Shown here piece after piece: positions 1-61,766 of a stretch of DNA of 61,766 bases. The stretch is from NCBI GenBank assembly GCA_944391695.1, contig CALXUO010000005.1, positions 1 through 61,766 of the forward strand. The letters are read 5' to 3'. Position 1 is the stretch's first letter, and every line of letters begins with the position of its first letter. The position numbers and the translations under genes are program-made. The DNA is from an uncultured Alphaproteobacteria bacterium (GTDB lineage: Bacteria > Pseudomonadota > Alphaproteobacteria > RF32 > CAG-239). The notes below the pieces were generated by a model. The model searched no databases. It worked only from the letters and a program-made list of their open reading frames with translations, and had not been told where the DNA came from.

Positions 1-268
1 GATTTGTAGGATGAATATCAAGCTTTTTGGCTATTTCTCTATAGCTATAGCCTTGTTCTTCAAGAGATTGTATAACTTCTTGAGAAATAGCTTTTCTTCT
101 GAGGCGGGGCTCTCTTTTTAATCCATATTCATTAATTTTATTACGCAGAGTTGTCTGGCCAATAGAAAGTTTTTTGGCAATCTGTTCCAAAGTCAAATCA
201 CTGTCATATAAGTTTATAATCTCTTGTTTATTGCTGTCTATATAGCCTGTAATCAACTCAATCCGCAC
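1..268 (-). CDS. Tandem helix-turn-helix protein, partial (runs off the window start)
   Basis: Manual translation, not in the ORF track, from GTG at 268 (or TTG at 256): ...LTLEQIAKKLSIGQTTLRNKINEYGLK...YSYREIAKKLDIHPTN. Two HTH-like segments; the frame stays open to position 1. Confidence 0.6.
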   Translation of the reverse strand, partial: MRIELITGYIDSNKQEIINLYDSDLTLEQIAKKLSIGQTTLRNKINEYGLKREPRLRRKAISQEVIQSLEEQGYSYREIAKKLDIHPTN

Positions 269-403
269 CTTTTAGCAATATGTTCAAAAACCACCGTCTA
301 TTTGTCATAGTATACTCGGCAAAAAAAAACTGCGCCGATATTCTTATCTTGAACCGCATTATAAACAAACAAATCTAATAGCCGCAAGCCTTTTTTATGA
401 ATT

Positions 404-433
404 AACCACCTTTTCTATCAGATAGACGTGGTT
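404..433. promoter_or_regulatory. Palindromic operator-like site between divergent HTH genes
   Basis: TCTATC-A-GATAGA (414-426) nested inside AACCAC...GTGGTT (404-409 / 428-433). Confidence 0.3.
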
Positions 434-468
434 TTGTTTTAATTAAGCAAAACAAGGAGAAAAAACTG

Positions 469-690
469 ATGAACCTAAAGAAAATTATGCGCAACCAAAT
501 CGCACCGCAACTAATAAATTTACGCAAAGAAAAAGGATTGAGTCTTCAAGACGTGGCCTTGCAAACGCCACTATCGATGAATATGATTGCCCTGATGGAG
601 CAAGGCAAGCCTTTGGCAGCCCGCCACTACCAACGTTTGCTCAAGTTTTATGGCAAAGAAATGGATATTAGGCTAACGGATTTAAATTAA
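469..690 (+). CDS. XRE-family helix-turn-helix regulator
   Basis: LINLRKEKGLSLQDVA...IALMEQG fits the XRE/Cro HTH pattern; AAGGAG Shine-Dalgarno upstream. Confidence 0.7.
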   Translation: MNLKKIMRNQIAPQLINLRKEKGLSLQDVALQTPLSMNMIALMEQGKPLAARHYQRLLKFYGKEMDIRLTDLN

Positions 691-713
691 AAAAAGGGGG
701 AATTATCTCCCCC
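689..713 (-). terminator. Intrinsic terminator of thrS
   Basis: On the minus strand GGGGGA-GATAAT-TCCCCC followed by a T-run, just after the thrS stop. Confidence 0.65.
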
Positions 714-727
714 CCCCTGCTTTTCTT

Positions 728-2653
728 TTATTCCTCGGCATGAGGCATCTCTGCCTCTTTGACAAGAGATTTTATCAGCTCATCAAGGGCGAATACCTCT
801 TGCTTGTCTGAGCCAATGCGGCGGACGGTAACCGTGCGGTTCTCCTTCTCCTTGGCACCGACAACCGCAATTACCGGAATCTTTGCCACCGAATGCTCAC
901 GAATTTTGTAGTTTATCTTCTCGTTCCGCAAATCGGTCTTGACCAAAAGCCCCGCCTTTTGCATAGCAGAGGCAACCTCTTTGGCATAGTCGTCAAACTC
1001 GCTTACAATCGGGCAGACCACAACTTGCTCAGGTGATAGCCACAGCGGCAAACGACCGGCATGGTTTTCAATCAAGATGCCCAAAAATCTCTCTATCGAG
1101 CCAAACAACGCACGGTGCAACATTACCGGTTGATGCTTCTCGCCGTCTTCGCCGATATAGCTGATGTCAAACCTTTGCGGCAGATTCATATCAACCTGAA
1201 TTGTGCCGCACTGCCACTCACGGCCAATAGCGTCACGCAAAATAAACTCCAGCTTGGGACCATAGAAAGCGCCCTCGCCTTCATTAATTTCAAAAGCATA
1301 GCCGTGCGAAGTTAAAGCATTGGCTAAAGATTTTTCGCACAAGTCCCATATCTCGTCAGAACCAATACGCTTCTCCGGACGGGTGGAAAGATAAATCTTT
1401 ACCTCCTCAAAACCAAAGTCTTTGTAAATATCCAAAATCAACTTTAGCGTGGTGATGCATTCTTCTTCCATTTGCTCGGGCGTGCAGAAAATATGCGCAT
1501 CGTCTTGCGTGAACTCCCTAACCCGCATCAAACCCATCAAGGAACCTGATGCCTCATAGCGGTTGACCTTGCCAAACTCCGCCATGCGCAACGGCAAATC
1601 ACGATAGGACTTAATACCTTGCTTATATACCAACAAACCACCGGGGCAGTTCATCGGTTTAATACAAAACCATTTCTTGTCCTCAGTCTGACCGGAATAG
1701 TTGTGAGCGCCATACTTTTCCCAGTGGCCCGAGGTCTCCCACAAACATCTGTCCATAACCCTTGGTGTTGAAACCTCAATGTAGCCGTTATGCTCTTGAC
1801 GGTTGCGCATATACTCAATCAGTTTGCGATAGATTCTATAACCTTTGTCATGCCAAAATACCGCACCGGGAGCATATTCCGGCTCAAAATGGAACAAGTC
1901 CATCTCACGGCCAAGTTTGCGGTGGTCGCGCTTGGCTGCCTCTTCCAACATATCCAAATAGGCTTTCAAATCTTTTTTGTCAGCCCAGGCCGTGGCATAG
2001 ATACGTTGCAACATCTCTTTGGTAGAATCGCCGCGCCAATATGCACCGGCAACTTTCATAAGCTTGAAGGCATCGCCAATCTTGCCAGTTGAGGGAACAT
2101 GAGGCCCCCTGCACAAATCGGTGAATGAGCCTTGCGAATAAAGCGATATAACCTCACTTTCCGGCAAATCCTCAATAATCTCGGCTTTGTAATTTTCGCC
2201 CAAGTCTTTGAAAAATTTAATTGCCTCAGCCCGCGGCAACACCTTGCGCTCAATCTTTTCATCACGCTTTACTATCTCGTGCATGCGGGCTTCTATCTTC
2301 TCAAAATCCTCGGTCGTAAACGGCTCTTGGCGCGAAAAGTCATAGTAAAAACCGTTTTCAATGGCAGGTCCTATCGTTACCTGAACATTGGGCCAGAGCT
2401 CTTTTACCGCCTGTGCCATAACGTGAGAACACGAGTGACGCAAGATGTTTAAGCCCTCTTGATCCTTGCCGGTAATGATGGTTACGGTTGCGTCGGTAGT
2501 GATGGGAGTGCTTAAATCTGTCAGTTTTCCGTTTACTTTTACGGCCAAAGCTGCTTTGGCCAAGTTTGAGCTAATCTGGGAGGCAACATCAAAACCGTTT
2601 GCCCCCTCTTTAATTTCCATCATACTGCCATCAGGCAATTTAATCGCAACCAT
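728..2653 (-). CDS. thrS: Threonine--tRNA ligase
   Basis: N-terminal TGS domain, editing motifs RHSCSHVMAQA and DLCRGPH, KPMNCP, RVREFTQDDAH, HRALFGSIERF. Confidence 0.99.
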   Translation of the reverse strand: MVAIKLPDGSMMEIKEGANGFDVASQISSNLAKAALAVKVNGKLTDLSTPITTDATVTIITGKDQEGLNILRHSCSHVMAQAVKELWPNVQVTIGPAIENGFYYDFSRQEPFTTEDFEKIEARMHEIVKRDEKIERKVLPRAEAIKFFKDLGENYKAEIIEDLPESEVISLYSQGSFTDLCRGPHVPSTGKIGDAFKLMKVAGAYWRGDSTKEMLQRIYATAWADKKDLKAYLDMLEEAAKRDHRKLGREMDLFHFEPEYAPGAVFWHDKGYRIYRKLIEYMRNRQEHNGYIEVSTPRVMDRCLWETSGHWEKYGAHNYSGQTEDKKWFCIKPMNCPGGLLVYKQGIKSYRDLPLRMAEFGKVNRYEASGSLMGLMRVREFTQDDAHIFCTPEQMEEECITTLKLILDIYKDFGFEEVKIYLSTRPEKRIGSDEIWDLCEKSLANALTSHGYAFEINEGEGAFYGPKLEFILRDAIGREWQCGTIQVDMNLPQRFDISYIGEDGEKHQPVMLHRALFGSIERFLGILIENHAGRLPLWLSPEQVVVCPIVSEFDDYAKEVASAMQKAGLLVKTDLRNEKINYKIREHSVAKIPVIAVVGAKEKENRTVTVRRIGSDKQEVFALDELIKSLVKEAEMPHAEE

Positions 2654-2671
2654 ATTAAATATTCCTTTCTG

Positions 2672-3820
2672 TTATTTCAGCAGTTCTTGATAAACCGCTA
2701 TCGTCTTGTTACACATTATTTCTTTTGTAAAGTTTTCCTTTACATTTTTTATCGCCGCCTGAGAAATTTTGGCTCTTTCTTTTGGCGATAGATTCAACGC
2801 CCAGTCTATTGCATCGGCAAGACTTTGCGCCGAATTGCTCTCAAACAACTTGCCGGTTACGCCGTCAATCGTGTTATCAAGCGAGCCCCCAATATTGGAG
2901 GCTAAAACTATTTTGCCCATGGCCTGCCCCTCTATGGCAGCGCGGCCAAAAGCCTCCGGCCTAATCGCGGCTGACAATACAACATCTGATATCATCAACA
3001 ACGCCGGTATGTCAAAACTATGCTCTATAAACTCTACCTTGCCGCCAAGATTGTACTTCTTGACCAGGTCTTTTAACTTATTGGTATAATGAACGCGTCC
3101 TTGATCGGAACCAACAATCAAACAATAAAAATCTCTGCTCTTTACCTTGCTTAGAGCTTCTAATAAAAGATGCTGCCCTTTCCACCTGGTAACACGCCCA
3201 ATAAGCGAAATAATCGGTTTGTCCTCTGGAATGTGATTATCTCTTAACGCCTTGATAATTCGCTCTTGCGTAACTTTGTCGGGACTGAAATTATCAATAT
3301 TTACACAACGATAAATCGACCTTATCTTTTTTTCGTCAACCCCATATTCTTTTATCAGGTGGTTTTTGATGTGGGTGGAGATGGCTATTACCAATTTGCC
3401 GTAGGTCATAACCCGATTGTAAATCTTCTTGATCCCCAAAGGCCCCAGACCATAGCTGCCATGAAACGTGGTTACAAAAACAGCTCCGGTCTTTTTGGCT
3501 GCCCAATACGCACTCCACGCCGGAGCACGTGACCTGGCATGAACGATATTAATACCGTTGTCTTTTATTATCTTGGCAAGCCTTTTGGCATTGAGCCACA
3601 ATTTGATGGGATTTTTGGTCTTTAGCGGAAGCTCAAAATGTTTTACTTTAAGTTTTTGTAAATCATAGACCATCCTGCCGCCGGATGATGCAACAAAATT
3701 TTTGATACCCGCAGCCTGCAGGCCGGAGGCTATCTCAACCGTGCCAACCTCGACACCGCCATGGTTTAGCTCGGGCAAAACCTGCAAAACAACCGGTCTA
3801 GATGCTTTATTTTCAACCAT
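2672..3820 (-). CDS. Glycosyltransferase family 4 (GT-B)
   Basis: LQVLPELNHGGVE, HARSRAPAW, EAFGRAAIEGQAMG (EX7E motif). Confidence 0.92.
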   Translation of the reverse strand: MVENKASRPVVLQVLPELNHGGVEVGTVEIASGLQAAGIKNFVASSGGRMVYDLQKLKVKHFELPLKTKNPIKLWLNAKRLAKIIKDNGINIVHARSRAPAWSAYWAAKKTGAVFVTTFHGSYGLGPLGIKKIYNRVMTYGKLVIAISTHIKNHLIKEYGVDEKKIRSIYRCVNIDNFSPDKVTQERIIKALRDNHIPEDKPIISLIGRVTRWKGQHLLLEALSKVKSRDFYCLIVGSDQGRVHYTNKLKDLVKKYNLGGKVEFIEHSFDIPALLMISDVVLSAAIRPEAFGRAAIEGQAMGKIVLASNIGGSLDNTIDGVTGKLFESNSAQSLADAIDWALNLSPKERAKISQAAIKNVKENFTKEIMCNKTIAVYQELLK

Positions 3821-3951
3821 TAGTCCCCTCTTAGGAAATAAATATTTTTTAAGATATTATATTTTGTGACCGTTGCCAAGCTAGAATCGGCTTAAGTCAA
3901 CAGAAATTGAGTCTATCGCACTAAGATATTCTTTGCAACAGCAAAATAAAT

Positions 3952-3983
3952 AAAAAATCCGCCTTATAATAGACGGATTTTTT
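3952..3983 (-). terminator. Intrinsic terminator upstream of the GT4-thrS genes
   Basis: Minus strand AAAAAATCCGTCT-ATTATA-AGGCGGATTTTTT. One pair is a G-U wobble only on the minus strand. Confidence 0.7.
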
Positions 3984-4059
3984 GTGTTTGTGTGTGTATT
4001 AATAATAATAGCGGACGATGCCTTAATTTTCATATATTAAATTTGCTTTTTCTGTTGCT

Positions 4060-4109
4060 TTTTATAACATCTTTCTGTTATAAAAGTAAAGTAAGCACTT
4101 AAAAGTGCT
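4060..4109. promoter_or_regulatory. Two palindromes upstream of the HxlR-family gene (candidate operators and overlapping divergent promoters)
   Basis: TTTTATAACA-N6-TGTTATAAAA (4060-4085) and AGCACTT-AA-AAGTGCT (4094-4109). Confidence 0.5.
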
Positions 4110-4164
4110 ATAGTTCCCTTTGAGATACTAATTTGAAATTTCAAGTATTTAAGGAGTTTTTTTG

Positions 4165-4506
4165 ATGATTGATGATGTACAAAAATACTTGGCTGAAATG
4201 ACCGCTAAACTAATCGGTGATCGTTGGAAAATGCAAATTATCCAGAATCTTATGGACGGAACTAAACGATTTGGCGAATTGAAAAAATCTCTCGGGAATA
4301 TTACTCAAAAGGTTTTGACTTCCAACTTAAGAGCTTTGGAAGAAAAAGGGTTGGTTGTCCGTGAGGTTTATGCTCAAATTCCTCCCAAAGTTGAATACAC
4401 TTTGACAGCTATGGGATATGCCCTAAAACCAGTTATTGAATCCATGATTGCCTGGGGAGCCGAATATCGCGAAAATATGTTGCTTGGAATCGAGAATTTG
4501 GCCTAA
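4165..4506 (+). CDS. HxlR/DUF24-family winged-helix regulator
   Basis: IGDRWKMQII, GTKRFGELKKSL, TQKVLTSNLRALE, PPKVEYTLT; AAGGAG 8 nt before the ATG at 4165. Confidence 0.92.
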   Translation: MIDDVQKYLAEMTAKLIGDRWKMQIIQNLMDGTKRFGELKKSLGNITQKVLTSNLRALEEKGLVVREVYAQIPPKVEYTLTAMGYALKPVIESMIAWGAEYRENMLLGIENLA

Positions 4507-6458
4507 GGATTGTTCCACAAACGATGACCTATGTCTTCGCGGATAGTCTTGACTATAAACTCATTATCACTTTGTTTATATACACTAAATCCTAAAGTAT
4601 CTTCAATGTTATAACTTGAAGAACCGATGCTTATTTTTGAGCCGTTTATTTTTAGCTCGGGATGCAAAGAAAGTTTGGTTTTGCTATCGGCAAACGGATA
4701 TTTGTTTTTCCAAACACTCTTGATAAAACGTCCGCTGCGACCGGAGGTAAACTCTAACTCCCCGCTTTCATTCTTAAACGCAAACACTCTTAAATCTGAA
4801 CTTACCAAAATATCCGGCACTTTGGTACAAAAAATACTAAGACAACCCACGCATATTCCAATCCAACCAAGTTTGCGCCAATTGGCTTGCCACAACATTA
4901 GCCACAATCCGCCAATAACTATTGCCAACAAACCCCAGTCTGGCATGGATAATACTTTATATCCGGCATAGGGCAAAGACGAAACAAAGGCCGTGATATC
5001 ATTGACCCAACCAATTCCCAATCCTACAACCTTTAAAAATGGAATATCCATCCCAAACGGCATAAGCAACATACTCAACAAAACAAACGGCATGATTATA
5101 AGGCCGATTATCGGACCGGCCAGAAAATTGCCTAAAGTGGTATAAAGTGCAACCATGTTAAAGTGATATATGGCAAAAGGCAATGTCATCACCGAGGCTA
5201 TGAAGTCAGATATAACCACACCCAAAATATAAAGAACAACACCCCTTCCCCATTTGTTAAGCCCGTCGACTTTTAGGAATTTTTGAACTTTGAGAGCAAC
5301 CTTTTCATAAAATGCTATCAAGCCTAAAACCGCAGCAAATGACATCTGAAAGCTTGCCGACATCAGAACCTCGGGCGAAATGAGCAAAACCAAAAACGCC
5401 GCCAAACTTATTGTATACATCGAGATGGCGCGTCGGTTAGTTAAAACACCCAAAAGCACTACAAATGTCATAATAAAAGCTCTTTGTGCCGGAATATCAT
5501 TGCCCGAGATAAACAAATAAATCAAACTTATTATAATTGCAAAAACTGCCGAAATCTTTTTGGTATCCATCCGTACCGCAACCAACGGAAAACACGCCAA
5601 AACAAATCTTACCAGAAAAAACATCAGCCCTGCCAACATACTCATATGAAGACCTGATATTGATAAGAAATGCGCCAGACCAGAATTGCGGTATTGTTCG
5701 TTTAGTTTTTGGGTAATTAAACCTCGTTCACCGGCAATAATTGCCGCAGTTATGGCCGCTTCATCATCTGGCAAAACAGATTTTATATGCTTAACCATCT
5801 TTTGCCGAATATCATAAACAAAAGCTAAAAACGATCTGGTATTGCCTCCTTTGCTGCAGTCGGTTATAAACCAACGGCTCTGTGCAAAACCTGATCCTTT
5901 TAATCCTTGAAAATAACTTTTGCGGTCAAACTGATAGCCGCCGACAACTACTTCTTTGGATAATGGAGAGATGCTTCCGATTAACTCCACACATTGGCCT
6001 AGCTTGGCATCTCCTTTCTTGGAACGTTGGGTTATACGATATAATCCTTTATAAACATGCCCGTCAAAATCTTCCAGATTTTGTAGGATAAAACGCTTTC
6101 TTCCCTGATAATTACTATCTATACCTACAATTTCACCCTTAAAATAAAACGGTATATCAGGAAGATCTTCGGCTGGCAAATAAAGTGAAAGGCTTTTTAT
6201 TTGTACAACCGTAAAGCCCAAAACTACCAACGCAATAAGCCCTAATAGCTTAAGAGCTTTAATGTGGTACCTTAAAATTACGGCGGCAACAATAAGCCCT
6301 TCGATTACCGTCAATGTCAGCCATTTGGACGGCTCTTGTTTAAGAGCAAAATAAATCCCGATACCAAGCCCAAACAGTACCGGATACCATAAAATAAGCC
6401 TTGAAATATCTGCTTTGAAATTGTTTTGCAAATACTCTTTAAGAGAGGATATCATCAT
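4503..6458 (-). CDS. comEC: ComEC/Rec2 competence membrane protein (no C-terminal metallo-beta-lactamase domain)
   Basis: GGYQFDRKSYF, SGLAHFLSISGLHM, PAQRAFIM, SFQMSFAAV; ATGA overlap with the lpxB stop. Confidence 0.93.
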   Translation of the reverse strand: MMISSLKEYLQNNFKADISRLILWYPVLFGLGIGIYFALKQEPSKWLTLTVIEGLIVAAVILRYHIKALKLLGLIALVVLGFTVVQIKSLSLYLPAEDLPDIPFYFKGEIVGIDSNYQGRKRFILQNLEDFDGHVYKGLYRITQRSKKGDAKLGQCVELIGSISPLSKEVVVGGYQFDRKSYFQGLKGSGFAQSRWFITDCSKGGNTRSFLAFVYDIRQKMVKHIKSVLPDDEAAITAAIIAGERGLITQKLNEQYRNSGLAHFLSISGLHMSMLAGLMFFLVRFVLACFPLVAVRMDTKKISAVFAIIISLIYLFISGNDIPAQRAFIMTFVVLLGVLTNRRAISMYTISLAAFLVLLISPEVLMSASFQMSFAAVLGLIAFYEKVALKVQKFLKVDGLNKWGRGVVLYILGVVISDFIASVMTLPFAIYHFNMVALYTTLGNFLAGPIIGLIIMPFVLLSMLLMPFGMDIPFLKVVGLGIGWVNDITAFVSSLPYAGYKVLSMPDWGLLAIVIGGLWLMLWQANWRKLGWIGICVGCLSIFCTKVPDILVSSDLRVFAFKNESGELEFTSGRSGRFIKSVWKNKYPFADSKTKLSLHPELKINGSKISIGSSSYNIEDTLGFSVYKQSDNEFIVKTIREDIGHRLWNNP

Positions 6459-7615
6459 TTGGCTTTCAAGATTTCATCGGCGGCATTTTGGCTGGGAGTT
6501 TGACTGCCGCAACTTAAATGCTCTTTTATTTTGGCAAAACCTTCTATCTGCCGCTCATAAGCACTACCGTTTTTCAAAAGCTCTAAAATCTCGGTTACAA
6601 TATTATCGCTGGTGCACTTATCCTGCAAAAGCTCGGGAACAACTGAGTATCCAAGTAACAAGTTAGTCAAGTTAACATATTTTATTTTAACCAGGTGTTT
6701 GGCCAAAAAATATGTTAATGGCGAAACTTTATAAGCAATAATATGCGGAATGTTACAAATAGCCAATTCCAACGCCACGGTGCCGGAGGCTGCAATTGCC
6801 GCTGATGAGGCCTGAAAAGCACTATAACGATCTGCCTCGGTTTCTACTACCGCCAGAGGAAGTTTGCTTCCTTTAGTCATTTGTTTTACCCTTGAGGCAA
6901 CGGTTTTAACCGTGGGTAAAACAAAACAAATATCAGGATTTAGATCATATAGTTTTTGCGCCGCCGCCAAAAAATCAGGTAACAATTTTACAACCTCGGT
7001 ATGGCGTGATCCGGGCAAAATAGAAATAATTTGTTTTTCGGGGGCTATGTTAAATTTGCTCCTAAAATCGGCTCCGTCGGCCTTTAGAACATCACTTTCT
7101 ATAACCGGATGCCCTACAAACACCGTCTTAAGATGGTGTTTGGTAAAATATTGCGGTTCTTTGGGAAGCAAGGTTAACAGCTCATCAATATATTTATACA
7201 TCGTTTTGGCGCGACGTTTCTTCCACGCCCAAACTTGGGGGGCGACATAGTGTATTTGTTTTATGCCTAAATTGAGCTTACGCAAGGCCTTGTGAATTCG
7301 ACTGCAAAAACTCCAGCTGTCTATGGTTACAACCACATCGGGGTTTTTATTTTTGATATCGGCAATTGTTTCGTTAATGCGACGCAAAACCCTTGGAATA
7401 CTGGGTATAACCTCAAAAATACCCATTACCGCAAGCTCTGATATGTCAAACAGCGATTTGAGCCCTTCTTGCTCCATAGTATCACCGCCCAGGCCAAAAA
7501 ATTCTACACTTCCCTTAGTTTTTTCACGCAAGGCACGCATCAGCCTTGAGCCTAACAAATCGCCGCTGGCCTCTCCTGATATGAGATATATCCTAGTCTT
7601 GGTTGAGGTAGTCAT
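6455..7615 (-). CDS. lpxB: Lipid-A-disaccharide synthase
   Basis: ISGEASGDLLG, HYVAPQVWAWK, FVGHP, LPGSR, ASGTVALE. Confidence 0.97.
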   Translation of the reverse strand: MTTSTKTRIYLISGEASGDLLGSRLMRALREKTKGSVEFFGLGGDTMEQEGLKSLFDISELAVMGIFEVIPSIPRVLRRINETIADIKNKNPDVVVTIDSWSFCSRIHKALRKLNLGIKQIHYVAPQVWAWKKRRAKTMYKYIDELLTLLPKEPQYFTKHHLKTVFVGHPVIESDVLKADGADFRSKFNIAPEKQIISILPGSRHTEVVKLLPDFLAAAQKLYDLNPDICFVLPTVKTVASRVKQMTKGSKLPLAVVETEADRYSAFQASSAAIAASGTVALELAICNIPHIIAYKVSPLTYFLAKHLVKIKYVNLTNLLLGYSVVPELLQDKCTSDNIVTEILELLKNGSAYERQIEGFAKIKEHLSCGSQTPSQNAADEILKAK

Positions 7616-8447
7616 CGGGATTTACTCCTATTATAAACATTTTGTATTTATCGGCCAAAGATATAGTCTCTTTTTCATCTACCATCAACCCATTGCCGGC
7701 ATGAATAACCAAACCCTCGATGCCGCTTTCATGCGCGCGCTCTATTGACCTGGGGCCAATGGTCGGCAAATCAATGCGCATATCTTGCTTGGGTTTGCGC
7801 AACTTTACCAAAACTCCACCACCGCCTTTGCGGCGATAATCTTTGCACCGACGAATTAGCTCGTCCGTTCCTTCTATGCCTTCAACCCCTAAAACCAATC
7901 CTTGTTGGACAACTACCGCCTGCCCAATATCCAGGCGTCCCAATTCATAAGCAGCCTCAATACCGCGTTTGATGTCAGATATATCGTATTTAGAGGGGTT
8001 TCTTTTGGTCAGCACTCCTTCTTTTACCAGCAACTCCGGCATTACCTCATGAATGCCTTTGACCTGCATTCCGTCTGCTTCTATCTCTTTAACCAATGCG
8101 CGCAAAATTCCGTCATCACCCAAAGCTTTGGCGCCTATTTTGGCAAAAAAAGCCGTAGTACGCAAATCTGGAACCAAATCAAAAAAACTGGGACGACGAA
8201 TTGTGCCTATCATTATGACATCTTGCACTTTATGCTCTGAAAAATATTTAAAACCCGTGCCGGCCTGTCCGATACGAATCCAGCGAAAAGGAAAATTTAC
8301 TCCTTCCTTAAACAAATTTTTATCGGCATTACCCTCTATTGCCAAAGCAACAAATTCTTTGCCTTGGGATAAACAATGATCTATCAACATTTGCGGTATT
8401 TTGCCACCACCTGCAATAATGCCTAATTTGCGCTGTGCTGAGCTCAT
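7593..8447 (-). CDS. lpxI: UDP-2,3-diacylglucosamine diphosphatase LpxI
   Basis: LGIIAGGGKIP, DIGQAVVV, EGIEGTDELI, KPKQDMRIDLPTIG; located between lpxA and lpxB. Confidence 0.93.
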   Translation of the reverse strand: MSSAQRKLGIIAGGGKIPQMLIDHCLSQGKEFVALAIEGNADKNLFKEGVNFPFRWIRIGQAGTGFKYFSEHKVQDVIMIGTIRRPSFFDLVPDLRTTAFFAKIGAKALGDDGILRALVKEIEADGMQVKGIHEVMPELLVKEGVLTKRNPSKYDISDIKRGIEAAYELGRLDIGQAVVVQQGLVLGVEGIEGTDELIRRCKDYRRKGGGGVLVKLRKPKQDMRIDLPTIGPRSIERAHESGIEGLVIHAGNGLMVDEKETISLADKYKMFIIGVNPDDYLNQD

Positions 8448-8669
8448 ATCTCTTATCCTTTATAAAAAAACAAAACTTGATATTTGATCTATCTTTCGGC
8501 TTTTTTTCAAAACAGCGGCTTTGGTTTATAAAAAACATCGGGCGACCGTTTCTAAATATTTGACCTAAGATATCATATATCAAGCTTTGTAAAAATTGAT
8601 TTAACTTTTGTCAAATCAATTATATGAGCCAGAATTTGGGACAATTTCCAAATCCCGGCCGAAATTATC

Positions 8670-9467
8670 CTATTCTGCAGTCATAACTTTACGACGCCCA
8701 GCCAAACCTTCGCTGATAAAATTAAGCTGCTCCATAACCAAAACATTATCTTTGTATTTTTCTTTGGCCTTTTCTACCCTGATGTCAAAAGTATCTTCTT
8801 TGCCTTTGAAAATATACATAAAGGCGTGGGTTACAGATTTGATGGTTGCTTCGTCCATACCGGAACGCATCATTCCGACACGGTTTAGACCTCGAAGTTT
8901 GCCTCTGTCTCCGGTTACAATACCAAACGGAATTACATCCCGGTCAACACCTGATAATCCTCCAACCATGGCTTTGCGCCCAATACGACAAAACTGGTGA
9001 ACCGCCGAATTGCCGCCTAATATAACTCCGTCGCCAAGACGAACATGGCCGCCAATAACCGCGTTGTTGGTCATAATAACATCGTTGCCGACAACACAAT
9101 CATGCGCAATGTGTGAATTTACCATAAGCATACACCCATCACCGACAACCGTAGTCTTATGTTCTTTGGGCGTACCTGCATGGATGGTTACATTTTCTCT
9201 GATAACGTTATTTTTGCCAATAATCACCTTGGCGCCTTCGACAAACTCATTGCCGTGATCTTGCGGGCCGGTGCCCAAACAAGCCCCGGGAAATACAACC
9301 GTACCATCCCCTATGGTGGTGTCACCATAGACGGTTACTCTGCCTAACAATTTAACATTTTCACCTATTTTGGCTTGTGAGCTTATCCAACAAAAAGGCC
9401 CAATCTCGGCTGTGTCTGCTATTTTGGCGCCATCTTCAATGACAGCTGTTGCATGAATCTTTGACAT
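8670..9467 (-). CDS. lpxA: Acyl-ACP--UDP-N-acetylglucosamine O-acyltransferase
   Basis: IHATAVIE start, hexapeptide repeats, HIAHDC, VHQFCRIG, GLNRVGM. Confidence 0.96.
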   Translation of the reverse strand: MSKIHATAVIEDGAKIADTAEIGPFCWISSQAKIGENVKLLGRVTVYGDTTIGDGTVVFPGACLGTGPQDHGNEFVEGAKVIIGKNNVIRENVTIHAGTPKEHKTTVVGDGCMLMVNSHIAHDCVVGNDVIMTNNAVIGGHVRLGDGVILGGNSAVHQFCRIGRKAMVGGLSGVDRDVIPFGIVTGDRGKLRGLNRVGMMRSGMDEATIKSVTHAFMYIFKGKEDTFDIRVEKAKEKYKDNVLVMEQLNFISEGLAGRRKVMTAE

Positions 9468-9622
9468 TATTATAAAGTCCTGTTTGGTTATATTTTTTCT
9501 GTTTCGACTTTAGCTAATATCCCAATCAATGGCAAAACACAAAAATTTTCCGATTGTTACAACAGCGCAACCAAATGAAAATCAACAATAAATTGCCTTG
9601 TCGGCTCTGTATAAATTACGCG

Positions 9623-10441
9623 TTAAAAATGATATCTTACACCTACGTTAATTTCGTTGATATGCTTCATAAAATCGCCGCCGATTTGACTCCAACGCCC
9701 CATTACTCTAAGAGCAAGGTGTTTACTCATCCAAATTTGAAAGCCTGCACCGATACGATAAGCCCAAGCCGAATCTTCAAAGCTTGTGCTTGTTGTACGG
9801 ATAGGATTGAAAGAAATCGAATTCTCGTAAGCGTTTACTTTTATTTTGGCTTTGGCGTCATATTTGCCCACACCAATTGAGGCAATAAATTCTATATAAT
9901 CATTTATCGGCACATAGCCCAGCAAATCCAAACCATATACCTTGTAGGAAACCGAATATTCGCCGCGGGCAAATTCCGGATAATGAGTGTAGCTCTCGGT
10001 ATGGGTGACTTTGTTGTCATCTAAAGATGCCGAATAAAAGGCCTCCAATCCCACATATCTTAAAGGCCGCCAACCAATATTAAAAGATATAGAATTAAAA
10101 CTGCGATCAAAATCTCCGGTATCAGAGACATATGGCTCGCCGCCAGTTAGAGCCGAATCCACAACGAAATCAACCGTTTCGTATGAGGCATAGCCAAAAA
10201 CATAGTCAGCTCCTACCGATATCTGGCCTGTTTCTCGCTGTTTTTGCTTAGATACTGTATGCGGTGCATAATATGTAGTGTTGGAAAATCTATTCCCTTG
10301 AGTTGGCCGGTATGTCATCCCGGAATAGCCGGTGTTATAGCCGCCGTAATTGTAATAATCTCCGTTATAATACTGCGCTTTGACCGTCGTAGTAATACAA
10401 AACGCAACCATCGACAATGTTATTACAAAAAGCTTTCTCAT
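9623..10441 (-). CDS. Outer-membrane beta-barrel (porin/OmpA-like barrel family) protein
   Basis: Signal peptide, amphipathic strands (GLDLLGYVP, YRIGAGFQ) and C-terminal VGVRYHF. Confidence 0.82.
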   Translation of the reverse strand: MRKLFVITLSMVAFCITTTVKAQYYNGDYYNYGGYNTGYSGMTYRPTQGNRFSNTTYYAPHTVSKQKQRETGQISVGADYVFGYASYETVDFVVDSALTGGEPYVSDTGDFDRSFNSISFNIGWRPLRYVGLEAFYSASLDDNKVTHTESYTHYPEFARGEYSVSYKVYGLDLLGYVPINDYIEFIASIGVGKYDAKAKIKVNAYENSISFNPIRTTSTSFEDSAWAYRIGAGFQIWMSKHLALRVMGRWSQIGGDFMKHINEINVGVRYHF

Positions 10442-10466
10442 TTTATAAATTCCTACTGATCAGTCA

Positions 10467-11339
10467 TTAAAACAGAAAACGTATTCCTACTGAAAATTCT
10501 TGGAGATAATCCACCGCATCTGTGTTGAGTTTAATAAACCTGTACATACTCCGCAGCACAATTCCTCTTGCTATGTTGAATTGAATACCTCCGCCAACAC
10601 GCCAAGCCAAAGAATCCTCACTGTAATCTTGGCTAAATTTATCAACCGGAGTGCTATCAAGATAGTTTACAACAAATGAAGCATTGTTATCAAAATAATA
10701 TTTGCCCACACCGACAAATGCTATAAAATCGAAATAATCCGTAACCGGAAGGTACCCTAGCAAATCGACACCAAACGCCTGATATTCACTAGTGAATTCT
10801 TCTACTGCATGGTAATTCTCCGCCCCTACGGAGACATTATTTATCCGCGTAATTTTGTTTTTATTGTATGATCGGCTATAAAAGGCCTCAATTCCAAAAT
10901 TTTTGTTCGGCCGTGTACCTATAACAATACTTATGTTGTCTTGGTCGTCAATAACTTGGTTTGCTGGTATGTCTATGCCACTAACCGGAGAAAATATAAG
11001 ATGATCAAAGTTTATGGTGTCATCGGTCTGGCTTACATGTGATTTGTTATAGTCAAATCCAACATAATATTTAAAATTTCCGGCTTTGTTCCACGCTTGC
11101 TTAGTCTTTAGCTGAAGCTTTCGGACATCTTTTTCCAAAGATGCGCCATATCCGTCATACATCGAATCGCATGGGCACATAACCGTCTTGCCCAAAACAA
11201 CCGAGCCTTTATCATCATAGCGTTCTTCCGGATTACATGGACACCAATCAACATCGTACAAGTCACCGTACTCGACAGCCGTGGCTACTTTAATCCAGTA
11301 CAAACACAATAACATCACCAATATGGCAAGTTTTTGCAT
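10467..11339 (-). CDS. Outer-membrane beta-barrel protein, paralogue of the neighbour
   Basis: Signal peptide; GIEAFYS, GVDLLGYLP and WRVGGGIQF match the neighbouring gene; C-terminal VGIRFLF. Confidence 0.82.
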   Translation of the reverse strand: MQKLAILVMLLCLYWIKVATAVEYGDLYDVDWCPCNPEERYDDKGSVVLGKTVMCPCDSMYDGYGASLEKDVRKLQLKTKQAWNKAGNFKYYVGFDYNKSHVSQTDDTINFDHLIFSPVSGIDIPANQVIDDQDNISIVIGTRPNKNFGIEAFYSRSYNKNKITRINNVSVGAENYHAVEEFTSEYQAFGVDLLGYLPVTDYFDFIAFVGVGKYYFDNNASFVVNYLDSTPVDKFSQDYSEDSLAWRVGGGIQFNIARGIVLRSMYRFIKLNTDAVDYLQEFSVGIRFLF

Positions 11340-11548
11340 TAAAATACCCTTAAAATTTACACATATAACTGCTTATAAATTAAATTACACAAGATAAAAG
11401 TACAAGCAGGGCTTAAATTTATGCACACATTTTTGTTACATAAATGTTAAAGCTCATTTTTTGACAAAATTTTGACAATACTTTAATTGATGTTTAATCT
11501 TTTTTGTGATATATTAATATTAAAGTATATGAATTAAGGAGATTTTCC

Positions 11549-14365
11549 ATGGCTTTTGACTTTAGTTCGTATGAGCAATTGCTTAATGAGGACACAACCT
11601 CGCCTGAAAGCATCAATGAAATGATTAAAGAGCTTGATACTTTAGATGTAGGGCTTGCTTATGACGATTTGGTAAAACTAAGAAGCTTAAAAGAACGGGC
11701 CTCAGAAAAATTGAACGCTAAACCTCAATCTTCGCCACAAAGAAATAATAATGAAAATATTGCCCCTAATGCAAATATAAGGGTTGAAGACGGCCCGAGC
11801 TTATTAGACAGCAAACAAAACAATCAAGAGCGACGCGAAATGGTGGGTAAAGAATTTAGAGATGGAGTTTTTACCTCTCAGGCTCATAGAGATTTTTATA
11901 TTGAGCAGTTGCTTAAAGGCGAAATTGAGATACCTTCATCAGAAGAAAATCGCGCCAAACTGGATGCATTGACCGGAGGGAGCGAAGGAATTAGCTCTTT
12001 GCAAGAAAAATTAGCCCTTGAAACCGTGCAAAAATATGCTCTAAATTATACAGAAAATACAACTTATGGGGCCGCGAAAGAAAAAGTTATTGATGATAAA
12101 CAAAGTAAAAAACTTAATGATTTGGGCCTTAAGGATGCTCTTAATAACTACCTTAAAGTGTCTAAAAAAGATGAAACTGCTTTTATTTTGCGAGAAGCAC
12201 AAAAAGCCGTTATTGACTGCCAAATAGGCGGAGAAAAACCTTATAAAGAATATGTTGATAAACTTACAACTCTCAGAGATAACACCTCAAAGTGGCGCTT
12301 TATTCGCCGAAGAAAACTTAATAAAGTTATTAAAGACTTGGATCCGGTCGCTTATTGGAAAAATAAAAGAGATCAATATTTGGAGCCGACATCTTTATCC
12401 AGAGCGGATGATTTAATGGCTCAGAATCGTTATATCAAAAAAGCCGATAAGGCCGATAAAGACAAACAATTTGATAAAATTGCTTCCAAGCTTGAGGATG
12501 CAATCGAAATAAGGCGCAAAGATGCCTCTATGAAATGGTTTAGCAAAAATTTTGGCGCTAAAATTAAATTAAAAACTAAAATTTTGTTCAACAAATCGCC
12601 AAAACGTTTGACCAAAAAATTGCTTAAGGTCGGAACAATCAAAAAACTTAATGATTATGTCGGAAAACTTGACACCGATATTACAGCAGCAAAACAAGAA
12701 GAATTTGCAGATCGGCATATGATTAAAGCCAAAAATTTGAAGCTTAATTTGTTGAACACTTTAAAATCAAGCTGCCAAGCGCAAAGTTCCAACCTGGAAG
12801 GCCAAAGAAAATCGGTAATTGAAGCCTTGGGTAATGATGATATTGCTACTGCTGAAAAAACTTTTGATAATTTTATGCAAAATTTGCAAAAACGCGTAAA
12901 TGTTGTTAATGAACAATATGAAGAAAGTTTGCAATCATCTCAGCAGGTTAAACTTTATAAAAAGCTTCATGGTGAATTGCCCAAAAATGGTAAGGTAAAT
13001 CAGGAAATTATTACTACCAGTACTGTCTTGCAACAATTGTGCCAAGAGATGGGGTATCATGATATTGAATCCCTGCTCAGAGCAAACAACGTGCCTGAAA
13101 AAGAAATTGCCGCTATCAAAGAGAAACTGGAACCTAAAAAACAAGAAAGACCTGAAAAGCTATCAGAGCCTATTAATGAAGTTAAAGAAGATACCCCGAT
13201 TAATGAAGTTAGAGAAAAAACACCTGTTAATGAACAGCAAGCTGCTACATTGGGAAAAGATGCTAACATCAGAGGAGAAAATGCCGATTTGGCTTTGGAG
13301 GGGTATACCAAAGATGAAAATGCTTATGTTAATGATGACACCAAAGATACAGTTTTATTCAATATTGCCGAAGATAACTCCCGTTATGATTTGATTACCA
13401 AAGATAAAGACGGTAATGATCGTGAACCTACGGAAGCTGAAGTTAAGGCCATGGTTCAACAAATGGCTAAAGATGGTATTAAAGAAATTACGCTTGAACC
13501 AGGTTTTGCTCCGGAAACTGAAGCTTTGTTTGTAAAAACTTTAGAAGAAAATAACATTGCAATAACCAACAAAGAAGAAGTTGAGCAACGACAAGCAGAA
13601 GCTGACAAACTGAATATTGTGCAAAATGAGGATGAGGGCAAGCCTAAAGATGAGACCAAACCGGTTGTGCAAAACGAGGCTACTGATAAAACAGAAGAAA
13701 AACCAAACAGACGGAAAAATACTAGACAGAAACCTGAGCAAGTTATCAAGTTAGAAAGAGGAGAAATTGATTATAAGACCGTGTTTACCGCCGCAATCAA
13801 TTCAGCCAAAACTGCTGAGGAGCAAATTGATAAAATTAAATTGATTGATCGGATACAAAAAGGTGAAAAACTGAGTTCAGAAGAAATTAACCGATCTCTC
13901 GGTAAGGGGACTCAACAAGCAGAGTTTTTCCTTAATTTGTCTGCTGTAAGAGATTATGAAAAAGATCCCGACTATAAAAAAGATAAAGATTTGAGACAAT
14001 GGGTTGAAGATGAAAAAGCGGCGGCCGGAATTGTTGGTGGGAGTGTAGAGAAGTTGTCAGTTAAACTTTCAACAATAACTGATTTGGCTCAAGGTCATAA
14101 GACCTTGGGGGATCTTGAAAAAGATAATGCTTATAGAAACCTGCCCAAATATGCTCAACAAGCAGCCAAAAATTTGGTGAACCTTAATAATAATGAAGAT
14201 CTTTCCCCTAAGCAAAAAACTGTGTTGCAAGGGCAGATTTTAAACCGCGTAATTGAGGGAAAAGAGCAGTACAAAAAGCATACTGAGATGGTTTTGAAAA
14301 CTAAGGACAAAGGCAAATCCAAGGATGCTCCCAAAATTTCTCAAAAAGATAATGGACGTTCTTAA
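11549..14365 (+). CDS. Large hydrophilic hypothetical protein (938 aa, Lys/Glu-rich)
   Basis: Long ORF with AAGGAG Shine-Dalgarno and a downstream terminator; no signal peptide, TM segment or recognisable domain. Confidence 0.85.
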   Translation: MAFDFSSYEQLLNEDTTSPESINEMIKELDTLDVGLAYDDLVKLRSLKERASEKLNAKPQSSPQRNNNENIAPNANIRVEDGPSLLDSKQNNQERREMVGKEFRDGVFTSQAHRDFYIEQLLKGEIEIPSSEENRAKLDALTGGSEGISSLQEKLALETVQKYALNYTENTTYGAAKEKVIDDKQSKKLNDLGLKDALNNYLKVSKKDETAFILREAQKAVIDCQIGGEKPYKEYVDKLTTLRDNTSKWRFIRRRKLNKVIKDLDPVAYWKNKRDQYLEPTSLSRADDLMAQNRYIKKADKADKDKQFDKIASKLEDAIEIRRKDASMKWFSKNFGAKIKLKTKILFNKSPKRLTKKLLKVGTIKKLNDYVGKLDTDITAAKQEEFADRHMIKAKNLKLNLLNTLKSSCQAQSSNLEGQRKSVIEALGNDDIATAEKTFDNFMQNLQKRVNVVNEQYEESLQSSQQVKLYKKLHGELPKNGKVNQEIITTSTVLQQLCQEMGYHDIESLLRANNVPEKEIAAIKEKLEPKKQERPEKLSEPINEVKEDTPINEVREKTPVNEQQAATLGKDANIRGENADLALEGYTKDENAYVNDDTKDTVLFNIAEDNSRYDLITKDKDGNDREPTEAEVKAMVQQMAKDGIKEITLEPGFAPETEALFVKTLEENNIAITNKEEVEQRQAEADKLNIVQNEDEGKPKDETKPVVQNEATDKTEEKPNRRKNTRQKPEQVIKLERGEIDYKTVFTAAINSAKTAEEQIDKIKLIDRIQKGEKLSSEEINRSLGKGTQQAEFFLNLSAVRDYEKDPDYKKDKDLRQWVEDEKAAAGIVGGSVEKLSVKLSTITDLAQGHKTLGDLEKDNAYRNLPKYAQQAAKNLVNLNNNEDLSPKQKTVLQGQILNRVIEGKEQYKKHTEMVLKTKDKGKSKDAPKISQKDNGRS
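13169..13234 (+). repeat. 27-bp in-frame tandem repeat, about 2.5 copies
   Basis: Encodes PINEVKEDT-PINEVREKT-PVNE; copies start at 13169, 13196 and 13223. Confidence 0.75.
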
Positions 14366-14373
14366 TATAATCA

Positions 14374-14410
14374 AAAAAATCCCCTAAAAATAATTTTTAG
14401 GGGATTTTTT
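14374..14410. terminator. Bidirectional intrinsic terminator
   Basis: Perfect 17-bp inverted repeat AAAAAATCCCCTAAAAA-TAA-TTTTTAGGGGATTTTTT between convergent genes. Confidence 0.9.
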
Positions 14411-14443
14411 CATATGGCTTCAACATCTTATGGCCAATAACAC

Positions 14444-17400
14444 CTACGGTGTTGCCTCTTTGCATATATCTTTATGCGGATGTTTGTTGCTAGTACCATT
14501 AGTTATATCTGTACAAAAGGCCTCGTCCTCCGATATATCTTCATTGGGGTCTTTACCTTCGGCAGAACAATAGCTTGCCTGATCTTTTGCCTGAGTGTTT
14601 ATATCCGTATCATAAATATCGGGATTGCAGGCGCATATCTCTTTATGCGGATAATTAATCCACTGATTATTAACCTTGGCCGAACAGAAAGGATCTTCGC
14701 TTAGATTGGTGTTTGCTACCATTCCTTCAAATGTATTACAATATGCGGCTTGATCTTGCGTCTGTGTAGTTATGCCTGTGTCATAAATCCTTGTATCACA
14801 TAGACATAACTCACGATGTGGATAGTTCCTGGATACACCGTCTATAATATCGGTACAAAAAGCTTCATCTTTTAGATCTGTATTGACATCTTGCCCCATA
14901 TTCTCACAATAAGTGTATTCATTGGTAGTGTCCGATGTAGTTTCCGTATCATAGGTTTTGGAATCGCAGACACATACCTCTTTATGCGGACGAATTGTTG
15001 ATGAGTTTCCATTTTTCTCAATACAAAAGGCTTTTTCCGTTAAACTGGTATTAGCCTTTTTGCCAAGTTTTTCACAATATTGGGTTTGGTCACTTGTAGA
15101 TGATGATAGGTTAATCTCATAAACATCTTTACAAATACATTTCTTGTATTTAGTTACTCCATTATCTGAGCAAGAGTCTGAATTATATGCGTATGTGTCA
15201 TCATCACAGGTTAGAGAATACGAGCTATCACACGAACAACCACTATATAATGTTGCTCCTGATACAACAGTGCCATCGGCCGATACACTCTTAGATTGAC
15301 AAGAATCTCCTGATGTTTGTTGTCCTGCTCCGCATGATTTATAACCTGATGAGCATACACATTGTGAATATAAAGTCTTTCCTTCAATGGTGCATGACGG
15401 TACACCATTCTGGTCATATTTAGACTCTGCGCATTCCAACTTATATTCTAAGCCACAACTGCAGCTTCTGTAGAGCGCTTCGTTGGTAGGTCTGGTTTCA
15501 CCCGGGACCGTCCCTTTGATTGTGCAATAATTAAGCTCGCTTTCTATAACAGCTCCTTGGTCTTCACAATCACTGTATGTATAGGTGTAATCAGCTGCGC
15601 ACCCGCATCCCTTATAAAGTTTGGACGAACCAAGCAGGCAGTAGTCTTTGGCATAATCCTCCGGTACAACCTCTCCGGTTCCGTTTGGACAGGCATATTT
15701 ATACTCGCTGCCGCATTCACATGCCGTATAATATCTGACTTTCTTTTCTTGGGTTGTAACACTACCATCATCTCCTGTAGATGTAACCGTTTCAAAAATC
15801 TCGCAATAATCCTGTTCATTGGCCGGCTTAATACCTTTGTTGCCGCTATCTTCCGCCTCACAGGTATATTTGTATATTGATTGATCGCATTCACATGACG
15901 CATAAACAGGATTGCCTAAACTTCCGTCTTCTAGTACCGGAATACATTTCTGCCCCTTGGAAGTATTGGTTCCGGCACAGCCGACATAAGAGCTCGGACA
16001 CGGACACGATTTATATAAACGATTGCCATTGGCGTCTATACAGGCATCTCCTAAGTATTCAGGATCATATCCCATACATGAATACTTGAATCCGGTTTCA
16101 TAACAGTTGTTGCTGTCAATACAAGTTGCATATTTGGTTACTCCCAAACTGTCATCATCGGAGGAAATGCATCTTCCGCCTTCACCGGTTTGAGCTTCGG
16201 TACAAATCTTATAACTTATTTCTTGATAGGGTGAGCAGGTCTCAATTCCTGAACAAGTGCTGTAATGGGTGGTCGTATTGCCGGATGAATCTTTTTGAGT
16301 ACACTTTTCCCCACTTAAATTTTCGCTTTCGCAGGTTTCAGACGTATACCAGTTGTTGGGACATTTACATAAATACTTGATACTCTGTTTGCCCTCTTCA
16401 TCTGTATAAACACATGGCGAATAACTTACTTGGTTGGTATCACATGCGGTAACATGACCTTCGCTACACTGACTATCAGGTTTTATGCACTGTTTATAAT
16501 ATTTAACCCCATTTAATTCACAGTAATTGCCGACACCAACCTCTCCATCTTCACAGACCTCGGTATAACCATTGGCGCAGGCACATCTCTCATAATAGGT
16601 TATATCATCGCGAATACACGGGTTAATACCTATTTGCAATGGACCATTACAGGTTTCCGTTATAATTGTTGAACAGGTGTCTTTGTCAGTACAACTTTCA
16701 TAATATGAAACTCCTTTAAGATTGCACGGCTCTCCTTCCCCGACTTGATTTGACGGACAAACTTTGTAACCAGCCGGACAACTACATGATTTGTATCCTC
16801 CGATATTGCCTTGATTATCCTGGCACGCCTGACCAACCGGAATTAACGGCGATTCACACATCTCCGTATATTCCCACGTACATTCTATTACGGAACATTG
16901 ATAATATTTCTGTCCGCAACCATTATCTTTCCATACACCTGTCGGCTTCTTGCCACCTGGACATCCATAGTAATTATCTGTCCAATTTTCAGGTAGGGCA
17001 TCAGGTATGCATTCACATGCTTTGTATTTACCATTGCATTCGGTGCCGACACCTTTATACCTTCCGCTGCCATCCTCATCGCATACTTCAGTATATTCGG
17101 CCGAACACTCGCAATAAGGATAGAACGGTAATGTTTCTCCCAAGGTTGAGGCCGGCAAAGTATCATCAGAATCAAGCATACTTTGTGTTACTTCTTGCTT
17201 GCACGGATTGCCTGATAATAAACCACCGCAATTATACTTGTGGTGCTGATAGGCTTTGGCACATCTGCATTCACGCCAGAATTTCTTGCCGTTTACAATT
17301 ATATGATCTCCGGTTAAGTCATTGCGAACACCGCAGTTTGATGTTGTATACTTAAATTTGGAGGCATCATAATAGCAATTATATGCCCTCTTATAGTCCT

Positions 17401-20400
17401 TGTCAGCCCCATATTCACATAACTGTACAGATGCTCCTGAACCATACTTTGATGCACATTCGCTCTCTGAGGATACCGTAAAGATTGTATACGGAGATGA
17501 TACTTGTTTCCCGTTTTCTATTACACTCTTTTCACACTCACCAAGCGTCTTTACTACATTGCACGAACCACTCTTATAATGCTCTTTGCCGTCTTTCATC
17601 AAAGTGTTTCCGTCACCATAGCGGCACCATGCACTATTGGCTGATGGTTCATAAGGATATTCACATCTATCTTTGTAAACTGATGTATCACAACTTACTT
17701 CCCACTTTTCAACTCCTTCGTCATCCGTACATTTTATCATGGATGCGCCAACCCCGTAACGCCCCTGAATATTGGCTTTGTCTTGATCATAATTGCCACT
17801 GGAAGCTTCGATGGCTACGGTTGAACTCTCATCCTTGCATTGTGCCGGTGCACACTCGCTGTAATATGTAATGCCGTTGGCTTTACAGGTTTGAGCATTC
17901 TTTGCCGGTATTTGATTATCCTCGGCTGAACATTCAGTGAACGATTTTGGACAATAGCAAGGATACATCTTCAAATTGTTGCGAGAACAATATATCTTTG
18001 ACGTTCCGCCAAAAACAGCACCTTTTCCTAACTCGTTTTGACAGGTAATTGTCGTTGGAACGGATATTGAAGAATCAAGATACTTATAAGCTCCGTCTAT
18101 TGCCTTGGCATTCAAAAGCGAGGCGCAACTATCAGCGCATTCTCCATATTTTATCTTGTTGTTGCCATCTAGATTGCACATAGAACCTGTCGGCTCTTGC
18201 TCTATCGTAACACCATCAACTTCTATCGGGGAACAACTGTCAAACCAACTATCTTCCGAACATTTGCATACAACCTTTTCTACTTTCTCTTCATCTACAC
18301 AACTATATTCATATTCGCCCCCCATATAGGTGCAATCATCCTCACTTTGGTACAAAGGACGGTCTTGCGGACAGAAAACAACATAATTGGCATATTTGGT
18401 TAATACAGAACTTGGAGAGGTATTATCATTAACATCTCGTGTACAGCTAGTCCCGCTTCCGGAATATTCTTTTTTACAAGATGCTTCGTCTGGATGGTTC
18501 TCCTGACACCAATCTTCTATTGTCTTAAATTTTTCCGGACAACCACAGATATATTCAAAACTACCGTCTGTTTTTATGCACATCTCCGGACTGTCAAATC
18601 CTCCGCGAATTGTTGAAGTGTAGCCTTCATATAATTCAAGACATCCGGAATTTGTGGCTGATGAAACCGAAGCATAAGGGGTTCCGCATTTTAAATAACA
18701 ATCTGAATATTTATCAACGCTGTTTCCTAAAGCATCTACATCAAATTGGCATTTCTTGCCACCTCTTCCATAATTTTCATTTTCACATGATATACCATAA
18801 TTATCCGGACATTTACATATGTAAGAAACTATTGGATCACTAGTTTCAACCGTGGATTTATCATAGCAGGATATGTATACCGGTGAACTCTCTCCTTCCA
18901 ATAAACACTCATTGACAGTCGGTTTTACTACACCTTTATCCGGACAAGCCAATACAAATTTGGTATATTTATAGTCATCGGCAGAACCATCGGAATCTAA
19001 AGTGCATGGAGTTCCAAAACCAACATAATCTTTCATGCAGTTATAACCTGATTCTATTTTGTCTTGATTGGCGGCACACCAATCTTCTTTGGTTTGATAT
19101 TCCGAGGCACAGGCTATGTCAGCATAATACACAATATCTCCAGTATTGCTTGGAGCATTTTTACTATATGTCATCATCATCGCCCGAGTGGCCCTAAGCG
19201 GTGTGGTACGACATTCTTTACCAACTCCTACTGCTTGTAATAAACAGTTTTCGCTTGAATCTTCTAGAGAACACCAATCCTCTATTGTCTTTAATTCGCT
19301 GCCGCAAGAACATCCCATATATGCCTTGGAATCCGCGGATCCGTTAGGATAATAGCACTCCGTAGGAGTTCCGTTAGGACACAAATTCTGAGCGATATCA
19401 GCATTGTCCGTTAAAAAGTTTTCGCAATATTTGCAGATATTTACAATCTTGGTAGCATAGGTGTTGGTGTCAATTATACGGCATCTATCAGCTACCGGAG
19501 AAGCTTGGTTAGAATATTTGTTTGAGTAGTCTTTGCATCTGCCGGAATCTGATGTTTCAACCGAATATTTCCAATTTGTAATTTCATCGCAAACTGCTAT
19601 GTCTGATGAAAATTCCGTGTATTTTACCAATGTGTTGCCTTCTGTATCTTTATCAAGCTTACATTCCGTTGCCTCAATACCATAATATTTATCAAGACAT
19701 GTACTGTCATTGCCGTGGTTTGATGCACACCATTCTTTGAGCGTTTGTGCATCTTTCGAGCAAGAGCATTTATAGACAACCTTGTCGCTTCCGCTTATGG
19801 CCGGAATGGAGCAAGACGTCATTTCCCCGTTGGATGCACTGCATGAAGTTGGGCGATCGGATGAATAATTTTGACAGTAAAATCCTACATATTTTATTAC
19901 CCCGTCATCCTTGCAAGCATACGGAAAGTCACTACTGTAGGTCGAGCTTAAATCTGTACTGAACCAACCTTCATCCTTCTTTTCGGCTATAAGCTCTTTA
20001 CAATCTTTAACATTTTTCATATCACAGGTGAAACCTAAGCAATATGCACTTCCACAATTGACATAGCAAGGAATGGCAGCTTCTGTTCCGTCAACCCCGC
20101 ATGAAGAAAAATAAGATGTTTGATAATCAACCGGACATGCTGTAAAATATGAAATGTCATAGACTAGACAATATGGAGTCTCAGGATCCCCTTCTTTCTT
20201 GGAGCAGCTTTGTCTTGAAACACCTCCGTATCCAGCCGCTTGCGATTTACCACAATTGGTCGATGATGATATTTTGCTTAAATAGCTTTCCGAGGTAATA
20301 CCTTGTGTCTTGCAAAGATTGGGATTGTCTTTAGACCATATACCCTTAACACCGTTTCTGTACCCATCGCAATATTCCATATTGCTGACGTCTATCGTAT

Positions 20401-20704
20401 CAGAAACATTGTATATAAAACTTTCGGGACATTCTTTAACCGTGATCTCTTTTGTACCTTTGCAACAATTAACTTGCCGGCAATTTTCCGATGTATTGTG
20501 AAGTTTGCAATCAATTGCGCCTGAACCAATATAGGCTTCCGGACAAGCACCTTTATTACACAACGAATTTGTTTCGTCTTCTGAGGCTCCATACAGAATA
20601 ACCCCATATTCTGTTTCGCTTACAAGCCTGACTGCAGCATAACTGATATTGCACAAACAAAGAACTGTTAATACAGCAAAAAATATCTTACCAATCTTTC
20701 GCAT
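14444..20704 (-). CDS. Giant secreted cysteine-rich modular repeat protein (2,086 aa)
   Basis: Signal peptide MRKIGKIFFAVLTVLCLCNISYA; recurring CxC-x3-Y-x2-3-C...C...Y-x2-C modules; roughly one residue in ten is Cys, estimated by eye. Confidence 0.88.
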   Translation of the reverse strand: MRKIGKIFFAVLTVLCLCNISYAAVRLVSETEYGVILYGASEDETNSLCNKGACPEAYIGSGAIDCKLHNTSENCRQVNCCKGTKEITVKECPESFIYNVSDTIDVSNMEYCDGYRNGVKGIWSKDNPNLCKTQGITSESYLSKISSSTNCGKSQAAGYGGVSRQSCSKKEGDPETPYCLVYDISYFTACPVDYQTSYFSSCGVDGTEAAIPCYVNCGSAYCLGFTCDMKNVKDCKELIAEKKDEGWFSTDLSSTYSSDFPYACKDDGVIKYVGFYCQNYSSDRPTSCSASNGEMTSCSIPAISGSDKVVYKCSCSKDAQTLKEWCASNHGNDSTCLDKYYGIEATECKLDKDTEGNTLVKYTEFSSDIAVCDEITNWKYSVETSDSGRCKDYSNKYSNQASPVADRCRIIDTNTYATKIVNICKYCENFLTDNADIAQNLCPNGTPTECYYPNGSADSKAYMGCSCGSELKTIEDWCSLEDSSENCLLQAVGVGKECRTTPLRATRAMMMTYSKNAPSNTGDIVYYADIACASEYQTKEDWCAANQDKIESGYNCMKDYVGFGTPCTLDSDGSADDYKYTKFVLACPDKGVVKPTVNECLLEGESSPVYISCYDKSTVETSDPIVSYICKCPDNYGISCENENYGRGGKKCQFDVDALGNSVDKYSDCYLKCGTPYASVSSATNSGCLELYEGYTSTIRGGFDSPEMCIKTDGSFEYICGCPEKFKTIEDWCQENHPDEASCKKEYSGSGTSCTRDVNDNTSPSSVLTKYANYVVFCPQDRPLYQSEDDCTYMGGEYEYSCVDEEKVEKVVCKCSEDSWFDSCSPIEVDGVTIEQEPTGSMCNLDGNNKIKYGECADSCASLLNAKAIDGAYKYLDSSISVPTTITCQNELGKGAVFGGTSKIYCSRNNLKMYPCYCPKSFTECSAEDNQIPAKNAQTCKANGITYYSECAPAQCKDESSTVAIEASSGNYDQDKANIQGRYGVGASMIKCTDDEGVEKWEVSCDTSVYKDRCEYPYEPSANSAWCRYGDGNTLMKDGKEHYKSGSCNVVKTLGECEKSVIENGKQVSSPYTIFTVSSESECASKYGSGASVQLCEYGADKDYKRAYNCYYDASKFKYTTSNCGVRNDLTGDHIIVNGKKFWRECRCAKAYQHHKYNCGGLLSGNPCKQEVTQSMLDSDDTLPASTLGETLPFYPYCECSAEYTEVCDEDGSGRYKGVGTECNGKYKACECIPDALPENWTDNYYGCPGGKKPTGVWKDNGCGQKYYQCSVIECTWEYTEMCESPLIPVGQACQDNQGNIGGYKSCSCPAGYKVCPSNQVGEGEPCNLKGVSYYESCTDKDTCSTIITETCNGPLQIGINPCIRDDITYYERCACANGYTEVCEDGEVGVGNYCELNGVKYYKQCIKPDSQCSEGHVTACDTNQVSYSPCVYTDEEGKQSIKYLCKCPNNWYTSETCESENLSGEKCTQKDSSGNTTTHYSTCSGIETCSPYQEISYKICTEAQTGEGGRCISSDDDSLGVTKYATCIDSNNCYETGFKYSCMGYDPEYLGDACIDANGNRLYKSCPCPSSYVGCAGTNTSKGQKCIPVLEDGSLGNPVYASCECDQSIYKYTCEAEDSGNKGIKPANEQDYCEIFETVTSTGDDGSVTTQEKKVRYYTACECGSEYKYACPNGTGEVVPEDYAKDYCLLGSSKLYKGCGCAADYTYTYSDCEDQGAVIESELNYCTIKGTVPGETRPTNEALYRSCSCGLEYKLECAESKYDQNGVPSCTIEGKTLYSQCVCSSGYKSCGAGQQTSGDSCQSKSVSADGTVVSGATLYSGCSCDSSYSLTCDDDTYAYNSDSCSDNGVTKYKKCICKDVYEINLSSSTSDQTQYCEKLGKKANTSLTEKAFCIEKNGNSSTIRPHKEVCVCDSKTYDTETTSDTTNEYTYCENMGQDVNTDLKDEAFCTDIIDGVSRNYPHRELCLCDTRIYDTGITTQTQDQAAYCNTFEGMVANTNLSEDPFCSAKVNNQWINYPHKEICACNPDIYDTDINTQAKDQASYCSAEGKDPNEDISEDEAFCTDITNGTSNKHPHKDICKEATP
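14447..15085 (-). repeat. Four C-terminal repeats of about 56 aa in the giant Cys-rich protein
   Basis: Consensus YC-x(7-8)-N-x(6-7)-FC-x11-PH(K/R)(E/D)xC-x-C-x(4)-YDT; the last copy is truncated. Confidence 0.8.
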
Positions 20705-20833
20705 TGAGGTACACTCATCCCTTTATAAAAAATACACTTCTCTTTATAATAATAACTATAAACTTTTTTGCAATAGCCTTTCTTCACTTTTGCAACATTT
20801 TTCCTAAAACTTGACAAAATATTTTACATTCCC

Positions 20834-20865
20834 AAAAAACCGCCTTTTGACAAAGGCGGTTTTTT
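20834..20865 (-). terminator. Intrinsic terminator after the RND operon
   Basis: AAAAAACCGCCTTT-TGAC-AAAGGCGGTTTTTT. Confidence 0.88.
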
Positions 20866-20881
20866 GTTTCTTTGGTGTTAT

Positions 20882-23800
20882 TTACTGTTTATTTTGACCG
20901 AATGTCTTTTGATAAATCGTCTCAAACAAAATATAAAGTAGAGGTATCACCAAAAGACCGAGCGCCGTTCCTAATAACATCCCGTAAAATACCGGAACAC
21001 CAATTGCTATACGGCTGGCCGCACCAGCTCCTGAGGCAATAATCATCGGAAATACACCCAAAATAAAGGTAAATGCCGTCATCAAAACCGCACGGAACCT
21101 TTCTTTGGTGCCAACCATGGCTGATTTTACCAAGTTGGAGCCCCTTTCATGCTCTTCTTTGGCAAACTCTACTATCAAAATGGCGTTCTTACTGGCCAAG
21201 CCTACTAAAAGTATCAAACCCAACTGAGCATAAATACTTAGCGGCAATCCGGTTACAAACAAACCTATCAAAGCTCCAAGCATTGCAACTGCAACCGAGG
21301 TTAATACCGGAAGCGGCGTAATCCAGCTTTCGTACTGAGCCACCAAAAACAGATAACCAAAAATAATCGCCAAGGTGATTAAATACCCTATTTGCCCTTG
21401 CGAGCTCTTTTCCTGATAACTAATGCCGGACCATTCATAACCAAATCCTGAGGGCATACTTTTAGCCAGCTCTTCAACCGCTGCCATAGCCTCACCGGTA
21501 CTTACCGCCGGATTTTGTACTGCCGTAATAGTGGCTGACGGATACTGATTATAGCGGCTGACAACACGCGGTGATAATATCTTACTTAAGGTAATGACAC
21601 TATCAAGCGGAACCATATCGCCGTTCTCGCTTTGAACATGAAGATTCTTTATCGAATCAATGTCTTTACGATTTTTCCAATCTGCCTGAATCATAACTTT
21701 GTTAACCTGTGTACCAAAGTTAACATCATTGATGTAGGCCGAACCTAAGTAATATTGTAGGGTTGAGAATATGCTGCCGATACCTACCTTCATAGCCTCA
21801 GCTTTTACTCTGTCAATATCAACATAGATATTCGGCGTTTTGGCCGTGTAGGTCGTATAGGCGTAAGATATCTCAGGTAAAGCATTCATCTTGCCCAAAA
21901 AGGCCATCAAGGCAGCCTCTATGGCTTGCGGATTATCGGTATCCATTGATTGCAAACGGAAATCCATACCTCCGCTCATACCAAGTCCCATAATTGCCGG
22001 CGGCTCAAACAGCTGAACCTCCGCTTCCGAATACTCGCTCAATTTTGCTCTTAAGCGGTTTAGAATGTTGGTGGAATAAAGCTCATCACCTTTCCTTTCA
22101 TTCCATGGCTTTAGTACTGTAATTACCATGGCAACGTTTTCACCTGTTCCACCAATCATACTGACACCGGTGATTGCCATTACGGCGTCAACTCCTGGCT
22201 CTTTTCTGATAAGGGGAATGATCTTGTCAATAAAAGCCTGCGTCCTCTCACGCGAGGCTCCTTCCGGAAGCTGAACGTTACCCATAACCACACCTTGATC
22301 TTCGGAGGGAATAAACGATGTTTGGCTGATGTTCAAAATACCAGCTATAACTATCAACGCCAGACCATAAACAACTGCCACAACTCCAATCTTGCGGCCA
22401 AAAATCCCAACAATGCCGGCATAGGTGTCTCTGCTTTTGTTAATCAATTGGTTAAACCAAAACAACGGGCCATGCTCAATCGGTTTTAGCGGACGCAATA
22501 TCGTCGCACACAATGCTGGGGATAACGTCAAAGCGTTGATGGCTGAAAATACCACCGAAACCGATATCGTTATGGCAAATTGCTGATAAATCTTACCGGT
22601 TATACCTCCCATAAATCCTACCGGTACAAAGATAGCCAGCAAAACCAAAGTGGTTGCAACAATGGCCCCTGATACCTCGCTCATTGCTTTGATGGTTGCC
22701 TCTTTAGGCGTTAGGCCTTCTTGCTCCATCAAAGCCAAAACACGCTCCACAACCACAATGGCATCATCAACCACCAATCCGATTGCCAAAACCAATCCGA
22801 ACAAGGTTAGCATATTTAAGCTATACCCCAAAGCCAACATAACCGCAAAAGTTGCCAACAATGACACCGGAATGGTTAGACTGGGCACCAATGTCGAACG
22901 CCAATCCTGCAAAAAGATATAGCAAACTAATATAACCAGCGCAAAGGTAAATACCAATGTCAAAACAACTTCCTCAATAGAGGCCGTGATATATTTGGTA
23001 GAATCATAGCCTATCAAATAGTCCACACCTTCGGGAAAATTAGTTTTTAAGCGCTCCAATTCAACTTTTAAGTTCTTCATGGCTTCCAAAGCATTAGCGC
23101 CGGTTAATTGGTTGACAGCTATGGCAACATTTGGAACTCCATTGTACTTAGAGGCTGCCCGATATGATTCTTCTCCAATTTCTATACGAGCAATATCTTT
23201 GAGCTGAACCATTCCCCCTTCTTCGGCCGTACGAACAATAATGTTTTTAAAATCTTCAACCTCATTGATACGACCTTGGGTCTGTAAAGCATAGACTATT
23301 TGTTGTTTGCCATCGCCGGGCATTGACCCTACTTTACCAAGTGATGGTTGATAGTTTTGCCCTTCAATCGCCGAAACAATTTGCGCCAATGGTATATTTA
23401 GAGCTGCTATTTTATCAGCATCAAGCCATACACGCATGCTAAGTCTTGCCGAATAAACATTGACCTCGCCGACACCGTCAACACGCGACAAACTGTTTTT
23501 CATATTGTTTTGAACATAATCCGCCAGCTCGGGGCTGCTCAAACTATTGTCAGGAGAAAACACCGAAACGAATCCTAAAATATTGGATGAGCGGCTGCGT
23601 ACCGTCAGACCTTGACGTTGTACCTCGGTTGGTAACATGGAGGTTGCCTGTTGAATACGGTTTTGAACCTTTACCTGCGCCATATCAGGATCGGTTCCAA
23701 CCTTAAAAGTTATGGTTAGTTGATATGAAGAATCTTCCGATGATGATGACATATAAATCATATCCTCAACACCGTTGACCTGCTCTTCCAACGGAATACC

Positions 23801-23986
23801 TATGGTCCTTGCTACAACTTCCGCTGATGCACCAGGATATGTTGCCGATACAACAATCTCCGGCGGAGTTATTTCCGGATACAAGGCAATCGGTAAAGAA
23901 AACACCGAGATAATTCCCGCCAATGACAACACGATGGATATTACCATCGCAAAGCGAGGACGCTCAATAAAAATCCTTGAAAACAT
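20882..23986 (-). CDS. RND efflux permease, AcrB/HAE1 family
   Basis: FIERPRFAMVISI, YPEITPP, GLVVDDAIVVVE, KNAILIVEFA, RFRAVLMT. Confidence 0.96.
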   Translation of the reverse strand: MFSRIFIERPRFAMVISIVLSLAGIISVFSLPIALYPEITPPEIVVSATYPGASAEVVARTIGIPLEEQVNGVEDMIYMSSSSEDSSYQLTITFKVGTDPDMAQVKVQNRIQQATSMLPTEVQRQGLTVRSRSSNILGFVSVFSPDNSLSSPELADYVQNNMKNSLSRVDGVGEVNVYSARLSMRVWLDADKIAALNIPLAQIVSAIEGQNYQPSLGKVGSMPGDGKQQIVYALQTQGRINEVEDFKNIIVRTAEEGGMVQLKDIARIEIGEESYRAASKYNGVPNVAIAVNQLTGANALEAMKNLKVELERLKTNFPEGVDYLIGYDSTKYITASIEEVVLTLVFTFALVILVCYIFLQDWRSTLVPSLTIPVSLLATFAVMLALGYSLNMLTLFGLVLAIGLVVDDAIVVVERVLALMEQEGLTPKEATIKAMSEVSGAIVATTLVLLAIFVPVGFMGGITGKIYQQFAITISVSVVFSAINALTLSPALCATILRPLKPIEHGPLFWFNQLINKSRDTYAGIVGIFGRKIGVVAVVYGLALIVIAGILNISQTSFIPSEDQGVVMGNVQLPEGASRERTQAFIDKIIPLIRKEPGVDAVMAITGVSMIGGTGENVAMVITVLKPWNERKGDELYSTNILNRLRAKLSEYSEAEVQLFEPPAIMGLGMSGGMDFRLQSMDTDNPQAIEAALMAFLGKMNALPEISYAYTTYTAKTPNIYVDIDRVKAEAMKVGIGSIFSTLQYYLGSAYINDVNFGTQVNKVMIQADWKNRKDIDSIKNLHVQSENGDMVPLDSVITLSKILSPRVVSRYNQYPSATITAVQNPAVSTGEAMAAVEELAKSMPSGFGYEWSGISYQEKSSQGQIGYLITLAIIFGYLFLVAQYESWITPLPVLTSVAVAMLGALIGLFVTGLPLSIYAQLGLILLVGLASKNAILIVEFAKEEHERGSNLVKSAMVGTKERFRAVLMTAFTFILGVFPMIIASGAGAASRIAIGVPVFYGMLLGTALGLLVIPLLYILFETIYQKTFGQNKQ

Positions 23987-23988
23987 TT

Positions 23989-25146
23989 TTATTTGGCCTC
24001 CTCTGTTGTATTAGAAACCAAGCTAGCTCTGACTTTGGCACCATCTTTGACCTTTTGCAAGCCGCTAACAATAATTTTTTCATTGCCTTCAAGGCCAGAA
24101 AGAACTATTTGCTTGTCTTCAAACAGACCATCTAACTGTACTCTTCTTTCGCTGACATTGCCTTCTTGGTCAACAACATAAACATATGAGCCGTTGGCAT
24201 CCTGCATTACCGCTGCCGGTGAAATTATTATGGCAGGAGTTTCTTCGGCCGATGATAAAATTACATTAACATAATTGCCGGCAACCAAAATCCTTTCTTG
24301 GTTGGCATATTCCAAATAAATCGGAATAGTTGCCGTGTTTTTGTTGACTTCGTTATTAACAAAATACGAAACCATGTTGTCATTTAAGATACTGCCGTCC
24401 GGTAATTCCAAACGTGTCTTCATACCGCTTGAACCAAGTCTTTTGAACATGATATTGTCTTTATCAGGAACCGAAAATACAACTCTTATTGGGGAGGCTT
24501 GGATAATGCGCGCCAAAGTCTGTGTATTGGAACTTACATAGTTACCCTCGGTAACTTCGGCCTTCCCGATAAGACCGGTTATGGGGGCTTTAATCTCGGT
24601 ATGTTCCAGATCTATTTTGGCTAACTCCAAATTGGCTTCAGCCTGAGCTACCGCCGCTTTGGCCTGTAAATACGCACTTTCGGCCGTATCCAATGTTGAC
24701 TTGGAGGCATACTGCTGGCTGCTTAAGGCCTTTTGTCTTTTATAATCTCTCTCGGTTTTTACCAAATTGGCTTTGGCACTGTCTAGGGCTGCCTGACTTA
24801 AATCTACATTTGCAATATAGCGATCTTGCTCGATCACAAATAAAATGTCTCCCTCTTTTACAACTGAACCTTCCTGAAACAATACTTCATCAACATAGCC
24901 CGAAACCTGCGGTATCAGATCAACACTTTTTATCGCTTCAACTGATGCTATATATTTTCTTTGTGGAGAGACATCGGTCTTTATCACTTCTTCAACCAAT
25001 ACATGCGGAGTTGATCCTCCGGCAAGAGCCATATTGTTGCTTTGCGGCGTAAGTTTGGCTTTAAGATACCAACCAATGCCTATGCATAAAACAATAATGA
25101 CAAAATTAAGAACTATTTTTCTTTTCTGTACCTTTACTACCTGCAT
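23989..25146 (-). CDS. RND periplasmic adaptor (AcrA/MFP family)
   Basis: N-terminal TM anchor, PQVSGYVDEVLFQEG, IKAPITGLIG, GLQKVKDG. Confidence 0.94.
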   Translation of the reverse strand: MQVVKVQKRKIVLNFVIIVLCIGIGWYLKAKLTPQSNNMALAGGSTPHVLVEEVIKTDVSPQRKYIASVEAIKSVDLIPQVSGYVDEVLFQEGSVVKEGDILFVIEQDRYIANVDLSQAALDSAKANLVKTERDYKRQKALSSQQYASKSTLDTAESAYLQAKAAVAQAEANLELAKIDLEHTEIKAPITGLIGKAEVTEGNYVSSNTQTLARIIQASPIRVVFSVPDKDNIMFKRLGSSGMKTRLELPDGSILNDNMVSYFVNNEVNKNTATIPIYLEYANQERILVAGNYVNVILSSAEETPAIIISPAAVMQDANGSYVYVVDQEGNVSERRVQLDGLFEDKQIVLSGLEGNEKIIVSGLQKVKDGAKVRASLVSNTTEEAK

Positions 25147-25147
25147 T

Positions 25148-25765
25148 TTATTTACTCTCCACTTTTATTCCGTTAATAATCATATCAAATCCTTTGGTCA
25201 TTGCTGTTGATAAATCCATATCAATATTAACTCCCAAAATGTATTTATCAATAATTCCTTTCCACAAACAAATCATTATCTGCCTGAGTTCTGTTATATT
25301 AATATCCTGACGTATTTCACCATTCTTTTGAATACGGAGCAATACATCATATAACTCTTTATCCGGAAGCTCACAAAGCTCTCCTATCTCTGACCAAACC
25401 TTGTCAAAAACCGCCGGAGACCACTCCATACGATAAACCACAAAAAACAAAAAACGTCTGAAATCTACATCGTTTTCAATGGCTTGCGCTCGATTTATTA
25501 TGCCGCAACGTAATGATGACAAACTATCAGATACCTCGTAATGATAGTTTTTTCTATGTTCCAATATCTTTTGTGTGATCAATGCTGCTATCAAATCGGT
25601 TTTATTGCGGAAATACCAATAAACCGCTCCTTTGGTTAGGTTGATGCGCTTGGCTATTTCATCAAATGTTGTGCGCGAAAAGCCCTTTTCATAAAAAGTT
25701 TGCAATGCAGAATCGAGAATCGCCAATCTGGTTTGTTCTGCATCTTCCTTAGTTTTTCTTGCCAT
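25148..25765 (-). CDS. TetR/AcrR-family repressor
   Basis: MARKTKEDAEQTRLAIL...GFSRTTFDEIA...TKGAVYWYF, an AcrR/TtgR-type N-terminus. Confidence 0.93.
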   Translation of the reverse strand: MARKTKEDAEQTRLAILDSALQTFYEKGFSRTTFDEIAKRINLTKGAVYWYFRNKTDLIAALITQKILEHRKNYHYEVSDSLSSLRCGIINRAQAIENDVDFRRFLFFVVYRMEWSPAVFDKVWSEIGELCELPDKELYDVLLRIQKNGEIRQDINITELRQIMICLWKGIIDKYILGVNIDMDLSTAMTKGFDMIINGIKVESK

Positions 25766-25778
25766 TTTGAGTCCTTTT

Positions 25779-25801
25779 TACATACATTCAGCAGGTATGT
25801 A
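25779..25801. promoter_or_regulatory. AcrR-type operator
   Basis: TACATAC-ATTCAGCAG-GTATGTA just upstream of the tetR ATG. It closely resembles the E. coli AcrR site TACATACATTCACAAATGTATGTA (recalled from memory). Confidence 0.72.
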
Positions 25802-25859
25802 TACAACAAATTAGTTAAAAATCAATAACTTTTTTTGATTTTTTTGTTTTTGGGGATTG

Positions 25860-26495
25860 TTATGCAAAATACTCCAACGCTTTCTTAATATCAGCAAAGC
25901 GGTAATCACAGAATGAAGGTTTTTCTTTATCTTCTTGGCCAATCAAAACCGTTGTAAACCCTATTTCCTTGGCCACCTCAAGATTGCACGGATTATCCTC
26001 AAACAACAAACAATCTTTTGCTTTTAGACCATAATTATCTAAAAAAAGCTTAAATCCATCGGGATTGTGTTTAAATGTATAGGCCATATCATGACCGTCA
26101 AAAATACTCGCAAAATTATCCGCCGCAACACCAATAACCAACAATACATCTAAAACATGTTTTTTGGTACTGTCTGTTAAAATAAATTTGCGTTGCGGCA
26201 TCTTTTTAAGTTTGGCATCAAGCGCATAGTCTTGGGGCAGAAAGCTTATATCTACATTGCAAATAAAATCCATAAAATCTTTTTTGGAAAACGGGTATTC
26301 TTCATCCAACGCCTCAACATCATATTGATAGCGCTTTCTTATATCTTTAATCACCACGTTTGCTTCTTCATCATTAAGTTTTAGCTTTTGTTTAAAAAAC
26401 TCTTTGACTTTGGCATCAACCAAATTCTCGACCTTTGCGCCGACATTATATAATGTGCCATCTAGGTCAAATACCAACACCTTATCTTTAAACAT
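25860..26495 (-). CDS. HAD-superfamily hydrolase (pyrimidine 5'-nucleotidase-like)
   Basis: VFDLDGTLY motif I, FKHNP, LLFEDNPCNLEVAKEIGFTTVLI. Confidence 0.85.
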   Translation of the reverse strand: MFKDKVLVFDLDGTLYNVGAKVENLVDAKVKEFFKQKLKLNDEEANVVIKDIRKRYQYDVEALDEEYPFSKKDFMDFICNVDISFLPQDYALDAKLKKMPQRKFILTDSTKKHVLDVLLVIGVAADNFASIFDGHDMAYTFKHNPDGFKLFLDNYGLKAKDCLLFEDNPCNLEVAKEIGFTTVLIGQEDKEKPSFCDYRFADIKKALEYFA

Positions 26496-28616
26496 CTAAC
26501 GTTCTTTTCTAATTGCCGCCACACATCTTATATAAGCTACGTCTTGCGCCAAATCTTCAAGATCAACCGGAAGTTTGCGCCGCCAGTTGGGATGCTGATT
26601 ATGATCGGTTCCTGGAAGATTTTGCATCTTTTCAACATGAAGCATATCTTCTAGCTGAGCCAAAAAAACCGGACAGTTACTGCGCGACATAAATCTCATC
26701 ACCGCCTCTTCTATTCCTTCAGGATATTGTTCTCCATAAACATAATTTCCGCTTCTTGGCTTATCCTCAGGCCAAACACCAGCCTCATCCAGCGCGGCCA
26801 AAAGATAGCTACGATCTTGCTCTCTCTTGTGGTAAGCAATCGCTCTTTCTTCCTCACTCTTGAACATACCCATGGCATAGTTTAACTCTATGTCATAGCC
26901 AAACCACCACATCTTTAGCGGAGCTATGTCGTGCGTACCAACAGAAGTAAATGCATTATAAGGATATTGCGAAGGCTGATTGAAAGCGCCCCACCCCATA
27001 TCTTTTCGTTCCGTCCATAAAATACTTAAGGCGTGGAAACCTTTGGCCTCTATGGATTCGATAAATCCAGGAGGAACGTTGCCTATACTTTCGCCGACGA
27101 TGATACATTTGTTGAGGCAGCTTTCCAATGCAACGATATTTAACATATCTTCAAAATTATAGTATATGTATGTGCCGGAATCAAAAGCATCAGGAATAAC
27201 ATAAAGACGCATCAGACTCATAACATGATCCATCCTTAAAGCTCCCGCATTTTGCATATTGGCTCGTAAAATATTGCGGAATGGCTTATAACCTTGCTCT
27301 TTTAACACCTCGGGAATAAAAGCTCCCAAATTCCATTTCTGGCCACCGGGGAACAACGCATCCGGCGGAGCTCCGGCCCCGGCATCGGGTATAAATAAAT
27401 CAGGGTTGCTCCAGTACTCAGCACTATCTCTGCCGACACCTACCGCCAAATCGCGATAAAATCCAACTTTGAGACCGCAATTTTCAACCTCGGCTACGGC
27501 TTGTGAAAATTGACGCCATGCCTCAAACTGCATAAACTTGAAAAAATCAACCTTGTCTTGATTTTGTTTGACAAATTTTGCAACCTGCGGCGAAGACGGC
27601 GATAAATACTCCTTTGGCCAGGCTCGCCATCCGCCCCAAACCTTATGCGTTTGTTCATCATAAATGGCCTGAAAAGCCGCCAAATTATCAAGACTTGCTC
27701 CATATCTGTCGCAAAATTCTAAAAATTCTTTATACCGTTTGCTGTTTTTGTTTTTTTGAAAAACGGCAAAACATTTTTCCAACATCTTGACCTTTAAGGG
27801 ATAGACTTTGGTATATTCTATAAATTCACTCGTCCTCAGCTCTTGCAACAATCCTTCCAAAGGCTCTTTATCTTTGGAATCAAATTCCGGAACAGCTTCT
27901 ATATCTATATAGATGGGATTTAGAAATTCTCGTGATATTGATGAATACGGACTGGCGTTTTCCGGATAATTATGACTTAGAACATTAAGCGGATTAAGTC
28001 CTATTATATCAGCTCCGCTTTGGGCGCACATCTTTACAAAATTTTTTAAATCGGTAAAATCTCCAACACCCCAATTGCGTTTGCTCTTTACTGAGTACAA
28101 CTGCAGAGCATAGCCCCATATTTTTTTATCTTCCAAAATATTATAGCATCGATCGGGAGCAACCGCCAAAACAGAAGTATATGTTTTGCCGCCGATAACA
28201 ACCCTTAAATCATAATAGCCTATTTCCAATTCCGTGGTTATTCGCAAACTTTCTTTATATAAATTGCCATACTGCTCGCAATTGCCCAAATATTGATAAG
28301 ATAAATCAATTTTGTTGCCTTTTTCATCTTGCGCCGTTAAAACAATTGACGATAAATCAGGCGCAACTACATCTATAATCAAATTATGTATGTTACAGAC
28401 ATATATCGCTTCCAATGTCCTTTGCCAACGTCTGTTTTCTAATTTTGACAAAGAAGCCGAGGCCTTATCGCTCGTATCTGCATCATACCCCATAGCTTTG
28501 GCGAAAAACTTTACAATCTCTCCGCTTACCGTATAATTTTGATGCCTTAGACCGGCATCGCTAAAATCAACCGCTATGCCAAGTTTTTCGGCAATTTTCT
28601 TTAAGTCTGTGTCCAT
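26496..28616 (-). CDS. malQ: 4-alpha-glucanotransferase (amylomaltase)
   Basis: WGYALQLYSVKS, WGVGDFTDL, YRDLAVG, ALRMDHVMSL, GESIG, NLPGT, HPNWRRK. Confidence 0.95.
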   Translation of the reverse strand: MDTDLKKIAEKLGIAVDFSDAGLRHQNYTVSGEIVKFFAKAMGYDADTSDKASASLSKLENRRWQRTLEAIYVCNIHNLIIDVVAPDLSSIVLTAQDEKGNKIDLSYQYLGNCEQYGNLYKESLRITTELEIGYYDLRVVIGGKTYTSVLAVAPDRCYNILEDKKIWGYALQLYSVKSKRNWGVGDFTDLKNFVKMCAQSGADIIGLNPLNVLSHNYPENASPYSSISREFLNPIYIDIEAVPEFDSKDKEPLEGLLQELRTSEFIEYTKVYPLKVKMLEKCFAVFQKNKNSKRYKEFLEFCDRYGASLDNLAAFQAIYDEQTHKVWGGWRAWPKEYLSPSSPQVAKFVKQNQDKVDFFKFMQFEAWRQFSQAVAEVENCGLKVGFYRDLAVGVGRDSAEYWSNPDLFIPDAGAGAPPDALFPGGQKWNLGAFIPEVLKEQGYKPFRNILRANMQNAGALRMDHVMSLMRLYVIPDAFDSGTYIYYNFEDMLNIVALESCLNKCIIVGESIGNVPPGFIESIEAKGFHALSILWTERKDMGWGAFNQPSQYPYNAFTSVGTHDIAPLKMWWFGYDIELNYAMGMFKSEEERAIAYHKREQDRSYLLAALDEAGVWPEDKPRSGNYVYGEQYPEGIEEAVMRFMSRSNCPVFLAQLEDMLHVEKMQNLPGTDHNQHPNWRRKLPVDLEDLAQDVAYIRCVAAIRKER

Positions 28617-28619
28617 TTA

Positions 28620-30701
28620 TTATTTTCCTTTTATCTCAAACACCAAAACACTCCAAGCCGGAACTTTGATAACTTTCGATGATCTTATGTTTGACAATTC
28701 CGCAAACTGTCCTGACGAATCCAGCAGCAAGTTCCAAGATAATTTATTGCTTAGTGACGGCAGCTTCCAATCAATTTCATGATAGTTGGCATTAAATATC
28801 GCCATTATAAATCCTTGCGCGTCTTTTATCAAATATGACAGACTATGACGGCTGCCGTCATGCCAATCAGATTCTATAAATTCTTTGCCTTGCTCGGTAT
28901 ACCATGCAATGTCTTTACAGCCTTGTACATCAACCATCTGTCCGGTAAAAAATTTAGTGCGGTTGAAAATCTTTAGTTTTTTGCGCAGACGGATAAGCTT
29001 GCGCACAAAAGATATAAGCTGTCTTTGTTTGGCATTGATGCCTTCCCAGGTTATCCATGTAATTGCATTGTCTTGACAATATGGATTGTTATTGCCCATT
29101 TGGCTGCGGGCAAACTCATCGCCAAAAACCATCATCGGTGTACCAAATGACAACATTAATGTCGCAAGCATCGCTCTAGTGCGGTACATGCGATTCTTTT
29201 CCACAACCTTATTATCACTTTCGCCCTCGGCTCCGGAATTCCAGCTCCAATTGGCATCACTACCGTCGCGATTGTCCTCACCATTGGCAGAATTGTGTTT
29301 ATGATTGTAGCTTACCAAATCATGCAACGTAAAGCCATCGTGCGCCGTAATAAAGTTAATACTTGAGGAGATTGTCCGATTGTCGTGATTAAAAATATCG
29401 CTTGAGCCGGTTAACCTTGATGCCAGCTCGGCAATCTGAAATTCGTCGCCTTTCCAAAAGCGCCTGATATTATCTCGATATTTATCGTTCCATTCCGCCC
29501 ATCCGGGCAAAAATGCCCCCAATTGATACCCCCCCATGCCTATATCCCAAGGCTCGGCAATAAGTTTTACTCTTTGCAAAACTTCATCTTGCGCAACTGC
29601 ATACAAAAAACCGCTGGTTTGCTTAAAATTGCCATTGGTACGACACAATGTGGTTGCCAAATCAAAACGAAAACCATCAACGTGCATTTCTTTGACCCAA
29701 TAGCGCAGAGAATCCATAACCAACCGCAACACCATCGGATGCTGCAAATTAAACCCAGCCCCACAACCGGTTGTGTCATTATAATACCGCCTGTCGTCCT
29801 GATTTAAGGTGTAGTATGATAAATTGTCTATGCCTCTATAACATAATGTCGGCCCAAGATGGTTGCCCTCGCCGGTATGGTTATAGACCACATCTAAAAT
29901 CACCTCTATACCCTTGGCGTGCATTTTTTTTACCAAGTCTTTTATCTCGTTAATATCTCCTTTGGATAAATATGACTGCTCGGGGGCAAAAAAACTAAAA
30001 CTCTCATATCCCCAATAATTATCTATGATATAGCCACGTTTGTGGCGATTGCTAAAAAAAGCATGTATCGGCAAAAATTCAACCGTGGTTATACCTAGAT
30101 GTTTTAGATAGTTTAGCGTCGAATCATCTCCAAAGCCGGCAAATGTTCCCCTTTCAGAATCATTCAAAAACGGATTTAGCTTGGTGGCTCCGCGCAGATG
30201 TGTTTCATAAATAATGCTTGAACTCAGAGAATAGCCCAACGAAACATCTTTTTCCCAATCATAATTGTCATCAACCACCACCGATTTGGGTACATATGGC
30301 GCCGAATCAAGCTCAGAGAAAGATAGGTCTTTATCTGCACTGTCAATGTCGTACCCAAAAATCGCCTTATTCCAAATTAGTGTACCTACAAGCTTTTTAC
30401 CATACGGATCTATCAATAATTTGTTGGGATTAAACCGATACCCTTGTGCCGGATCATAACGCCCGTAAACCCTATAACCATAGACCAATCCGGGTTTGGC
30501 TCCTTCAAGGTAGATGTGCCAAATGTTGTTGTCATTTTCTCTAATTACATAGCGCTCTTCTTCTTGTGAGCCACTGTCATTGAAAATGCACAACTCCACT
30601 TTGCTCGCATGGGCCGAAAACAACGCAAAATTTACCCCTTTACCATCGCAATTCGAACCCAAAGGAAACGCTCTTCCGGAATTTGATTTGAAACGGGACA
30701 T
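28620..30701 (-). CDS. glgX: Glycogen debranching enzyme
   Basis: GVNFALFSAHA, NPNKLLIDPY, NYWGY, DVVYNHTGEG, DGFRFDLA, AEPWD, TAHDGFTL. Confidence 0.96.
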   Translation of the reverse strand: MSRFKSNSGRAFPLGSNCDGKGVNFALFSAHASKVELCIFNDSGSQEEERYVIRENDNNIWHIYLEGAKPGLVYGYRVYGRYDPAQGYRFNPNKLLIDPYGKKLVGTLIWNKAIFGYDIDSADKDLSFSELDSAPYVPKSVVVDDNYDWEKDVSLGYSLSSSIIYETHLRGATKLNPFLNDSERGTFAGFGDDSTLNYLKHLGITTVEFLPIHAFFSNRHKRGYIIDNYWGYESFSFFAPEQSYLSKGDINEIKDLVKKMHAKGIEVILDVVYNHTGEGNHLGPTLCYRGIDNLSYYTLNQDDRRYYNDTTGCGAGFNLQHPMVLRLVMDSLRYWVKEMHVDGFRFDLATTLCRTNGNFKQTSGFLYAVAQDEVLQRVKLIAEPWDIGMGGYQLGAFLPGWAEWNDKYRDNIRRFWKGDEFQIAELASRLTGSSDIFNHDNRTISSSINFITAHDGFTLHDLVSYNHKHNSANGEDNRDGSDANWSWNSGAEGESDNKVVEKNRMYRTRAMLATLMLSFGTPMMVFGDEFARSQMGNNNPYCQDNAITWITWEGINAKQRQLISFVRKLIRLRKKLKIFNRTKFFTGQMVDVQGCKDIAWYTEQGKEFIESDWHDGSRHSLSYLIKDAQGFIMAIFNANYHEIDWKLPSLSNKLSWNLLLDSSGQFAELSNIRSSKVIKVPAWSVLVFEIKGK

Positions 30702-30710
30702 CTATTCTCC

Positions 30711-32909
30711 TTAGCGTACTGGTTTTATGACAATTGTCGACAACGGCGGCAAACGCAATGAAATTGAATATGGCTTATAGTTGCATTCTTCAGCTTTGGC
30801 CTCCATAAATTCTTCATTCTTAACCCCGCTTCCCCAGTAGTTTACATCATCACTGTTAAAAATTTCTTGATATTGGCAATCTTCAGGAACACCTATACGG
30901 TAACCTTCTCTTACTACTGGAGTAAAATTGCATATCACAATTAGATAATCTCCGGGATTATAGCCTTTGCGCATGTATGAAATTACGCTGTCATCAGCAT
31001 TAGAGTGATCAATCCACTCAAACCCGCGATAGTCAAAATCCTGTTGATAAAAAGGAGCATTGCCTTTGTACATCAAATTTAAGTCTCTGACACAGTTTTG
31101 AAGGCCTTTATACATCGGATAGTCAAGCAAAAACCACCTTAGCCCCTCTTCCGAATTCCACTCGTAATCTTGGCCAAACTCACATCCCATGAACAACAGT
31201 TTTTTGCCCGGGTGCGTATACATAAAACCATAATAAGCTCTCAAGTTGGCAAACTTTTGCCATTCATCGCCCGGCATTTTAGACAACATTGAACCCTTGC
31301 CATGAACAACCTCATCATGTGAAATCGGCAACACAAAGTTTTCGTTAAATGCATATAGCAAACCAAAGGTCAACATGCCATGATGATATTTGCGATGAAC
31401 CGGCTCGTGCGAAATATAGCGCAGAGTGTCATTCATCCACCCCATGTTCCATTTGTAGCCAAATCCAAGTCCCCCCATTGATGTCGGGCGCGACACCATC
31501 GGCCATGCGGTCGACTCTTCGGCAAAGGTCATGGCACCATCTGTTTGCGAGTATGCAAGCTCATTCATCCGCCGCAGAAAAGCTATGGCTTCAATATTCT
31601 CATTGCCACCATATTGATTGGGAATCCACTCGCCGTTTTTGCGCGAATAGTCCAAATATAGCATTGAGGCAACAGCATCAACCCTAAGACCATCAATATG
31701 ATATTCTTTAAGCCAATACAAAGCACTGGCACACAAGAAATTGGCAACCTCTGCACGACCGTAATTATATATTTTGGTTCCCCAATCGGTGTGTTCTCCT
31801 TTGCGCGGATCGGCATGCTCATAAAGATGTGTTCCATCAAACTCATTAAGCCCATGACCGTCTTTGGGGAAATGCGCCGGAACCCAATCCATAATCACTC
31901 CAATACCCGCCTGATGAAATTTATCAATCAAATAACGAAAATCATCCGGCGTACCAAAACGTGAGGTGGGAGCAAACATCCCTATAACCTGATAGCCCCA
32001 AGAGCTGTCAAGCGGGTGCTCGGCAACAGGCAAAAACTCAACATGAGTAAACCCCATGTTGACAACATAGGGAATAAGATGATCCGCAAGTTCGCGATAG
32101 GTCAAATATTCGTTGCCTTCTTTGCGGCGCCATGATCCTAAATGCACTTCATAAATCGACATCGGTTTGTCAAAAGAATTATGCTCCGAGCGATAATTCA
32201 TCCACTCGGCATCGTTCCATAAATAGTGATTTATATCATAAACAATTGATGCTGTGTTGGGCCTTTTTTCAGCATAAAAAGCTACCGGATCGGCTTTAAG
32301 GAAAATATCATTGTTTTGTGTCTTAATCTCATATTTATACAGCTCTCCTTCGCCAATGCCGGGGATAAAAATATCCCACACACCGCAAGAAGGATGTTTG
32401 CGCATAACATTAACTCTACCATCCCAATTATTAAAGGCCCCAACAACACTTACTCTCTTGGCATTGGGTGCCCAAACCGCAAAACTTACACCTTTAACCC
32501 CGTCCATTTCACGAACGTGCGCGCCAAGTTTTTTGTACATTTCAAGATGATTTCCTTCAGCCAAAAGATAAACATCCATATCTCCTAATGTGGGTAGAAA
32601 ACGATATGGATCCTCTGCGATATAGTTGTGATCCTGATCATTGGTTATGCGAAATTTATAATCAAAATTATCGGTTGTTCCAAGCTCAATTTGATAGAAA
32701 CCACGCTCATCAAGCTTGCTCATCTGACCAAGTGATTTGCCTTCTTTGTTCAAGACCTCTATTGATTTTGAATGGGGTTGATAGGTGCGGATAAATACCT
32801 CTTTGGATCCTTTGTTTTTGTGAATTCCCAGAACCGCAAAAACATTGCCGTGATCGCCGTTGATAACAGCTTCCATCTCTTCTTTTGATAATAAATTCTG
32901 CATGAACAT
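30711..32909 (-). CDS. glgB: 1,4-alpha-glucan branching enzyme
   Basis: FAVWAPNA, IYEVHLGSW, SWGYQ, DWVPAHFP, DGLRVDAVASM, KWNMGWM, SHDEVVHGK. Confidence 0.97.
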   Translation of the reverse strand: MFMQNLLSKEEMEAVINGDHGNVFAVLGIHKNKGSKEVFIRTYQPHSKSIEVLNKEGKSLGQMSKLDERGFYQIELGTTDNFDYKFRITNDQDHNYIAEDPYRFLPTLGDMDVYLLAEGNHLEMYKKLGAHVREMDGVKGVSFAVWAPNAKRVSVVGAFNNWDGRVNVMRKHPSCGVWDIFIPGIGEGELYKYEIKTQNNDIFLKADPVAFYAEKRPNTASIVYDINHYLWNDAEWMNYRSEHNSFDKPMSIYEVHLGSWRRKEGNEYLTYRELADHLIPYVVNMGFTHVEFLPVAEHPLDSSWGYQVIGMFAPTSRFGTPDDFRYLIDKFHQAGIGVIMDWVPAHFPKDGHGLNEFDGTHLYEHADPRKGEHTDWGTKIYNYGRAEVANFLCASALYWLKEYHIDGLRVDAVASMLYLDYSRKNGEWIPNQYGGNENIEAIAFLRRMNELAYSQTDGAMTFAEESTAWPMVSRPTSMGGLGFGYKWNMGWMNDTLRYISHEPVHRKYHHGMLTFGLLYAFNENFVLPISHDEVVHGKGSMLSKMPGDEWQKFANLRAYYGFMYTHPGKKLLFMGCEFGQDYEWNSEEGLRWFLLDYPMYKGLQNCVRDLNLMYKGNAPFYQQDFDYRGFEWIDHSNADDSVISYMRKGYNPGDYLIVICNFTPVVREGYRIGVPEDCQYQEIFNSDDVNYWGSGVKNEEFMEAKAEECNYKPYSISLRLPPLSTIVIKPVR

Positions 32910-33171
32910 TTCCTTAAATTTAACAACATAATTAACAGGGTTTTGACACTACAAAAACCCCCTATAAGATATCTATAATTTCTAATCTATTTAAATGCAA
33001 GCCTTAATTAAAAAAACACATCTTTTTTATATAAAAATTTATGTCAATTTGACCCTATAATCTTTTCCCGTTTTGATTTTTTTTGACAATATTTCCGATT
33101 AAGTATTGACGGATAAATTTTTGTATGTATATTAAATAATGTTTATTGAATTTTATTTGGAGTTAGTGATT

Positions 33172-33393
33172 ATGGTAAATAACGAACAAGCTATCAGAGA
33201 AGCTGCTTATTATATCTGGCAAAATGCCGGTTGCCCGTCTGGTCAGGATGAGTATTTCTGGTCAATGGCTGTTGAGCAGATCTCTAAGAATTGCAACAAG
33301 TCTTCTTGTGCTAAAAAGTCGTCTTCTTCTAAGACTTCTTCTTGTGCTAAAAAGCCTTGTGCTAAAAAATCTTCTGTTAAAAAATCGAAGTAA
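33172..33393 (+). CDS. DUF2934-domain protein with a basic Ser/Lys/Cys-rich tail
   Basis: EQAIREAAYYIWQNAGCPSGQDEYFWSMA matches the DUF2934 pattern; GGAG precedes the ATG at 33172. Confidence 0.8.
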   Translation: MVNNEQAIREAAYYIWQNAGCPSGQDEYFWSMAVEQISKNCNKSSCAKKSSSSKTSSCAKKPCAKKSSVKKSK

Positions 33394-33414
33394 GTTAAAC
33401 TGATTTAGAAGTAG

Positions 33415-33442
33415 AAAATCTCCGCTCTTTAGCGGAGATTTT
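33415..33442. terminator. Intrinsic terminator overlapping the convergent gene end
   Basis: AAAATCTCCGCT-CTTT-AGCGGAGATTTT plus a T-run. Confidence 0.85.
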
Positions 33443-34583
33443 TTTTATTTTTTTGAGCCATAATTATATAACCTTTAATATCCTTCCCCCCTTCTGTCCT
33501 TAGAACTTTATCCTCGATTTTGAGCATGGCAAAATCATTGTTTTGCAGCACTTTTTTTACATAGCTTAAAGTATGTACAAAACGCGACGACGGCGTTAGA
33601 AAAAACTCTTTTTGATTAAGGCTATTTTGGGAAATACTAAAGGCAAAAATCCCTTCGTTATTTAGCGATTTTTTGACTAAGTTTATAATAGAATCCAGCG
33701 CACCAAAATAGGTCAAAACATCGGCGGCAACAATAATATCAAAGCCAAAATTTTCTTTGCTTAAAAAGCTGATTATATCGTCTTTTATCAATTGCTTGTA
33801 GATATTTTTTTTTGATGCTTCATGCACCATTTGGGCTGATAAATCAACTCCAAAAATATCGCCGCAAAATGATTTTGCCGCCAGATATTTTCCGCATAAT
33901 CCACTGCCGCACCCAAGGTCGAGAATCCGCATTTTTTTGGAATTTCCGACGGCTGAAAAATGTGCATCCAAAATATCGGCAATATCTTGTGGGCTTTGGT
34001 AATTTAAATCATGCAAAACAGTCTCAAAATCGGGGGCAAAAACATCAAAAAGACTCTCGACATATTTGGTCTCGGAACAGGTAAAATTCTTGTCATAAAA
34101 AAATGATTTATAGCACTGTTTGGCGATGCCGCTTTCGGGATATTTTTGATACCATTTTTTTAATAACGGCTTGATGAATTCACAGCCTTTTTCATCGGAT
34201 GTTTCATATATGGTATAGGCCAAATTAAGCTCTTGTTCCTTAGCTCCTTTACTTAGCTCAACAGCAAGAAAAGCCTCGTCTAGAGCCAAATCAAAAACAA
34301 AAGTTTTTTGATATGATTGCGCCAAATAATTATGCCACCACGGATTGGAAAAATCATCTTGGATTATGCTTAAAAAATATGGAATCGATGCAGTGAAATC
34401 TCCTGTCTCAAAATAGGCTGTGGCCAGATTGGCGCGAGCTGCAAAATGTTTGGAATCCGTCTTTAGAATCCGTTTATAAAGTTTGATTGCTTTATCATAT
34501 CTTTTTTGTTTGTAAAAATCATTGCCCCATTTTAGCAATACGGGTATTGCCGCGGTCTTAATTTTATACCAAAACTCAAACAT
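33429..34583 (-). CDS. TPR-containing SAM-dependent methyltransferase
   Basis: N-terminal TPR-like helices; YVESLFDVFAPDFE, ILDLGCGSGLCG, GVDLSAQM, AADVLTYFG. Confidence 0.87.
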   Translation of the reverse strand: MFEFWYKIKTAAIPVLLKWGNDFYKQKRYDKAIKLYKRILKTDSKHFAARANLATAYFETGDFTASIPYFLSIIQDDFSNPWWHNYLAQSYQKTFVFDLALDEAFLAVELSKGAKEQELNLAYTIYETSDEKGCEFIKPLLKKWYQKYPESGIAKQCYKSFFYDKNFTCSETKYVESLFDVFAPDFETVLHDLNYQSPQDIADILDAHFSAVGNSKKMRILDLGCGSGLCGKYLAAKSFCGDIFGVDLSAQMVHEASKKNIYKQLIKDDIISFLSKENFGFDIIVAADVLTYFGALDSIINLVKKSLNNEGIFAFSISQNSLNQKEFFLTPSSRFVHTLSYVKKVLQNNDFAMLKIEDKVLRTEGGKDIKGYIIMAQKNKKNLR

Positions 34584-35906
34584 CTATTCCTTCTTATCAA
34601 CTTGTAACCTAATTTCGACATCTTCAATACGTCGATCTTTTATCTGTGATATTTTAATTTGCAGATTTTGATATTGTAGTTTTATATTTTTCTTATTTTG
34701 CGGAATGTTTTTCATTAGTGAAAAAAGAAAACCGGAAAATGTGGTATAGCTACTTTGCGGAAATTTTATTTTGATGTTAGCAGCAACTTCTTTCATGCTT
34801 GCATAGCCTTTGATCTTCCATATATTATCACCAATTTTACTAACAGCTGGTTCATTTGGAGCAACTAAGTCGTCTTTTAGCTCACCAACCAGTTCTTCCA
34901 ACAAATCTTTCATGGTAACAATGCCCGAGATACTGCCATATTCATCAACTACAACCGCAAAATGTTTGCGTGTTTTTTGCATATTGATAAAAAGCTCGTC
35001 AAGGTGCAACGAATCTATGGTTATAAGAGATGGCTTAATAATTTTTTTGATTATGTCTTCTTTCGTTTCGTTTTTGAATTTAAAATAGTCTTTAATACTT
35101 ACTACACCTATTACATTGTCTTTGTTTTTTTGATAGACCGGATAAATCGAATGTCTGGTTTTTACTATAATATTTTCCCATTTTGCCTTAGTATCGGCAA
35201 GATTTAGGAATATGGTGTCAAGACGGTGTGTCATAACATCACGCACTCTTTTGTCGTCAAACTCAAATACATTGTTAATAAGCTTTTTTTCTATATCGTC
35301 TATCTCGCCGGTCTCACTACAAGCGTCAATCATGATACGGATTTCTTCCTTACTTACTTTATCGCTTTCTTGCGCCGGATTAATACCTATGGCTTTTAAG
35401 ACAATATTGGTTGAAACACTCAAAAACCAAACCAGAGGAGTTGATATTTTGGCAACGCCATATACCAACCATGATAGCGATAAGGCCACTTTTTCCGGAT
35501 TTTGCATGGCAATGCGTTTGGGAACAATTTCACCAAATATTAAGGTGAAATAAGACAAAATAAGTGTTATGCCAATTACCGCCAAAACATCTAACTTGGA
35601 GGAAGATATGGTTACACCAAGACCTACCAACCAATCAGCAATTTTATCCGAAAAATTATCGGCAGCAAATGCTGAGGCCAAGAATCCGGCCAAGGTAATA
35701 CCAACTTGAATAGTGGCCAAAAATTTAGCCGGTTGTTCCGTCAATGACAGCAAGCGAGCTGCCCTTTTATCTCCGGAAGATGACAGCTTTTTTAGTTTGT
35801 TGCCGTTGGCTGAAATGACCGCAATCTCGGAACAGGCAAAAACCGCATTGAGGAAAATCAAAAACACCTGAAACAACAACATCTCGGATATGCCGAACTC
35901 TGACAT
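34584..35906 (-). CDS. Hemolysin-family CNNM/CBS/CorC membrane protein
   Basis: LNAVFACSEIA, FLATIQVGITL, FGEIVPKRIA, CBS pair with VVDEYG...VTMKDLLEELVG. Confidence 0.92.
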   Translation of the reverse strand: MSEFGISEMLLFQVFLIFLNAVFACSEIAVISANGNKLKKLSSSGDKRAARLLSLTEQPAKFLATIQVGITLAGFLASAFAADNFSDKIADWLVGLGVTISSSKLDVLAVIGITLILSYFTLIFGEIVPKRIAMQNPEKVALSLSWLVYGVAKISTPLVWFLSVSTNIVLKAIGINPAQESDKVSKEEIRIMIDACSETGEIDDIEKKLINNVFEFDDKRVRDVMTHRLDTIFLNLADTKAKWENIIVKTRHSIYPVYQKNKDNVIGVVSIKDYFKFKNETKEDIIKKIIKPSLITIDSLHLDELFINMQKTRKHFAVVVDEYGSISGIVTMKDLLEELVGELKDDLVAPNEPAVSKIGDNIWKIKGYASMKEVAANIKIKFPQSSYTTFSGFLFSLMKNIPQNKKNIKLQYQNLQIKISQIKDRRIEDVEIRLQVDKKE

Positions 35907-36056
35907 ATAAAAACGCTCCTTTAAAAAAAAGACATATTTTTTGTAGGCTAGACTACAAATATTAAAATTAATTAAAAATCTTGCATTTTTTTAATATTTT
36001 AAGTAAAATAGCGAAAAATTTTATAATTATGTCTAACAATTTAAATATTATCACTT

Positions 36057-37094
36057 ATGAACAAAATCGGATTTTATGCCGGGTCTTTTGATCCGTTCAC
36101 CGTTGGACACTTGAGAATTGTCTTAGAGGCGTTGTGTAAGTATGACGAGGTGATTATCGGTGTGGGCGAAAATGCTTCCAAATCGGATTGTTTATTTGAG
36201 GCTGAAGAGCGTATTAAATTGATAGAACAGAGCACTTATGATTTTGTCAATTGGTATGCCGGTCGTTTTCTCTCTGATATACAACCATCCGAGACCGAAA
36301 AGATAGCTTTTGAGCGCTTGCAAAACGAGATAGATTGTATTTCGTTTGTACCTTACCAATCATCAACAGTTGATATAGCTTTGGCTTGTGGGGCGACAGC
36401 TTTAATTCGCGGCAAAAGAATCGGCTGTGATGACGAGGCAGAAATGCGTTTGGCAAGTATCAATCAACGGCTTTTGGCGGTTAGGAAAGCTCATCTTAGC
36501 ATGGATTGGATACCGCTGCCAAAAGAGGAGTTGACCTTTGTGTCCTCTTCGGCTTTCAAAGGACTTTGCGAAATATATGAGTATATTGCCGCAATGGATT
36601 TTGTGACGCCATCGGTTCACAATGCCGCAATGCAGAAGTATCTCAAAGATTGGTTCTTTGATGTTTATGCTTTTGTTGCCGAGCAAAAAGGTTTGGCTGA
36701 TGAAACGGTTGAAACCGAATGGGATAAATTGGTTGCTGCTTATGGAAATAGAAAATACCATAACTTTAGCCACCTGGCGTATGGTATAAATTTTATCCTA
36801 ATCAGCAAAGAAGCCCATCCCGATGATTTGGAAATTGAAAAATTTATTTTGGCTTGGTTTTATCATGATCTGATTATCAAGTGTAATAATGCAGAGGAAA
36901 AAACGGCAAAAAAGGTTTATTCCTTGTTCAAAGATGAAAAAATCGCAAACCTTGTAAGAGCAACAAATCATCAAGGGGACGCACCCAAAAACACCTTTGC
37001 CGAAATGCTTATCAGCGATATTGATTTGGCAATTTTGGCAGATGAGAAAAACTATTTTGGCTACAGACCGAGTATTAATCATGATGCCTGCTGA
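36057..37094 (+). CDS. coaD: Phosphopantetheine adenylyltransferase fused to an HD-superfamily phosphohydrolase-like domain (C-terminus probably degraded)
   Basis: YAGSFDPFTVGH, IRGKR and VSSS (CoaD), followed by YHNFSH, FYHD, ATNH and DIDLAIL (COG4339-like HD domain). Confidence 0.75.
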   Translation: MNKIGFYAGSFDPFTVGHLRIVLEALCKYDEVIIGVGENASKSDCLFEAEERIKLIEQSTYDFVNWYAGRFLSDIQPSETEKIAFERLQNEIDCISFVPYQSSTVDIALACGATALIRGKRIGCDDEAEMRLASINQRLLAVRKAHLSMDWIPLPKEELTFVSSSAFKGLCEIYEYIAAMDFVTPSVHNAAMQKYLKDWFFDVYAFVAEQKGLADETVETEWDKLVAAYGNRKYHNFSHLAYGINFILISKEAHPDDLEIEKFILAWFYHDLIIKCNNAEEKTAKKVYSLFKDEKIANLVRATNHQGDAPKNTFAEMLISDIDLAILADEKNYFGYRPSINHDAC

Positions 37095-37109
37095 CAAATA
37101 CCAATAAAT

Positions 37110-37974
37110 TTATTTAAAGTTATTTTTCAATTTGCAAACATTGCCGTCTAAATAACGTTGTGTTGGACAACTTTTTTCGCACAATCTTTCATTGTAATCC
37201 AAAAAAATATCTGCAATTTCATCACACTCATGGCAAATTCCTGCGCTATCCATCAGAGGCTTATCAGTCGGACAATTCGGAATACTCAAAATGTTACCTC
37301 CTATAGCATATAAAATCGTACGGTTAGGACACCAATCCTCACAATCATGCTCTATATTACAGTGTGTTGGTAAACGAATGGCTTTTTCTTCATCACAACT
37401 AAAACATTTCCCATCCCATCTTTGCAAAGGTTTATCTTCTGGACATTGTAACTCACAGTGCTTGACATTCAGATGCGGGTACTCTTTATAAACCCGATTA
37501 GGACATTTTGCACAATCTTCTTTGGAATAGTCGTAATTACGAGGTTCTTGACAAGAAAAACATTTTCCAGAATAGAGCAAAGGTTTATCATCCGGACATT
37601 TTCCGTCAATCGCTGATGGAGCGGTAAACCATTCTCCCTCCAGTATATTATCATTGTTTGTATTTTCTTTTTCATTATCTAAATCTTCGTTGGCATCGGC
37701 TAGTGAGCCATAACAACTGCCTGTCTTAGAGCGATACGGCTTGTTTTCTGGGCAAGAAATTAAAATACATCTGAGTGTTTTATCTAAAAAAATAATCGCC
37801 GAGGTTGCGGTTGGGGCAATATCTTTCACAATCATCCGCATGAGCTACTTTAAACGCATATGATGCATCACAAGAAATACACTGATTAAACTGAAACACA
37901 TCACAATCTATAGCTTTTGCCGATGTAGTGATTATGACTGTAAAAAAAGTTGTTACAAGAATTAAATTTTTCAT
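37110..37974 (-). pseudogene. Secreted Cys-rich repeat protein, frameshifted at a T7 tract
   Basis: GAGGG plus ATG at 37974; signal peptide MKNLILVTTFFTVIITTSAKA. Removing one T from the run at 37786-37792 joins this frame to ORF 37110..37841, which carries four CPx(D/N)KP...GxC repeats. Confidence 0.75.
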
Positions 37975-37996
37975 ATTTCCCTCAATAATCAATTTA

Positions 37997-38187
37997 CGCG
38001 GATAATCCTTGGTTATGCCTTGATTATGAAAGTTTTGAATGATTTGGTTTTCTCTTTGCTGACGAGCCAGTTGATAGGCCAGCTCATCTCGAAGAGAAAA
38101 ATTGCTATGATCAACTCCATAGCTATCTATACCGTTATCATTGGTTTGATACCCAAGCGGCGATTTATATTGTGAATACATCTGCAT
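37997..38187 (-). pseudogene. N-terminal gene fragment fused by deletion to the next gene's leader
   Basis: GGAGAA plus ATG at 38187 (MQMYSQYKSPLGYQ...QGITKDYP), then GCG-TAA in another frame, a spacer and the SD/ATG of the downstream gene. Confidence 0.5.
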
Positions 38188-38289
38188 TTTGTTTTCTCCC
38201 ATTATGTGTTAATGCAAAATTTGCTTTAACACTATATATGATTGAAAAAATATAGTCTGTCCCGCATAGCTTAAAGGCATCTAACTATA

Positions 38290-38748
38290 TCATGCAGAAG
38301 CTTTTTTAAATTCTCTGTTGTTGGCCTGAGCCAACTGATTGAGCTTATTTTGCAAATTGCTGTTTTTATATGGGATATCCACAGATTGAGCCTTATTTTT
38401 CAGAAAATACCTAACAAAATCACTTGCCGAAAGCTTTTGACCTCGTTTGTGCATCTCTATAAACTTAGCCTGTTGTACTTTCTTAAAATATTCTCTAAAC
38501 GGAGCATATTTTGCATCTTTTATTTCGGCTCTTCTTTGGGCTTCTAGCTTTCGGTCTTGAATAACCACCGCATCTATTGTTGTTGCATATATATCATACC
38601 ACTCTTCTTTGGCCTCTTTGAGCATTTCTCCTGCCCAAAAAATTATTTTTTGTTGTAATTCTTTATCAGAAAACAAGGTTTTGTTTTGTAAAATCAATCT
38701 ATCTAATTTGCGTAATGATTTTAGCGGTATCAACTCTTTATTGCTCAT
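38290..38748 (-). CDS. Hypothetical protein (152 aa, basic, helical)
   Basis: ORF with GGAG upstream; no recognisable motif. Confidence 0.65.
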   Translation of the reverse strand: MSNKELIPLKSLRKLDRLILQNKTLFSDKELQQKIIFWAGEMLKEAKEEWYDIYATTIDAVVIQDRKLEAQRRAEIKDAKYAPFREYFKKVQQAKFIEMHKRGQKLSASDFVRYFLKNKAQSVDIPYKNSNLQNKLNQLAQANNREFKKASA

Positions 38749-39105
38749 ATGGGCTCCTGTAAATAAAATTTATAATACTTTAGTTAGGTCATAAAACTTA
38801 AAAAAACAAGAGACTTAAAAATATTATTTCATGGGACTATTATGGGGCAGCTATTTTTAAAAATGGCAAAAAAAGAGAAGGAATAAAAATAAATCCATGT
38901 TACCTAATGCTTTGATTTTATTGTTCTTATATCATTGTTAATATCTTTTGCTATTATAACTGATTCGAAAGCCTAATAGAACACAGCAATAAAATAATCG
39001 GTGTATTATTAAATAGGTCATTTAAGAAACGACTTTTACTAAAAAATATAGAATTATGGTATCCATATGGTACCCAAAAAACAATGTTTACATTTTATAA
39101 AAAAT

Positions 39106-39142
39106 AAAAACCTTGAAATTCTTTATGAAAATCAAGGTTTTT
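39106..39142 (-). terminator. Inverted repeat just downstream of the interrupted tRNA-Pro
   Basis: AAAAACCTTGA (39106-39116) / TCAAGGTTTTT (39132-39142). Confidence 0.6.
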
Positions 39143-39145
39143 TAG

Positions 39146-39376
39146 TGGAAAGGATTGACTGGACTCGAACCTTGTCTTGCTTGGTAAGTTCGCTAAAGCT
39201 CACTAACCTAAGCTTCGGTCACTCGTTTTTTATGTTTTTTTGCGGCGGCTCACTCCGCCTTAAAAAACTGACAAAACTTCGTCGCTTGCGGTAAAATCAA
39301 CCGGAGCATCGGTTGATTTTATCCTCGCGCCTCTTCGTCCCGAACGAAGCGTTCTACCAGGCTGAACTACAATCCG
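39146..39376 (-). tRNA. Interrupted tRNA-Pro(CGG), probably a pseudogene
   Basis: The 5' part (39376-39330) has a perfect D-stem (GTTC/GAAC) and anticodon stem CTTCG/CGAAG around TT-CGG-GA. The 3' part (39171-39146) is GGTTCGAGTCCAGTCAATCC-TTT-CCA; CAATCC pairs with the 5' GGATTG. Confidence 0.8.
39172..39329 (-). other. 158-nt three-hairpin insertion in tRNA-Pro (REP/MITE-like or intervening sequence)
   Basis: Hairpin 1 has a perfect 12-bp stem (39292-39303 / 39310-39321). Hairpin 2 is an irregular stem (about 39225-39278). Hairpin 3 spans 39179-39213 with tandem G-A pairs and a TTTA loop. Confidence 0.7.
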
Positions 39377-39542
39377 TTCTCTCTAATGTCCGTTATGTTG
39401 TAACATATTTTTTTTAGAACTCAAGCAAAATTTTTAAAAATTTTATCTTTTAATCTTTCTTTATCATAATTTTTCAATTTATGTTGCTAATTTGAAATAC
39501 TGATGTTACCCTTTTTATCTATGATTGTAAGGATGCTGTCTT

Positions 39543-39740
39543 ATGGATGAACAACGTTTGATTGATATTGAAACTGCTTTGGCTAACCAAGAAAAAACTC
39601 TTGAGGAACTTAGCAAAGTTGTTTATGAACAAGGCCTTAAAATTGACAACCTCTTGAAAATAAACAAATATCTCTTGGATTTGGTTGATAAAGATGTCGT
39701 CAAACCCTTGTCCGAAGAAACACCGCCGCCGCATTACTAA
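39543..39740 (+). CDS. slyX: SlyX family protein
   Basis: RLIDIETALANQEKTLEELSKVV...EETPPPHY. Confidence 0.93.
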   Translation: MDEQRLIDIETALANQEKTLEELSKVVYEQGLKIDNLLKINKYLLDLVDKDVVKPLSEETPPPHY

Positions 39741-39794
39741 TCTTGTATTGTTAATTTGAAGATATATATTTCTTGACTGAAAGGATTGCATATT

Positions 39795-40310
39795 ATGATT
39801 GAGTGGGATGCTTTATACAAGGTTTCTTTGGGGCTTTATGTCTTGGGGGCAAACGACGGTGAACGCCCGGCCGGAAGTATCGTCGATGCCGTAATGATTG
39901 CTGCCAACAAGCCTTGCGCTCTGGCCTTGTCTTGCGGGAATTTAAGCTTTACCAAATCTTGTATCGAAAAGACAAAACAATTTTCCTTGTCGGTTTTGCC
40001 CAAAGATATCGACCCTTTTGTAGTGGCTAATTTTGGCTTCCAATCAAGCAAAAATGTCAATAAATGGGATAATGTCGAACATGGATCTTTAAACAATTTG
40101 CCGGTGTTGCGAAACGCTTTGGCTCATATTACCGCCAAAGTGTTAACCTCTTATCCCCTGGAAAGCAATACCGTGTTTATTGCTGAAATTGATCAGGCAA
40201 TAAATGTCCGTGATGCTGATAATCTTTTGTATGAAGATTACCGTAATTATTTTAAAAATGATGTTATCAAAACTTTTCAACAATATATGAAGGAGAAAGC
40301 CAATGGCTAA
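39795..40310 (+). CDS. Flavin reductase family protein
   Basis: [39 protein letters not shown]. Confidence 0.85.
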
Positions 40311-40440
40311 ACAATGGGTTTGTACTGTTTGCAACTATGTCTATGACGGAGAAACTCCGTTTGAAGAGCTACCTGATGACTGGGCTTGCCCGGTTTGCGG
40401 CGTTGACAAATCTTTTTTTGAGCAACGTGATGCCGAATAA
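40303..40440 (+). CDS. Rubredoxin
   Basis: Manual translation [45 protein letters not shown] with two CxxC motifs; AGGAG Shine-Dalgarno. Confidence 0.93.
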
Positions 40441-40444
40441 TAAT

Positions 40445-40469
40445 AAAGCCGGTATTTCAAACCGGCTTT
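40445..40469. terminator. Bidirectional terminator
   Basis: AAAGCCGGT-N7-ACCGGCTTT between rubredoxin and mutS. Confidence 0.8.
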
Positions 40470-40473
40470 TTTA

Positions 40474-43158
40474 TTACACCATTTTTTTCAGCTCGTATAA
40501 TTTTTCCAAAGCTTCACGTGGGCTTAAATCATCGGGATTTACTTTTGATAACTCATCTAAAGCCGGTGATGATATTTTTTCTTCCACCATTTCTTTAACA
40601 CAAGCAAACAATGGTAGCTCCTCTGATATATCTTTGACTGACATTCCTTTTCCCTGCCGCTCTAAATTATGCAGCACCTGATCGGCCCTTTTTAATACCG
40701 CTTTGGGCAAGCCTGCCAATTTGGCAACGTGAATGCCATAGCTCCTATCGGCCGCGCCGTCTATTACCTCGTGCAAGAAGATAACCTCATCGTTAAACTC
40801 TTTTATCTTCATGCAATGCAGACTCAACCGCGCCAGTTTGCCGCTTAATGATGTCAGCTCATGATAGTGGGTAGCAAAAATGGTGCGGCACCGATTTATC
40901 TCGTGCAAATACTCTAACACCGCCCAGGCAATCGACAAGCCGTCAAATGTGGCCGTGCCACGACCAATCTCATCTAAAATCACAAACGAACGTTCATCGG
41001 CCTGGTTTAGAATTGCCGCGGTTTCAACCATCTCGACCATAAAGGTTGAGCGCCCTTTGGCCAAATCATCAGAGGCACCAACACGCGAAAAAAGCTTGTT
41101 GACAATCCCTATGCGAGCGCTTTCGCACGGAACAAACGACCCCATTTGCGCCATAATGGCAATAATGGCATTTTGCCTTAAATATGTCGACTTGCCGGCC
41201 ATGTTGGGTCCGGTTAAAAGCCACAGGTTGTTTTGATTTTCTGCCATATAACAATCATTGCCGACAAACGGAGCCGAATTTTCTTTTTTTAGCGACTGTT
41301 CAACAACCGGATGTCTGCCGTTTTTTACTTCAAACGAAAGTGAATTATCAACCAACGGACGACAATAGTTATACTCTACCGCCAAGTCAGCCAATGACGA
41401 GGCTACATCCAACTCGGCAAAGGCCATGGCCGTCTTGATGATATCATCCGAGGTTGCCTTTACCTCTGCAACCAGTTCATCATATAATATTTGCTCCAAA
41501 GCCAATGCTTTATCCGCGGCGCCGCGTATCTTATCTTCAAGCTCGGTCAGCTCAACCGTGGTAAAACGCGAGGCGTTCAAAATCGACTGGCGGAAAATAA
41601 AATCTTTGTTATCCATTATTTGCGGTGCATTTTTGAGCGGTACCTCTATAAAATAACCGATAACATTGTTGAATTTTAATTTAAGATGCGAAATTCCGGT
41701 CGCCTCAATATACTTATTTTGCAAGCTCATAATCAATTTGTGGCTGTCTTCTTTTAGCATTCTAAGCTCGTCTAACTCTGCCGAGTAGCCTTTTTTGATA
41801 AACTCGCCGTCGCGGCTTAGAAGCGGAAGATCTTCCTCTTTAAGCGCATCGGCAAGATGAGATACCAATTTTGAATGCTCTCCCAAATCGGCGGTAATCT
41901 TTTGCAGCGCTTGCGGAACCGAGGAAATCATATCGGCATCATCTTTATTTTTGAAATAAAGCAAATTACGCAGCTTGGGAACCACACCTAAAGTATTTTT
42001 GATGTTGGACAAATCCCTCGGACCGCCCCTGCCCACACAAAGACGTGATACGGCACGCCCCAAATCACATGAGGATTTTAGAATTTCTCTTATGTCTTCT
42101 CTTAAGGATTGGCGTTTCAGAAAAAACTCCAAAACATCAAGCCGCTCATTAATGCCTGTTACGTTACGCAGCGGATTGGTAATCCTTGAGGCCAGCAATC
42201 GGCCCCCCGGACCTGTTACCGTGCGGTCCAAAACCCCAAAAAGCGAGCTTGTTTTATCACCGGAAAGCGAATCTATCAGCTCTAAAGAACGACGGGTGGA
42301 GGCGTCTATTTCCATAAACTGCCCTTCTTCAATCTTTTGCGGATAAAGTAACAGCGGGATTTTGCCCTTTTGCGAATTTTCGACATAGTCAACCAAACAC
42401 CCGGCGGCGCTTAGCTCCGCACGCGAAAATGAACCAAATGCGTCCAAAGCAGAAACTTTGAAAATTGACTGCAAATGCAGCTTGGCATTTTCGCTGTCAA
42501 ATCTTGCATCCGGCCATACGGTCAGCTGCTCTTTATAACTTTTCATAACGGAATATACATCGGAATCATGCAAATAAGAATCGGAAATAATTATTTCGGC
42601 CGGGTGCAACTTAAACAAGGCTCCGGACAAAATATCTTCTTCCTTATTGCCATTAAGGCTGAGCTCTTGCGTAAAAAACTCTCCAGTTGAAATATCAAGC
42701 CATGCCAAACCCAAAACATTTGCTCGCTTAGAAATTGCCAACAAAAAATTATTGCGCTTGGCCTCAAGCAACGGATCTTCAGTCAAAGTTCCGGCCGTAA
42801 CCAAGCGAATAACCTCGCGTTTTACAACTGACTTGTAGCCTCTTTTTTTGGCTTCTTTCGGATCTTCAAGTTGTTCACAGATGGCAACTTTGTAGCCCAA
42901 GCGTATAAGCTTGGCCAAATAGCTTTCATAGGCGTGAAACGGAACCCCGCACATCGGGACATCCTCTCCTTCTAATTTGCCGCGCTTGGTTAAGGCAATA
43001 TCTAACGCCTTGGATGCCGTTACGGCGTCATCTAAAAACAACTCGTAGAAATCGCCCAAACGATAAAACAGCAAATATCCGGGATGTTCTTCTTTTATTT
43101 TGAAGTACTGTAACATCATCGGTGTCAGAGATGTTGTTTTTTTTGTATCTGTTTCCAT
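40474..43158 (-). CDS. mutS: DNA mismatch repair protein MutS
   Basis: [58 protein letters not shown]. Confidence 0.99.
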
Positions 43159-43258
43159 TTTTTATCCGTAAAATATTTAGTATTTTTAAACTTGTTATAG
43201 CATATTATATTTTAAGAGTTTGGTCTAGAACATTTTTTATACAGGGTGGAATAAACCG

Positions 43259-44698
43259 ATGTTTGAGAAATCTCGCAAGGCTTTGGGGTTTGAAAAAAAT
43301 ACTCAATTTGTGGAAAGAATTCTGTTTTTAAGTTTTCCTACCGCGTTGGTGTTTATGGTGTTGGCGGCCTTTAATTTGGTTGATCCGACGCTGGCTATTA
43401 TATCTTTGGCGGCGGTGGTGGTTTTTAACATCGTGTTATTGTTCCCTCTAACCTTTGAACTGCAGCAAATTAAAAAATATGTTACCAAACTGGCCAAAGG
43501 TGAAATCTCGGAGCAAGATGTTTTGGCCTTGTCCGAAGACGAATCGAAAGAACTTATTGAAGCAATTAACAATATGCATCATTTTTGGGCGCAAAAAGCC
43601 GACCTTTTGGAAGCACAAACCATCTCCGATACTGCCGTGTTGGACAGCCTGCCCGATCCCATCATGATGATTGATAGGTCCGGAAATGTTATCGGTGCCA
43701 ACTTGTCGGCCCGCACCTCTTTTGGTGAAAAAATTACGGATAAAAATATTGACAAAGTTTTTCACTCCAACAACTTTATTAATGCTGTTTCCAGAGTTTT
43801 AAACAAAGAAACAACCTCTGAAAATCTTATCTTTTATGTTGAAAAACCAATTGACCAAAAATTTTATGCCCATATCAAACAGCTTCCTTGGTTGTCAAAA
43901 GGCAAAGCAGTAGCCGTCATTTCAATATATGACCTCACCAAGTCAATGAAAATTGAAAAAATGCAATCTGATTTCGTGGCCAATGCCAGTCATGAGCTAC
44001 GCACTCCCTTATCGATTGTATCTGGTTTTGTCGAAACCTTGCAAACATCGGCCAAAGATGATGCGGAAGCGCAGCAAAAATTTTTGCAAATTATTGCCGA
44101 CCAGGTGGAATATATGTCCAATTTAATTGAAAATTTGCTCTCGCTTTCAAGAATTGAACTTAATCAAGACGAGCATCCTCAAGACAAAGTTGATGTCGAG
44201 CAAATTGTTGATGATGCCGCCAAAGCCTTAGAAATAAAAGCGCAAAATAACAACATGACAATTCATATTATTAAAGACGCCAATATTGCTCCTATCAAAG
44301 CCGACGCTCAACAAATTAAACAAATTGTGCAAAATCTTATTGATAATGCCATAAAATACGGCAACTTAGGAACCGAAGTTACCATAAGAATTAATAATGT
44401 TGAGAAGATACCTCCTTCCAAAACAATAAAAACCGCCAAAGGTAAAGCTGTTGCCATTTCGGTCAACAACAAAGGACCTAAAATCGGGCCGGAAAAACTG
44501 GCGCGTTTGACCGAAAGATTTTATCGCCTGCAGGAACATAAAGACAAAAATATCAAAGGTACCGGCCTGGGACTTGCCATTGCCAAACACATCATTATCA
44601 GGCATCTCGGAAATATTACCGTAAATTCCAATGGATATAACGGCACAACCTTTACTATTTATTTGCCGGTGTTTGAATCTGACGATGCCTCTTTATAG
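43259..44698 (+). CDS. phoR: PhoR-like sensor histidine kinase (PAS-HisKA-HATPase)
   Basis: DFVANASHELRTPLS, NLIDNAIKYG, RLTERFYR, GTGLGLAI; two N-terminal TM helices. Confidence 0.8.
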   Translation: MFEKSRKALGFEKNTQFVERILFLSFPTALVFMVLAAFNLVDPTLAIISLAAVVVFNIVLLFPLTFELQQIKKYVTKLAKGEISEQDVLALSEDESKELIEAINNMHHFWAQKADLLEAQTISDTAVLDSLPDPIMMIDRSGNVIGANLSARTSFGEKITDKNIDKVFHSNNFINAVSRVLNKETTSENLIFYVEKPIDQKFYAHIKQLPWLSKGKAVAVISIYDLTKSMKIEKMQSDFVANASHELRTPLSIVSGFVETLQTSAKDDAEAQQKFLQIIADQVEYMSNLIENLLSLSRIELNQDEHPQDKVDVEQIVDDAAKALEIKAQNNNMTIHIIKDANIAPIKADAQQIKQIVQNLIDNAIKYGNLGTEVTIRINNVEKIPPSKTIKTAKGKAVAISVNNKGPKIGPEKLARLTERFYRLQEHKDKNIKGTGLGLAIAKHIIIRHLGNITVNSNGYNGTTFTIYLPVFESDDASL

Positions 44699-46344
44699 AA
44701 ATGCATAAATACAACCGGTTTGATGTCGGTTGCTTTATATATTTGTTTGCGAATACGCGCCGCCAAATATTCTTTAATTTGATTTTCGTTATTGTTGAGC
44801 TTAATTATCTCTTTGGCTATATCAGCCTTAATGCTTGCTATTATGTCTGTTTTAAGAGACGTAAACGCATCTTCTTCCAAAATATCAATTGAACTTATTT
44901 GCAAATCTTTAAGATGCCAATCTTTGGCAAAAATAACGCTGATAAATACCGAACAATTAAAAGCTATCCTTTTGCGATTTTTTATAAGCTGAGAATCCAG
45001 CGCCGTCAGTTGGTGGCGGTCAACACCTAATTTGCGGGTAAATACTTCTGATACAATGTCGGCTCTTTTGTCTTGCAACAACACTACTTCGCCGTTTCTT
45101 ACTATCAAAACATTGCCTACACCGTTTTCTTGAGCCAATTTCTTTTGTTTGCGAAGACTGCGCTTATCTCCGTGAACCGGTATTACCGTTTGTGGCTTGA
45201 GAAGACGGTACATCTCCAAAATTTGGCTTGGTGTGGCATGGCCGGAAGCATGTACTTCATAGTCCTCGGTTGAGATTACGTTAACCCCCATATCGCGCAG
45301 CTTTTCTTGCATACGCTCAATTTTTTCCTCGTTACCGGGAATTATCTTTGAGGAAAAAATAATATTATCGCCTTGCTTGAGGACTATATCTTTGCTCTCG
45401 CCGTTGACAATACGAGTAAGAGCCGAGCGATAATCTCCTTGTGAGCCGGCACAAATATATAAAATTTTATCAAGCGGAATATCCTTGGCATCTTTAATAT
45501 CATAGGCTTTGGGACAATCTTTGAGATAACCGCATTCTTTGGCAATCTTAAAGTTTTGGTTGAGCGAATGTCCCGATATTACCGCCGTACGATTGGCCGC
45601 ATCGGCGGCTAAAATCAAGCTCTCCAATCGCATAATATTGGAGGCAAAACATGTGGCAACAATGGTGTTGGACAGAGCAGGAACTAGTTTCAACAAATTT
45701 TGCCTTACCTCATATTCGCTCGGCTCCGGCGTCGTCTCTCCCATATTGGTAGAATCGCCAACATAAAGAGTTACTCCTTGCTTGGCTATATTATGCAGCT
45801 CTTCGTAATCGGTGGGCAATATCTTGGTCTTGCCATCGTCAAAACGCCAGTCGGTAGCATGCAAAATATTGCCATAGCGCGTTTTAATAAAAAGGCCTGC
45901 GCTTTGCGGAACCGAATGAACCAACGATACAAATTCAACCTCAAAATTTTTGAGCTTTACTATCGGGTTTAATGTTACCGAATAAAGCTTGGCAAAATTT
46001 TCCAAATGATATTCTTTAAGTCGTGCTTTGATATGGCCAAGCGTAAAATCATTGGCATATACCGGACAATCCAACATAGGCAGAACATGACCAATGGCTC
46101 CGTAGTGGTCCTCATGTCCGTGAGTAATGAACATTGCCTCGATATCATCGCGGTAGGTCTCTAAAAAAGAGGCATCGGCAAGCCCCATCTCCATACCTGG
46201 AAAATCATTACCCAAAAAACCATATCCCGCATCAACAACTATTATTTTGCTGTCAACAATATAGGCAAACATATTAAAACCGACTTCTTCGGCACCACCC
46301 AATGCCACAAAATATATACCCTCTTTGTTAAATCCTTCTATCAT
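44659..46344 (-). CDS. rnj: Ribonuclease J
   Basis: ALGGAEEVG, ITHGHEDHYGA, HATDWRFD, FASNIMR, HASGHA, PVHGD. Confidence 0.93.
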   Translation of the reverse strand: MIEGFNKEGIYFVALGGAEEVGFNMFAYIVDSKIIVVDAGYGFLGNDFPGMEMGLADASFLETYRDDIEAMFITHGHEDHYGAIGHVLPMLDCPVYANDFTLGHIKARLKEYHLENFAKLYSVTLNPIVKLKNFEVEFVSLVHSVPQSAGLFIKTRYGNILHATDWRFDDGKTKILPTDYEELHNIAKQGVTLYVGDSTNMGETTPEPSEYEVRQNLLKLVPALSNTIVATCFASNIMRLESLILAADAANRTAVISGHSLNQNFKIAKECGYLKDCPKAYDIKDAKDIPLDKILYICAGSQGDYRSALTRIVNGESKDIVLKQGDNIIFSSKIIPGNEEKIERMQEKLRDMGVNVISTEDYEVHASGHATPSQILEMYRLLKPQTVIPVHGDKRSLRKQKKLAQENGVGNVLIVRNGEVVLLQDKRADIVSEVFTRKLGVDRHQLTALDSQLIKNRKRIAFNCSVFISVIFAKDWHLKDLQISSIDILEEDAFTSLKTDIIASIKADIAKEIIKLNNNENQIKEYLAARIRKQIYKATDIKPVVFMHFYKEASSDSNTGK

Positions 46345-46353
46345 AAATTATCC

Positions 46354-47082
46354 TTAATCTTTTAAAAAAATATCGCCTACCGCAATATTGGTAATTTTAT
46401 CTCCTTGTTTTAGCAATAAATAACCTTGTTCGTCAATACCCTTAAATATGCCTTTTTGTTGTTTTGCCCCCTGATTTATTAAAATTTCTTTATCAATGCC
46501 CGCAGCATAGCTCATCCATTTTTGTCGCAACGGCAAAAATCCGTCCTTTTTACAGATGGCAAGATTGCTATTAAAATGCCTTAAATATGTTTGCAAAAAT
46601 TGTTCGCGCGAAATATCACAGCCCATACTTCTTAAATCTGCCACTTTATACAAAATATTGTCTGCTTTAGGTGCCGATACAAGATTAACGCCAATTCCTA
46701 CAATAACCGTATTTGATTCGCCCGTTTCTATCAATATCCCACTTATCTTGCCGCCTTTAACCAACACATCATTGGGCCATTTGATGCTTACTTCAAGTTT
46801 GGGAGCCAATGCTTTAACACTTTCGGCAATACTTACAGAGCTTATGAACACCAAATATGATATCGGAACATCAAGGTAAAAAAGCTGACTAAAAAACAGA
46901 TTGCCCTTGAGTGATACCCATTTCCGCCCTATGCGGCCACGCCCCTGTTTTTGACTTAGGGCCGTAAACACTTTCGGCTTTCCGTCAAAATCTTTGCTCG
47001 CGGCATAGGCCGTTGTGTTGGTTGAATTAACTTCACCAAAATCCTGCCACAACCAATTTTCTATTTCTGATATTTTGTTTAT
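46354..47082 (-). CDS. birA: Biotin--[acetyl-CoA-carboxylase] ligase; start probably ATA at 47082
   Basis: STN, QKQGRGRIGRKWVS, KWPNDVLV, KISGILIE, VGIGVNL. The ORF track starts at TTG 47052, but the frame is open back to ATA 47082, which lies 6 nt after AGGAGG. Confidence 0.9.
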   Translation of the reverse strand: MNKISEIENWLWQDFGEVNSTNTTAYAASKDFDGKPKVFTALSQKQGRGRIGRKWVSLKGNLFFSQLFYLDVPISYLVFISSVSIAESVKALAPKLEVSIKWPNDVLVKGGKISGILIETGESNTVIVGIGVNLVSAPKADNILYKVADLRSMGCDISREQFLQTYLRHFNSNLAICKKDGFLPLRQKWMSYAAGIDKEILINQGAKQQKGIFKGIDEQGYLLLKQGDKITNIAVGDIFLKD

Positions 47083-48503
47083 GATATGCCTCCTAAAATC
47101 ACCAAAGCATTGCTAATTAGCCAGGCCGGATTAATCAGAGATGCCAAAATAAACGTAACATTTATAAATAAGCAAATATAAATGGCTTTGTCGGCACGGT
47201 CAAACTTGCTAACCAGCGGTTCAAAATAAATAATCCTGATAACCTGGAAACAAGCGCTTGCCACAAACAACAGGCTTATGAGTAAAACTCCCATCAGAAA
47301 CCAAGAATTGTCGGCCACAAGATTATTGATTATTGATAAATAGCCAAAAAAGCCCAATGTTGGCGCCAGGCCTATCAATGAAAACATAAAAATCAGCAAA
47401 GCCGCCGACATATATGGACGAAGCCGATAAAAACCACTTATGTACGTAATGTCACTGATATATTCTCCCTTGGATTTAAGCCCCAAAAATACGGTATAAA
47501 CACCCGCCAATGACAAAATGGCAATAATCATATAGGCAAACGAGGCAATTACCGCAGAACCCGAAAAATGTACCATGCCGGTAAGGGCAAAACCAATACA
47601 GTAAATGCTTAAAAAAGCAAACTTTTTGCGAATGTTGTTTTCAGAATTGGCCGAAAAAGCGCCGATAAGCAAAGACAAAACCGCAAAAAAGCATAAAAGC
47701 GGAGCAACAAAATCGGTAAATGCAACCAAGCATCCTTTCATCAGATTTATTAGGGCGCCAATATAAATTAACGGCGGGACAAGCGTTATAAATCCGCAAA
47801 CCGGCAAAACAGCCTCCGAGATGGCGGCAATAAACCAGAGATGAAACGGAACCAAGCTTAGCAAAAACATAAAACAGCCGATTATCATAACCACCGCAAG
47901 CAAAGATGTCGGCGCAAAGTTCTTTTCGGCGGCATAAAAATCTCTGATGATTGCATACTCAAACGAACCGGTTTGAATATAAATTATATACACTCCCAAC
48001 CATAACAATAGGCAAAAAACAGCGGCAAAAAAGCCATAGGCTTTGGCAATAGGCTCAACCCGCTCCGTATCCCAATGACGCAAAATCAGCCGACGATAAA
48101 AGAAACAAATAAACGGTATTATAACCGCCAGACTTATAAGCGAAGTTGCCGAGGCCAAAATATCAAAACCAAACAACAAAGCAAAACAAACGGCATAGAA
48201 TTTAAAAGACGGACGATTTTTATTTAAAAACCATTTGGATGATAAATAAAACCACGCCCAAGCCATAAGATAGGCAAAGGTCTTAAAAATGGTGCTTAAC
48301 GGAGTATTGGCCCAAAGCAAAGGAAAAGCACTTTTGTTATAAAAGACAATTGAAAACAATATGACCGCAACCAAAAAAATCTGAGCCAAAGAGGCAAAAG
48401 TTTTGGGAGTTTGGACTTTGCGAAATTTAGCTACCAAACCGCCGACAACAAAAAAGCCTAATAAAAAAATTTCGGGAAGCAGAATAAACCAATTTTCAAG
48501 CAA
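47079..48503 (-). CDS. nuoN: NuoN-like antiporter subunit, highly diverged
   Basis: LLPEIFL, LSLVPFHLW, FMFSLIGLAPTLGF, QVIRIIYF; followed by birA-rnj as in alphaproteobacterial nuo operons. Confidence 0.8.
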   Translation of the reverse strand: MLENWFILLPEIFLLGFFVVGGLVAKFRKVQTPKTFASLAQIFLVAVILFSIVFYNKSAFPLLWANTPLSTIFKTFAYLMAWAWFYLSSKWFLNKNRPSFKFYAVCFALLFGFDILASATSLISLAVIIPFICFFYRRLILRHWDTERVEPIAKAYGFFAAVFCLLLWLGVYIIYIQTGSFEYAIIRDFYAAEKNFAPTSLLAVVMIIGCFMFLLSLVPFHLWFIAAISEAVLPVCGFITLVPPLIYIGALINLMKGCLVAFTDFVAPLLCFFAVLSLLIGAFSANSENNIRKKFAFLSIYCIGFALTGMVHFSGSAVIASFAYMIIAILSLAGVYTVFLGLKSKGEYISDITYISGFYRLRPYMSAALLIFMFSLIGLAPTLGFFGYLSIINNLVADNSWFLMGVLLISLLFVASACFQVIRIIYFEPLVSKFDRADKAIYICLFINVTFILASLINPAWLISNALVILGGIS

Positions 48504-48514
48504 CGCCTCTCTCC

Positions 48515-49945
48515 TTATTCATCAATAACAAACCACAAGGGCCTAATAAATGACATTATCAGCATAAAGACAATAAAAATCATAAACACAAACTGATAAA
48601 GCGGCATATCTTCTGCCTTGCCCAAAACACATTCTTTATTGTCGGTTTTGAGGCGAAACATTTCTTTGATTAAAGCTGCCGCCGCAATAATGCAAGCCAG
48701 CATTAAGAAAACACCGATTTGAATGTGGGTTGACAATAAACGCGATAAAATCAAAAAATTGTTGGTGAACATTGCCGATAGCGGAAAACCCGCGGCGGCA
48801 AAAGTCAAAAACGAATAAAGAAACGATAATCTTTTGGCGCGGCACAAAAAGCCCGATGAGTTGCTCTCATGCAATTGCTCTTGCCGATATACATAGTTTG
48901 AAACAATCTCCAAAGCCCCAAAAACCATAACAAATCCAAACAAGGCATATCCTATATTTTGCAAAACCAATTTATCCTGGCTGAAAATACCTAATAAATA
49001 CAAAATATAGTAAACGGTTACAAAGGCAAAATTTTTGTATTGTGCATCGCGGTTGATAAAAGCAATCAAGCTTATAAACAGCATGGTAATCGTGCCGATA
49101 ATGTTTAGCCAAATAAAATATTGCGATACCTCAAGCGGAATATTTGAGGGCCAAAATCGGGCAAAGGCATAAATTCCGCTTAACGGTAAAACCGATGAGG
49201 CTATAAAAACCAAAGGATTCCTCAGTTTGGAGCTGACTGAGGATATCCAATAATGAAACGGCCAAATCGGTATGCGAAAAATAAATCCCAGAGCCAAAGC
49301 AGGCCATATCCACCAACCGTAATTTTGATGCCACAAAATATCTCCGGTTCTGTCAAGCGTTAAACTGCCATAGAATTTGTAAATCAGCAAAACCGCCGTA
49401 AATAAAATAAACGCACCTATCAGATTGTAAAGAAAAAATCCGCCTAAACGCTCCGGCCGCTTAAAGCCCCCAAACATCCCTATCAGCATAAACAGCGGCA
49501 GCAACATCGCCTCAAAAAAGATAAAAAACGAGAATATATCGGCCGACACAAACAAACCTGTCGACATACTCAAAAACAAAAGTGTAAACACCATTAGAGG
49601 TTTTTGGTTAACAATATCGTCTCTAACAGCTATAACCCCCATCAACAACACCAGATGAACCGCTAAAATCATCAGCAACGACAAGTTGTCTACCGCAAAC
49701 ACCAAGTTAATATCCGGCACCGTCAGCCAATCAAATTTTTCAAACAACTGCAATTTGAGCGTGGTTTCGTCAATTAACATAAAAACACGCCAAATCATAA
49801 CCAAATTGGCTATTATGCTAAAAACCGCAACGTTGAAACTGTTGTGAGTTTTTTTATCAATATCTTCCTTAGCCGTTAAGGTAAACAACATACCTAAAAA
49901 AGGGATGCAGATAATAAGTGATAGTATGGCAAACGGACTATTCAT
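48515..49945 (-). CDS. nuoM: NuoM-like antiporter subunit, diverged
   Basis: FAVDNLSLLMIL, FFIFFEAMLLP, IPIWPFHYW, AGFP. Confidence 0.85.
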   Translation of the reverse strand: MNSPFAILSLIICIPFLGMLFTLTAKEDIDKKTHNSFNVAVFSIIANLVMIWRVFMLIDETTLKLQLFEKFDWLTVPDINLVFAVDNLSLLMILAVHLVLLMGVIAVRDDIVNQKPLMVFTLLFLSMSTGLFVSADIFSFFIFFEAMLLPLFMLIGMFGGFKRPERLGGFFLYNLIGAFILFTAVLLIYKFYGSLTLDRTGDILWHQNYGWWIWPALALGFIFRIPIWPFHYWISSVSSKLRNPLVFIASSVLPLSGIYAFARFWPSNIPLEVSQYFIWLNIIGTITMLFISLIAFINRDAQYKNFAFVTVYYILYLLGIFSQDKLVLQNIGYALFGFVMVFGALEIVSNYVYRQEQLHESNSSGFLCRAKRLSFLYSFLTFAAAGFPLSAMFTNNFLILSRLLSTHIQIGVFLMLACIIAAAALIKEMFRLKTDNKECVLGKAEDMPLYQFVFMIFIVFMLIMSFIRPLWFVIDE

Positions 49946-51593
49946 AAATATAGTACCCCAAATAAAGCATTATAACAATCAAACCGCTCAAAATACTTAA
50001 AATGTAATTTTTGGTTTGGGCTTCCTGCAGTTGATGCAGGCCAGCTATTGTTTTAGACGAATTTTCGGATACCGATCCGATAATGTTGTGCTCTATGACC
50101 ACGACATCAAAAACAAGCCACAAAATTCTGCCCAAGAACTGGAGCGGAATTATGATTAATCTTTCGTATATCCAAGACAAAATATCACTCTGCCACAAAG
50201 GTAATTGCCCAAACTTTATTGCCCACAACGTCGGAAAGGCCAAAAAGACCAATAGCCCAACCCCCATAAAAACATAGAATTCAAAATATTGCCAGGAGAG
50301 TCCTTGCCAAACCATAAATACACCAATAACAAACAGCGGAAGCCAATATAGCGCCCCAACGCTCTTGGCAAAAGCCAAAACCTTTTCATCTGCTCTGGTT
50401 TTGCCTAAATAAATCAGCCGCAGATTAAAACATAATATGCCAATATAAACTAATGCAAAAATATTGCTGCCGATATCCTTGGCCAGGGGCAAAAATGTGG
50501 CAGATATTGCCGTTATAATCACCAAACTTGTCAATAAATTTAAACTGCCATAACGCCAAAAACCTCCTAAATAGCCGATATTATTTTCTTCTGAGGCCGT
50601 AACTGAGGCCATGATGAAGATTACTGAGGTCAAAAAGTTGATGCTTAGTATTTGAGGAACAAAAAAGTATATCTCGGTCGAATCGCCGCTTATCTTGAGC
50701 AACATATAGGCATATGACAGCAAAAAAAGCGAAATCACCTTGGATTTGAGATTGAGATTAATCAAGGCACCGATACCGGCTGACAAAACTGATAACAAAC
50801 ACCACCAAGGCAAGATATTTCCTGGAATCGGCGAGGCTTGAAACAAAGGATATAATTTGGCCGCCAATATAAGCCCCGATAGGGGAACAGAAAACATCAT
50901 AATGCCTGATATGCGGTTAAACGAAATCTCTTTTAAGGAAAAATAATGACCGTTAAATAAAAACAAGCCGCATTTTGAACCAACCGCAAATAACAACAGG
51001 CAGGCAACCATATCTTTATGACTGCCCAAATCAGAATATTGCGGCAAAGATTTAAGACTGATGCTGGATGTTGCGGCATAGACTATGGCTAATGCCATAA
51101 AAACCGCCATGTCTGCCAAAAAATTAAATATAAATACTTTTTTCTTGGGCTGGATTTGATCCGGCATATAAAACCCTATGACCGAAAACATACTACTGGC
51201 AAACATCAACTGCAAAAAATCGTGGCTTGAAGCCAGTAATATCATGCTCACAAAGTTTAGCAACATTAAGGTATTGATATGTAAAGAATGATGCTCTGAG
51301 GCAAACACGGTATTGAGATAGACCTGGGCCGCCAACAAACAAATCAAAGGAAAAAACATCTGCCGCATATGTGATGATGATGAAATATTAATATCGGCTT
51401 TCAGCACTTCATAAGGAAGCCACTGATAAATAAACCCCGAAGATGAGGCGTTAAGACTGTCCATAAAAAAATAAGAAATAATGCACAGCCCGCTTAAAAC
51501 CAAAACCGACCATATACGCCTGCGACGACCTTGCGTTATCAATAATGATGCCGCCGCTATGGCAATAAGACATATAAATAACTGAACAACCAT
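49938..51593 (-). CDS. nuoL: NuoL-like antiporter subunit, highly diverged
   Basis: FIYQWLP, FNFLADMA, AVGSK, GYLGGFW; C-terminal lateral helix (VFDVVVIE...LQEAQTKNY). Confidence 0.72.
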   Translation of the reverse strand: MVVQLFICLIAIAAASLLITQGRRRRIWSVLVLSGLCIISYFFMDSLNASSSGFIYQWLPYEVLKADINISSSSHMRQMFFPLICLLAAQVYLNTVFASEHHSLHINTLMLLNFVSMILLASSHDFLQLMFASSMFSVIGFYMPDQIQPKKKVFIFNFLADMAVFMALAIVYAATSSISLKSLPQYSDLGSHKDMVACLLLFAVGSKCGLFLFNGHYFSLKEISFNRISGIMMFSVPLSGLILAAKLYPLFQASPIPGNILPWWCLLSVLSAGIGALINLNLKSKVISLFLLSYAYMLLKISGDSTEIYFFVPQILSINFLTSVIFIMASVTASEENNIGYLGGFWRYGSLNLLTSLVIITAISATFLPLAKDIGSNIFALVYIGILCFNLRLIYLGKTRADEKVLAFAKSVGALYWLPLFVIGVFMVWQGLSWQYFEFYVFMGVGLLVFLAFPTLWAIKFGQLPLWQSDILSWIYERLIIIPLQFLGRILWLVFDVVVIEHNIIGSVSENSSKTIAGLHQLQEAQTKNYILSILSGLIVIMLYLGYYIYE

Positions 51594-51639
51594 TAAAAAA
51601 ACCCGTTATTTGCTTAGTTTGGGTTTAATATATAAAAAG

Positions 51640-51664
51640 AATAAGGGCTTTTAAAGCCCTTATT
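51640..51664. terminator. Intrinsic terminator upstream of nuoL
   Basis: AATAAGGGCTTT-T-AAAGCCCTTATT. Confidence 0.8.
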
Positions 51665-51693
51665 TTTGCCCATTGCATAAGCTTTGGATAAGA

Positions 51694-52017
51694 CTAGTTC
51701 AAAACTGCTTTCAAATCCCTTATCAATCTGACGGGAACCATATACTCTCTGGCAACCTCGTCTCCGTCTATCTCGGCAACCAAAACCTCGTCAACCGCTT
51801 TTAGAGGCTGGCGCGCCTCGTGATTAATGTTGCCCAAAAATACCGAGCTTTCCCGACTCCGGTATAATAACGCAGTATCCCCACCATCGTAAACAAAGCG
51901 CGGATTTTCCGGACCACCGCGACGTTGCTTAATCATAATCAATATTTCGCCGGCGGCATTTTGCAGAATTTCATAAGTTCCTTCGTTGGCTTCTGCCAGA
52001 TTTTGATTGTTTTCCAT
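51694..52017 (-). CDS. Hypothetical protein (107 aa)
   Basis: ORF with GAGGA Shine-Dalgarno and a downstream terminator; no motif recognised. Confidence 0.75.
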   Translation of the reverse strand: MENNQNLAEANEGTYEILQNAAGEILIMIKQRRGGPENPRFVYDGGDTALLYRSRESSVFLGNINHEARQPLKAVDEVLVAEIDGDEVAREYMVPVRLIRDLKAVLN

Positions 52018-52179
52018 AGTGTCCTCATAATGTTTTTTTTTACAATTTTAGCTCATCTTAGCACATAATTATTAACAAATCCATTACATTTGTATTTTTT
52101 TCAAATTTTTTAATTTTTTAGTTGACTCCAGTTTTTTTATCTTCTATACAATACCTCGATTGCGGGTTTTTAGGCTTGC

Positions 52180-52255
52180 GGGCTCGTAGCTCAGTCGGTA
52201 GAGCATTTGACTTTTAATCAAAGGGTCGGCGGTTCGAATCCGCCCGAGCTCACCA
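52180..52255 (+). tRNA. tRNA-Lys(TTT)
   Basis: 76-nt cloverleaf GGGCTCG...TTTGA-CT-TTT-AA-TCAAA...GGTTCGAATCC...CGAGCTC-A-CCA. Confidence 0.97.
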
Positions 52256-52261
52256 ATCACT

Positions 52262-52297
52262 AAAGGATTTCCTGATTTTTCAGCGAAATCCTTTTTT
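52262..52297. terminator. Terminator after tRNA-Lys
   Basis: AAAGGATTTC...GAAATCCTTT plus a T-run. Confidence 0.75.
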
Positions 52298-52360
52298 GTT
52301 TTTGCCTTCTTTCGGGGCGGCTTCGAACTAAAGTTCCTCTTGCTCGTAGGCCTCAAAATT

Positions 52361-52834
52361 TTATTTCTCAACTATATCAGCCAGCGAGAAGCTAATTACT
52401 TTGCTTAGATCTTCAAGGCTGGTTTCTACCTGCAACCCACGCCTGCCGCCGCTAAAGATAATGCTTGCAAAATTTTGCGCCGAAGAATCGATGGTGGTGG
52501 TAAAAAATTTTTTCATCCCCACCGGCGAACATCCCCCGTGGACATAGCCGGTCAAAGGCAAAAGCTCTTTGCTTTTTAGCATTTCAACCGATTTTTCTTT
52601 TACCGCCGCGGCCGCTTTTTTCAAATCAAGCTCGGATAATACCGGCAACATAAAAACATAGTATTTCTTCGATTTGGCAACAGTTACCAGAGTTTTGAAA
52701 ACCTGAGCCGGATTTTCGCCCAAAATGGCGGCTACTTCCGCACCACTTACTGCTTTGTCGGCGTCATACTGATAGTGCTTGTATGAAACTTTGAGTTTGT
52801 CCAAAATACGCATAGCGTTGGTTTTTGCTTCCAT
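52361..52834 (-). CDS. ybaK: Cys-tRNA(Pro) deacylase
   Basis: KTNAMRIL, QVFKTLV, ELDLKKAA, TGYVHGGCSPVG, SGGRRGLQ; start placed at the ATG of MEAKTN. Confidence 0.93.
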   Translation of the reverse strand: MEAKTNAMRILDKLKVSYKHYQYDADKAVSGAEVAAILGENPAQVFKTLVTVAKSKKYYVFMLPVLSELDLKKAAAAVKEKSVEMLKSKELLPLTGYVHGGCSPVGMKKFFTTTIDSSAQNFASIIFSGGRRGLQVETSLEDLSKVISFSLADIVEK

Positions 52835-52896
52835 AATCTTGCCTCGACAATGATTGTTTTGGGTCTTTATAGCATCAAACAAATCAATTGAAAAGC

Positions 52897-54744
52897 CTAT
52901 TTTTTATAAAGCCTTAAGGCCCTTGCGGCATTGAGGATGGCTATTACCGACACCCCGACATCGGCAAAAACCGCTGCCCAAATCGAGGCCAGCCCCAAAG
53001 CTCCCAATACCAACACCAACAGTTTAACCCCAATGGCAAACACTATGTTTTCTTGGGCTATGAGAATAGTGCCGCGGGCTATTTTGACGGCGTCAATAAT
53101 CTTTGAGGGCTCGTCGGTCATAATTACAACATCTGCCGCCTCAAGAGCAGCATCGGAGCCGATACCGCCCATGGCAATCCCGATATCGGATCTGGCCAAA
53201 GATGGCGCGTCATTAATTCCGTCGCCGACAAACAACAAGGTCGAAGTTTGGGGCTTGGTTTGCATAAGCTGTTCTATTTTGGCAAGTTTGTCGGCTGGCA
53301 AAAGCTCGGCAAAAATTTTATCAATCTTGAGAAGGCGCCCCACCCTGGAGGCAATACGTTTGTTATCGCCGGTGAGCATTACGGTTTGTTTTATGCCTTG
53401 TTGTTTGAGATTGTGGCTTAATGGTATGGCGGTTGTTTTAACCTCGTCTTCAACGGCTATAAATCCCCTATACTTGCCGTCGATTACTATATAAACCGCA
53501 GTCTTGTCTTTGGGAAATGTGATATTGCTTATTCCAAAATCTTGCAACATTTTGAGATTGCCGGCGGCAACTTTTTTGCCATCTAGCTCGGCCATAATGC
53601 CTTTGCCTGCCACCTCTTTTATTTTGCTGATGCGTTTTAGGTCGAGTTTGTCTTTCCAGGCCGCTTTTATGGCCAAAGCAACCGGATGAGACGACATCGA
53701 TTCAACATAGGCTGCCGTTTCAAGCAGGGATTTTTTGCTTATGCCTTGAGGAGATATCTCGCTTATGATGAAGCTTCCTTTGGTTAGGGTGCCGGTCTTG
53801 TCAAACACTGCGGTATGCACTTTGGCCAAGGCCTCTAAATAATTGCCGCCTTTGACCAAAACACCACATTTGGACGCAGCCCCGATGCCGCCGAAAAAGC
53901 TCAAAGGAATCGAGATTACCAAAGCACAGGGACAAGATATTACCAAAAATGTTATGGCGCGATAGCTCCACTCGCGAAACGTGTCAAACCCCAACAAGGG
54001 CGGCACAAAAGCTATAATCAGCGCCAAAATAACCACAATCGGCGTATACCACTTGGCAAAGCGGGTAATAAAGTTTTCAAGCTCGGCTTTTTGTGAGGAG
54101 GCGTTTTCAACCAAATCCAAGATTTTGGCAACGGTTGAGGCGCCGTATTCTTTGGTGGTTTTGACCTCGATAACACCGTTTAGATTGATACATCCGCTTA
54201 AGACCTCGTCGCCTTTTGAAATATCTTGGGGCAAACTTTCACCGGTTAGAGCAGATGTGTTAAGACTGGCCGAACCTTTTATAACCAAACCGTCAAGCGG
54301 AATTTTTTCGCCGGCTTTTATGACAATAATTTCGCCAATCTTAACATCCTCGGGGCTGGTCTTTACTATCTTGTTTTGGCGCAAAACATTGGCATAATCG
54401 GGACGAATATCCATCAAATCACTAATGGACTGGCGCGAGCGATTAACCGCATATTTTTGAAAAAACTCACCAACCTGAAAAAACAACATAACCGCCACGG
54501 CTTCGGCATATTCGCCCAAATACCAGGCGCCAAACGTGGCTAAAGACATCAAAAAATTTTCATCAAAAACATGGCCACGCAAAATGTTGCGCAGAGCCTT
54601 TTGGATAATCTCCCAACCCACAATCAAATATGAGATGATAAGCAACCCAACTTTAACATCTTTTAGCACTGGCAGCCACGACAAGACAAACAGCAAACCA
54701 GCTGCTACTATCAGCCATAGCGATTTTTTTAGCTTTTTGCTCAT
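52897..54744 (-). CDS. Heavy-metal (Cd/Zn/Co-type) P1B ATPase lacking an N-terminal metal-binding domain
   Basis: DENFLMSLAT, TGES, SCPCALVISIP, DKTGTLT, SHP, GDGINDAP. Confidence 0.95.
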   Translation of the reverse strand: MSKKLKKSLWLIVAAGLLFVLSWLPVLKDVKVGLLIISYLIVGWEIIQKALRNILRGHVFDENFLMSLATFGAWYLGEYAEAVAVMLFFQVGEFFQKYAVNRSRQSISDLMDIRPDYANVLRQNKIVKTSPEDVKIGEIIVIKAGEKIPLDGLVIKGSASLNTSALTGESLPQDISKGDEVLSGCINLNGVIEVKTTKEYGASTVAKILDLVENASSQKAELENFITRFAKWYTPIVVILALIIAFVPPLLGFDTFREWSYRAITFLVISCPCALVISIPLSFFGGIGAASKCGVLVKGGNYLEALAKVHTAVFDKTGTLTKGSFIISEISPQGISKKSLLETAAYVESMSSHPVALAIKAAWKDKLDLKRISKIKEVAGKGIMAELDGKKVAAGNLKMLQDFGISNITFPKDKTAVYIVIDGKYRGFIAVEDEVKTTAIPLSHNLKQQGIKQTVMLTGDNKRIASRVGRLLKIDKIFAELLPADKLAKIEQLMQTKPQTSTLLFVGDGINDAPSLARSDIGIAMGGIGSDAALEAADVVIMTDEPSKIIDAVKIARGTILIAQENIVFAIGVKLLVLVLGALGLASIWAAVFADVGVSVIAILNAARALRLYKK

Positions 54745-54754
54745 GTTTTCATCC

Positions 54755-54970
54755 TTACAAAATAATGGTGCAATCGGGCTCGATATCTTTTACCACCTTT
54801 TTTACCTCGGCCATAATCATATCTATATCTGCATTGGTCTCTATAACCAATTTTTGGGTCATAAAGCTGACTGAGGCGTTTTCAACACCTTTGATTTTTT
54901 TGATTGCCGCTTCGATTTTGGCGGCGCAATTGGCACAATCCAAATCCTCTATTTGATAGCTTTTTTTCAT
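54755..54970 (-). CDS. Stand-alone HMA (heavy-metal-associated) domain protein, 71 aa
   Basis: MKKSYQIEDLDCANCAAKIE with CxxC; GAGG Shine-Dalgarno; true start lies inside ORF 54755..55162. Confidence 0.9.
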   Translation of the reverse strand: MKKSYQIEDLDCANCAAKIEAAIKKIKGVENASVSFMTQKLVIETNADIDMIMAEVKKVVKDIEPDCTIIL

Positions 54971-55040
54971 GGCGTCCTCACTTAAACGATTAAATACATG
55001 TTTAATTGTATTACAAAAACACCCTCTTGTCAAACATTTT

Positions 55041-55409
55041 TTAGCTATTTTTACCTGGACAGCTGATATCCAAGATATCGTCCAACGCTTTGTGGACAAG
55101 TTTGGCCTGAGCATTTTGGGCCAATTGATAATACATCTCTTTGCCCAAGCGCCGGTTTTCAATCAGCGATGCTTGTTTTAAGAGCCTAAGATGATGCGAA
55201 ACCGCCGGCGAGCTCATATTAACCGTTACGGCGATGTTGTTGACGCAGGTTTCATGATGGCACAACAGCCACAAAATCTTTAGCCTGGTTGCATCGCTTA
55301 TCAGCTGAAAAACATCGGCGGCTTTGGCAAAAGACTTGTCTTGCGGCATATTTTCCAAAGCCTTTGCAAGCGTATTATCATGGACATGCAACGCACATGG
55401 GTTTTTCAT
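55041..55409 (-). CDS. ArsR/SmtB metalloregulator
   Basis: FQLISDATRLKIL, ETCVNNIA, SPAVSHHLRLLK, RRLGKEMYY. Confidence 0.92.
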   Translation of the reverse strand: MKNPCALHVHDNTLAKALENMPQDKSFAKAADVFQLISDATRLKILWLLCHHETCVNNIAVTVNMSSPAVSHHLRLLKQASLIENRRLGKEMYYQLAQNAQAKLVHKALDDILDISCPGKNS

Positions 55410-55595
55410 CTTTTATCTCCTAAAACACAACCTATTTTTAATCTACAACCAATTTGATTAATAAAGTCTAAAATTAAAACACTCCTTTAGGAGCTTTGAG
55501 CAAAAAAATCATCAACAATCAAAAATTATACTAGACAATATATTTTTTTTGTTTTATAAAGCCTGAGTTGGTTTGAGTTTTGAGGCTTGACCGAT

Positions 55596-55671
<76 letters not shown>

Positions 55672-55678
55672 TTTTTTT

Positions 55679-55704
55679 AAACCCGCGGTTTGTTAAGCGG
55701 GTTT
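55679..55704 (+). terminator. Terminator after tRNA-Phe
   Basis: AAACCCGC...GCGGGTTT. Confidence 0.7.
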
Positions 55705-55729
55705 TGTTGTATTTTGCGGAATGTGGCTG

Positions 55730-56191
55730 ATGGAAATTGCTTTTTATAAATCGCCTTTGGGGTATTTGGAAATCAAAGCGCAAGACGGGGCTTTGGTTAG
55801 TGTCGGTTTTGTCAACTCTATTCCCTCGCCCAACCGCCAAAGGCTTTCTTCTTTGCTTAATAAGGCATGCCAACAATTAGATGAATATTTTGCCGGAAAA
55901 CGAAAGAATTTTAATTTGCCGCTTGAGCCTCTTGGCACTTCTTTTCAACAAAAAGTATGGCAGGAAATACAAAATATTGAATACGCTAAAACCAAAACCT
56001 ATGCCGAAATAGCCTGTCAAATCGGCAAGCCCAAAGCCTGTCGGGCGGTTGGTCAAGCCAATAATAAAAACCCGATTGCCATAATTATCCCTTGCCATCG
56101 GGTTATAGGCAAGTCGGGTAAACTAACCGGCTATGCCGCGGGACTTGAGATTAAACAGAAATTGCTGCTCTTAGAACAAGAAAACAAATAG
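55730..56191 (+). CDS. ogt: Methylated-DNA--protein-cysteine methyltransferase
   Basis: YKSPLG, QLDEYFAG, GTSFQQKVW, RAVGQA, IIIPCHRVIG. Confidence 0.95.
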   Translation: MEIAFYKSPLGYLEIKAQDGALVSVGFVNSIPSPNRQRLSSLLNKACQQLDEYFAGKRKNFNLPLEPLGTSFQQKVWQEIQNIEYAKTKTYAEIACQIGKPKACRAVGQANNKNPIAIIIPCHRVIGKSGKLTGYAAGLEIKQKLLLLEQENK

Positions 56192-56193
56192 AT

Positions 56194-56223
56194 ATCCCCG
56201 CTTTTGATAACCAAAGCGGGGAT
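56194..56223. terminator. Bidirectional terminator
   Basis: ATCCCCGCTTT...AAAGCGGGGAT between convergent genes. Confidence 0.8.
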
Positions 56224-56248
56224 TTGAGGTTTACTTTTTATACTTTCT

Positions 56249-57409
56249 TTAAGCTGCTTGGTTTTTCTTTTGAGCGGCAAACTCATTCATGCAGCCGATG
56301 ATGTAATCCATTTGCTCTTTGTCAAGATATGGTGTCATCGGGAGTGATAAAACCGTCTTGGACAATTTTTCACAAACAGGAAGTGAACGAGTATTCCATT
56401 TGGCATAAGCAGTTTGGGTATTAACCGGACGCGGATAATATGCTCCACAAGGAATTCCTCTTTCTTTCAAATAGTCCATCAGCTCATCGCGGTCATCGCA
56501 ATTGATTGTATATAAAGCATAGGCTGATTTGCAACCATCTAAAATCTGCTGTTTGCGGAAATAGCTGTCCAATTCATTGTCATAACGAGCGGCAACTTTG
56601 GCACGAGCTGCAAGTTCTTGATCCAAAACCGTTAGCTTTTGCAACAAAACCGCAGCTTGGAAACTGTTCATACGACCGGTCATGCCAAGACGAATGTTGT
56701 CATAGTGATCGGTTGCGCTCATACCATGAACACGGCAAGATTTCAAAAGCTCGTTTTCTTCGGCAGAGTTGGTAAAGGTTGCACCACCGTCACCATAGCC
56801 GCCAAGAGGTTTGGTCGGATAAAACGAAGTGGCGGTCATATCGGCAATCGAGCCGGCTCTTTTGCCTTTGTATACCGAACCATAGCCTTGGCAAGAATCG
56901 GCCAAAACTTTCATATTGTTTTTGCGGGCAACTTCCAAAATGGCGTCATAATCGCAAGGAGAACCAAAAATGTCTACCGCAATAATTACCTTCGGTGTCA
57001 ATTTGCCTTCTTTCTTTACATCGGCAATGGCGCGTTCCAAATCTTTAACATCCATGTTGTAAGTATTGGGATCGGAATCAACAAAAACAGGAGTGGCTCC
57101 AACAATGGCAACACATTCTGCCGAAGCGACAAAAGTAAAGGAGGATACAAACACCGCATCACCTTGACCTATACCCCAGGCCATCAACGCCAGGGTCAAG
57201 GCATCGGTTCCGGAACCGCAGGTGGCGCAATATTTGCTGCCGGAATACTTGGCCAAAGCTTCATCAAGTTCTTTGGTCTCGGGACCTTGGCAATAGCCGC
57301 CGTGGTCCAAAATCTTTTTGAATGCATCTAAAAATTTTTGCTGACCGATAACCTCTTGGGTGGTTTTGCAGTCAAACAAAGGTATTGCTTTTGCTGGTTT
57401 ATTTAACAT
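56249..57409 (-). CDS. DegT/DnrJ/EryC1/StrS sugar aminotransferase
   Basis: SGTDALTLAL, FTFVASAE, DSCQGYG, SFYPTKPLGGYGDGG (PLP lysine). Confidence 0.94.
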   Translation of the reverse strand: MLNKPAKAIPLFDCKTTQEVIGQQKFLDAFKKILDHGGYCQGPETKELDEALAKYSGSKYCATCGSGTDALTLALMAWGIGQGDAVFVSSFTFVASAECVAIVGATPVFVDSDPNTYNMDVKDLERAIADVKKEGKLTPKVIIAVDIFGSPCDYDAILEVARKNNMKVLADSCQGYGSVYKGKRAGSIADMTATSFYPTKPLGGYGDGGATFTNSAEENELLKSCRVHGMSATDHYDNIRLGMTGRMNSFQAAVLLQKLTVLDQELAARAKVAARYDNELDSYFRKQQILDGCKSAYALYTINCDDRDELMDYLKERGIPCGAYYPRPVNTQTAYAKWNTRSLPVCEKLSKTVLSLPMTPYLDKEQMDYIIGCMNEFAAQKKNQAA

Positions 57410-57576
57410 CTTATTTTCCTCATAACTAGTGTAATTTACTGGGGCTGATATTAAATATAATTAAAATCAAAAGCAAAACACAAAATATGTCTGCTTTGTA
57501 ACATTTATAAAAATTTTGTTTTGTCTATACAGTCAAGGGTTGATTTTAGTAAAAAAAATGTTATAGTCCTTGCTAG

Positions 57577-58359
57577 ATGAAAGCCCTTTTAACGGAGATA
57601 TTTAAAGTGAATAAAATAAATACTTTGGCTATTGTTACCACAGTTGCAATGTTATCTGCATGTACAACATCAATTCACCGCACAGATGAAACTGCTGATC
57701 CTTATGAAAGCGTAAATCGCAAAATCTTTGATTTTAATGATAGCTTTTATCGCAACATCGGCTTTCCGATTGAGCGCGGATATCGCAAAATAACTACCAA
57801 ATCTATCCGCAACCGCGTGGCTGATTTTGTATCCAATATGGACGAACCTATTTCTACCGCCAATTATCTCTTGCAACTTAAGCCCAAAGAAACCGCCATC
57901 AGTATTGCCAGATTTGCCATTAACTCAACTCTTGGTTTGGCTGGGCTTTTTGATGTGGCTTCAGGCTGGGGATTAGAGCAAGATCCAACAACAACAGGCG
58001 CTACTCTTGCCTCGTGGTGTATTGCCGATGGACCTTATATCGTGGTGCCTTTAATCGGCCCTAGCACACCTCGTAACCTGATTGGTTCTAGTGCCGATTT
58101 CTTGGCTGATCCGGTATACTGGATGACCATGAACGATGCTAACTACTCAGCTAAGATTTCATATCCTTATACTTTTGTAAAATATGTCTCTAAATACGAA
58201 AGCTATATGGATATCTATGAAGAGCTGACCAAAAATGCCGTCGATCCTTATGTGGCTATTCGCTCGGCATATATGCAAAACCAGCAGCAATACAGATGCC
58301 GGTTTGCCGATGAGGAAGAAGCTCCTTCTTATGATTTTGACTTTGATATTGAAGAATAA
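57577..58359 (+). CDS. mlaA: MlaA/VacJ lipoprotein
   Basis: Lipobox LSAC, DPYESVNR, RFAINSTLGLAGLFDVA, PLIGPST, DPYVAIRSAY. Confidence 0.93.
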   Translation: MKALLTEIFKVNKINTLAIVTTVAMLSACTTSIHRTDETADPYESVNRKIFDFNDSFYRNIGFPIERGYRKITTKSIRNRVADFVSNMDEPISTANYLLQLKPKETAISIARFAINSTLGLAGLFDVASGWGLEQDPTTTGATLASWCIADGPYIVVPLIGPSTPRNLIGSSADFLADPVYWMTMNDANYSAKISYPYTFVKYVSKYESYMDIYEELTKNAVDPYVAIRSAYMQNQQQYRCRFADEEEAPSYDFDFDIEE

Positions 58360-58385
58360 ACTTAAACTTTGTAAAGGACTAATCT

Positions 58386-59003
58386 ATGAAAACTAAACTT
58401 TTTGCTTTTATACTGACTGTTCTAACGGCTTTTTCTTTTAATGCCAATGCACAAGTTAATGCTCAGGCGGCCGAAAAATTTATTAAAGACACCACCGCCA
58501 AAGGGATTGAGCAAATCATCAATGCCAATATATCGCAGGCCGAAAAAGACAAGCGCTTTTATGATTTGTTAAACGGTGCTCTTGATTTGGATTTTATCGG
58601 ACAATTTGTATTGGGGCGCAACTGGCGAACCGCCACCCCAGAACAACGCAAAGAGTTTATTGCTGTTTATCGTGATCTAAATATTGCTACTTGGTCTAAG
58701 CGTTTTAACGAGTTTAAGGGCAAAAATTTTGTCTTCAAAGGTACAACACCTTCTTCTTCCAAAGGACAAATTTTTGTTGATACTGTTGTGCCGATGGACC
58801 AAGGAGAGCCGGCCAAAGTCGTTTGGCGTGTCAGAGAAAAAAACGGTGATTACAAAATCGTCGATATTATCATTGAAGGTGTGAGCCTGGCACAATCGGC
58901 CAGAAGCGAATATACCGCGTTTATCAAAAACAACCCCGGCGGTATTGATGCTTTGATTAAAGATTTGCAAGCCAAATTAAAAGCTCAAAAATCTACTAAA
59001 TAA
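58386..59003 (+). CDS. mlaC: MlaC/Ttg2D phospholipid-binding periplasmic protein
   Basis: Signal peptide, FVLGRNWR, KIVDIIIEGVSL; follows mlaA. Confidence 0.9.
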   Translation: MKTKLFAFILTVLTAFSFNANAQVNAQAAEKFIKDTTAKGIEQIINANISQAEKDKRFYDLLNGALDLDFIGQFVLGRNWRTATPEQRKEFIAVYRDLNIATWSKRFNEFKGKNFVFKGTTPSSSKGQIFVDTVVPMDQGEPAKVVWRVREKNGDYKIVDIIIEGVSLAQSARSEYTAFIKNNPGGIDALIKDLQAKLKAQKSTK

Positions 59004-59007
59004 TCTA

Positions 59008-59039
59008 AAAATAAAGCCCTCATCCGAGGGCTTTATTTT
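59008..59039. terminator. Bidirectional terminator
   Basis: AAAATAAAGCCCTC-ATCC-GAGGGCTTTATTTT. Confidence 0.88.
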
Positions 59040-59050
59040 ATCCTAGTTTA

Positions 59051-60412
59051 TTAGGAGTTTCTTTGTGAAATTTTTATATCAATAATTTGTCCGGTATAAT
59101 CAGAAAGTGCTGTATCTAATGTTGTATCAGCAACTACTTGCGGTGATAGTAGAGATTCTTTTGGCTCAACGCCAAAATTTTTTAATCTCATAGGAGTGGC
59201 GGTTCTTTCCGGATTGATAATATTTACTCTGATAGAATCTTTCTCCCATTCTTCTGCCAGTGCTTGACTTAGATTTACTAGCGCTGCTTTGGTTGAGGAA
59301 TAAATGGAATAAAGAGCACGCCCCCTTGTATAAGAGCTTGAGGTAAAAAATATCAAACTACCTTTGGAGGCTTGTAAATAGTCGTATGCCAATCTTGCTA
59401 TATTTACACAACCAACATAATTAATATTTATTTCTTTATAAATATCCTCCAATTCTCTGGTATTAAGCTGCCCCATTCTCAAAACACCGGCAGTATTAAT
59501 AATAATATCTATCTTTCCTTCCAATTTTGCAACATGCTCCAGGGCTGATTTGATTTCTTTATAGTTACAAACATCCGTTCCGCTAGAACGAGAAAAACCA
59601 TAAACTTTGGCTTGGTAGCGCTTGCTAAGTTCAACAATGGCCTGGCCAATACCTTTGCTCGCTCCGAATACGACAATAACTTTATTTTTTAATCGTTTTT
59701 TATCTTGCGAAATGGTATATATATTTCTTAGTTGAAATAATTTATCTGCAATCGCAATATCAATGGGATATGTTATCTTGTGATTGAAATCATCTCCTTT
59801 AATTACATATATATCACATAAATTATATTTCAAAACCAAGCCGCAATCATCGGTTACATCAACATTATGGTCTTTATTGGCTAGTTCATGAGCTTTTTTA
59901 ATGACTGCTAAATCAAAAGCCTGCGGAGTTTGTCCGCGTTTTATAAAATCTCGTTTAAGAATCGATTTAATAATATTGTTGTTATCTATTGTAATTAACG
60001 TATCTGCCGAATCGATAGCAACATCTACGGCCTTATATTCATCAAGTTTTTGTAAACAATTGTCTATTATATCATTTGAGACAAAAGGTCGTACTGCATC
60101 ATGAATTAGTACTTTAGCTTGTGGTGCGGTTATAGAATTTATCCCTATGTAGGAGCTTTCTTGTCTGGTTGAACCTCCTGCCAAAATCTTGGATATTTTT
60201 TTATAATTATTCTTAATTACCATATCTTGAATATAGCTGATATAGTTAATGTGTGAAACTACAATTATTTCATCAACATTATCATTTTTTTCAAAAGTAG
60301 TAAGAGTATGTTCCAGAACTGTTTTGCCGGCAATTTTAATGAACTGTTTTGGCTTATTGAGCCCGGTGCGTTCGCCCTTTCCCGATGCTAAAATTATTGC
60401 TATATTTTTCAT
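59051..60412 (-). CDS. Bifunctional IspD/TarI-like cytidylyltransferase-SDR reductase (Bcs1-like CDP-ribitol synthase)
   Basis: ILASGKGER, PKQF, IHDAVRP, QTPQAF, TDD, KIT in the N-half; GASKGIG, NTAG, YSSTK, PERTATPMR in the C-half. Confidence 0.87.
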   Translation of the reverse strand: MKNIAIILASGKGERTGLNKPKQFIKIAGKTVLEHTLTTFEKNDNVDEIIVVSHINYISYIQDMVIKNNYKKISKILAGGSTRQESSYIGINSITAPQAKVLIHDAVRPFVSNDIIDNCLQKLDEYKAVDVAIDSADTLITIDNNNIIKSILKRDFIKRGQTPQAFDLAVIKKAHELANKDHNVDVTDDCGLVLKYNLCDIYVIKGDDFNHKITYPIDIAIADKLFQLRNIYTISQDKKRLKNKVIVVFGASKGIGQAIVELSKRYQAKVYGFSRSSGTDVCNYKEIKSALEHVAKLEGKIDIIINTAGVLRMGQLNTRELEDIYKEININYVGCVNIARLAYDYLQASKGSLIFFTSSSYTRGRALYSIYSSTKAALVNLSQALAEEWEKDSIRVNIINPERTATPMRLKNFGVEPKESLLSPQVVADTTLDTALSDYTGQIIDIKISQRNS

Positions 60413-61374
60413 TATAGCCTGCCTTTCAGTTCTTGCATTGTTGCATAATCTTCCGAATTAAAATTATCGTACATACTGTGACCTTTGGGAAGTTTCTTTG
60501 GATATGACATATAATTGCCATAATAGTCTTTAAGATAGCACTCAGGTTTGGCCATGGATTTAAATTTAATTCCTTCAAATATTGTATTTTTAATCGGATA
60601 TACAGTGTCATAGCGTAAAAACCAGTTAGGCTCACTGTGATCCCACTCAATACCCAATAAAATATCCGAACCTACTTTTGGGGCTGAGGTATTTATGTAT
60701 TTATTCTTTTCTTGCATTATGGTCGCAATAATGTTTGAAGTATTTTGCTTTTGAAGATTATGTCTAAATTTTTTGATTTCATTGGTATATTTTATTTGCT
60801 GTTTTACGGAATATTTGTTGCCGCTTATATCAAACGCAAAAACATCAATAAAAAATTTATCTGATTTTTTGCTGCGGATTTTTATAATGGAAGATGCTTG
60901 ATCAGCACTTATAAATTGTTCGGCATATAGGTCTTGTTGATGGGCTTTATTAAATTCAGTTAAAACTTTGTTATAGTCGCCTCTTTCCATTGCCACATCA
61001 ATATCATCATCCCAGGGGATAAAACCTTTGTGTCTTACCTGCCCCAAAGCAGAACCGGCAAACAAAACATAGCCAAGATTATTTTGACTGCAAAAAGCAT
61101 CAAACTGTTTAAGTATGGCCAAATTAGCCAGTTGCAAATCTCTTAATTTACCTTCGGCTTTAGGCAAATTTGTTATATCTAGTTTGTTTTTCTTATAATA
61201 GTAAAACGGATTACTATTCTTGGCCTTTATATATTCTTTTTTGGGATATCGCACCTTTAGACCGCAAAAAGTAAGTTGATTATGAGTTTTGGAAAATTCT
61301 TTGAACGAAAACAAATGAAACATATGTTGTGCAATTTTTTGCAAAACACAAATAGCTGATTTTTTATAGTCCAT
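60412..61374 (-). CDS. LicD-family phosphotransferase
   Basis: LRDLQLANL, GSALGQVRHKGFIPWDDDIDVAM, FIDVF, YLKDYYGNYM; start placed at the ATG of MDYKK. Confidence 0.9.
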   Translation of the reverse strand: MDYKKSAICVLQKIAQHMFHLFSFKEFSKTHNQLTFCGLKVRYPKKEYIKAKNSNPFYYYKKNKLDITNLPKAEGKLRDLQLANLAILKQFDAFCSQNNLGYVLFAGSALGQVRHKGFIPWDDDIDVAMERGDYNKVLTEFNKAHQQDLYAEQFISADQASSIIKIRSKKSDKFFIDVFAFDISGNKYSVKQQIKYTNEIKKFRHNLQKQNTSNIIATIMQEKNKYINTSAPKVGSDILLGIEWDHSEPNWFLRYDTVYPIKNTIFEGIKFKSMAKPECYLKDYYGNYMSYPKKLPKGHSMYDNFNSEDYATMQELKGRL

Positions 61375-61418
61375 ATTTATATTCCTCTGATAGTTCACTA
61401 CTAAAAAAATCGCGCGAT

Positions 61419-61577
61419 GAAGGCGACTGGAAGGTAGAAACTATTCAGACAAAATAGTGCGACATATTTGCTAATATATAGCTTATTTTGGCGCCTTCCA
61501 GTCTTAATATAGACCGTTAGGTGTGCAAAAACATCGTCTTTTGCACTAAAGACGTGTCTGAAAGAGGTTTCTACACC
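61419..61577 (-). ncRNA. Putative structured RNA element (pseudoknot-capable) in the licD leader
   Basis: Several 7-10 bp complementary pairs (listed under findings). The strand is inferred from the position upstream of licD. Confidence 0.4.
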
Positions 61578-61607
61578 CCAGAATATTCATCTTATATTCC
61601 GTTATTG

Positions 61608-61636
61608 AGGTTAGCTGTATTTTTTGTAAAAGTAAA
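61608..61636 (-). promoter_or_regulatory. Candidate sigma70 promoter for the licD operon
   Basis: Minus strand TTTACT-N17-TAACCT. Confidence 0.3.
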
Positions 61637-61651
61637 GCCTAAAATAGATAT

Positions 61652-61766
61652 CCCCCAGTAAACTGGGGGTTCTATAACAGCTACAAACCTTACGGTTTGA
61701 CCACGCTCGTTGGCGTGGAGCGGTGTTGTTCCAACACCTTGGCATTCAGCCCCGAGTAAACTCGGG
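61652..61766. mobile_element. Palindrome-rich non-coding element (IS200/IS605-type MITE or REPIN-like), cut by the window end
   Basis: Two CCCCnAG-TAAA-CTnGGGG hairpins (61652-61669 and 61750-end) enclosing three further hairpins. Confidence 0.5.

Follow-up and report, generated by a model that had tools for sequence, protein, structure and literature searches.

A giant cysteine-rich exported protein, proposed to be stapled by disulfides, in uncultured gut Alphaproteobacteria

The window analysed here, a stretch of 61,766 nucleotides from an uncultured alphaproteobacterium, raises the question of what kind of protein its giant, cysteine-rich gene encodes, how the product would be folded and exported, and where it would act. 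The initial annotation had described a secreted protein of 2,086 amino acids without naming the strand; sequence translation places the uninterrupted ORF of 2,086 codons at 14444-20704 on the minus strand, the plus-strand reading being rejected because that frame is full of stops. The product contains 178 Cys (8.5%, compared with approximately 1.1-1.2% genome-wide in a crude gene set of the same genome), 10.2% Ser, 7.9% Gly, and 7.4% Tyr, while His (0.7%) and hydrophobic residues are scarce; the mature protein would comprise 2,063 aa with 176 Cys, a mass of 225.8 kDa, and a pI of 4.5. The gene is real and conserved: its frame is open in about 29 same-genus genomes, and two isolates with 99% identical giant proteins differ at 19 residues, none of which is a cysteine. 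No DNA-level tandem repeats, which would hint at slippage or phase variation, were found in it. As the largest gene of a reduced 1.4-Mb genome, of which it takes up 0.46%, it comes at a real cost to the cell that keeps it.

Full-length orthologues (33-56% identity) are confined to uncultured Alphaproteobacteria of the gut, relatives of "Proteobacteria bacterium CAG:495"; a search of 1.84 billion representative proteins returned 35 matches, and the full-length relatives number 43. The Pfam scan of the protein (P0001) gave only an insignificant match to LZ3wCH (E = 0.15), NCBIfam gave none, PHROGs gave one insignificant 22-residue match of unknown function, and a profile search of PDB sequences returned nothing at E values up to 1. 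When both half-models were searched against the PDB, and the N-terminal one also against BFVD, Foldseek reached a best E value of 0.03 with TM-scores below 0.1, whole half-models being poor queries for single small modules. No described Cys-rich repeat family was detected in Pfam scans of nine further relatives, and neither the EGF, TNFR_c6, furin-like, and Giardia VSP profiles nor the Myxococcus Cys-rich repeat, hevein/CBM18, and chlamydial OMP6 profiles were matched (Pfam and NCBIfam for P0001, Pfam for the nine relatives). We found nothing on the protein in the literature. The initial annotation had named a match to a described Pfam family of known function as one result that would overturn its proposal of an undescribed family; such a match was looked for and did not appear, and the searches support the placement of the protein outside known families. 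It represents a new domain family, and its folds are probably new as well.

The modular architecture of the protein (Table 1) is drawn from profile comparisons and AlphaFold2 models. All of the WC-type motifs quoted in the initial annotation were located, QTLKEWC at residue 321, KTIEDWC at residues 473 and 728, and QTKEDWC at residue 538, and they fall within the large modules, each of which is predicted to combine beta-hairpins with a CxC motif and a short helix bearing T-x-x-E-W-C; the TxxEWC sites are helical by DSSP, with pLDDT of about 80-90. At least five of these modules, of approximately 100 aa each, are mutually homologous by hhalign between residues 300 and 918. Small four-Cys modules of 32-40 aa, about 16-18 of them according to a module HMM, occupy residues 1200-1858 and follow the consensus x2-[GES]-Y-x3-C, x5-9, C, and a hairpin with G-x3-Y-x2-C-x-C, and four C-terminal repeats of 56 aa, with four Cys each, share 33-40% identity with one another. 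As one pair of a large and a small module is related at 96% probability in hhalign, the three module types proposed earlier are probably elaborations of a single four-Cys unit. Paired long strands dominate both half-models (mean pLDDT of 80.2 in the N-terminal and 69.9 in the C-terminal one), and the low pTM is expected for a chain of separate modules, which is how the models depict the protein: a string of beta-hairpin modules. Conservation among orthologues peaks at about residues 1150-1450 and falls off toward both ends, which are hypervariable (8-20% identity), the C-terminal 200-400 residues being almost wholly different from one orthologue to another. Invariant Tyr, Trp, Gly, Lys, Asn, and Asp abound in the core at residues 1149-1309, which shows 54-78% identity at non-Cys positions, although the orthologues overall share 33-56%; for much of this core, AlphaFold2 confidence is at its lowest.

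Table 1. Coordinates of the giant gene, its encoded regions, and flanking sites in the window
Feature	Positions	Strand	Remark
Giant gene (P0001)	14444..20704	-	2,086 codons + stop
Promoter-like site: TTGCAA, 16 nt, TATTAT	20746..20773	-	Consensus match only; in the 177-bp gap before the start codon
Terminator-like hairpin, GC-rich, flanked by A/T runs	20833..20866		Directly past the acrB-like stop; separates giant gene and RND operon
Terminator-like site, 19-bp stem + T-run	14372..14412	-	32 bp past the giant-gene stop, before the convergent 938-aa ORF
Signal peptide, residues 1-23	20636..20704	-	Predicted signal-peptidase-I cleavage between ..SYA and AV; not a lipobox
Post-signal motif AV[RT]x[IL]xET[EQ][YF]G, residues 24-35	20600..20635	-	Conserved; disordered per AlphaFold2
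Variable N-terminal Cys-rich region, residues 36-299	19808..20599	-	Non-Cys identity 12-28% among orthologues
At least five homologous large modules of ~100 aa, residues 300-918	17951..19807	-	hhalign probability 93-99.7% between slices
Middle region, residues 919-1148	17261..17950	-	Alpha+beta, confident model, conservation rising
Most conserved core, residues 1149-1309	16778..17260	-	Non-Cys identity 54-78% across orthologues
~16 small four-Cys hairpin modules, residues 1310-1858	15131..16777	-	Module HMM, hhalign, paired long strands in model
Hypervariable C-terminal part, residues 1859-2086	14447..15130	-	Four 56-aa repeats, orthologue identity 8-13%

Three features of the cysteines stand out: their conservation, their even number, and their loss in pairs. 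In 41 orthologues with no more than 33-56% identity, 142 of the 178 Cys are retained in at least 90% of the sequences, and 38 of the 41 have an even number of Cys in the mature protein. Where cysteines disappear, they do so jointly while the surrounding sequence is kept, as with C1309 and C1327 (lost in P0039 and P0042), C467 and C498 (lost in P0010, P0011, and P0023), and C151 and C179 (lost in five sequences). A crude set of predicted exported proteins of the genome shows no overall preference for even Cys counts (77 even and 95 odd), a comparison blurred by the crude predictor, lipoprotein Cys, and mis-called cleavage sites. The giant protein has the features of a Dsb substrate, namely, an export signal, conserved Cys in even number, their loss in pairs, and a DsbA-type oxidase in the same genome, and we infer that disulfides, approximately 88 of them, would form in it; the initial description as disulfide-stapled thus receives indirect but strong support. 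Alternatively, the cysteines might bind Zn or Fe in the manner of zinc ribbons or metallothioneins, which would suit a strictly anaerobic, reducing gut habitat and a genus devoid of DsbB and VKOR, and CxC motifs, of which the protein has 24 (one inside the signal peptide), are also carried by metallothioneins. We regard this as very unlikely, since the even Cys counts are often not multiples of 4 (e.g., 178, 182, 210, and 218), cysteines vanish in twos instead of fours, His is rare, the Cys density lies far below that of metallothioneins, and DsbA-like oxidases are conserved.

The survey of dsb genes suggested by the initial annotation gave a divided answer. The genome encodes two periplasmic DsbA-family proteins, with active sites CSFC and CFHC, and every one of 25 sampled same-genus genomes retains DsbA-like genes; DsbB (PF02600), on the other hand, was detected in none of the 25, compared with 14 of 15 sampled genomes from other alphaproteobacterial families, VKOR was likewise found in 0 of 25, and MauE is absent from the genome carrying the giant gene. 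Judged by known rules, the pathway for oxidative folding is therefore missing a part. Retention of a DsbA-type oxidase without a classical quinone-linked recycling enzyme is a trait that this CAG:495-related genus shares with Staphylococcus aureus and Helicobacter pylori, the latter having DsbK/DsbI in place of the classical DsbA/DsbB pair (PMC4597128). H. pylori, however, retains DsbI, a DsbB-family protein, whereas no PF02600 match was obtained in the 25 genomes, and the client here, unlike in either species, would be an 88-disulfide protein of a fermenting gut alphaproteobacterium. The question is thereby sharpened to how a fermenting inhabitant of the gut that has neither DsbB nor VKOR would form some 88 disulfides, and how stable such bonds would be in the reducing gut lumen.

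With its putative promoter and terminator sites (Table 1), the giant gene appears to form its own transcription unit. It occupies a conserved slot after an RND pump, an adjacency kept in 27 of 31 loci. A functional link to the pump was set aside, as the whole glgB-glgX-malQ block is conserved too, a terminator-like hairpin lies between the pump and the giant gene, and one orthologue locus has no pump; the convergent 938-aa ORF was rejected as a partner because it is present in only 8 of 31 loci. The gene is seemingly missing from 16 of 56 same-genus genomes, which is in part an assembly artefact, the acrB-like gene standing at a contig end in three of the "negative" genomes. Its absence is true in four, in which the acrB-like gene runs directly into the flgL-like/flgK block that follows the giant gene in locus L004. 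As the gene is cleanly missing from its slot in some sister species, it is accessory and dispensable within the genus.

The N-terminus, MRKIGKIFFAVLTVLCLCNISYA followed after the cleavage site by AVRL, is of the signal-peptidase-I type, in agreement with the Sec-type signal peptide reported initially; the Ala-x-Ala-like cleavage site is kept across 41 orthologues, and the protein is predicted to carry a cleavable Sec export signal. The two signal-peptide cysteines, C16 and C18, are conserved in only 18% and 0% of orthologues and lie outside a lipobox, the residues that precede them being TVL and LCL instead of [LVI][ASTVI][GAS]. In agreement with the earlier reading, neither an autotransporter barrel nor RTX repeats were revealed by Pfam and NCBIfam scans at E values up to 1, and a TPS domain was likewise absent from these results. 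The type V route is further disfavored by C-termini that are mutually unrelated among orthologues, and the RTX/type I giant adhesins by the Sec signal and the lack of RTX- or Big-type Pfam matches. There is no C-terminal sorting signal conserved among orthologues, and no device for translocation across, or anchoring in, the outer membrane was recognized in the protein. As to secretion and pilus genes, a classical type II system was not found in the genome, and its sole secretin is encoded in a type IVb pilus cluster together with TcpQ, PilO, T2SSE, T2SSF, and bundlin-type pilins. The proposal that export and anchoring follow a route yet to be named therefore stands.

These observations leave several locations and functions to be weighed. 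The protein could be a structural or scaffold component of the periplasm or envelope, cross-linked by disulfides in the chlamydial manner and not exposed at the surface. The Sec signal, unaccompanied by a barrel, lipobox, C-terminal sorting signal, or classical type II system, would fit such a location, as would the several further Cys-rich exported proteins that the genome encodes. We consider it rather unlikely: a core component of the envelope would hardly be cleanly absent from at least four complete sister genomes, both ends show the hypervariability common in exposed surfaces, and no Pfam match to chlamydial OmcB-type families was obtained. The composition of the pilus cluster, which holds the only secretin of the genome, would be compatible with a soluble colonization factor released through that secretin, as is the case for TcpF of the Vibrio cholerae TCP pilus and CofJ of ETEC. 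Such cargoes are, however, small, encoded in the pilus operon, and equipped with an N-terminal pilin-binding signal, whereas the giant gene lies on a different contig from the pilus cluster and encodes a product of 226 kDa, which makes this route distinctly improbable. Least probable of all, and in our view hardly credible, is a delivery protein akin to polymorphic toxins or bacteriocins, in which a conserved stalk would carry an exchangeable C-terminal effector. The almost complete divergence of the C-terminal 200-400 residues would be expected of it, but neither a toxin nor any other Pfam domain was found in the 10 family members scanned, the variable ends are themselves Cys-rich repeats, and no small immunity-type gene lies downstream, the next gene being convergent and variable between genomes. 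The C-terminal toxin domain and adjacent immunity gene that define polymorphic toxins are thus both lacking.

The explanation that we favor, with slightly better than even confidence, is that of an exported, disulfide-stapled, rod-like accessory protein of the surface or adhesin type. According to this model, (i) the lineage-restricted protein of about 226 kDa would be exported by Sec and its signal peptide cleaved; (ii) periplasmic oxidation would give approximately 88 disulfide bonds along a chain of small four-Cys beta-hairpin modules; (iii) the second Cys of each CxC would bond a Cys of the following module, stapling neighboring hairpins into a stiff, acidic rod that should be resistant to proteases; and (iv) the conserved central block at about residues 1150-1450 would be the likely working or binding part, while both arms, the C-terminal end most of all, diverge fast, as exposed surfaces would. 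Rod shape, surface location, and adhesin function are inferred from these features, and the fast-diverging arms and accessory status lead us to propose, as the most likely role, that of an adhesin- or coat-type protein, exposed at the surface or released, in the gut niche.

Likenesses can be drawn to eukaryotic as well as bacterial proteins. TNFR cysteine-rich domains, EGF/laminin-type and furin-like repeats, and Giardia variant-specific surface proteins, the last of which coat an anaerobic gut organism, also consist of tandem modules of about 30-40 residues held by disulfides rather than a hydrophobic core, and these eukaryotic rods and coats are extracellular and elongated, as the giant protein is proposed to be. 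It differs from them in the absence of any sequence or fold match, in its spacing of Y-x3-C ... C ... Y-x2-C-x-C with four Cys per unit instead of six or CXXC, and in being a bacterial protein with a Sec signal and without a membrane anchor. With LapA and SiiE (RTX), FHA (two-partner), and the autotransporters, it has in common a length above 2,000 aa, repetitiveness, acidity, accessory status, and variable ends; their repeats, however, are Cys-poor and Ig-like or beta-helical, and it has none of the RTX repeats with C-terminal signal, TPS domain, or beta-barrel of these adhesins. Chlamydial OmcB and OmcA are likewise Sec-exported, Cys-rich proteins of a diderm host and disulfide cross-linked, as would be the case here, but share no homology with a protein whose gene is dispensable within its genus; OmcB, moreover, is a core envelope part, has a mass of about 60 kDa, and contains Cys at a much lower density. 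The giant protein would thus be a bacterial case in which a eukaryote-style stack of disulfide modules replaces Ig-like or beta-helix repeats.

A 367-aa Cys-rich paralogue on another contig (C40) has a mature part that begins with KVTPVHEY, a sequence similar to the post-signal motif. More speculatively, and rather doubtfully, the four-Cys hairpin and the post-signal motif may together mark an unrecognized class of bacterial surface fibrils with its own sorting or assembly route across the outer membrane, and the approximately 88 disulfides may be formed, in a strictly fermenting genus, by a DsbA system that an agent other than DsbB, VKOR, or MauE re-oxidizes; the latter, if true, would amount to a new oxidative-folding route in anaerobes. 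The host group is made up of common, uncultured bacteria of the human and animal gut, and the protein, if surface-exposed, would be an obvious candidate for attachment to mucus, host cells, or other microbes and a handle for detecting or enriching these bacteria. One distant relative shows a weak match (28 bits, below the cut-off of 34.9 bits) to the Lcl C-terminal (adhesin) domain; this match, the hypervariable ends, the acidic character, the paucity of hydrophobic residues, and the separate transcription unit are hints of an adhesin type.

The analysis showed P0001, the product of the giant gene, to be a real, selected and exported protein of a new family, made of four-Cys hairpin modules. 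Its gene is the largest ORF of the genome (1.37 Mb, 64 contigs, 83% complete), and over the same interval the plus strand carries stops throughout. P0001 contains 178 Cys (8.5%; the genome mean, from a crude gene set, is 1.1 to 1.2%) and 7.4% Tyr, is rich in Ser, Gly, Thr, Asp, Glu and Lys, and is poor in hydrophobic residues. The motifs reported in the initial annotation were all located (T[LIK][KE][ED]WC four times, CxC 24 times), and its Sec-type signal peptide is borne out as a predicted signal-peptidase-I type signal, with cleavage at ..NISYA/AVRL leaving a mature protein of 2,063 aa, 225.8 kDa and pI 4.5. The two Cys of the signal peptide lie outside any lipobox and lack conservation. 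The mature protein opens with a conserved stretch of about a dozen residues, AV[RT]x[IL]xETxYG, that is predicted to be disordered.

Forty-three relatives turned up among 5.8 billion proteins in a word-indexed search. Almost all of these are full length (1,840 to 2,700 aa) at 33 to 56% identity, and none comes with a precomputed Pfam domain; those few with a name are all "hypothetical protein" from Alphaproteobacteria MAGs. Residues 1081 to 1870 are matched by only 35 proteins in an exhaustive phmmer search of 1.84 billion representatives (E <= 1e-3). Among species-representative genomes, 31 loci carry the giant gene, every one in an uncultured alphaproteobacterium of the gut or rumen, "Proteobacteria bacterium CAG:495" among them. 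Within P0001's own genus, the conserved core is matched in 40 of 56 genomes, about 29 of which have open frames of 1,644 to 2,710 aa, with internal stops in none; at the family level, matches are limited to 7 of 23 genera, most of them having small proteins of 230 to 600 aa that bear the same modules. The family had been proposed as undescribed, and indeed Pfam gave P0001 an insignificant match only, NCBIfam none and PHROGs a single 22-residue match of unknown function; across nine relatives, Pfam gave just one match, to the Lcl C-terminal domain and below threshold. All PDB sequences were searched with a profile built on the 41-sequence alignment, with no match at E <= 1, and Foldseek returned nothing below E = 0.03, with TM-scores < 0.1, for two AlphaFold2 half-models against PDB and for one against BFVD.

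These models, built from the 41-sequence alignment, covered residues 24 to 1200 (mean pLDDT 80.2) and 950 to 2086 (69.9), both with a pTM of about 0.3, which is what independent modules strung in a chain should give. The C half is predicted to consist mostly of paired long strands, one hairpin per module, and the N half to have additional short helices that coincide with the TxxEWC sites. An HMM made from 11 clean units located about 18 small modules of 32 to 40 aa at residues 1200 to 1858, as well as degenerate copies in the N half. In profile-profile comparisons of alignment slices, residues 300 to 918 comprise five or more modules of about 100 aa that are homologous to each other (probability 93 to 99.7%) and the C-half slices are mutually homologous (95 to 99%); between the two halves, one pair of slices reaches 96%, a figure that Cys-rich composition may inflate. 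The last 228 residues form four 56-aa repeats with 33 to 40% mutual identity, and the gene has no tandem repeats at the DNA level. Among orthologues, non-Cys identity peaks in the centre (74 to 78% at residues 1200 to 1300) and falls to 12 to 28% at the N end and 8 to 10% at the C end, where no motif is common to all.

Positions of the features discussed. C28, C40, C43, C49 and C63 are contigs of P0001's own genome; G198, G041 and G023 are sister genomes; L040 to L043 and L052 are inspected loci; P0010, P0039 and similar are orthologues.
Feature	Position	Detail
Giant gene	window 14444-20704 (minus)	2,086-codon open frame, from the window sequence
938-aa ORF	window 11549-14365 (plus)	convergent with giant gene
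243-aa ORF	window 37110-37841 (minus)	8.6% Cys
Cys pair	C1309+C1327	missing in P0039, P0042
Cys pair	C467+C498	missing in P0010, P0011 and, separately, P0023
Cys pair	C151+C179	missing in five sequences
Type IVb (bundle-forming/TCP-like) pilus cluster	C49:55695-66662 (L040)	TcpQ, secretin, PilO, T2SSE ATPase, T2SSF, two bundlin-type pilins
acrB-like gene at contig end	G198:C16, G041:C51, G023:C12	100-450 bp from the end, where giant gene should follow
367-aa secreted paralogue	C40:20988-22091 (L041:3989-5092)	same CxC-Y modules; post-signal motif KVTPVHEY
Small Cys-rich multigene family	C28:23523-26375, C63:19388-22401, C43:22-999 (L042, L043); sister genome L052:6423-8264	
1,486-aa secreted protein	C49:43373-47833	26 Cys

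The giant gene ends a conserved block (glgB, glgX, malQ, HAD, TetR, membrane-fusion protein, RND pump) and adjoins the pump in 27 of 31 loci. An operon of the two is disfavored: a hairpin flanked by A and T runs lies directly 3' of the pump gene, the 177-bp gap contains a promoter-like site, a candidate terminator with a 19-bp stem lies 3' of the giant gene, and one orthologue locus is missing the pump, so that the adjacency is read as inherited synteny. The downstream flank differs among genomes. In four complete genomes of the genus, the pump gene is followed at once by the flgL-like/flgK block that stands after the giant gene in one orthologue locus (L004); the slot usual for the gene is thus cleanly empty there, and the gene is accessory in the genus. 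In three further "negative" genomes, the pump gene lies at a contig end, which makes their absences assembly artefacts; MAG assemblies seem to break at the giant gene, so that presence/absence counts from them underestimate it.

At the level of sequence, P0001 bears every signature of disulfide bonding. At least 90% conservation was found for 142 of the 178 Cys, most being invariant, and Cys absences come in pairs with neighboring sequence intact. In two such pairs, C1309+C1327 and C467+C498, one member is the second Cys of a CxC and the other a Cys of the following module, an arrangement suggesting staples between neighboring hairpins. Of 41 orthologues, 38 have an even number of mature Cys, the exceptions being P0031 (annotated partial), P0016 (its alignment covering just 81% of the query) and P0033, and totals such as 178, 182, 210 and 218 do not divide by four; beside these figures, metal binding by the modules appears highly improbable. 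Two DsbA-family genes are present in P0001's genome, their products having a hydrophobic segment at the N-terminus (active sites CSFC and CFHC), and one or two such genes occur in all 25 sampled genomes of the genus. DsbB, VKOR and MauE were not found in P0001's genome, nor DsbB or VKOR in any of those 25, most of them 96 to 100% complete; other alphaproteobacterial families do have DsbB, in 14 of 15 genomes sampled. The known DsbA recycling step is therefore missing from the genus. Staphylococcus aureus provides a precedent for DsbA without DsbB. Helicobacter pylori relies on a DsbB-family variant (PMC4597128); one of that type would have been detected here.

Beyond the periplasm, Pfam and NCBIfam scans recognized no type V, type I or lipoprotein device in P0001, in agreement with the earlier reading that autotransporter barrel, lipobox and RTX repeats are lacking. 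The sole secretin of the genome lies inside the type IVb pilus cluster, and we regard it as improbable that P0001 is cargo of this secretin. Retention in the envelope as a structural protein is somewhat easier to entertain, if still unlikely, and a polymorphic toxin is barely plausible. We lean, with little more than even confidence, towards P0001 as a stiff, protease-resistant accessory protein, at the surface or released, with an adhesin- or coat-like function; on this reading its function would reside in the conserved centre, and its arms would lie exposed and evolve fast.

Other proteins were noticed alongside. The 367-aa paralogue is lineage-restricted: among 5.8 billion proteins it has just 8 relatives. 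Its post-signal motif resembles that of P0001 and might act as a signal for sorting or assembly. A multigene family in tandem clusters comprises at least seven small Cys-rich secreted proteins (200 to 450 aa), with the mature N-terminus [LF]DC-x-[QR]RPTCEE[LM]GY; the one member scanned had no Pfam match. The 243-aa ORF, also without a Pfam match, has four CP[ED]DKP...G-x-C-x2-C repeats. The 938-aa ORF is highly charged and Lys/Glu-rich, without signal peptide or Pfam match; its region shows a strong AT skew (0.25), and relatives occur in only 8 of the 31 orthologue loci. Contig C49 encodes the 1,486-aa protein, which is Ala/Glu/Lys-rich and probably coiled-coil, and two more secreted ORFs of 1,681 and 1,308 aa.

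What the first reader, a model, noticed from the sequence alone, without database searches (positions are those of the whole stretch)
47079..51593. Orphan nuoL-nuoM-nuoN with the proton-pumping charged residues largely erased but ORFs intact
Seen: only L, M and N remain, in the ancestral nuoLMN-birA-rnj context. Upstream are a terminator, an unrelated ORF and tRNA-Lys, with no nuoA-K. By-eye alignment to E. coli gives the following. In NuoN, E133 is P, K217 is L (FLLSLVPFHLW vs FKLSLVPFHLW), K247 is P and K395 is Y. In NuoM, E144 is kept, K234 is R, K265 is L and E407 is N. In NuoL, E144 is S, K229 is kept and H254 is lost, while the lateral helix is retained. Known: these Glu/Lys residues form the central hydrophilic axis required for proton translocation in complex I and Mrp antiporters. 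Inference: a relic of the complex I membrane arm kept in frame for a new role (scaffold, passive channel or different transporter) in a lineage that may have lost respiration.
Basis: partly seen in the sequence, partly recalled or inferred. Interest (0 to 1): 0.75.

Follow-up and report, generated by a model that had tools for sequence, protein, structure and literature searches.

The report
Orphan non-pumping complex I membrane arm
A family of uncultured, fermenting gut Alphaproteobacteria has lost respiratory complex I except its three large "proton-pump" membrane subunits; these have lost almost all pumping residues yet are kept by selection as strong as that on housekeeping genes, so they must now do something else.

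Summary
Window 47079-51593 (minus strand) carries three intact genes descended from nuoL, nuoM and nuoN, in the ancestral alphaproteobacterial context nuoN-birA-rnj.

- **Residues.** The one refinement is in L: the TM5 Glu is removed by a 5-residue deletion of the GWEGV motif, not replaced by Ser.
- **Fixed across the family.** In M, across 15 genera, K234 is R, K265 is L or V, and E407 is N.
- **No partner set.** NuoD is absent from all 282 species genomes of the family. NuoH, NuoJ and NuoK/MrpC are also missing, and so are cytochrome bd and, in 38 of 41 genomes, any UbiA-type prenyltransferase. The cells have Rnf, an F-type ATP synthase and a soluble HydABC [FeFe]-hydrogenase.
- **Not decay.** The M-like gene is intact in 264 of 283 genomes of the order. 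dN/dS in close pairs is 0.03-0.20 for L, 0-0.09 for M and 0.07-0.14 for N, like birA and rnj.
- **Assembly.** The lateral helix is the best-conserved part of L, and a recurrent 436-aa form of L loses four helices but keeps it.

My reading is a free-standing L-M-N plate that is selected for, does no redox chemistry and does not pump in the canonical way. Its function is unknown. I found no description of it in the six full-text searches run.

The parts
49938..51593 (-). NuoL-derived subunit (551 aa). The TM5 GWEGV motif is deleted and TM7 Lys (K207) is kept. The TM8 His, TM11 Lys and TM12 Lys/Asp are lost. The lateral helix (about residues 471-522) and TM16 (527-550) are kept, with D496 and E501 invariant.
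   Evidence: ORF. No Pfam, NCBIfam or phmmer-PDB hit. hhalign 99.8%, E 5e-27. Profile search of the PDB hits only NuoL (8qby_L, E 4.6e-8, best over the lateral helix and TM16). AF2 pLDDT 76, and all listed Foldseek matches are NuoL/ND5/NdhF chains. Conservation map.
48515..49945 (-). NuoM-derived subunit (476 aa), the best conserved of the three. E145 is kept. K234 is R224, K265 is L255, E407 is N396, the junction His is replaced, and the TM11 His residues are Y and F.
   Evidence: PF00361 at 86 bits; TIGR01972 at 164 bits against a cut-off of 264. Alignment to 8qby_M. Genus-wide and family-wide columns.
47079..48503 (-). NuoN-derived subunit (474 aa). All four axis residues are lost: E133 is P130, K217 is L214, K247 is P244 and K395 is Y388.
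   Evidence: PF00361 at 93 bits; TIGR01770 at 162 bits against a cut-off of 333. Alignments to 3rko_N and 8qby_N. Columns.
51694..52017 (-). Conserved 107-aa soluble protein of unknown fold, directly upstream. A possible fourth component; the link is unproven.
   Evidence: 66-100% identity across most of the genus (50% in one genome). It lies on the same strand just upstream of L in 34 of 34 genus genomes and 11 of 14 other genera, with a gap of only 9-28 nt in three genera. No Pfam match and no fold match. In one metagenome contig it lies on the opposite strand.
51640..51664 (-). Intrinsic-terminator-like hairpin (11-bp stem followed by a T run) between the 107-aa ORF and L.
46354..47052 (-). 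birA (biotin protein ligase), tightly packed after N; ancestral synteny.
   Evidence: Pfam PF03099/PF02237. Synteny.
44659..46344 (-). rnj (RNase J), last gene of the packed block.
   Evidence: Pfam PF22505/PF07521. Synteny.
52180..52255 (+). tRNA-Lys(UUU), the upstream boundary where nuoA-K would be expected.
   Evidence: ARAGORN. Rfam. The same tRNA is found in L004.

Best explanation
The three genes are vertical descendants of the alphaproteobacterial nuoL-nuoM-nuoN genes. They survived when this strictly fermentative gut lineage lost the rest of complex I, its quinones and its terminal oxidases.

**Shown.** They encode full-length, correctly folded antiporter-like proteins under strong purifying selection. 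They have lost the Lys/Glu/His relay that moves protons in complex I and Mrp. No NuoA-K, Mrp or [NiFe]-hydrogenase partner exists in the genomes.

**Inferred.** The proteins still assemble as an L-M-N plate clamped by the NuoL lateral helix. That helix and TM16 are the most conserved part of L, and they survive even where four helices of L are deleted. The plate works without redox input.

N looks like an inert filler: its former channel positions hold variable hydrophobic residues. M carries the only family-wide conserved polar set, namely R224, H231, K304, Y313 and N396, usually with E145.

**My split, given that the plate is functional.**
- About 45%: a structural or anchoring membrane platform.
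- About 35%: a passive or differently coupled ion or small-molecule path centred on M and the N-terminal half of L.
- About 20%: something else.
For: **Homology and origin.**. Nuo-type synteny with birA-rnj appears in canonical relatives and in 35 genus genomes plus 14 other genera.

**Erased axis, fixed family-wide.**

**Purifying selection.** NG86 dN/dS in pairs with unsaturated dS is 0.03-0.20 for L, 0-0.09 for M and 0.07-0.14 for N, against 0.06-0.22 for birA and 0.04-0.11 for rnj. The M-like gene is present and open in 264 of 283 species genomes and in 20 of 24 genera. M shows a long stem branch (about 2 substitutions per site) followed by a constrained crown.

**No partners.**
- NuoD is in 0 of 282 family genomes.
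- NuoH is absent from the window's genome.
- Local HMMs find no NuoH, NuoJ or NuoK.
- PF00420 passes its cut-off in 0 of 41 genomes.
- PF00361 hits only M and N in the genome.

**No quinone respiration.**. Rnf, ATP synthase and HydABC are present.

**Assembly.** The lateral-helix segment 476-500 is the conservation peak of L, with D496 and E501 invariant. The 436-aa form of L lacks residues 342-457 but keeps the lateral helix and TM16, and it recurs in at least 10 protein clusters. M-TM5 Glu co-varies with a basic residue at N-TM12 over 66 genomes.
Against: - There is no direct evidence of expression or of complex formation.
- Three or four genera lack the M-like gene altogether (g32, g38, g41, perhaps g37; the g38 genomes are 99-100% complete). 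The module is therefore dispensable in some backgrounds.
- L evolves fast (28-59% identity within the genus), and its C-terminal half is poorly conserved.
- Conserved core residues in M could reflect packing alone.
- The co-variation rests on few independent events.
- Many of the genomes are MAGs. A very divergent small partner such as a NuoK-like protein under 100 aa could escape the HMMs.
Confidence: 0.78

Rival explanations
1. The trio is still an ion translocator, such as a secondary cation/proton antiporter or a uniporter. It would use a rewired set of residues (Arg, His, Tyr and Asn in M; K152, D161 and K207 in L) and serve ion homeostasis alongside Rnf and the ATP synthase.
For: - The substituted residues in M are themselves invariant across 15 genera (R, L or V, N, Y) despite 31-50% overall identity.
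- The prolines and glycines of the broken helices TM7 and TM12 are kept: P226, P229, G386 and P388 are invariant.
- The uptake-type Lys K304 is kept.
- L keeps TM6 K/R and Asp and TM7 Lys in nearly all genera examined.
- The abstract of PMC4938563 (seen) describes a deletion-strain model system used to test functional differentiation of these subunits. From my own knowledge, stand-alone antiporter-like subunits can complement Mrp deletions there.
Against: - Arg cannot shuttle protons the way Lys does.
- The central TM8 Lys is Leu, the TM12 Glu is Asn, and the junction His is gone.
- N has no conserved polar axis at all.
- The second half-channel of L is deleted outright in a whole sub-lineage.
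- No MrpC, E, F or G-like small subunits were found.
Confidence: 0.25
2. This is plain decay. The genes are functionless relics kept open only by chance, or only because transcription and translation through them feed the essential downstream genes birA and rnj.
For: - The trio is tightly coupled to birA and rnj (4-8 nt overlaps).
- The stem branch is long, and L is highly divergent.
- A few genera have lost the trio.
Against: - dN/dS of 0.03-0.20 equals that of the housekeeping neighbours.
- About 1,500 codons stay open in all 49 loci read in full, and the M-like frame is open in 264 species genomes.
- Specific replacement residues are invariant.
- A requirement for read-through would not constrain the amino-acid sequence.
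- The in-frame 116-aa deletion preserves topology, removing four TMs, and keeps the C-terminus.
Confidence: 0.03
3. The trio is the membrane arm of a still-complete but unrecognised complex. It would dock to a non-homologous or extremely divergent input module: Rnf, the HydABC hydrogenase, or the conserved 107-aa protein together with unknown partners.
For: - The 107-aa ORF is the most conserved gene of the cluster and sits directly upstream in nearly all genomes. Gaps of 9-28 nt in three genera imply co-transcription.
- Rnf and HydABC are the main redox machines of these cells.
Against: - G020 is 100% complete and lacks Rnf, as do G001 and G007, yet all three keep L-M-N.
- HydABC is a soluble enzyme and is encoded elsewhere, on C38.
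- The 107-aa protein has no cofactor motifs and no fold match. It is followed by a terminator in this genus and lies on the opposite strand in one contig.
- Without NuoH, A, J and K there is no known coupling interface.
Confidence: 0.12

Closest known systems
Distal membrane module of respiratory complex I: NuoL/NuoM/NuoN (Nqo12/13/14; ND5/ND4/ND2), alphaproteobacterial type (Paracoccus denitrificans, PDB 8qby)
   Same: - Direct descent, shown by the best sequence and fold matches.
- The same gene order, L-M-N-birA-rnj.
- The same 14-16 TM fold, with the prolines of the broken helices.
- The NuoL lateral helix and TM16 are retained.
   Different: - No NuoA-K, no quinone and no redox input.
- The Lys/Glu/His central axis is erased in all three subunits.
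- L is about 90 aa shorter and escapes Pfam and NCBIfam.
- M and N score far below the NCBIfam cut-offs (164 against 264 bits; 162 against 333 bits).
HycC of E. coli formate hydrogenlyase (PDB entry of PMC9474812)
   Same: [quoted passage not shown] The authors saw no clear path to the P side. It is a precedent for partly degenerate members of the family.
   Different: HycC is a single subunit, still bound to a NuoH-like anchor (HycD) and a [NiFe] hydrogenase. It keeps most of its other axis residues. Here there are three subunits, no anchor and no redox module.
Mrp (Mnh/Pha) multisubunit cation/proton antiporter (MrpA/MrpD)
   Same: It is a redox-independent complex built from NuoL-like and NuoM/N-like subunits, which shows the fold can work without a redox arm.
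   Different: Mrp needs MrpB, C, E, F and G and keeps the Lys/Glu axis. No MrpC/NuoK-like gene is present (0 of 41 over the cut-off). Synteny and best hits are Nuo-type, not Mrp-type.
DabB/DabA (DAB) CO2-uptake pairs and cyanobacterial NdhD3/F3-CupA
   Same: PF00361 proteins re-used outside classical complex I to power a different reaction through a soluble partner.
   Different: Those keep the charged axis and pair with a large carbonic-anhydrase-like partner. Here the only conserved neighbour is a 107-aa protein without a known fold. DabA (PF10070) was not searched genome-wide.

Membership tests
Respiratory complex I (NDH-1, NuoA-N) | Q-module: NuoD (49-kDa subunit, PF00346) present | tested here: not met
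   Found in 0 of 1 own genome, 0 of 37 genus genomes and 0 of 282 family genomes. Present in 22 of 24 other alphaproteobacterial genera and 11 of 14 control genomes.
Respiratory complex I (NDH-1, NuoA-N) | Membrane coupling subunits NuoH, NuoJ and NuoK present | tested here: not met
   PF00146 is absent from the window's genome. Local HMMs built from 9 canonical operons find no NuoH, NuoJ or NuoK. PF00420 passes the cut-off in 0 of 41 genomes. NuoA and NuoB were not searched separately.
Respiratory complex I (NDH-1, NuoA-N) | N-module NuoE/F/G | tested here: not met
   The E/F/G-like genes on C38:44471-48457 carry the H-cluster motifs TSCCP, MPCxxKxxE and ExMACxxGCxxGGGQP. They are therefore the HydCBA [FeFe]-hydrogenase, not complex I.
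Antiporter-like subunit family (Pfam PF00361 Proton_antipo_M) | Sequence or fold membership | tested here: met
   M scores 86 bits and N 93 bits against a cut-off of 21.5. L fails Pfam. L passes hhalign (99.8%), the profile search of the PDB, and Foldseek (probability 1.0, TM 0.6-0.68).
Antiporter-like subunit family (Pfam PF00361 Proton_antipo_M) | Functional axis: TM5 Glu, TM7 Lys, TM8 Lys/His, TM12 Lys/Glu | tested here: not met
   N keeps 0 of 4. M keeps 1 of 4, plus a conservative K-to-R change. L keeps 1 (TM7 Lys) of 5-6. This holds across the genus and the family.
NCBIfam NuoM (TIGR01972) / NuoN (TIGR01770) / NuoL | Score above the curated cut-off | tested here: not met
   M scores 164.1 against 263.8. 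N scores 162.1 against 332.6. L has no hit.
Mrp-type multisubunit antiporter | MrpC (NuoK-like) and further small subunits; an MrpA-type fused L | tested here: not met
   PF00420 passes the cut-off in 0 of 41 genomes. PF00361 hits only two genes in the genome. The neighbours are the 107-aa ORF and birA. MrpE, F and G were not searched separately.
[quoted passage not shown] | NuoD-like large subunit and NuoH-like anchor | tested here: not met
   PF00346 is absent from the family. Only G037, of the sister family, has a hydrogenase-like split match. PF00146 is absent from the window's genome.
DAB (DabA/DabB) CO2 pump | Adjacent DabA (PF10070) partner | tested here: not met
   No large adjacent partner exists: the neighbours are a 107-aa ORF without a Pfam match, and birA.

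The most novel reading that the evidence does not exclude
L-M-N, perhaps with the conserved 107-aa protein, is an autonomous membrane machine that needs no redox input. The complex I "piston" architecture of lateral-helix clamp and broken helices would be kept for a new job. A buried set in M (Arg, His, Tyr and Asn, usually with Glu) would replace the Lys/Glu relay, for example as a gated ion or solute path, or as a mechanical or sensing element in quinone-free fermenters. It would then be the first natural case of antiporter-like subunits working with neither a redox arm nor the canonical charged axis.
Probability: 0.2. Interest if true: 0.9.

Novelty: new variant of a known kind. Interest (0 to 1): 0.7.

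Why it matters
The Lys/Glu axis of NuoL, M and N is central to every current model of proton pumping by complex I and Mrp. Its role is still being worked out by mutagenesis, for example in the 2026 Paracoccus/E. coli study read.

This family is a large natural experiment. At least 260 species keep the three subunits under housekeeping-level selection after the redox arm, the quinone and the axis itself were removed. It shows the fold has a selectable function independent of pumping.

It also gives concrete material for testing what the plate does on its own:
- invariant replacement residues;
- a topology-preserving four-helix deletion in L;
- an always-kept lateral helix.

For annotation, the M and N genes hit the NuoM and NuoN models below their cut-offs, and the L gene is labelled hypothetical in the named NCBI records. 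Counting them as evidence of respiration in gut MAGs would be wrong.

Tried and rejected
- **L, direct searches.** L alone gave nothing with Pfam, NCBIfam or phmmer against the PDB, even at E up to 10. Only profile and fold methods worked.
- **The 107-aa ORF.** It has no Pfam hit at E up to 10, no Foldseek PDB match (best E 0.4), and 672 homologue clusters, none with a Pfam domain and every source name given being "hypothetical protein".
- **Relic N-module.** I considered that the NuoE/F/G-like genes might be a relic N-module. Rejected: they are the HydCBA [FeFe]-hydrogenase.
- **Candidatus Enterousia.** I guessed the lineage might be Candidatus Enterousia (order Rs-D84). Rejected: those genomes are under 1 Mb (PMC12306168), whereas these are 1.2-2.0 Mb. 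The order has 283 species in 24 genera and may be the gut clade RF32/CAG-239, but that name is my inference and is unverified.
- **Rnf as partner.** Disfavoured: the G001/G007/G020 group lacks Rnf but keeps the trio.
- **Literature.** Six full-text searches found no description of an orphan degenerate L-M-N.
- **Sampling artefact.** The first "relatives" sample wrongly suggested the trait was confined to one genus. The order-wide search corrected this.

Full report
**What is there**

Window 47079-51593 holds three intact minus-strand ORFs of 551, 476 and 474 aa. They are packed tightly: L and M overlap by 8 nt, and the gaps through to the next two genes are 9-26 nt. Pfam identifies those two genes as birA and RNase J.

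Upstream lie three features:
- an intrinsic-terminator-like hairpin at 51664-51640;
- a soluble 107-aa ORF at 51694-52017;
- tRNA-Lys(UUU) at 52180-52255.

The rest of the window is ordinary chromosome: ThrRS, ComEC, AcrB, MalQ/GlgX/GlgB, MutS and a histidine kinase. The genome is 1.37 Mb in 64 contigs and is estimated 83% complete.

**Identity of the three proteins**

M and N pass Pfam PF00361 at 86 and 93 bits. Against the NCBIfam NuoM and NuoN models they fall far below the cut-offs: 164 against 264 bits, and 162 against 333 bits. Their best solved relatives are Paracoccus and E. coli NuoM and NuoN.

L hits nothing in Pfam, NCBIfam or the PDB as a single sequence. Three other tests show it is a NuoL homologue:
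- A profile of 31 genus orthologues aligns end to end with a profile of 9 canonical NuoL (hhalign 99.8%, E 5e-27, 528 columns).
- A 46-sequence profile finds only NuoL chains in the PDB. The best stretch is the lateral helix plus TM16.
- An AF2 model (pLDDT 76, pTM 0.77) has only NuoL/ND5/NdhF chains among its listed Foldseek matches, headed by the alphaproteobacterial enzyme (probability 1.0, TM 0.6-0.68).

Canonical alphaproteobacterial operons show the same nuoL-M-N-birA-rnj order. The trio is therefore a vertical remnant and not an Mrp or a transferred gene set.

**The erased axis**

| Subunit | Canonical position | Here |
|---|---|---|
| N | E133 | P130 |
| N | K217 | L214 |
| N | K247 | P244 |
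| N | K395 | Y388 |
| M | E144 | kept (E145) |
| M | K234 | R224 |
| M | K265 | L255 |
| M | E407 | N396 |
| L | K229 | kept (K207) |
| L | TM8 His, TM11 Lys, TM12 Lys/Asp | lost |

In M, the junction His of the PDAH motif and both TM11 His residues are also replaced. In L, the TM5 Glu is not substituted by Ser; the GWEGV motif is removed by a 5-residue deletion.

The changes are fixed:
- Within the genus, M has R in 33 of 33 sequences, L in 32 of 33 and N in 33 of 33. N has P in 30 of 34 and in 32 of 34 at the TM5 and TM8 positions.
- Across 15 genera, M always has R, L or V, N and H at these positions, and Y in 14 of 15 genera at the first TM11 His, although overall identity falls to 31-50%.
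- At the former channel positions, N carries variable, mostly hydrophobic residues.
- L always keeps the TM7 Lys and the two lateral-helix acidic residues.

**No partner set and no respiration**

| Component | Result |
|---|---|
| NuoD (PF00346), own genome | absent |
| NuoD, genus | 0 of 37 |
| NuoD, family | 0 of 282 |
| NuoD, other alphaproteobacterial genera | 22 of 24 |
| NuoH (PF00146), own genome | absent |
| NuoH, NuoJ, NuoK by local HMMs from 9 operons | none |
| NuoK/MrpC (PF00420) over cut-off | 0 of 41 |
| PF00361 in own genome | only M and N |
| Cytochrome bd | 0 of 41 |
| UbiA-type prenyltransferase | 3 of 41 (14 of 14 controls) |
| Rnf-Nqr (PF02508) | 37 of 41 |
| F-type ATPase c subunit | 41 of 41 |

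The only NuoD-like match in the order is a hydrogenase-like split hit in G037, which belongs to the sister family. The NuoE/F/G-like genes on C38 carry [FeFe] H-cluster motifs and are HydCBA. In the window's own genome, the Rnf cluster on C30 reads rnfB-C-D-G-E-A with ApbE and RseC.

The lineage is thus a quinone-free fermenter running on Rnf, ATP synthase and a hydrogenase.

**Selection**

NG86 dN/dS for pairs with unsaturated dS:

| Gene | dN/dS range | Note |
|---|---|---|
| L | 0.03-0.20 | G000 against G015: 0.196 |
| M | 0-0.09 | |
| N | 0.07-0.14 | G000 against G015: 0.072 |
| birA | 0.06-0.22 | control |
| rnj | 0.04-0.11 | control |

The M-like gene is present and open in 264 of 283 species genomes of the order, in 210 of 219 high-quality genomes, and in 20 of 24 genera. 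The six-gene synteny holds in 14 of 14 further genera sampled, except that the 107-aa ORF was detected in only 11 of them.

A search of 1.84 billion representative proteins finds about ten further clusters at 31-41% identity, and all nine full-length ones I read carry the same R/L/N signature. Canonical NuoM then appears at about 25% identity. A tree shows a long stem (about 2 substitutions per site for M) followed by a constrained crown. This fits change of function or stabilisation followed by maintenance. It does not fit decay.

Three genera, and possibly a fourth, have lost the gene entirely. One of them has 99-100% complete genomes. The module is therefore important but not universally essential.

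**Evidence on assembly**

Conservation in L peaks in the N-terminal half and in residues 476-500, the lateral helix, where D496 and E501 are invariant. Residues 251-475 are poorly conserved.

A 436-aa form of L recurs in at least ten protein clusters and several genomes. It lacks residues 342-457, which correspond to four TMs (roughly TM12-15), so topology is preserved. It keeps the lateral helix and TM16.

Over 66 genomes, the TM5 Glu of M co-occurs with a basic residue at TM12 of N: 27 to 18 when Glu is present, and 2 to 19 when it is absent. In one genus an acid appears at N-TM12 where M-TM5 has lost its Glu. This hints at a preserved N-M salt-bridge network. The independent events are few, so I treat it as suggestive only.

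**The 107-aa ORF**

- It is the most conserved gene of the block, at 66-100% identity across most of the genus (50% in one genome).
- It has no Pfam match and no fold match, despite a confident model with pLDDT 83.
- It sits directly upstream of L on the same strand in 34 of 34 genus genomes and in 11 of 14 other genera. The gap is only 9-28 nt in three genera.
- Against a link: it is followed by a terminator in this genus, and in one metagenome contig it lies on the opposite strand about 1 kb away.

I list it as a possible fourth component. The link is unproven.

**Interpretation**

Shown:
- homology and vertical origin;
- loss of the canonical axis;
- absence of any complex I, Mrp or [NiFe]-hydrogenase partner;
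- absence of quinone-linked respiration;
- purifying selection.

Inferred: the three proteins still form an L-M-N plate held by the lateral helix, and it acts without redox input. Buried charges replaced by Arg, Leu, Asn, Tyr, Pro and assorted hydrophobic residues point to a stabilised plate that does not pump. N looks like filler, and M carries the only conserved polar cluster.

I favour a structural or anchoring role (about 45%) over a rewired passive or secondary transporter (about 35%). Plain decay is excluded for practical purposes. A hidden redox partner is unlikely, and Rnf in particular is absent from three genomes that keep the trio.

**Comparison and novelty**

The closest known system is the distal module of alphaproteobacterial complex I. 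HycC of E. coli FHL, where the TM7 Lys is Leu and no clear exit path was seen, is a partial precedent (PMC9474812). It is still bound to its redox module, though. Mrp shows the fold can work without a redox arm, but Mrp keeps the axis and needs small subunits that are absent here.

I found no description of an orphan, axis-erased L-M-N in six full-text searches. Public records label L "hypothetical protein". Earlier notes of this scan on sister genomes reached the same reading. I re-derived it independently and extended it in four ways:
- to the family scale, with 283 genomes;
- to the junction His of M;
- to the topology-preserving deletion in L;
- to the N-M co-variation.

**Limits**

- There is no multimer model.
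- Most of the genomes are MAGs.
- Taxon names are hidden. RF32/CAG-239 is my guess only.

Noticed in passing
window 51694-52017 (-): A 107-aa soluble protein that is the most conserved gene of the cluster. It has 672 homologue clusters, none with a Pfam domain and every source name given being "hypothetical protein", no Pfam match, and a confident AF2 model (pLDDT 83; several beta strands plus two short helices) with no PDB fold match. It is almost always directly upstream of the L-like gene.
   Followed up: partly
L-like gene in G034, G009, G014 and G023; clusters P0162 and P0165-P0173: A recurrent 436-aa form of the L-like protein with an in-frame deletion of residues 342-457. That removes four TMs but retains the lateral helix and TM16.
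   Followed up: yes
own genome C38:44471-48457 (-): A HydC/HydB/HydA electron-bifurcating-type [FeFe]-hydrogenase operon with H-cluster motifs. It is the source of the NuoE/F/G-like hits.
   Followed up: partly
own genome C30:58079-64412 (-): A complete Rnf cluster (apbE, rseC-like, rnfB-C-D-G-E-A). The related genomes G001, G007 and G020 lack Rnf (G020 is 100% complete) but keep L-M-N.
   Followed up: partly
genera g32, g38, g41 (and g37) of the same family: These genera lack the M-like gene (no match at E up to 1e-40) and also lack NuoD, so the trio has been lost completely there. Which other genes were lost along with it was not examined.
   Followed up: no
M residue 145 and N residue 388, across 66 genomes: The TM5 Glu of M co-varies with a basic residue at TM12 of N. 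In genus g27, three genomes have Ala or Ser at M-TM5 and Glu at N-TM12, which may be a charge relocation at the N-M interface.
   Followed up: partly
window 11549-14365 (+): A 938-aa ORF with no Pfam match, inside the lowest-GC (0.35), strongly AT-skewed stretch of the window.
   Followed up: no
G006, G013 and G021 (same genus): Only 3 of 41 genus genomes carry a UbiA-family prenyltransferase. Its role there (quinone, haem O or other) is unknown.
   Followed up: no

Follow-up and report, generated by a model that had tools for sequence, protein, structure and literature searches.

The region 61400-61600 of the window (the whole 61,766-nt stretch of DNA that was analysed) is likely to encode the licD operon's 5′ leader on its minus strand, and to represent one member of an undescribed family of approximately 195-nt RNAs with two mutually exclusive folds. 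The promoter of the licD leader, the termination of transcription within it and the read-through into the operon are all predictions from sequence. The size of the RNA, its invariant unpaired positions and its three tertiary contacts suggest that the pseudoknotted core binds a signal, most likely a small molecule or an ion. No description of the leader motif was found in the literature, and the family is apparently undescribed. The first-pass annotation, which had been made from the letters of this DNA, proposed, as its first option, that a surface-glycan operon carries an undescribed cis-regulatory RNA in its leader; homologues and covariation support that proposal with two corrections, namely that the RNA is read from the minus strand and that the regulon is wider. 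The box drawn at that time (61419-61577) lies inside the element and misses the P0 hairpin (61580-61600) as well as the 3′ arm of the terminator with its U-tract (61403-61418).

The order of the parts is an own sigma-70-type promoter, the leader, an intrinsic terminator, a ribosome site and the gene, and the unit of promoter and leader is a self-contained cassette. Throughout the family, a CTTTAC[T/A] box is followed, after a spacer of 17 nt, by a TATAAA-like box, both at a constant distance upstream of P0, and transcription of the leader probably starts after the -10 box. The earlier placement of the element between a promoter and the licD start therefore holds, with the conserved promoter upstream and the licD ribosome site downstream, and the Pfam match of the downstream gene bears out its identity as licD (Table 1). 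The licD gene overlaps by one base with a second gene, which encodes an IspD-type cytidylyltransferase fused to a short-chain dehydrogenase; because of this domain pair, LicD and IspD/adh_short, the operon probably supplies a CDP-activated polyol, the phosphate ester of which is transferred to a surface glycan. The end of the window (61766) is also the end of the contig, and a near-identical repeat that fills the DNA from 61640 to the contig end is found at no fewer than 14 further sites in the assembly, mostly at contig ends. The licD leader lies outside this repeat, the boundary of which is beyond the leader promoter.

The minus strand of 61399-61600 (202 nt) folds with -61.5 kcal/mol, compared with -40.1 +/- 4.4 kcal/mol in 200 shuffles, none of which was equal to it (z -4.9), and the plus strand of the same interval gives z -5.2 against shuffles. 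The functional strand is the minus strand, that is, the licD sense strand, because many G-U pairs in the family would become A-C on the opposite strand.

Table 1. Features of the licD leader, its putative promoter and the operon, in window coordinates and in the order of reading on the minus strand.
Feature	Position	Strand	Basis and remarks
-35 hexamer TTTACT of the leader's putative own promoter	61631..61636	(-)	CTTTAC[T/A] conserved by position upstream of 82 copies; 17 nt from the -10 hexamer
-10 hexamer TAACCT (putative)	61608..61613	(-)	Family consensus TATAAA/TATAGA; about 7 nt ahead of the first base of P0; T.A...T kept at equal distance across the family
Whole leader RNA (predicted)	61400..61600	(-)	Covariance models match end to end: R1 167.3 bits, E 4e-47; R2 153.8 bits; E-values of these homemade models are rough
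P0 hairpin	61580..61600	(-)	Loop AAGAUGA (61587-61593) complements that of the terminator; double changes in each of the 6 pairs
HpA hairpin GGGG[UGUAGAAA]CCUC	61564..61579	(-)	Loop is the P1 5′ strand; double changes in each of the 4 pairs; 99.4% paired
P2 5′ strand UUCAGACA	61555..61562	(-)	Pairs with the HpB loop (61444-61451); hypervariable across the family
H-type pseudoknot P3/S2	61523..61554	(-)	P3 61548-61554 / 61535-61541; S2 61539-61546 / 61523-61530; covariation
P4a ACCUAACGGUC ("anti-antiterminator")	61512..61522	(-)	First of the two alternative partners of segment 2; covariation with segment 2
Segment 2 GACUGGAAGGC (GACYGGAAGGC)	61493..61503	(-)	Mimic of a ribosome-binding sequence; pairs with P4a or segment 3
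P6 GCGCCA/UGUCGC	61459..61494	(-)	One C-U mismatch in the window copy; encloses a conserved AAAAUA...AAUAU loop and the variable hairpin P7 (61470-61482); double changes in 4 of 6 pairs of P6 and 2 of 3 of P7
HpB hairpin ACUAU[...]AUAGU	61440..61458	(-)	Loop is the P2 3′ strand; double changes in 3 of 4 pairs, 99.4% paired
P1 3′ strand UUUCUAC	61434..61440	(-)	Pairs with the HpA loop (61568-61574); 6 pairs, 99.2% paired, 5 with double changes
Segment 3 CCUUCCAGUC (CUUCCRGUC; "antiterminator")	61425..61434	(-)	Anti-ribosome-site-like; 3′ strand of P5; last three bases are the first three of the terminator stem
Intrinsic terminator (predicted)	61403..61427	(-)	Stem GUCGC/GCGAU, loop CUUCAUCGC, U7 (61403-61409); 5 of 6 stem pairs with double changes; window copy weaker than most
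licD ribosome-binding sequence GAGGAA	61382..61387	(-)	Read from the sequence
licD-family phosphotransferase gene	60412..61374	(-)	Likely start ATG 61374; Pfam LicD E 1.4e-28
IspD-type cytidylyltransferase fused to short-chain dehydrogenase (second gene of the operon)	59051..60412	(-)	Pfam IspD 5.5e-47, adh_short 2.9e-32

A sensitive search of the same genome identified a second copy on contig C24, which is 72% identical and located approximately 30 nt upstream of a minus-strand gene for a Stealth-family capsule phosphotransferase, and compensating changes distinguish every long helix of the two copies. A third and remoter copy (C1:353-552; 73.5 bits with the refined model) lies ahead of a lipoprotein gene. 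The covariance model R1, built from 26 copies that were found by BLAST in related genomes, has matches in 46 of the 56 genomes of a genus sample, in 82 of the 101 genomes of an order sample, where all 19 genera are represented, and in 30 of the 401 genomes (24 of 307 genera) of a class sample, nearly all of these genomes being 0.9-2.5 Mb in size. The leader is also present in 20-odd other alphaproteobacterial families, and in one genus of the order the copy number reaches at least 25 per genome. An exact scan of 185,579 species genomes with the pattern GACYGGAAGGCRRYAAAATA returned at least 120 loci, and those listed come nearly all from metagenome-assembled "uncultured Alphaproteobacteria" of human, rabbit, chicken, ruminant and deer guts; three of the listed matches, from other phyla, were not supported by the covariance model. 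The alignment used for the structure tests contains 87 R1 matches, of which 82 are distinct, and approximately 40 unpaired positions are near-invariant across bacterial families.

Covariation supports eleven helices in the predicted structure, including a pair of loop-to-strand pseudoknots (P1 and P2), the H-type pseudoknot P3/S2 and a contact in which the P0 hairpin kisses the terminator loop. Among the 82 distinct copies, the 41 modelled pairs are 97.7% paired, a value that is inflated since the alignment was fitted to their structure, and 32 of them show double changes; none of 500 shuffles reached any of these measures, and slid partners pair at 37-45%. P1, P2, S2, P4 and the kissing loops lie outside the model, and the long-range contacts were tested separately because of the fitted alignment. 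P1 runs between the HpA loop and the strand 3′ of HpB; one of its columns takes all four Watson-Crick types (AU 36, GC 16, UA 16, CG 12), and the own partner is the best one in 98% of copies. An extension of P1 by pairing of CUGGGG with CUUCCAG was considered and rejected, as the variants CUGAGG and UUUAGG fit the local HpA stem. The strands of P2 are so varied that 72 distinct 5′ and 69 distinct 3′ sequences occur; the cognate duplexes have an energy of -8.2 kcal/mol compared with -1.6 kcal/mol for non-cognate ones, and the cognate partner ranks first among 82 in the median copy and within the top 10% in 98% of copies. The kissing contact covaries from GAUGA/UCAUC to GAUAA/UUAUC, GGUGA/UCACC and UGGU/ACCA.

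In the H-type pseudoknot, all five pairs of P3 show double changes, and S2, formed by the P3 loop with the strand 3′ of P3, has at least six contiguous pairs in 59 of the 82 copies, with pair types as varied as GUGUAAA/UUUGCAC, GCGAAAG/UUUUCGC and GCAUCAA/UUGAUGC. H-type pseudoknots also form the aptamers of the preQ1-II, SAM-II/V and fluoride classes, and the layout of P3/S2 is similar, with a stem 1 of 5-7 bp, a loop 1 of 1-3 nt, a stem 2 of 6-9 bp and an A-rich loop 3. In contrast to those aptamers, P3/S2 makes up just one part of a far larger RNA and matches no Rfam family, and the likeness is one of layout only. P1 and P2, on the one hand, and HpA and HpB, on the other, are all supported by covariation; instead of alternating, they could be present together in a double pseudoknot, which makes it uncertain exactly which helices belong to each of the two folds.

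All seven complementary pairs from which the element had first been recognised are present at their positions, and the crossing of GACTGGAAGG/CCTTCCAGTC with GTAGAAAC/GTTTCTAC and TTCAGACA/TGTCTGAA is real. Across the 82 distinct homologues, five of the seven (P5, P1, P2, P3 and S2) are kept by compensatory change and two are not. One of these two, CAAAATA/TATTTTG, is specific to the window copy, as most copies have four contiguous pairs there and only 3 of 82 have seven. The other, GAAGGCG/CGCCTTC, could form in many copies, yet no covariation supports it, and the terminator strand covaries instead with its own 3′ arm; as an antiterminator it was rejected, since the terminator strand changes to GUCACC in 10 copies and segment 2 does not follow. 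The pairings GTGCAAAA/TTTTGCAC and CGTCTTT/AAAGACG had been read as alternatives; both are kept, and a single H-type pseudoknot with these pairings as its two stems describes them better than a purely alternative arrangement does.

The evidence for a switch comes from segment 2, which covaries with two partners. Its pairing with segment 3 (P5) comprises nine pairs that are 99.7% paired, with UA replaced by CG in 22 copies and AU by GC in two. In its pairing with P4a, position 8 of P4a is always G in well-matched copies (13 of 21) when position 4 of segment 2 is C, and is G in 30 copies and A in 28 when that position is U. In the distant genus g95, P4a, segment 2 and segment 3 have changed in concert to GCCCUCAACC, GGUUGGAGGGC and AACCUCCAACC. 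The first bases of the terminator also have two partners: columns 298-300 of the alignment are common to P5 and the terminator, and column 299, the middle one of these three shared bases, covaries both with column 162 (P5) and with column 331 (terminator). A segment 2 with two covarying partners implies two folds, and the two-partner covariation of segment 2 and of the first bases of the terminator is direct evidence of a switch. The element had been called pseudoknot-capable and switchable at the outset, and the covariation of each of the alternative helices agrees with that description.

The expression platform is placed directly before the genes. At least five U are found in the 8 nt after the terminator stem in 80 of the 82 copies, and a co-oriented ORF of at least 60 codons starts at a median of 23 nt past the element in 73 of the 82. 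Ribosome sites of the type GGAAG occur in 43% of leader genes and in 1.4% of the other long ORFs of this genome, and those of the type GGAAGU in 32% and 0.5%, respectively; the GGAAGU-type site is perfectly complementary to the invariant AACUUCC that opens segment 3. In the genus g95, ribosome sites and segment 3 have changed jointly from GGAAG/CUUCC to GGAGG/CCUCC. In a nested energy model, 68 of 81 copies favour the fold with P4 and the terminator (Fold I) over the fold with P5 (Fold II), the median difference being 10 kcal/mol, and read-through should therefore need extra stabilisation, which the tertiary contacts and presumably an effector would provide. A covarying structured domain in a 5′ untranslated region and mutually exclusive helices that overlap the terminator and the ribosome site were thus both found, as is expected of a riboswitch.

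Based on these pairings, a possible mechanism can be proposed, in which the more stable fold is assigned, provisionally, to the OFF state. In Fold I, P4a would hold segment 2, while P1 and P2, both long-range, would close a multi-helix junction; the terminator would form, with its loop kissing the P0 loop, and in most copies the freed segment 3 (AACUUCC) could also cover the GGAAGUU ribosome site of the gene. In Fold II, probably the ON state, segment 2 and segment 3 would pair as P5 and build a three-way junction of P5, P6 and HpB; P5 would deprive the terminator stem of its first three bases and leave the ribosome site free. A cellular signal may then shift the balance between the folds and co-ordinate many surface genes. 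The window copy possesses all elements of the family and scores 167 bits, yet it is on the weak side, with a 5-bp terminator stem and a 9-nt loop, the mismatch in P6 and only 8 of 11 pairs in P4, and its ribosome site fits segment 3 over four bases only. This copy may depend on termination alone, or may leak more than most.

Four successive segments in which 1:2 and 3:4 exclude 2:3, a terminator and U-tract just before the ribosome site and a conserved sensor domain are shared with transcriptional riboswitches and attenuators, such as PyrR- and T-box-type leaders and OFF/ON riboswitches. In contrast to those systems, segments 2 and 3 of this leader are approximately 60 nt apart and enclose two helices, and its sensor combines two loop-to-strand pseudoknots with a kissing contact that reaches the terminator loop. 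The conserved leader peptide of attenuators is absent from the family. Leader-peptide attenuation from an NUG in the P0 loop was likewise rejected, because 22 of the 82 copies have no start codon in this loop and the ORFs range from 3 to 52 codons without conservation of frame.

The genes downstream of the leaders were sampled as 68 non-redundant proteins scanned against Pfam. Fourteen of these are OMP beta-barrel proteins (with additional matches to Opacity in 9, OmpA-like in 10 and Surface_Ag_2 in 6), six are glycosyltransferases of family 2, four are type IV pilins (PilS/Bundlin), two are Stealth proteins and one is LicD; group 1/4 glycosyltransferases and numerous lipoproteins are also encoded downstream. 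The regulon is thus far wider than glycan genes and includes outer-membrane proteins, pilins and lipoproteins. By eye, a prepilin leader is seen in many more of the downstream proteins.

A switch of this kind need not respond to a small molecule. It could be set by a protein or another RNA, that is, by an antiterminator protein, by a NusG paralogue of the RfaH, LoaP or UpxY type, or by CsrA acting on GGA motifs. Polysaccharide and surface operons are frequently under control of these types, and GGA-containing segments are present in the leader. However, each genome carries at most one gene of the NusG family (PF02357), with exactly one in 24 of the 26 genus genomes, and CsrA is above the cut-off in none of the 26; in the HpA loop, the GGA lacks conservation and covaries freely, and the size and tertiary complexity of the leader exceed those of the usual protein-binding attenuator sites. 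A protein- or RNA-set switch is accordingly considered unlikely, although it is the best placed of the alternatives.

Alternatively, the leader could be a constitutive attenuator that receives no signal and acts as a rheostat, in which the copy-specific strengths of P2, P4 and the terminator fix the expression level of each surface gene. The hypervariability of P2 in both sequence and length would fit such a device, as would P4, which is fully paired in some copies and mismatched in others, and the terminators, the strength of which differs among copies. The approximately 40 near-invariant unpaired positions and the three maintained long-range tertiary contacts are, in contrast, hard to explain for a passive attenuator, and this explanation is improbable.

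Considering the functions of the downstream genes, a new class of cyclic-di-GMP riboswitch would also be conceivable. Pilins, adhesin-like outer-membrane proteins and surface glycans make up a classic c-di-GMP regulon, there are many leader copies per genome, and GGDEF proteins are encoded in all 26 genus genomes and in 28 of 30 other leader-bearing genomes. The known classes GEMM-I (RF01051) and c-di-GMP-II (RF01786) are also found in many copies per genome before pilin, adhesin and surface-polysaccharide genes, and both terminator and ribosome-site control are used there as here. The leader, however, matches neither class in Rfam, in sequence or in structure, and it persists in a genus without a GGDEF domain: two g95 genomes (G206 and G374), which are 99-100% complete, have no such domain at E <= 0.001, and each carries two to four bona fide leader copies with the full architecture and compensated helices. 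A c-di-GMP sensor is therefore very unlikely. As candidate triggers, c-di-GMP, CsrA and a specialised NusG paralogue are all disfavoured by gene presence; a small molecule or ion, an RNA-binding protein or no signal at all remain, and of these a small molecule or ion appears to be favoured.

The first-pass annotation did not recognise the element as a known Rfam family, and scans bear this out. Neither the window copy nor 26 homologous loci match any family of Rfam 15 at its threshold, a permissive scan of the window copy returned nothing within the element, and a scan of 12 homologous loci at gathering thresholds returned tRNA and rRNA only. Below threshold, the 3′ domain of the leader resembles sRNA-Xcc1 (RF02221), which is described as a trans-acting sRNA and occurs in tandem copies in Xylella (PMC12189769). 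This model aligns over its full length (model positions 1-87), with P5, P6 and HpB on its three helices, and sub-threshold matches at the leader 3′ domain were obtained in 75 of the 101 order genomes; none of the 101 reaches the gathering score of 53 bits, the best match having 47.6 bits, the C24 paralogue gives 39.3 bits, and the window copy has no match at E <= 10. The two RNAs share a three-way junction with a 9-bp G+C-rich closing helix (P5 here), a left arm with a conserved AAUA...AAUAU internal loop (P6/P7 here), a right hairpin (HpB here) and a short junction strand. The leader, in contrast, is more than twice as long; its 5′ domain (P0, HpA, P3/S2 and P4) pairs with the junction strand and the HpB loop, its terminator is part of the fold, its junction is embedded in a 195-nt RNA directly before genes, and the host group and the gene set differ. 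The 3′ domain is therefore treated as a distant structural relative of sRNA-Xcc1, and the whole leader as a new family.

This relationship raises the question of whether the leader is itself a stand-alone trans-acting sRNA that ends at its own terminator, the downstream gene being a mere neighbour. Besides the likeness to RF02221, the detection of sRNA-Xcc1 as an 88-nt RNA in Xanthomonas, with an unknown mechanism (PMC2996969), would be compatible with this, and the terminator hairpin belongs to the tertiary fold, so that a terminated leader could be a stable RNA. On the other hand, the short distance from the element to the ORF leaves no space for a second promoter, the ribosome sites co-evolve with segment 3, and segments 2 and 3 have alternative partners. 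In addition, symE follows sRNA-Xcc1 itself in the same orientation in Xanthomonas integron cassettes (10.1101/2025.06.18.660453), an arrangement like that of the leader. A trans-acting sRNA is thus a highly improbable explanation. The two remaining suggestions of the first-pass annotation, a ribozyme-like element and the non-coding part of a mobile element (taken here as a self-cleaving ribozyme and as an IS end or a MITE), can hardly be sustained despite the dense fold and the multi-copy repeat that abuts at 61640, because the leader is single-copy at the DNA level with paralogues of at most 72% identity, the repeat begins only outside the promoter, plasmid and phage collections contain nothing similar, no ribozyme or IS-related Rfam family matches, and the covariation indicates long-term selection on RNA pairing.

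The preferred reading, a signal-binding leader with two folds, leads to a broader and tentative proposal. The family may be a new riboswitch class, in which a double-pseudoknot sensor built on an sRNA-Xcc1-like three-way junction reads a global signal other than c-di-GMP. Acting by RNA alone, this sensor would control as many as dozens of genes for surface antigens, namely outer-membrane proteins, pilins, lipoproteins and enzymes that decorate glycans, in Alphaproteobacteria of the gut and rumen that have not been cultured; sRNA-Xcc1, in turn, would be a minimal version of this sensor and not a trans-acting sRNA. If this is true, the catalogue of riboswitches would gain a structurally unusual orphan class, with two loop-to-strand pseudoknots, an H-type pseudoknot and a terminator-loop contact, and the sRNA-Xcc1 family, which is widely annotated and functionally obscure, could be re-interpreted. 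With hundreds of natural variants and clean covariation, the leader family is well suited to structure determination. One RNA device, in places present in 25 or more copies per genome, would then govern much of the cell surface across an order of abundant uncultured gut and rumen bacteria, and this surface is what hosts, phages and neighbours meet; the signal, once found, would provide a handle on the physiology of organisms that have never been grown.

Model R2, the refined covariance model of the leader, identified a third, diverged leader copy (locus L224) in the genome from which the window derives, with a score of 73.5 bits, compared with 38.8 bits for the Rfam sRNA-Xcc1 model RF02221. 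By eye, the long-range helices P1 and P2 and the segment 2/segment 3 helix P5 of this copy are fully compensated, and a lipoprotein gene lies downstream. Because locus L224 was not detected by model R1, the leader copy numbers counted with R1 are underestimates.

In genus g95, loci L214–L219 (genomes G206 and G374; 0.9 Mb) carry GGAGG/CCUCC in place of GGAAG/CUUCC, both in segments 2 and 3 of the leader and at the actual ribosome sites. The leaders at these loci are followed by genes for cysteine-rich secreted proteins and lipoproteins. The GGDEF domain, which is relevant to c-di-GMP as a candidate signal for the leader, is absent from both g95 genomes. The variable hairpin P7 contains insertions of 40–60 nt in some copies (L051, L052, and L086/L117), and P7 therefore tolerates large extensions, as do the peripheral helices of riboswitches. 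At loci L094, L099, L101, L115, L116, and L140, a conserved short reading frame (MHQKNVRFLQHFF...), located 2 nt past the model end, replaces the usual ribosome site and gene, and may represent an additional structured segment or a small protein.

Features of the licD region and the third leader copy
Feature	Position	Strand	Remark
MlaC gene	58386-59003		convergent with licD/fusion pair
licD and IspD-cytidylyltransferase/short-chain-dehydrogenase fusion gene	59051-61374	minus	
Multi-copy repeat	61640-61766		near-identical copies; continues past contig end
Third leader copy (L224)	contig C1:353-552	+	R2 match

The repeat upstream of the leader promoter is present in at least 14 copies, the majority of which are located at contig ends; one copy, in contig C43, adjoins tRNA genes. 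It contains two hairpins, CCCCCAGUAAACUGGGGG and CCCCGAGUAAACUCGGGG, the first of which, together with AUAUCUAUUUU, gives a terminator-like score on the minus strand. Since this terminator-like hairpin is positioned only ~15 nt 5' of the leader -35 box, the repeat may insulate the leader promoter. licD and the fusion gene overlap by one base, and together they resemble a phosphotransferase and a CDP-polyol synthase that serve surface-glycan decoration.
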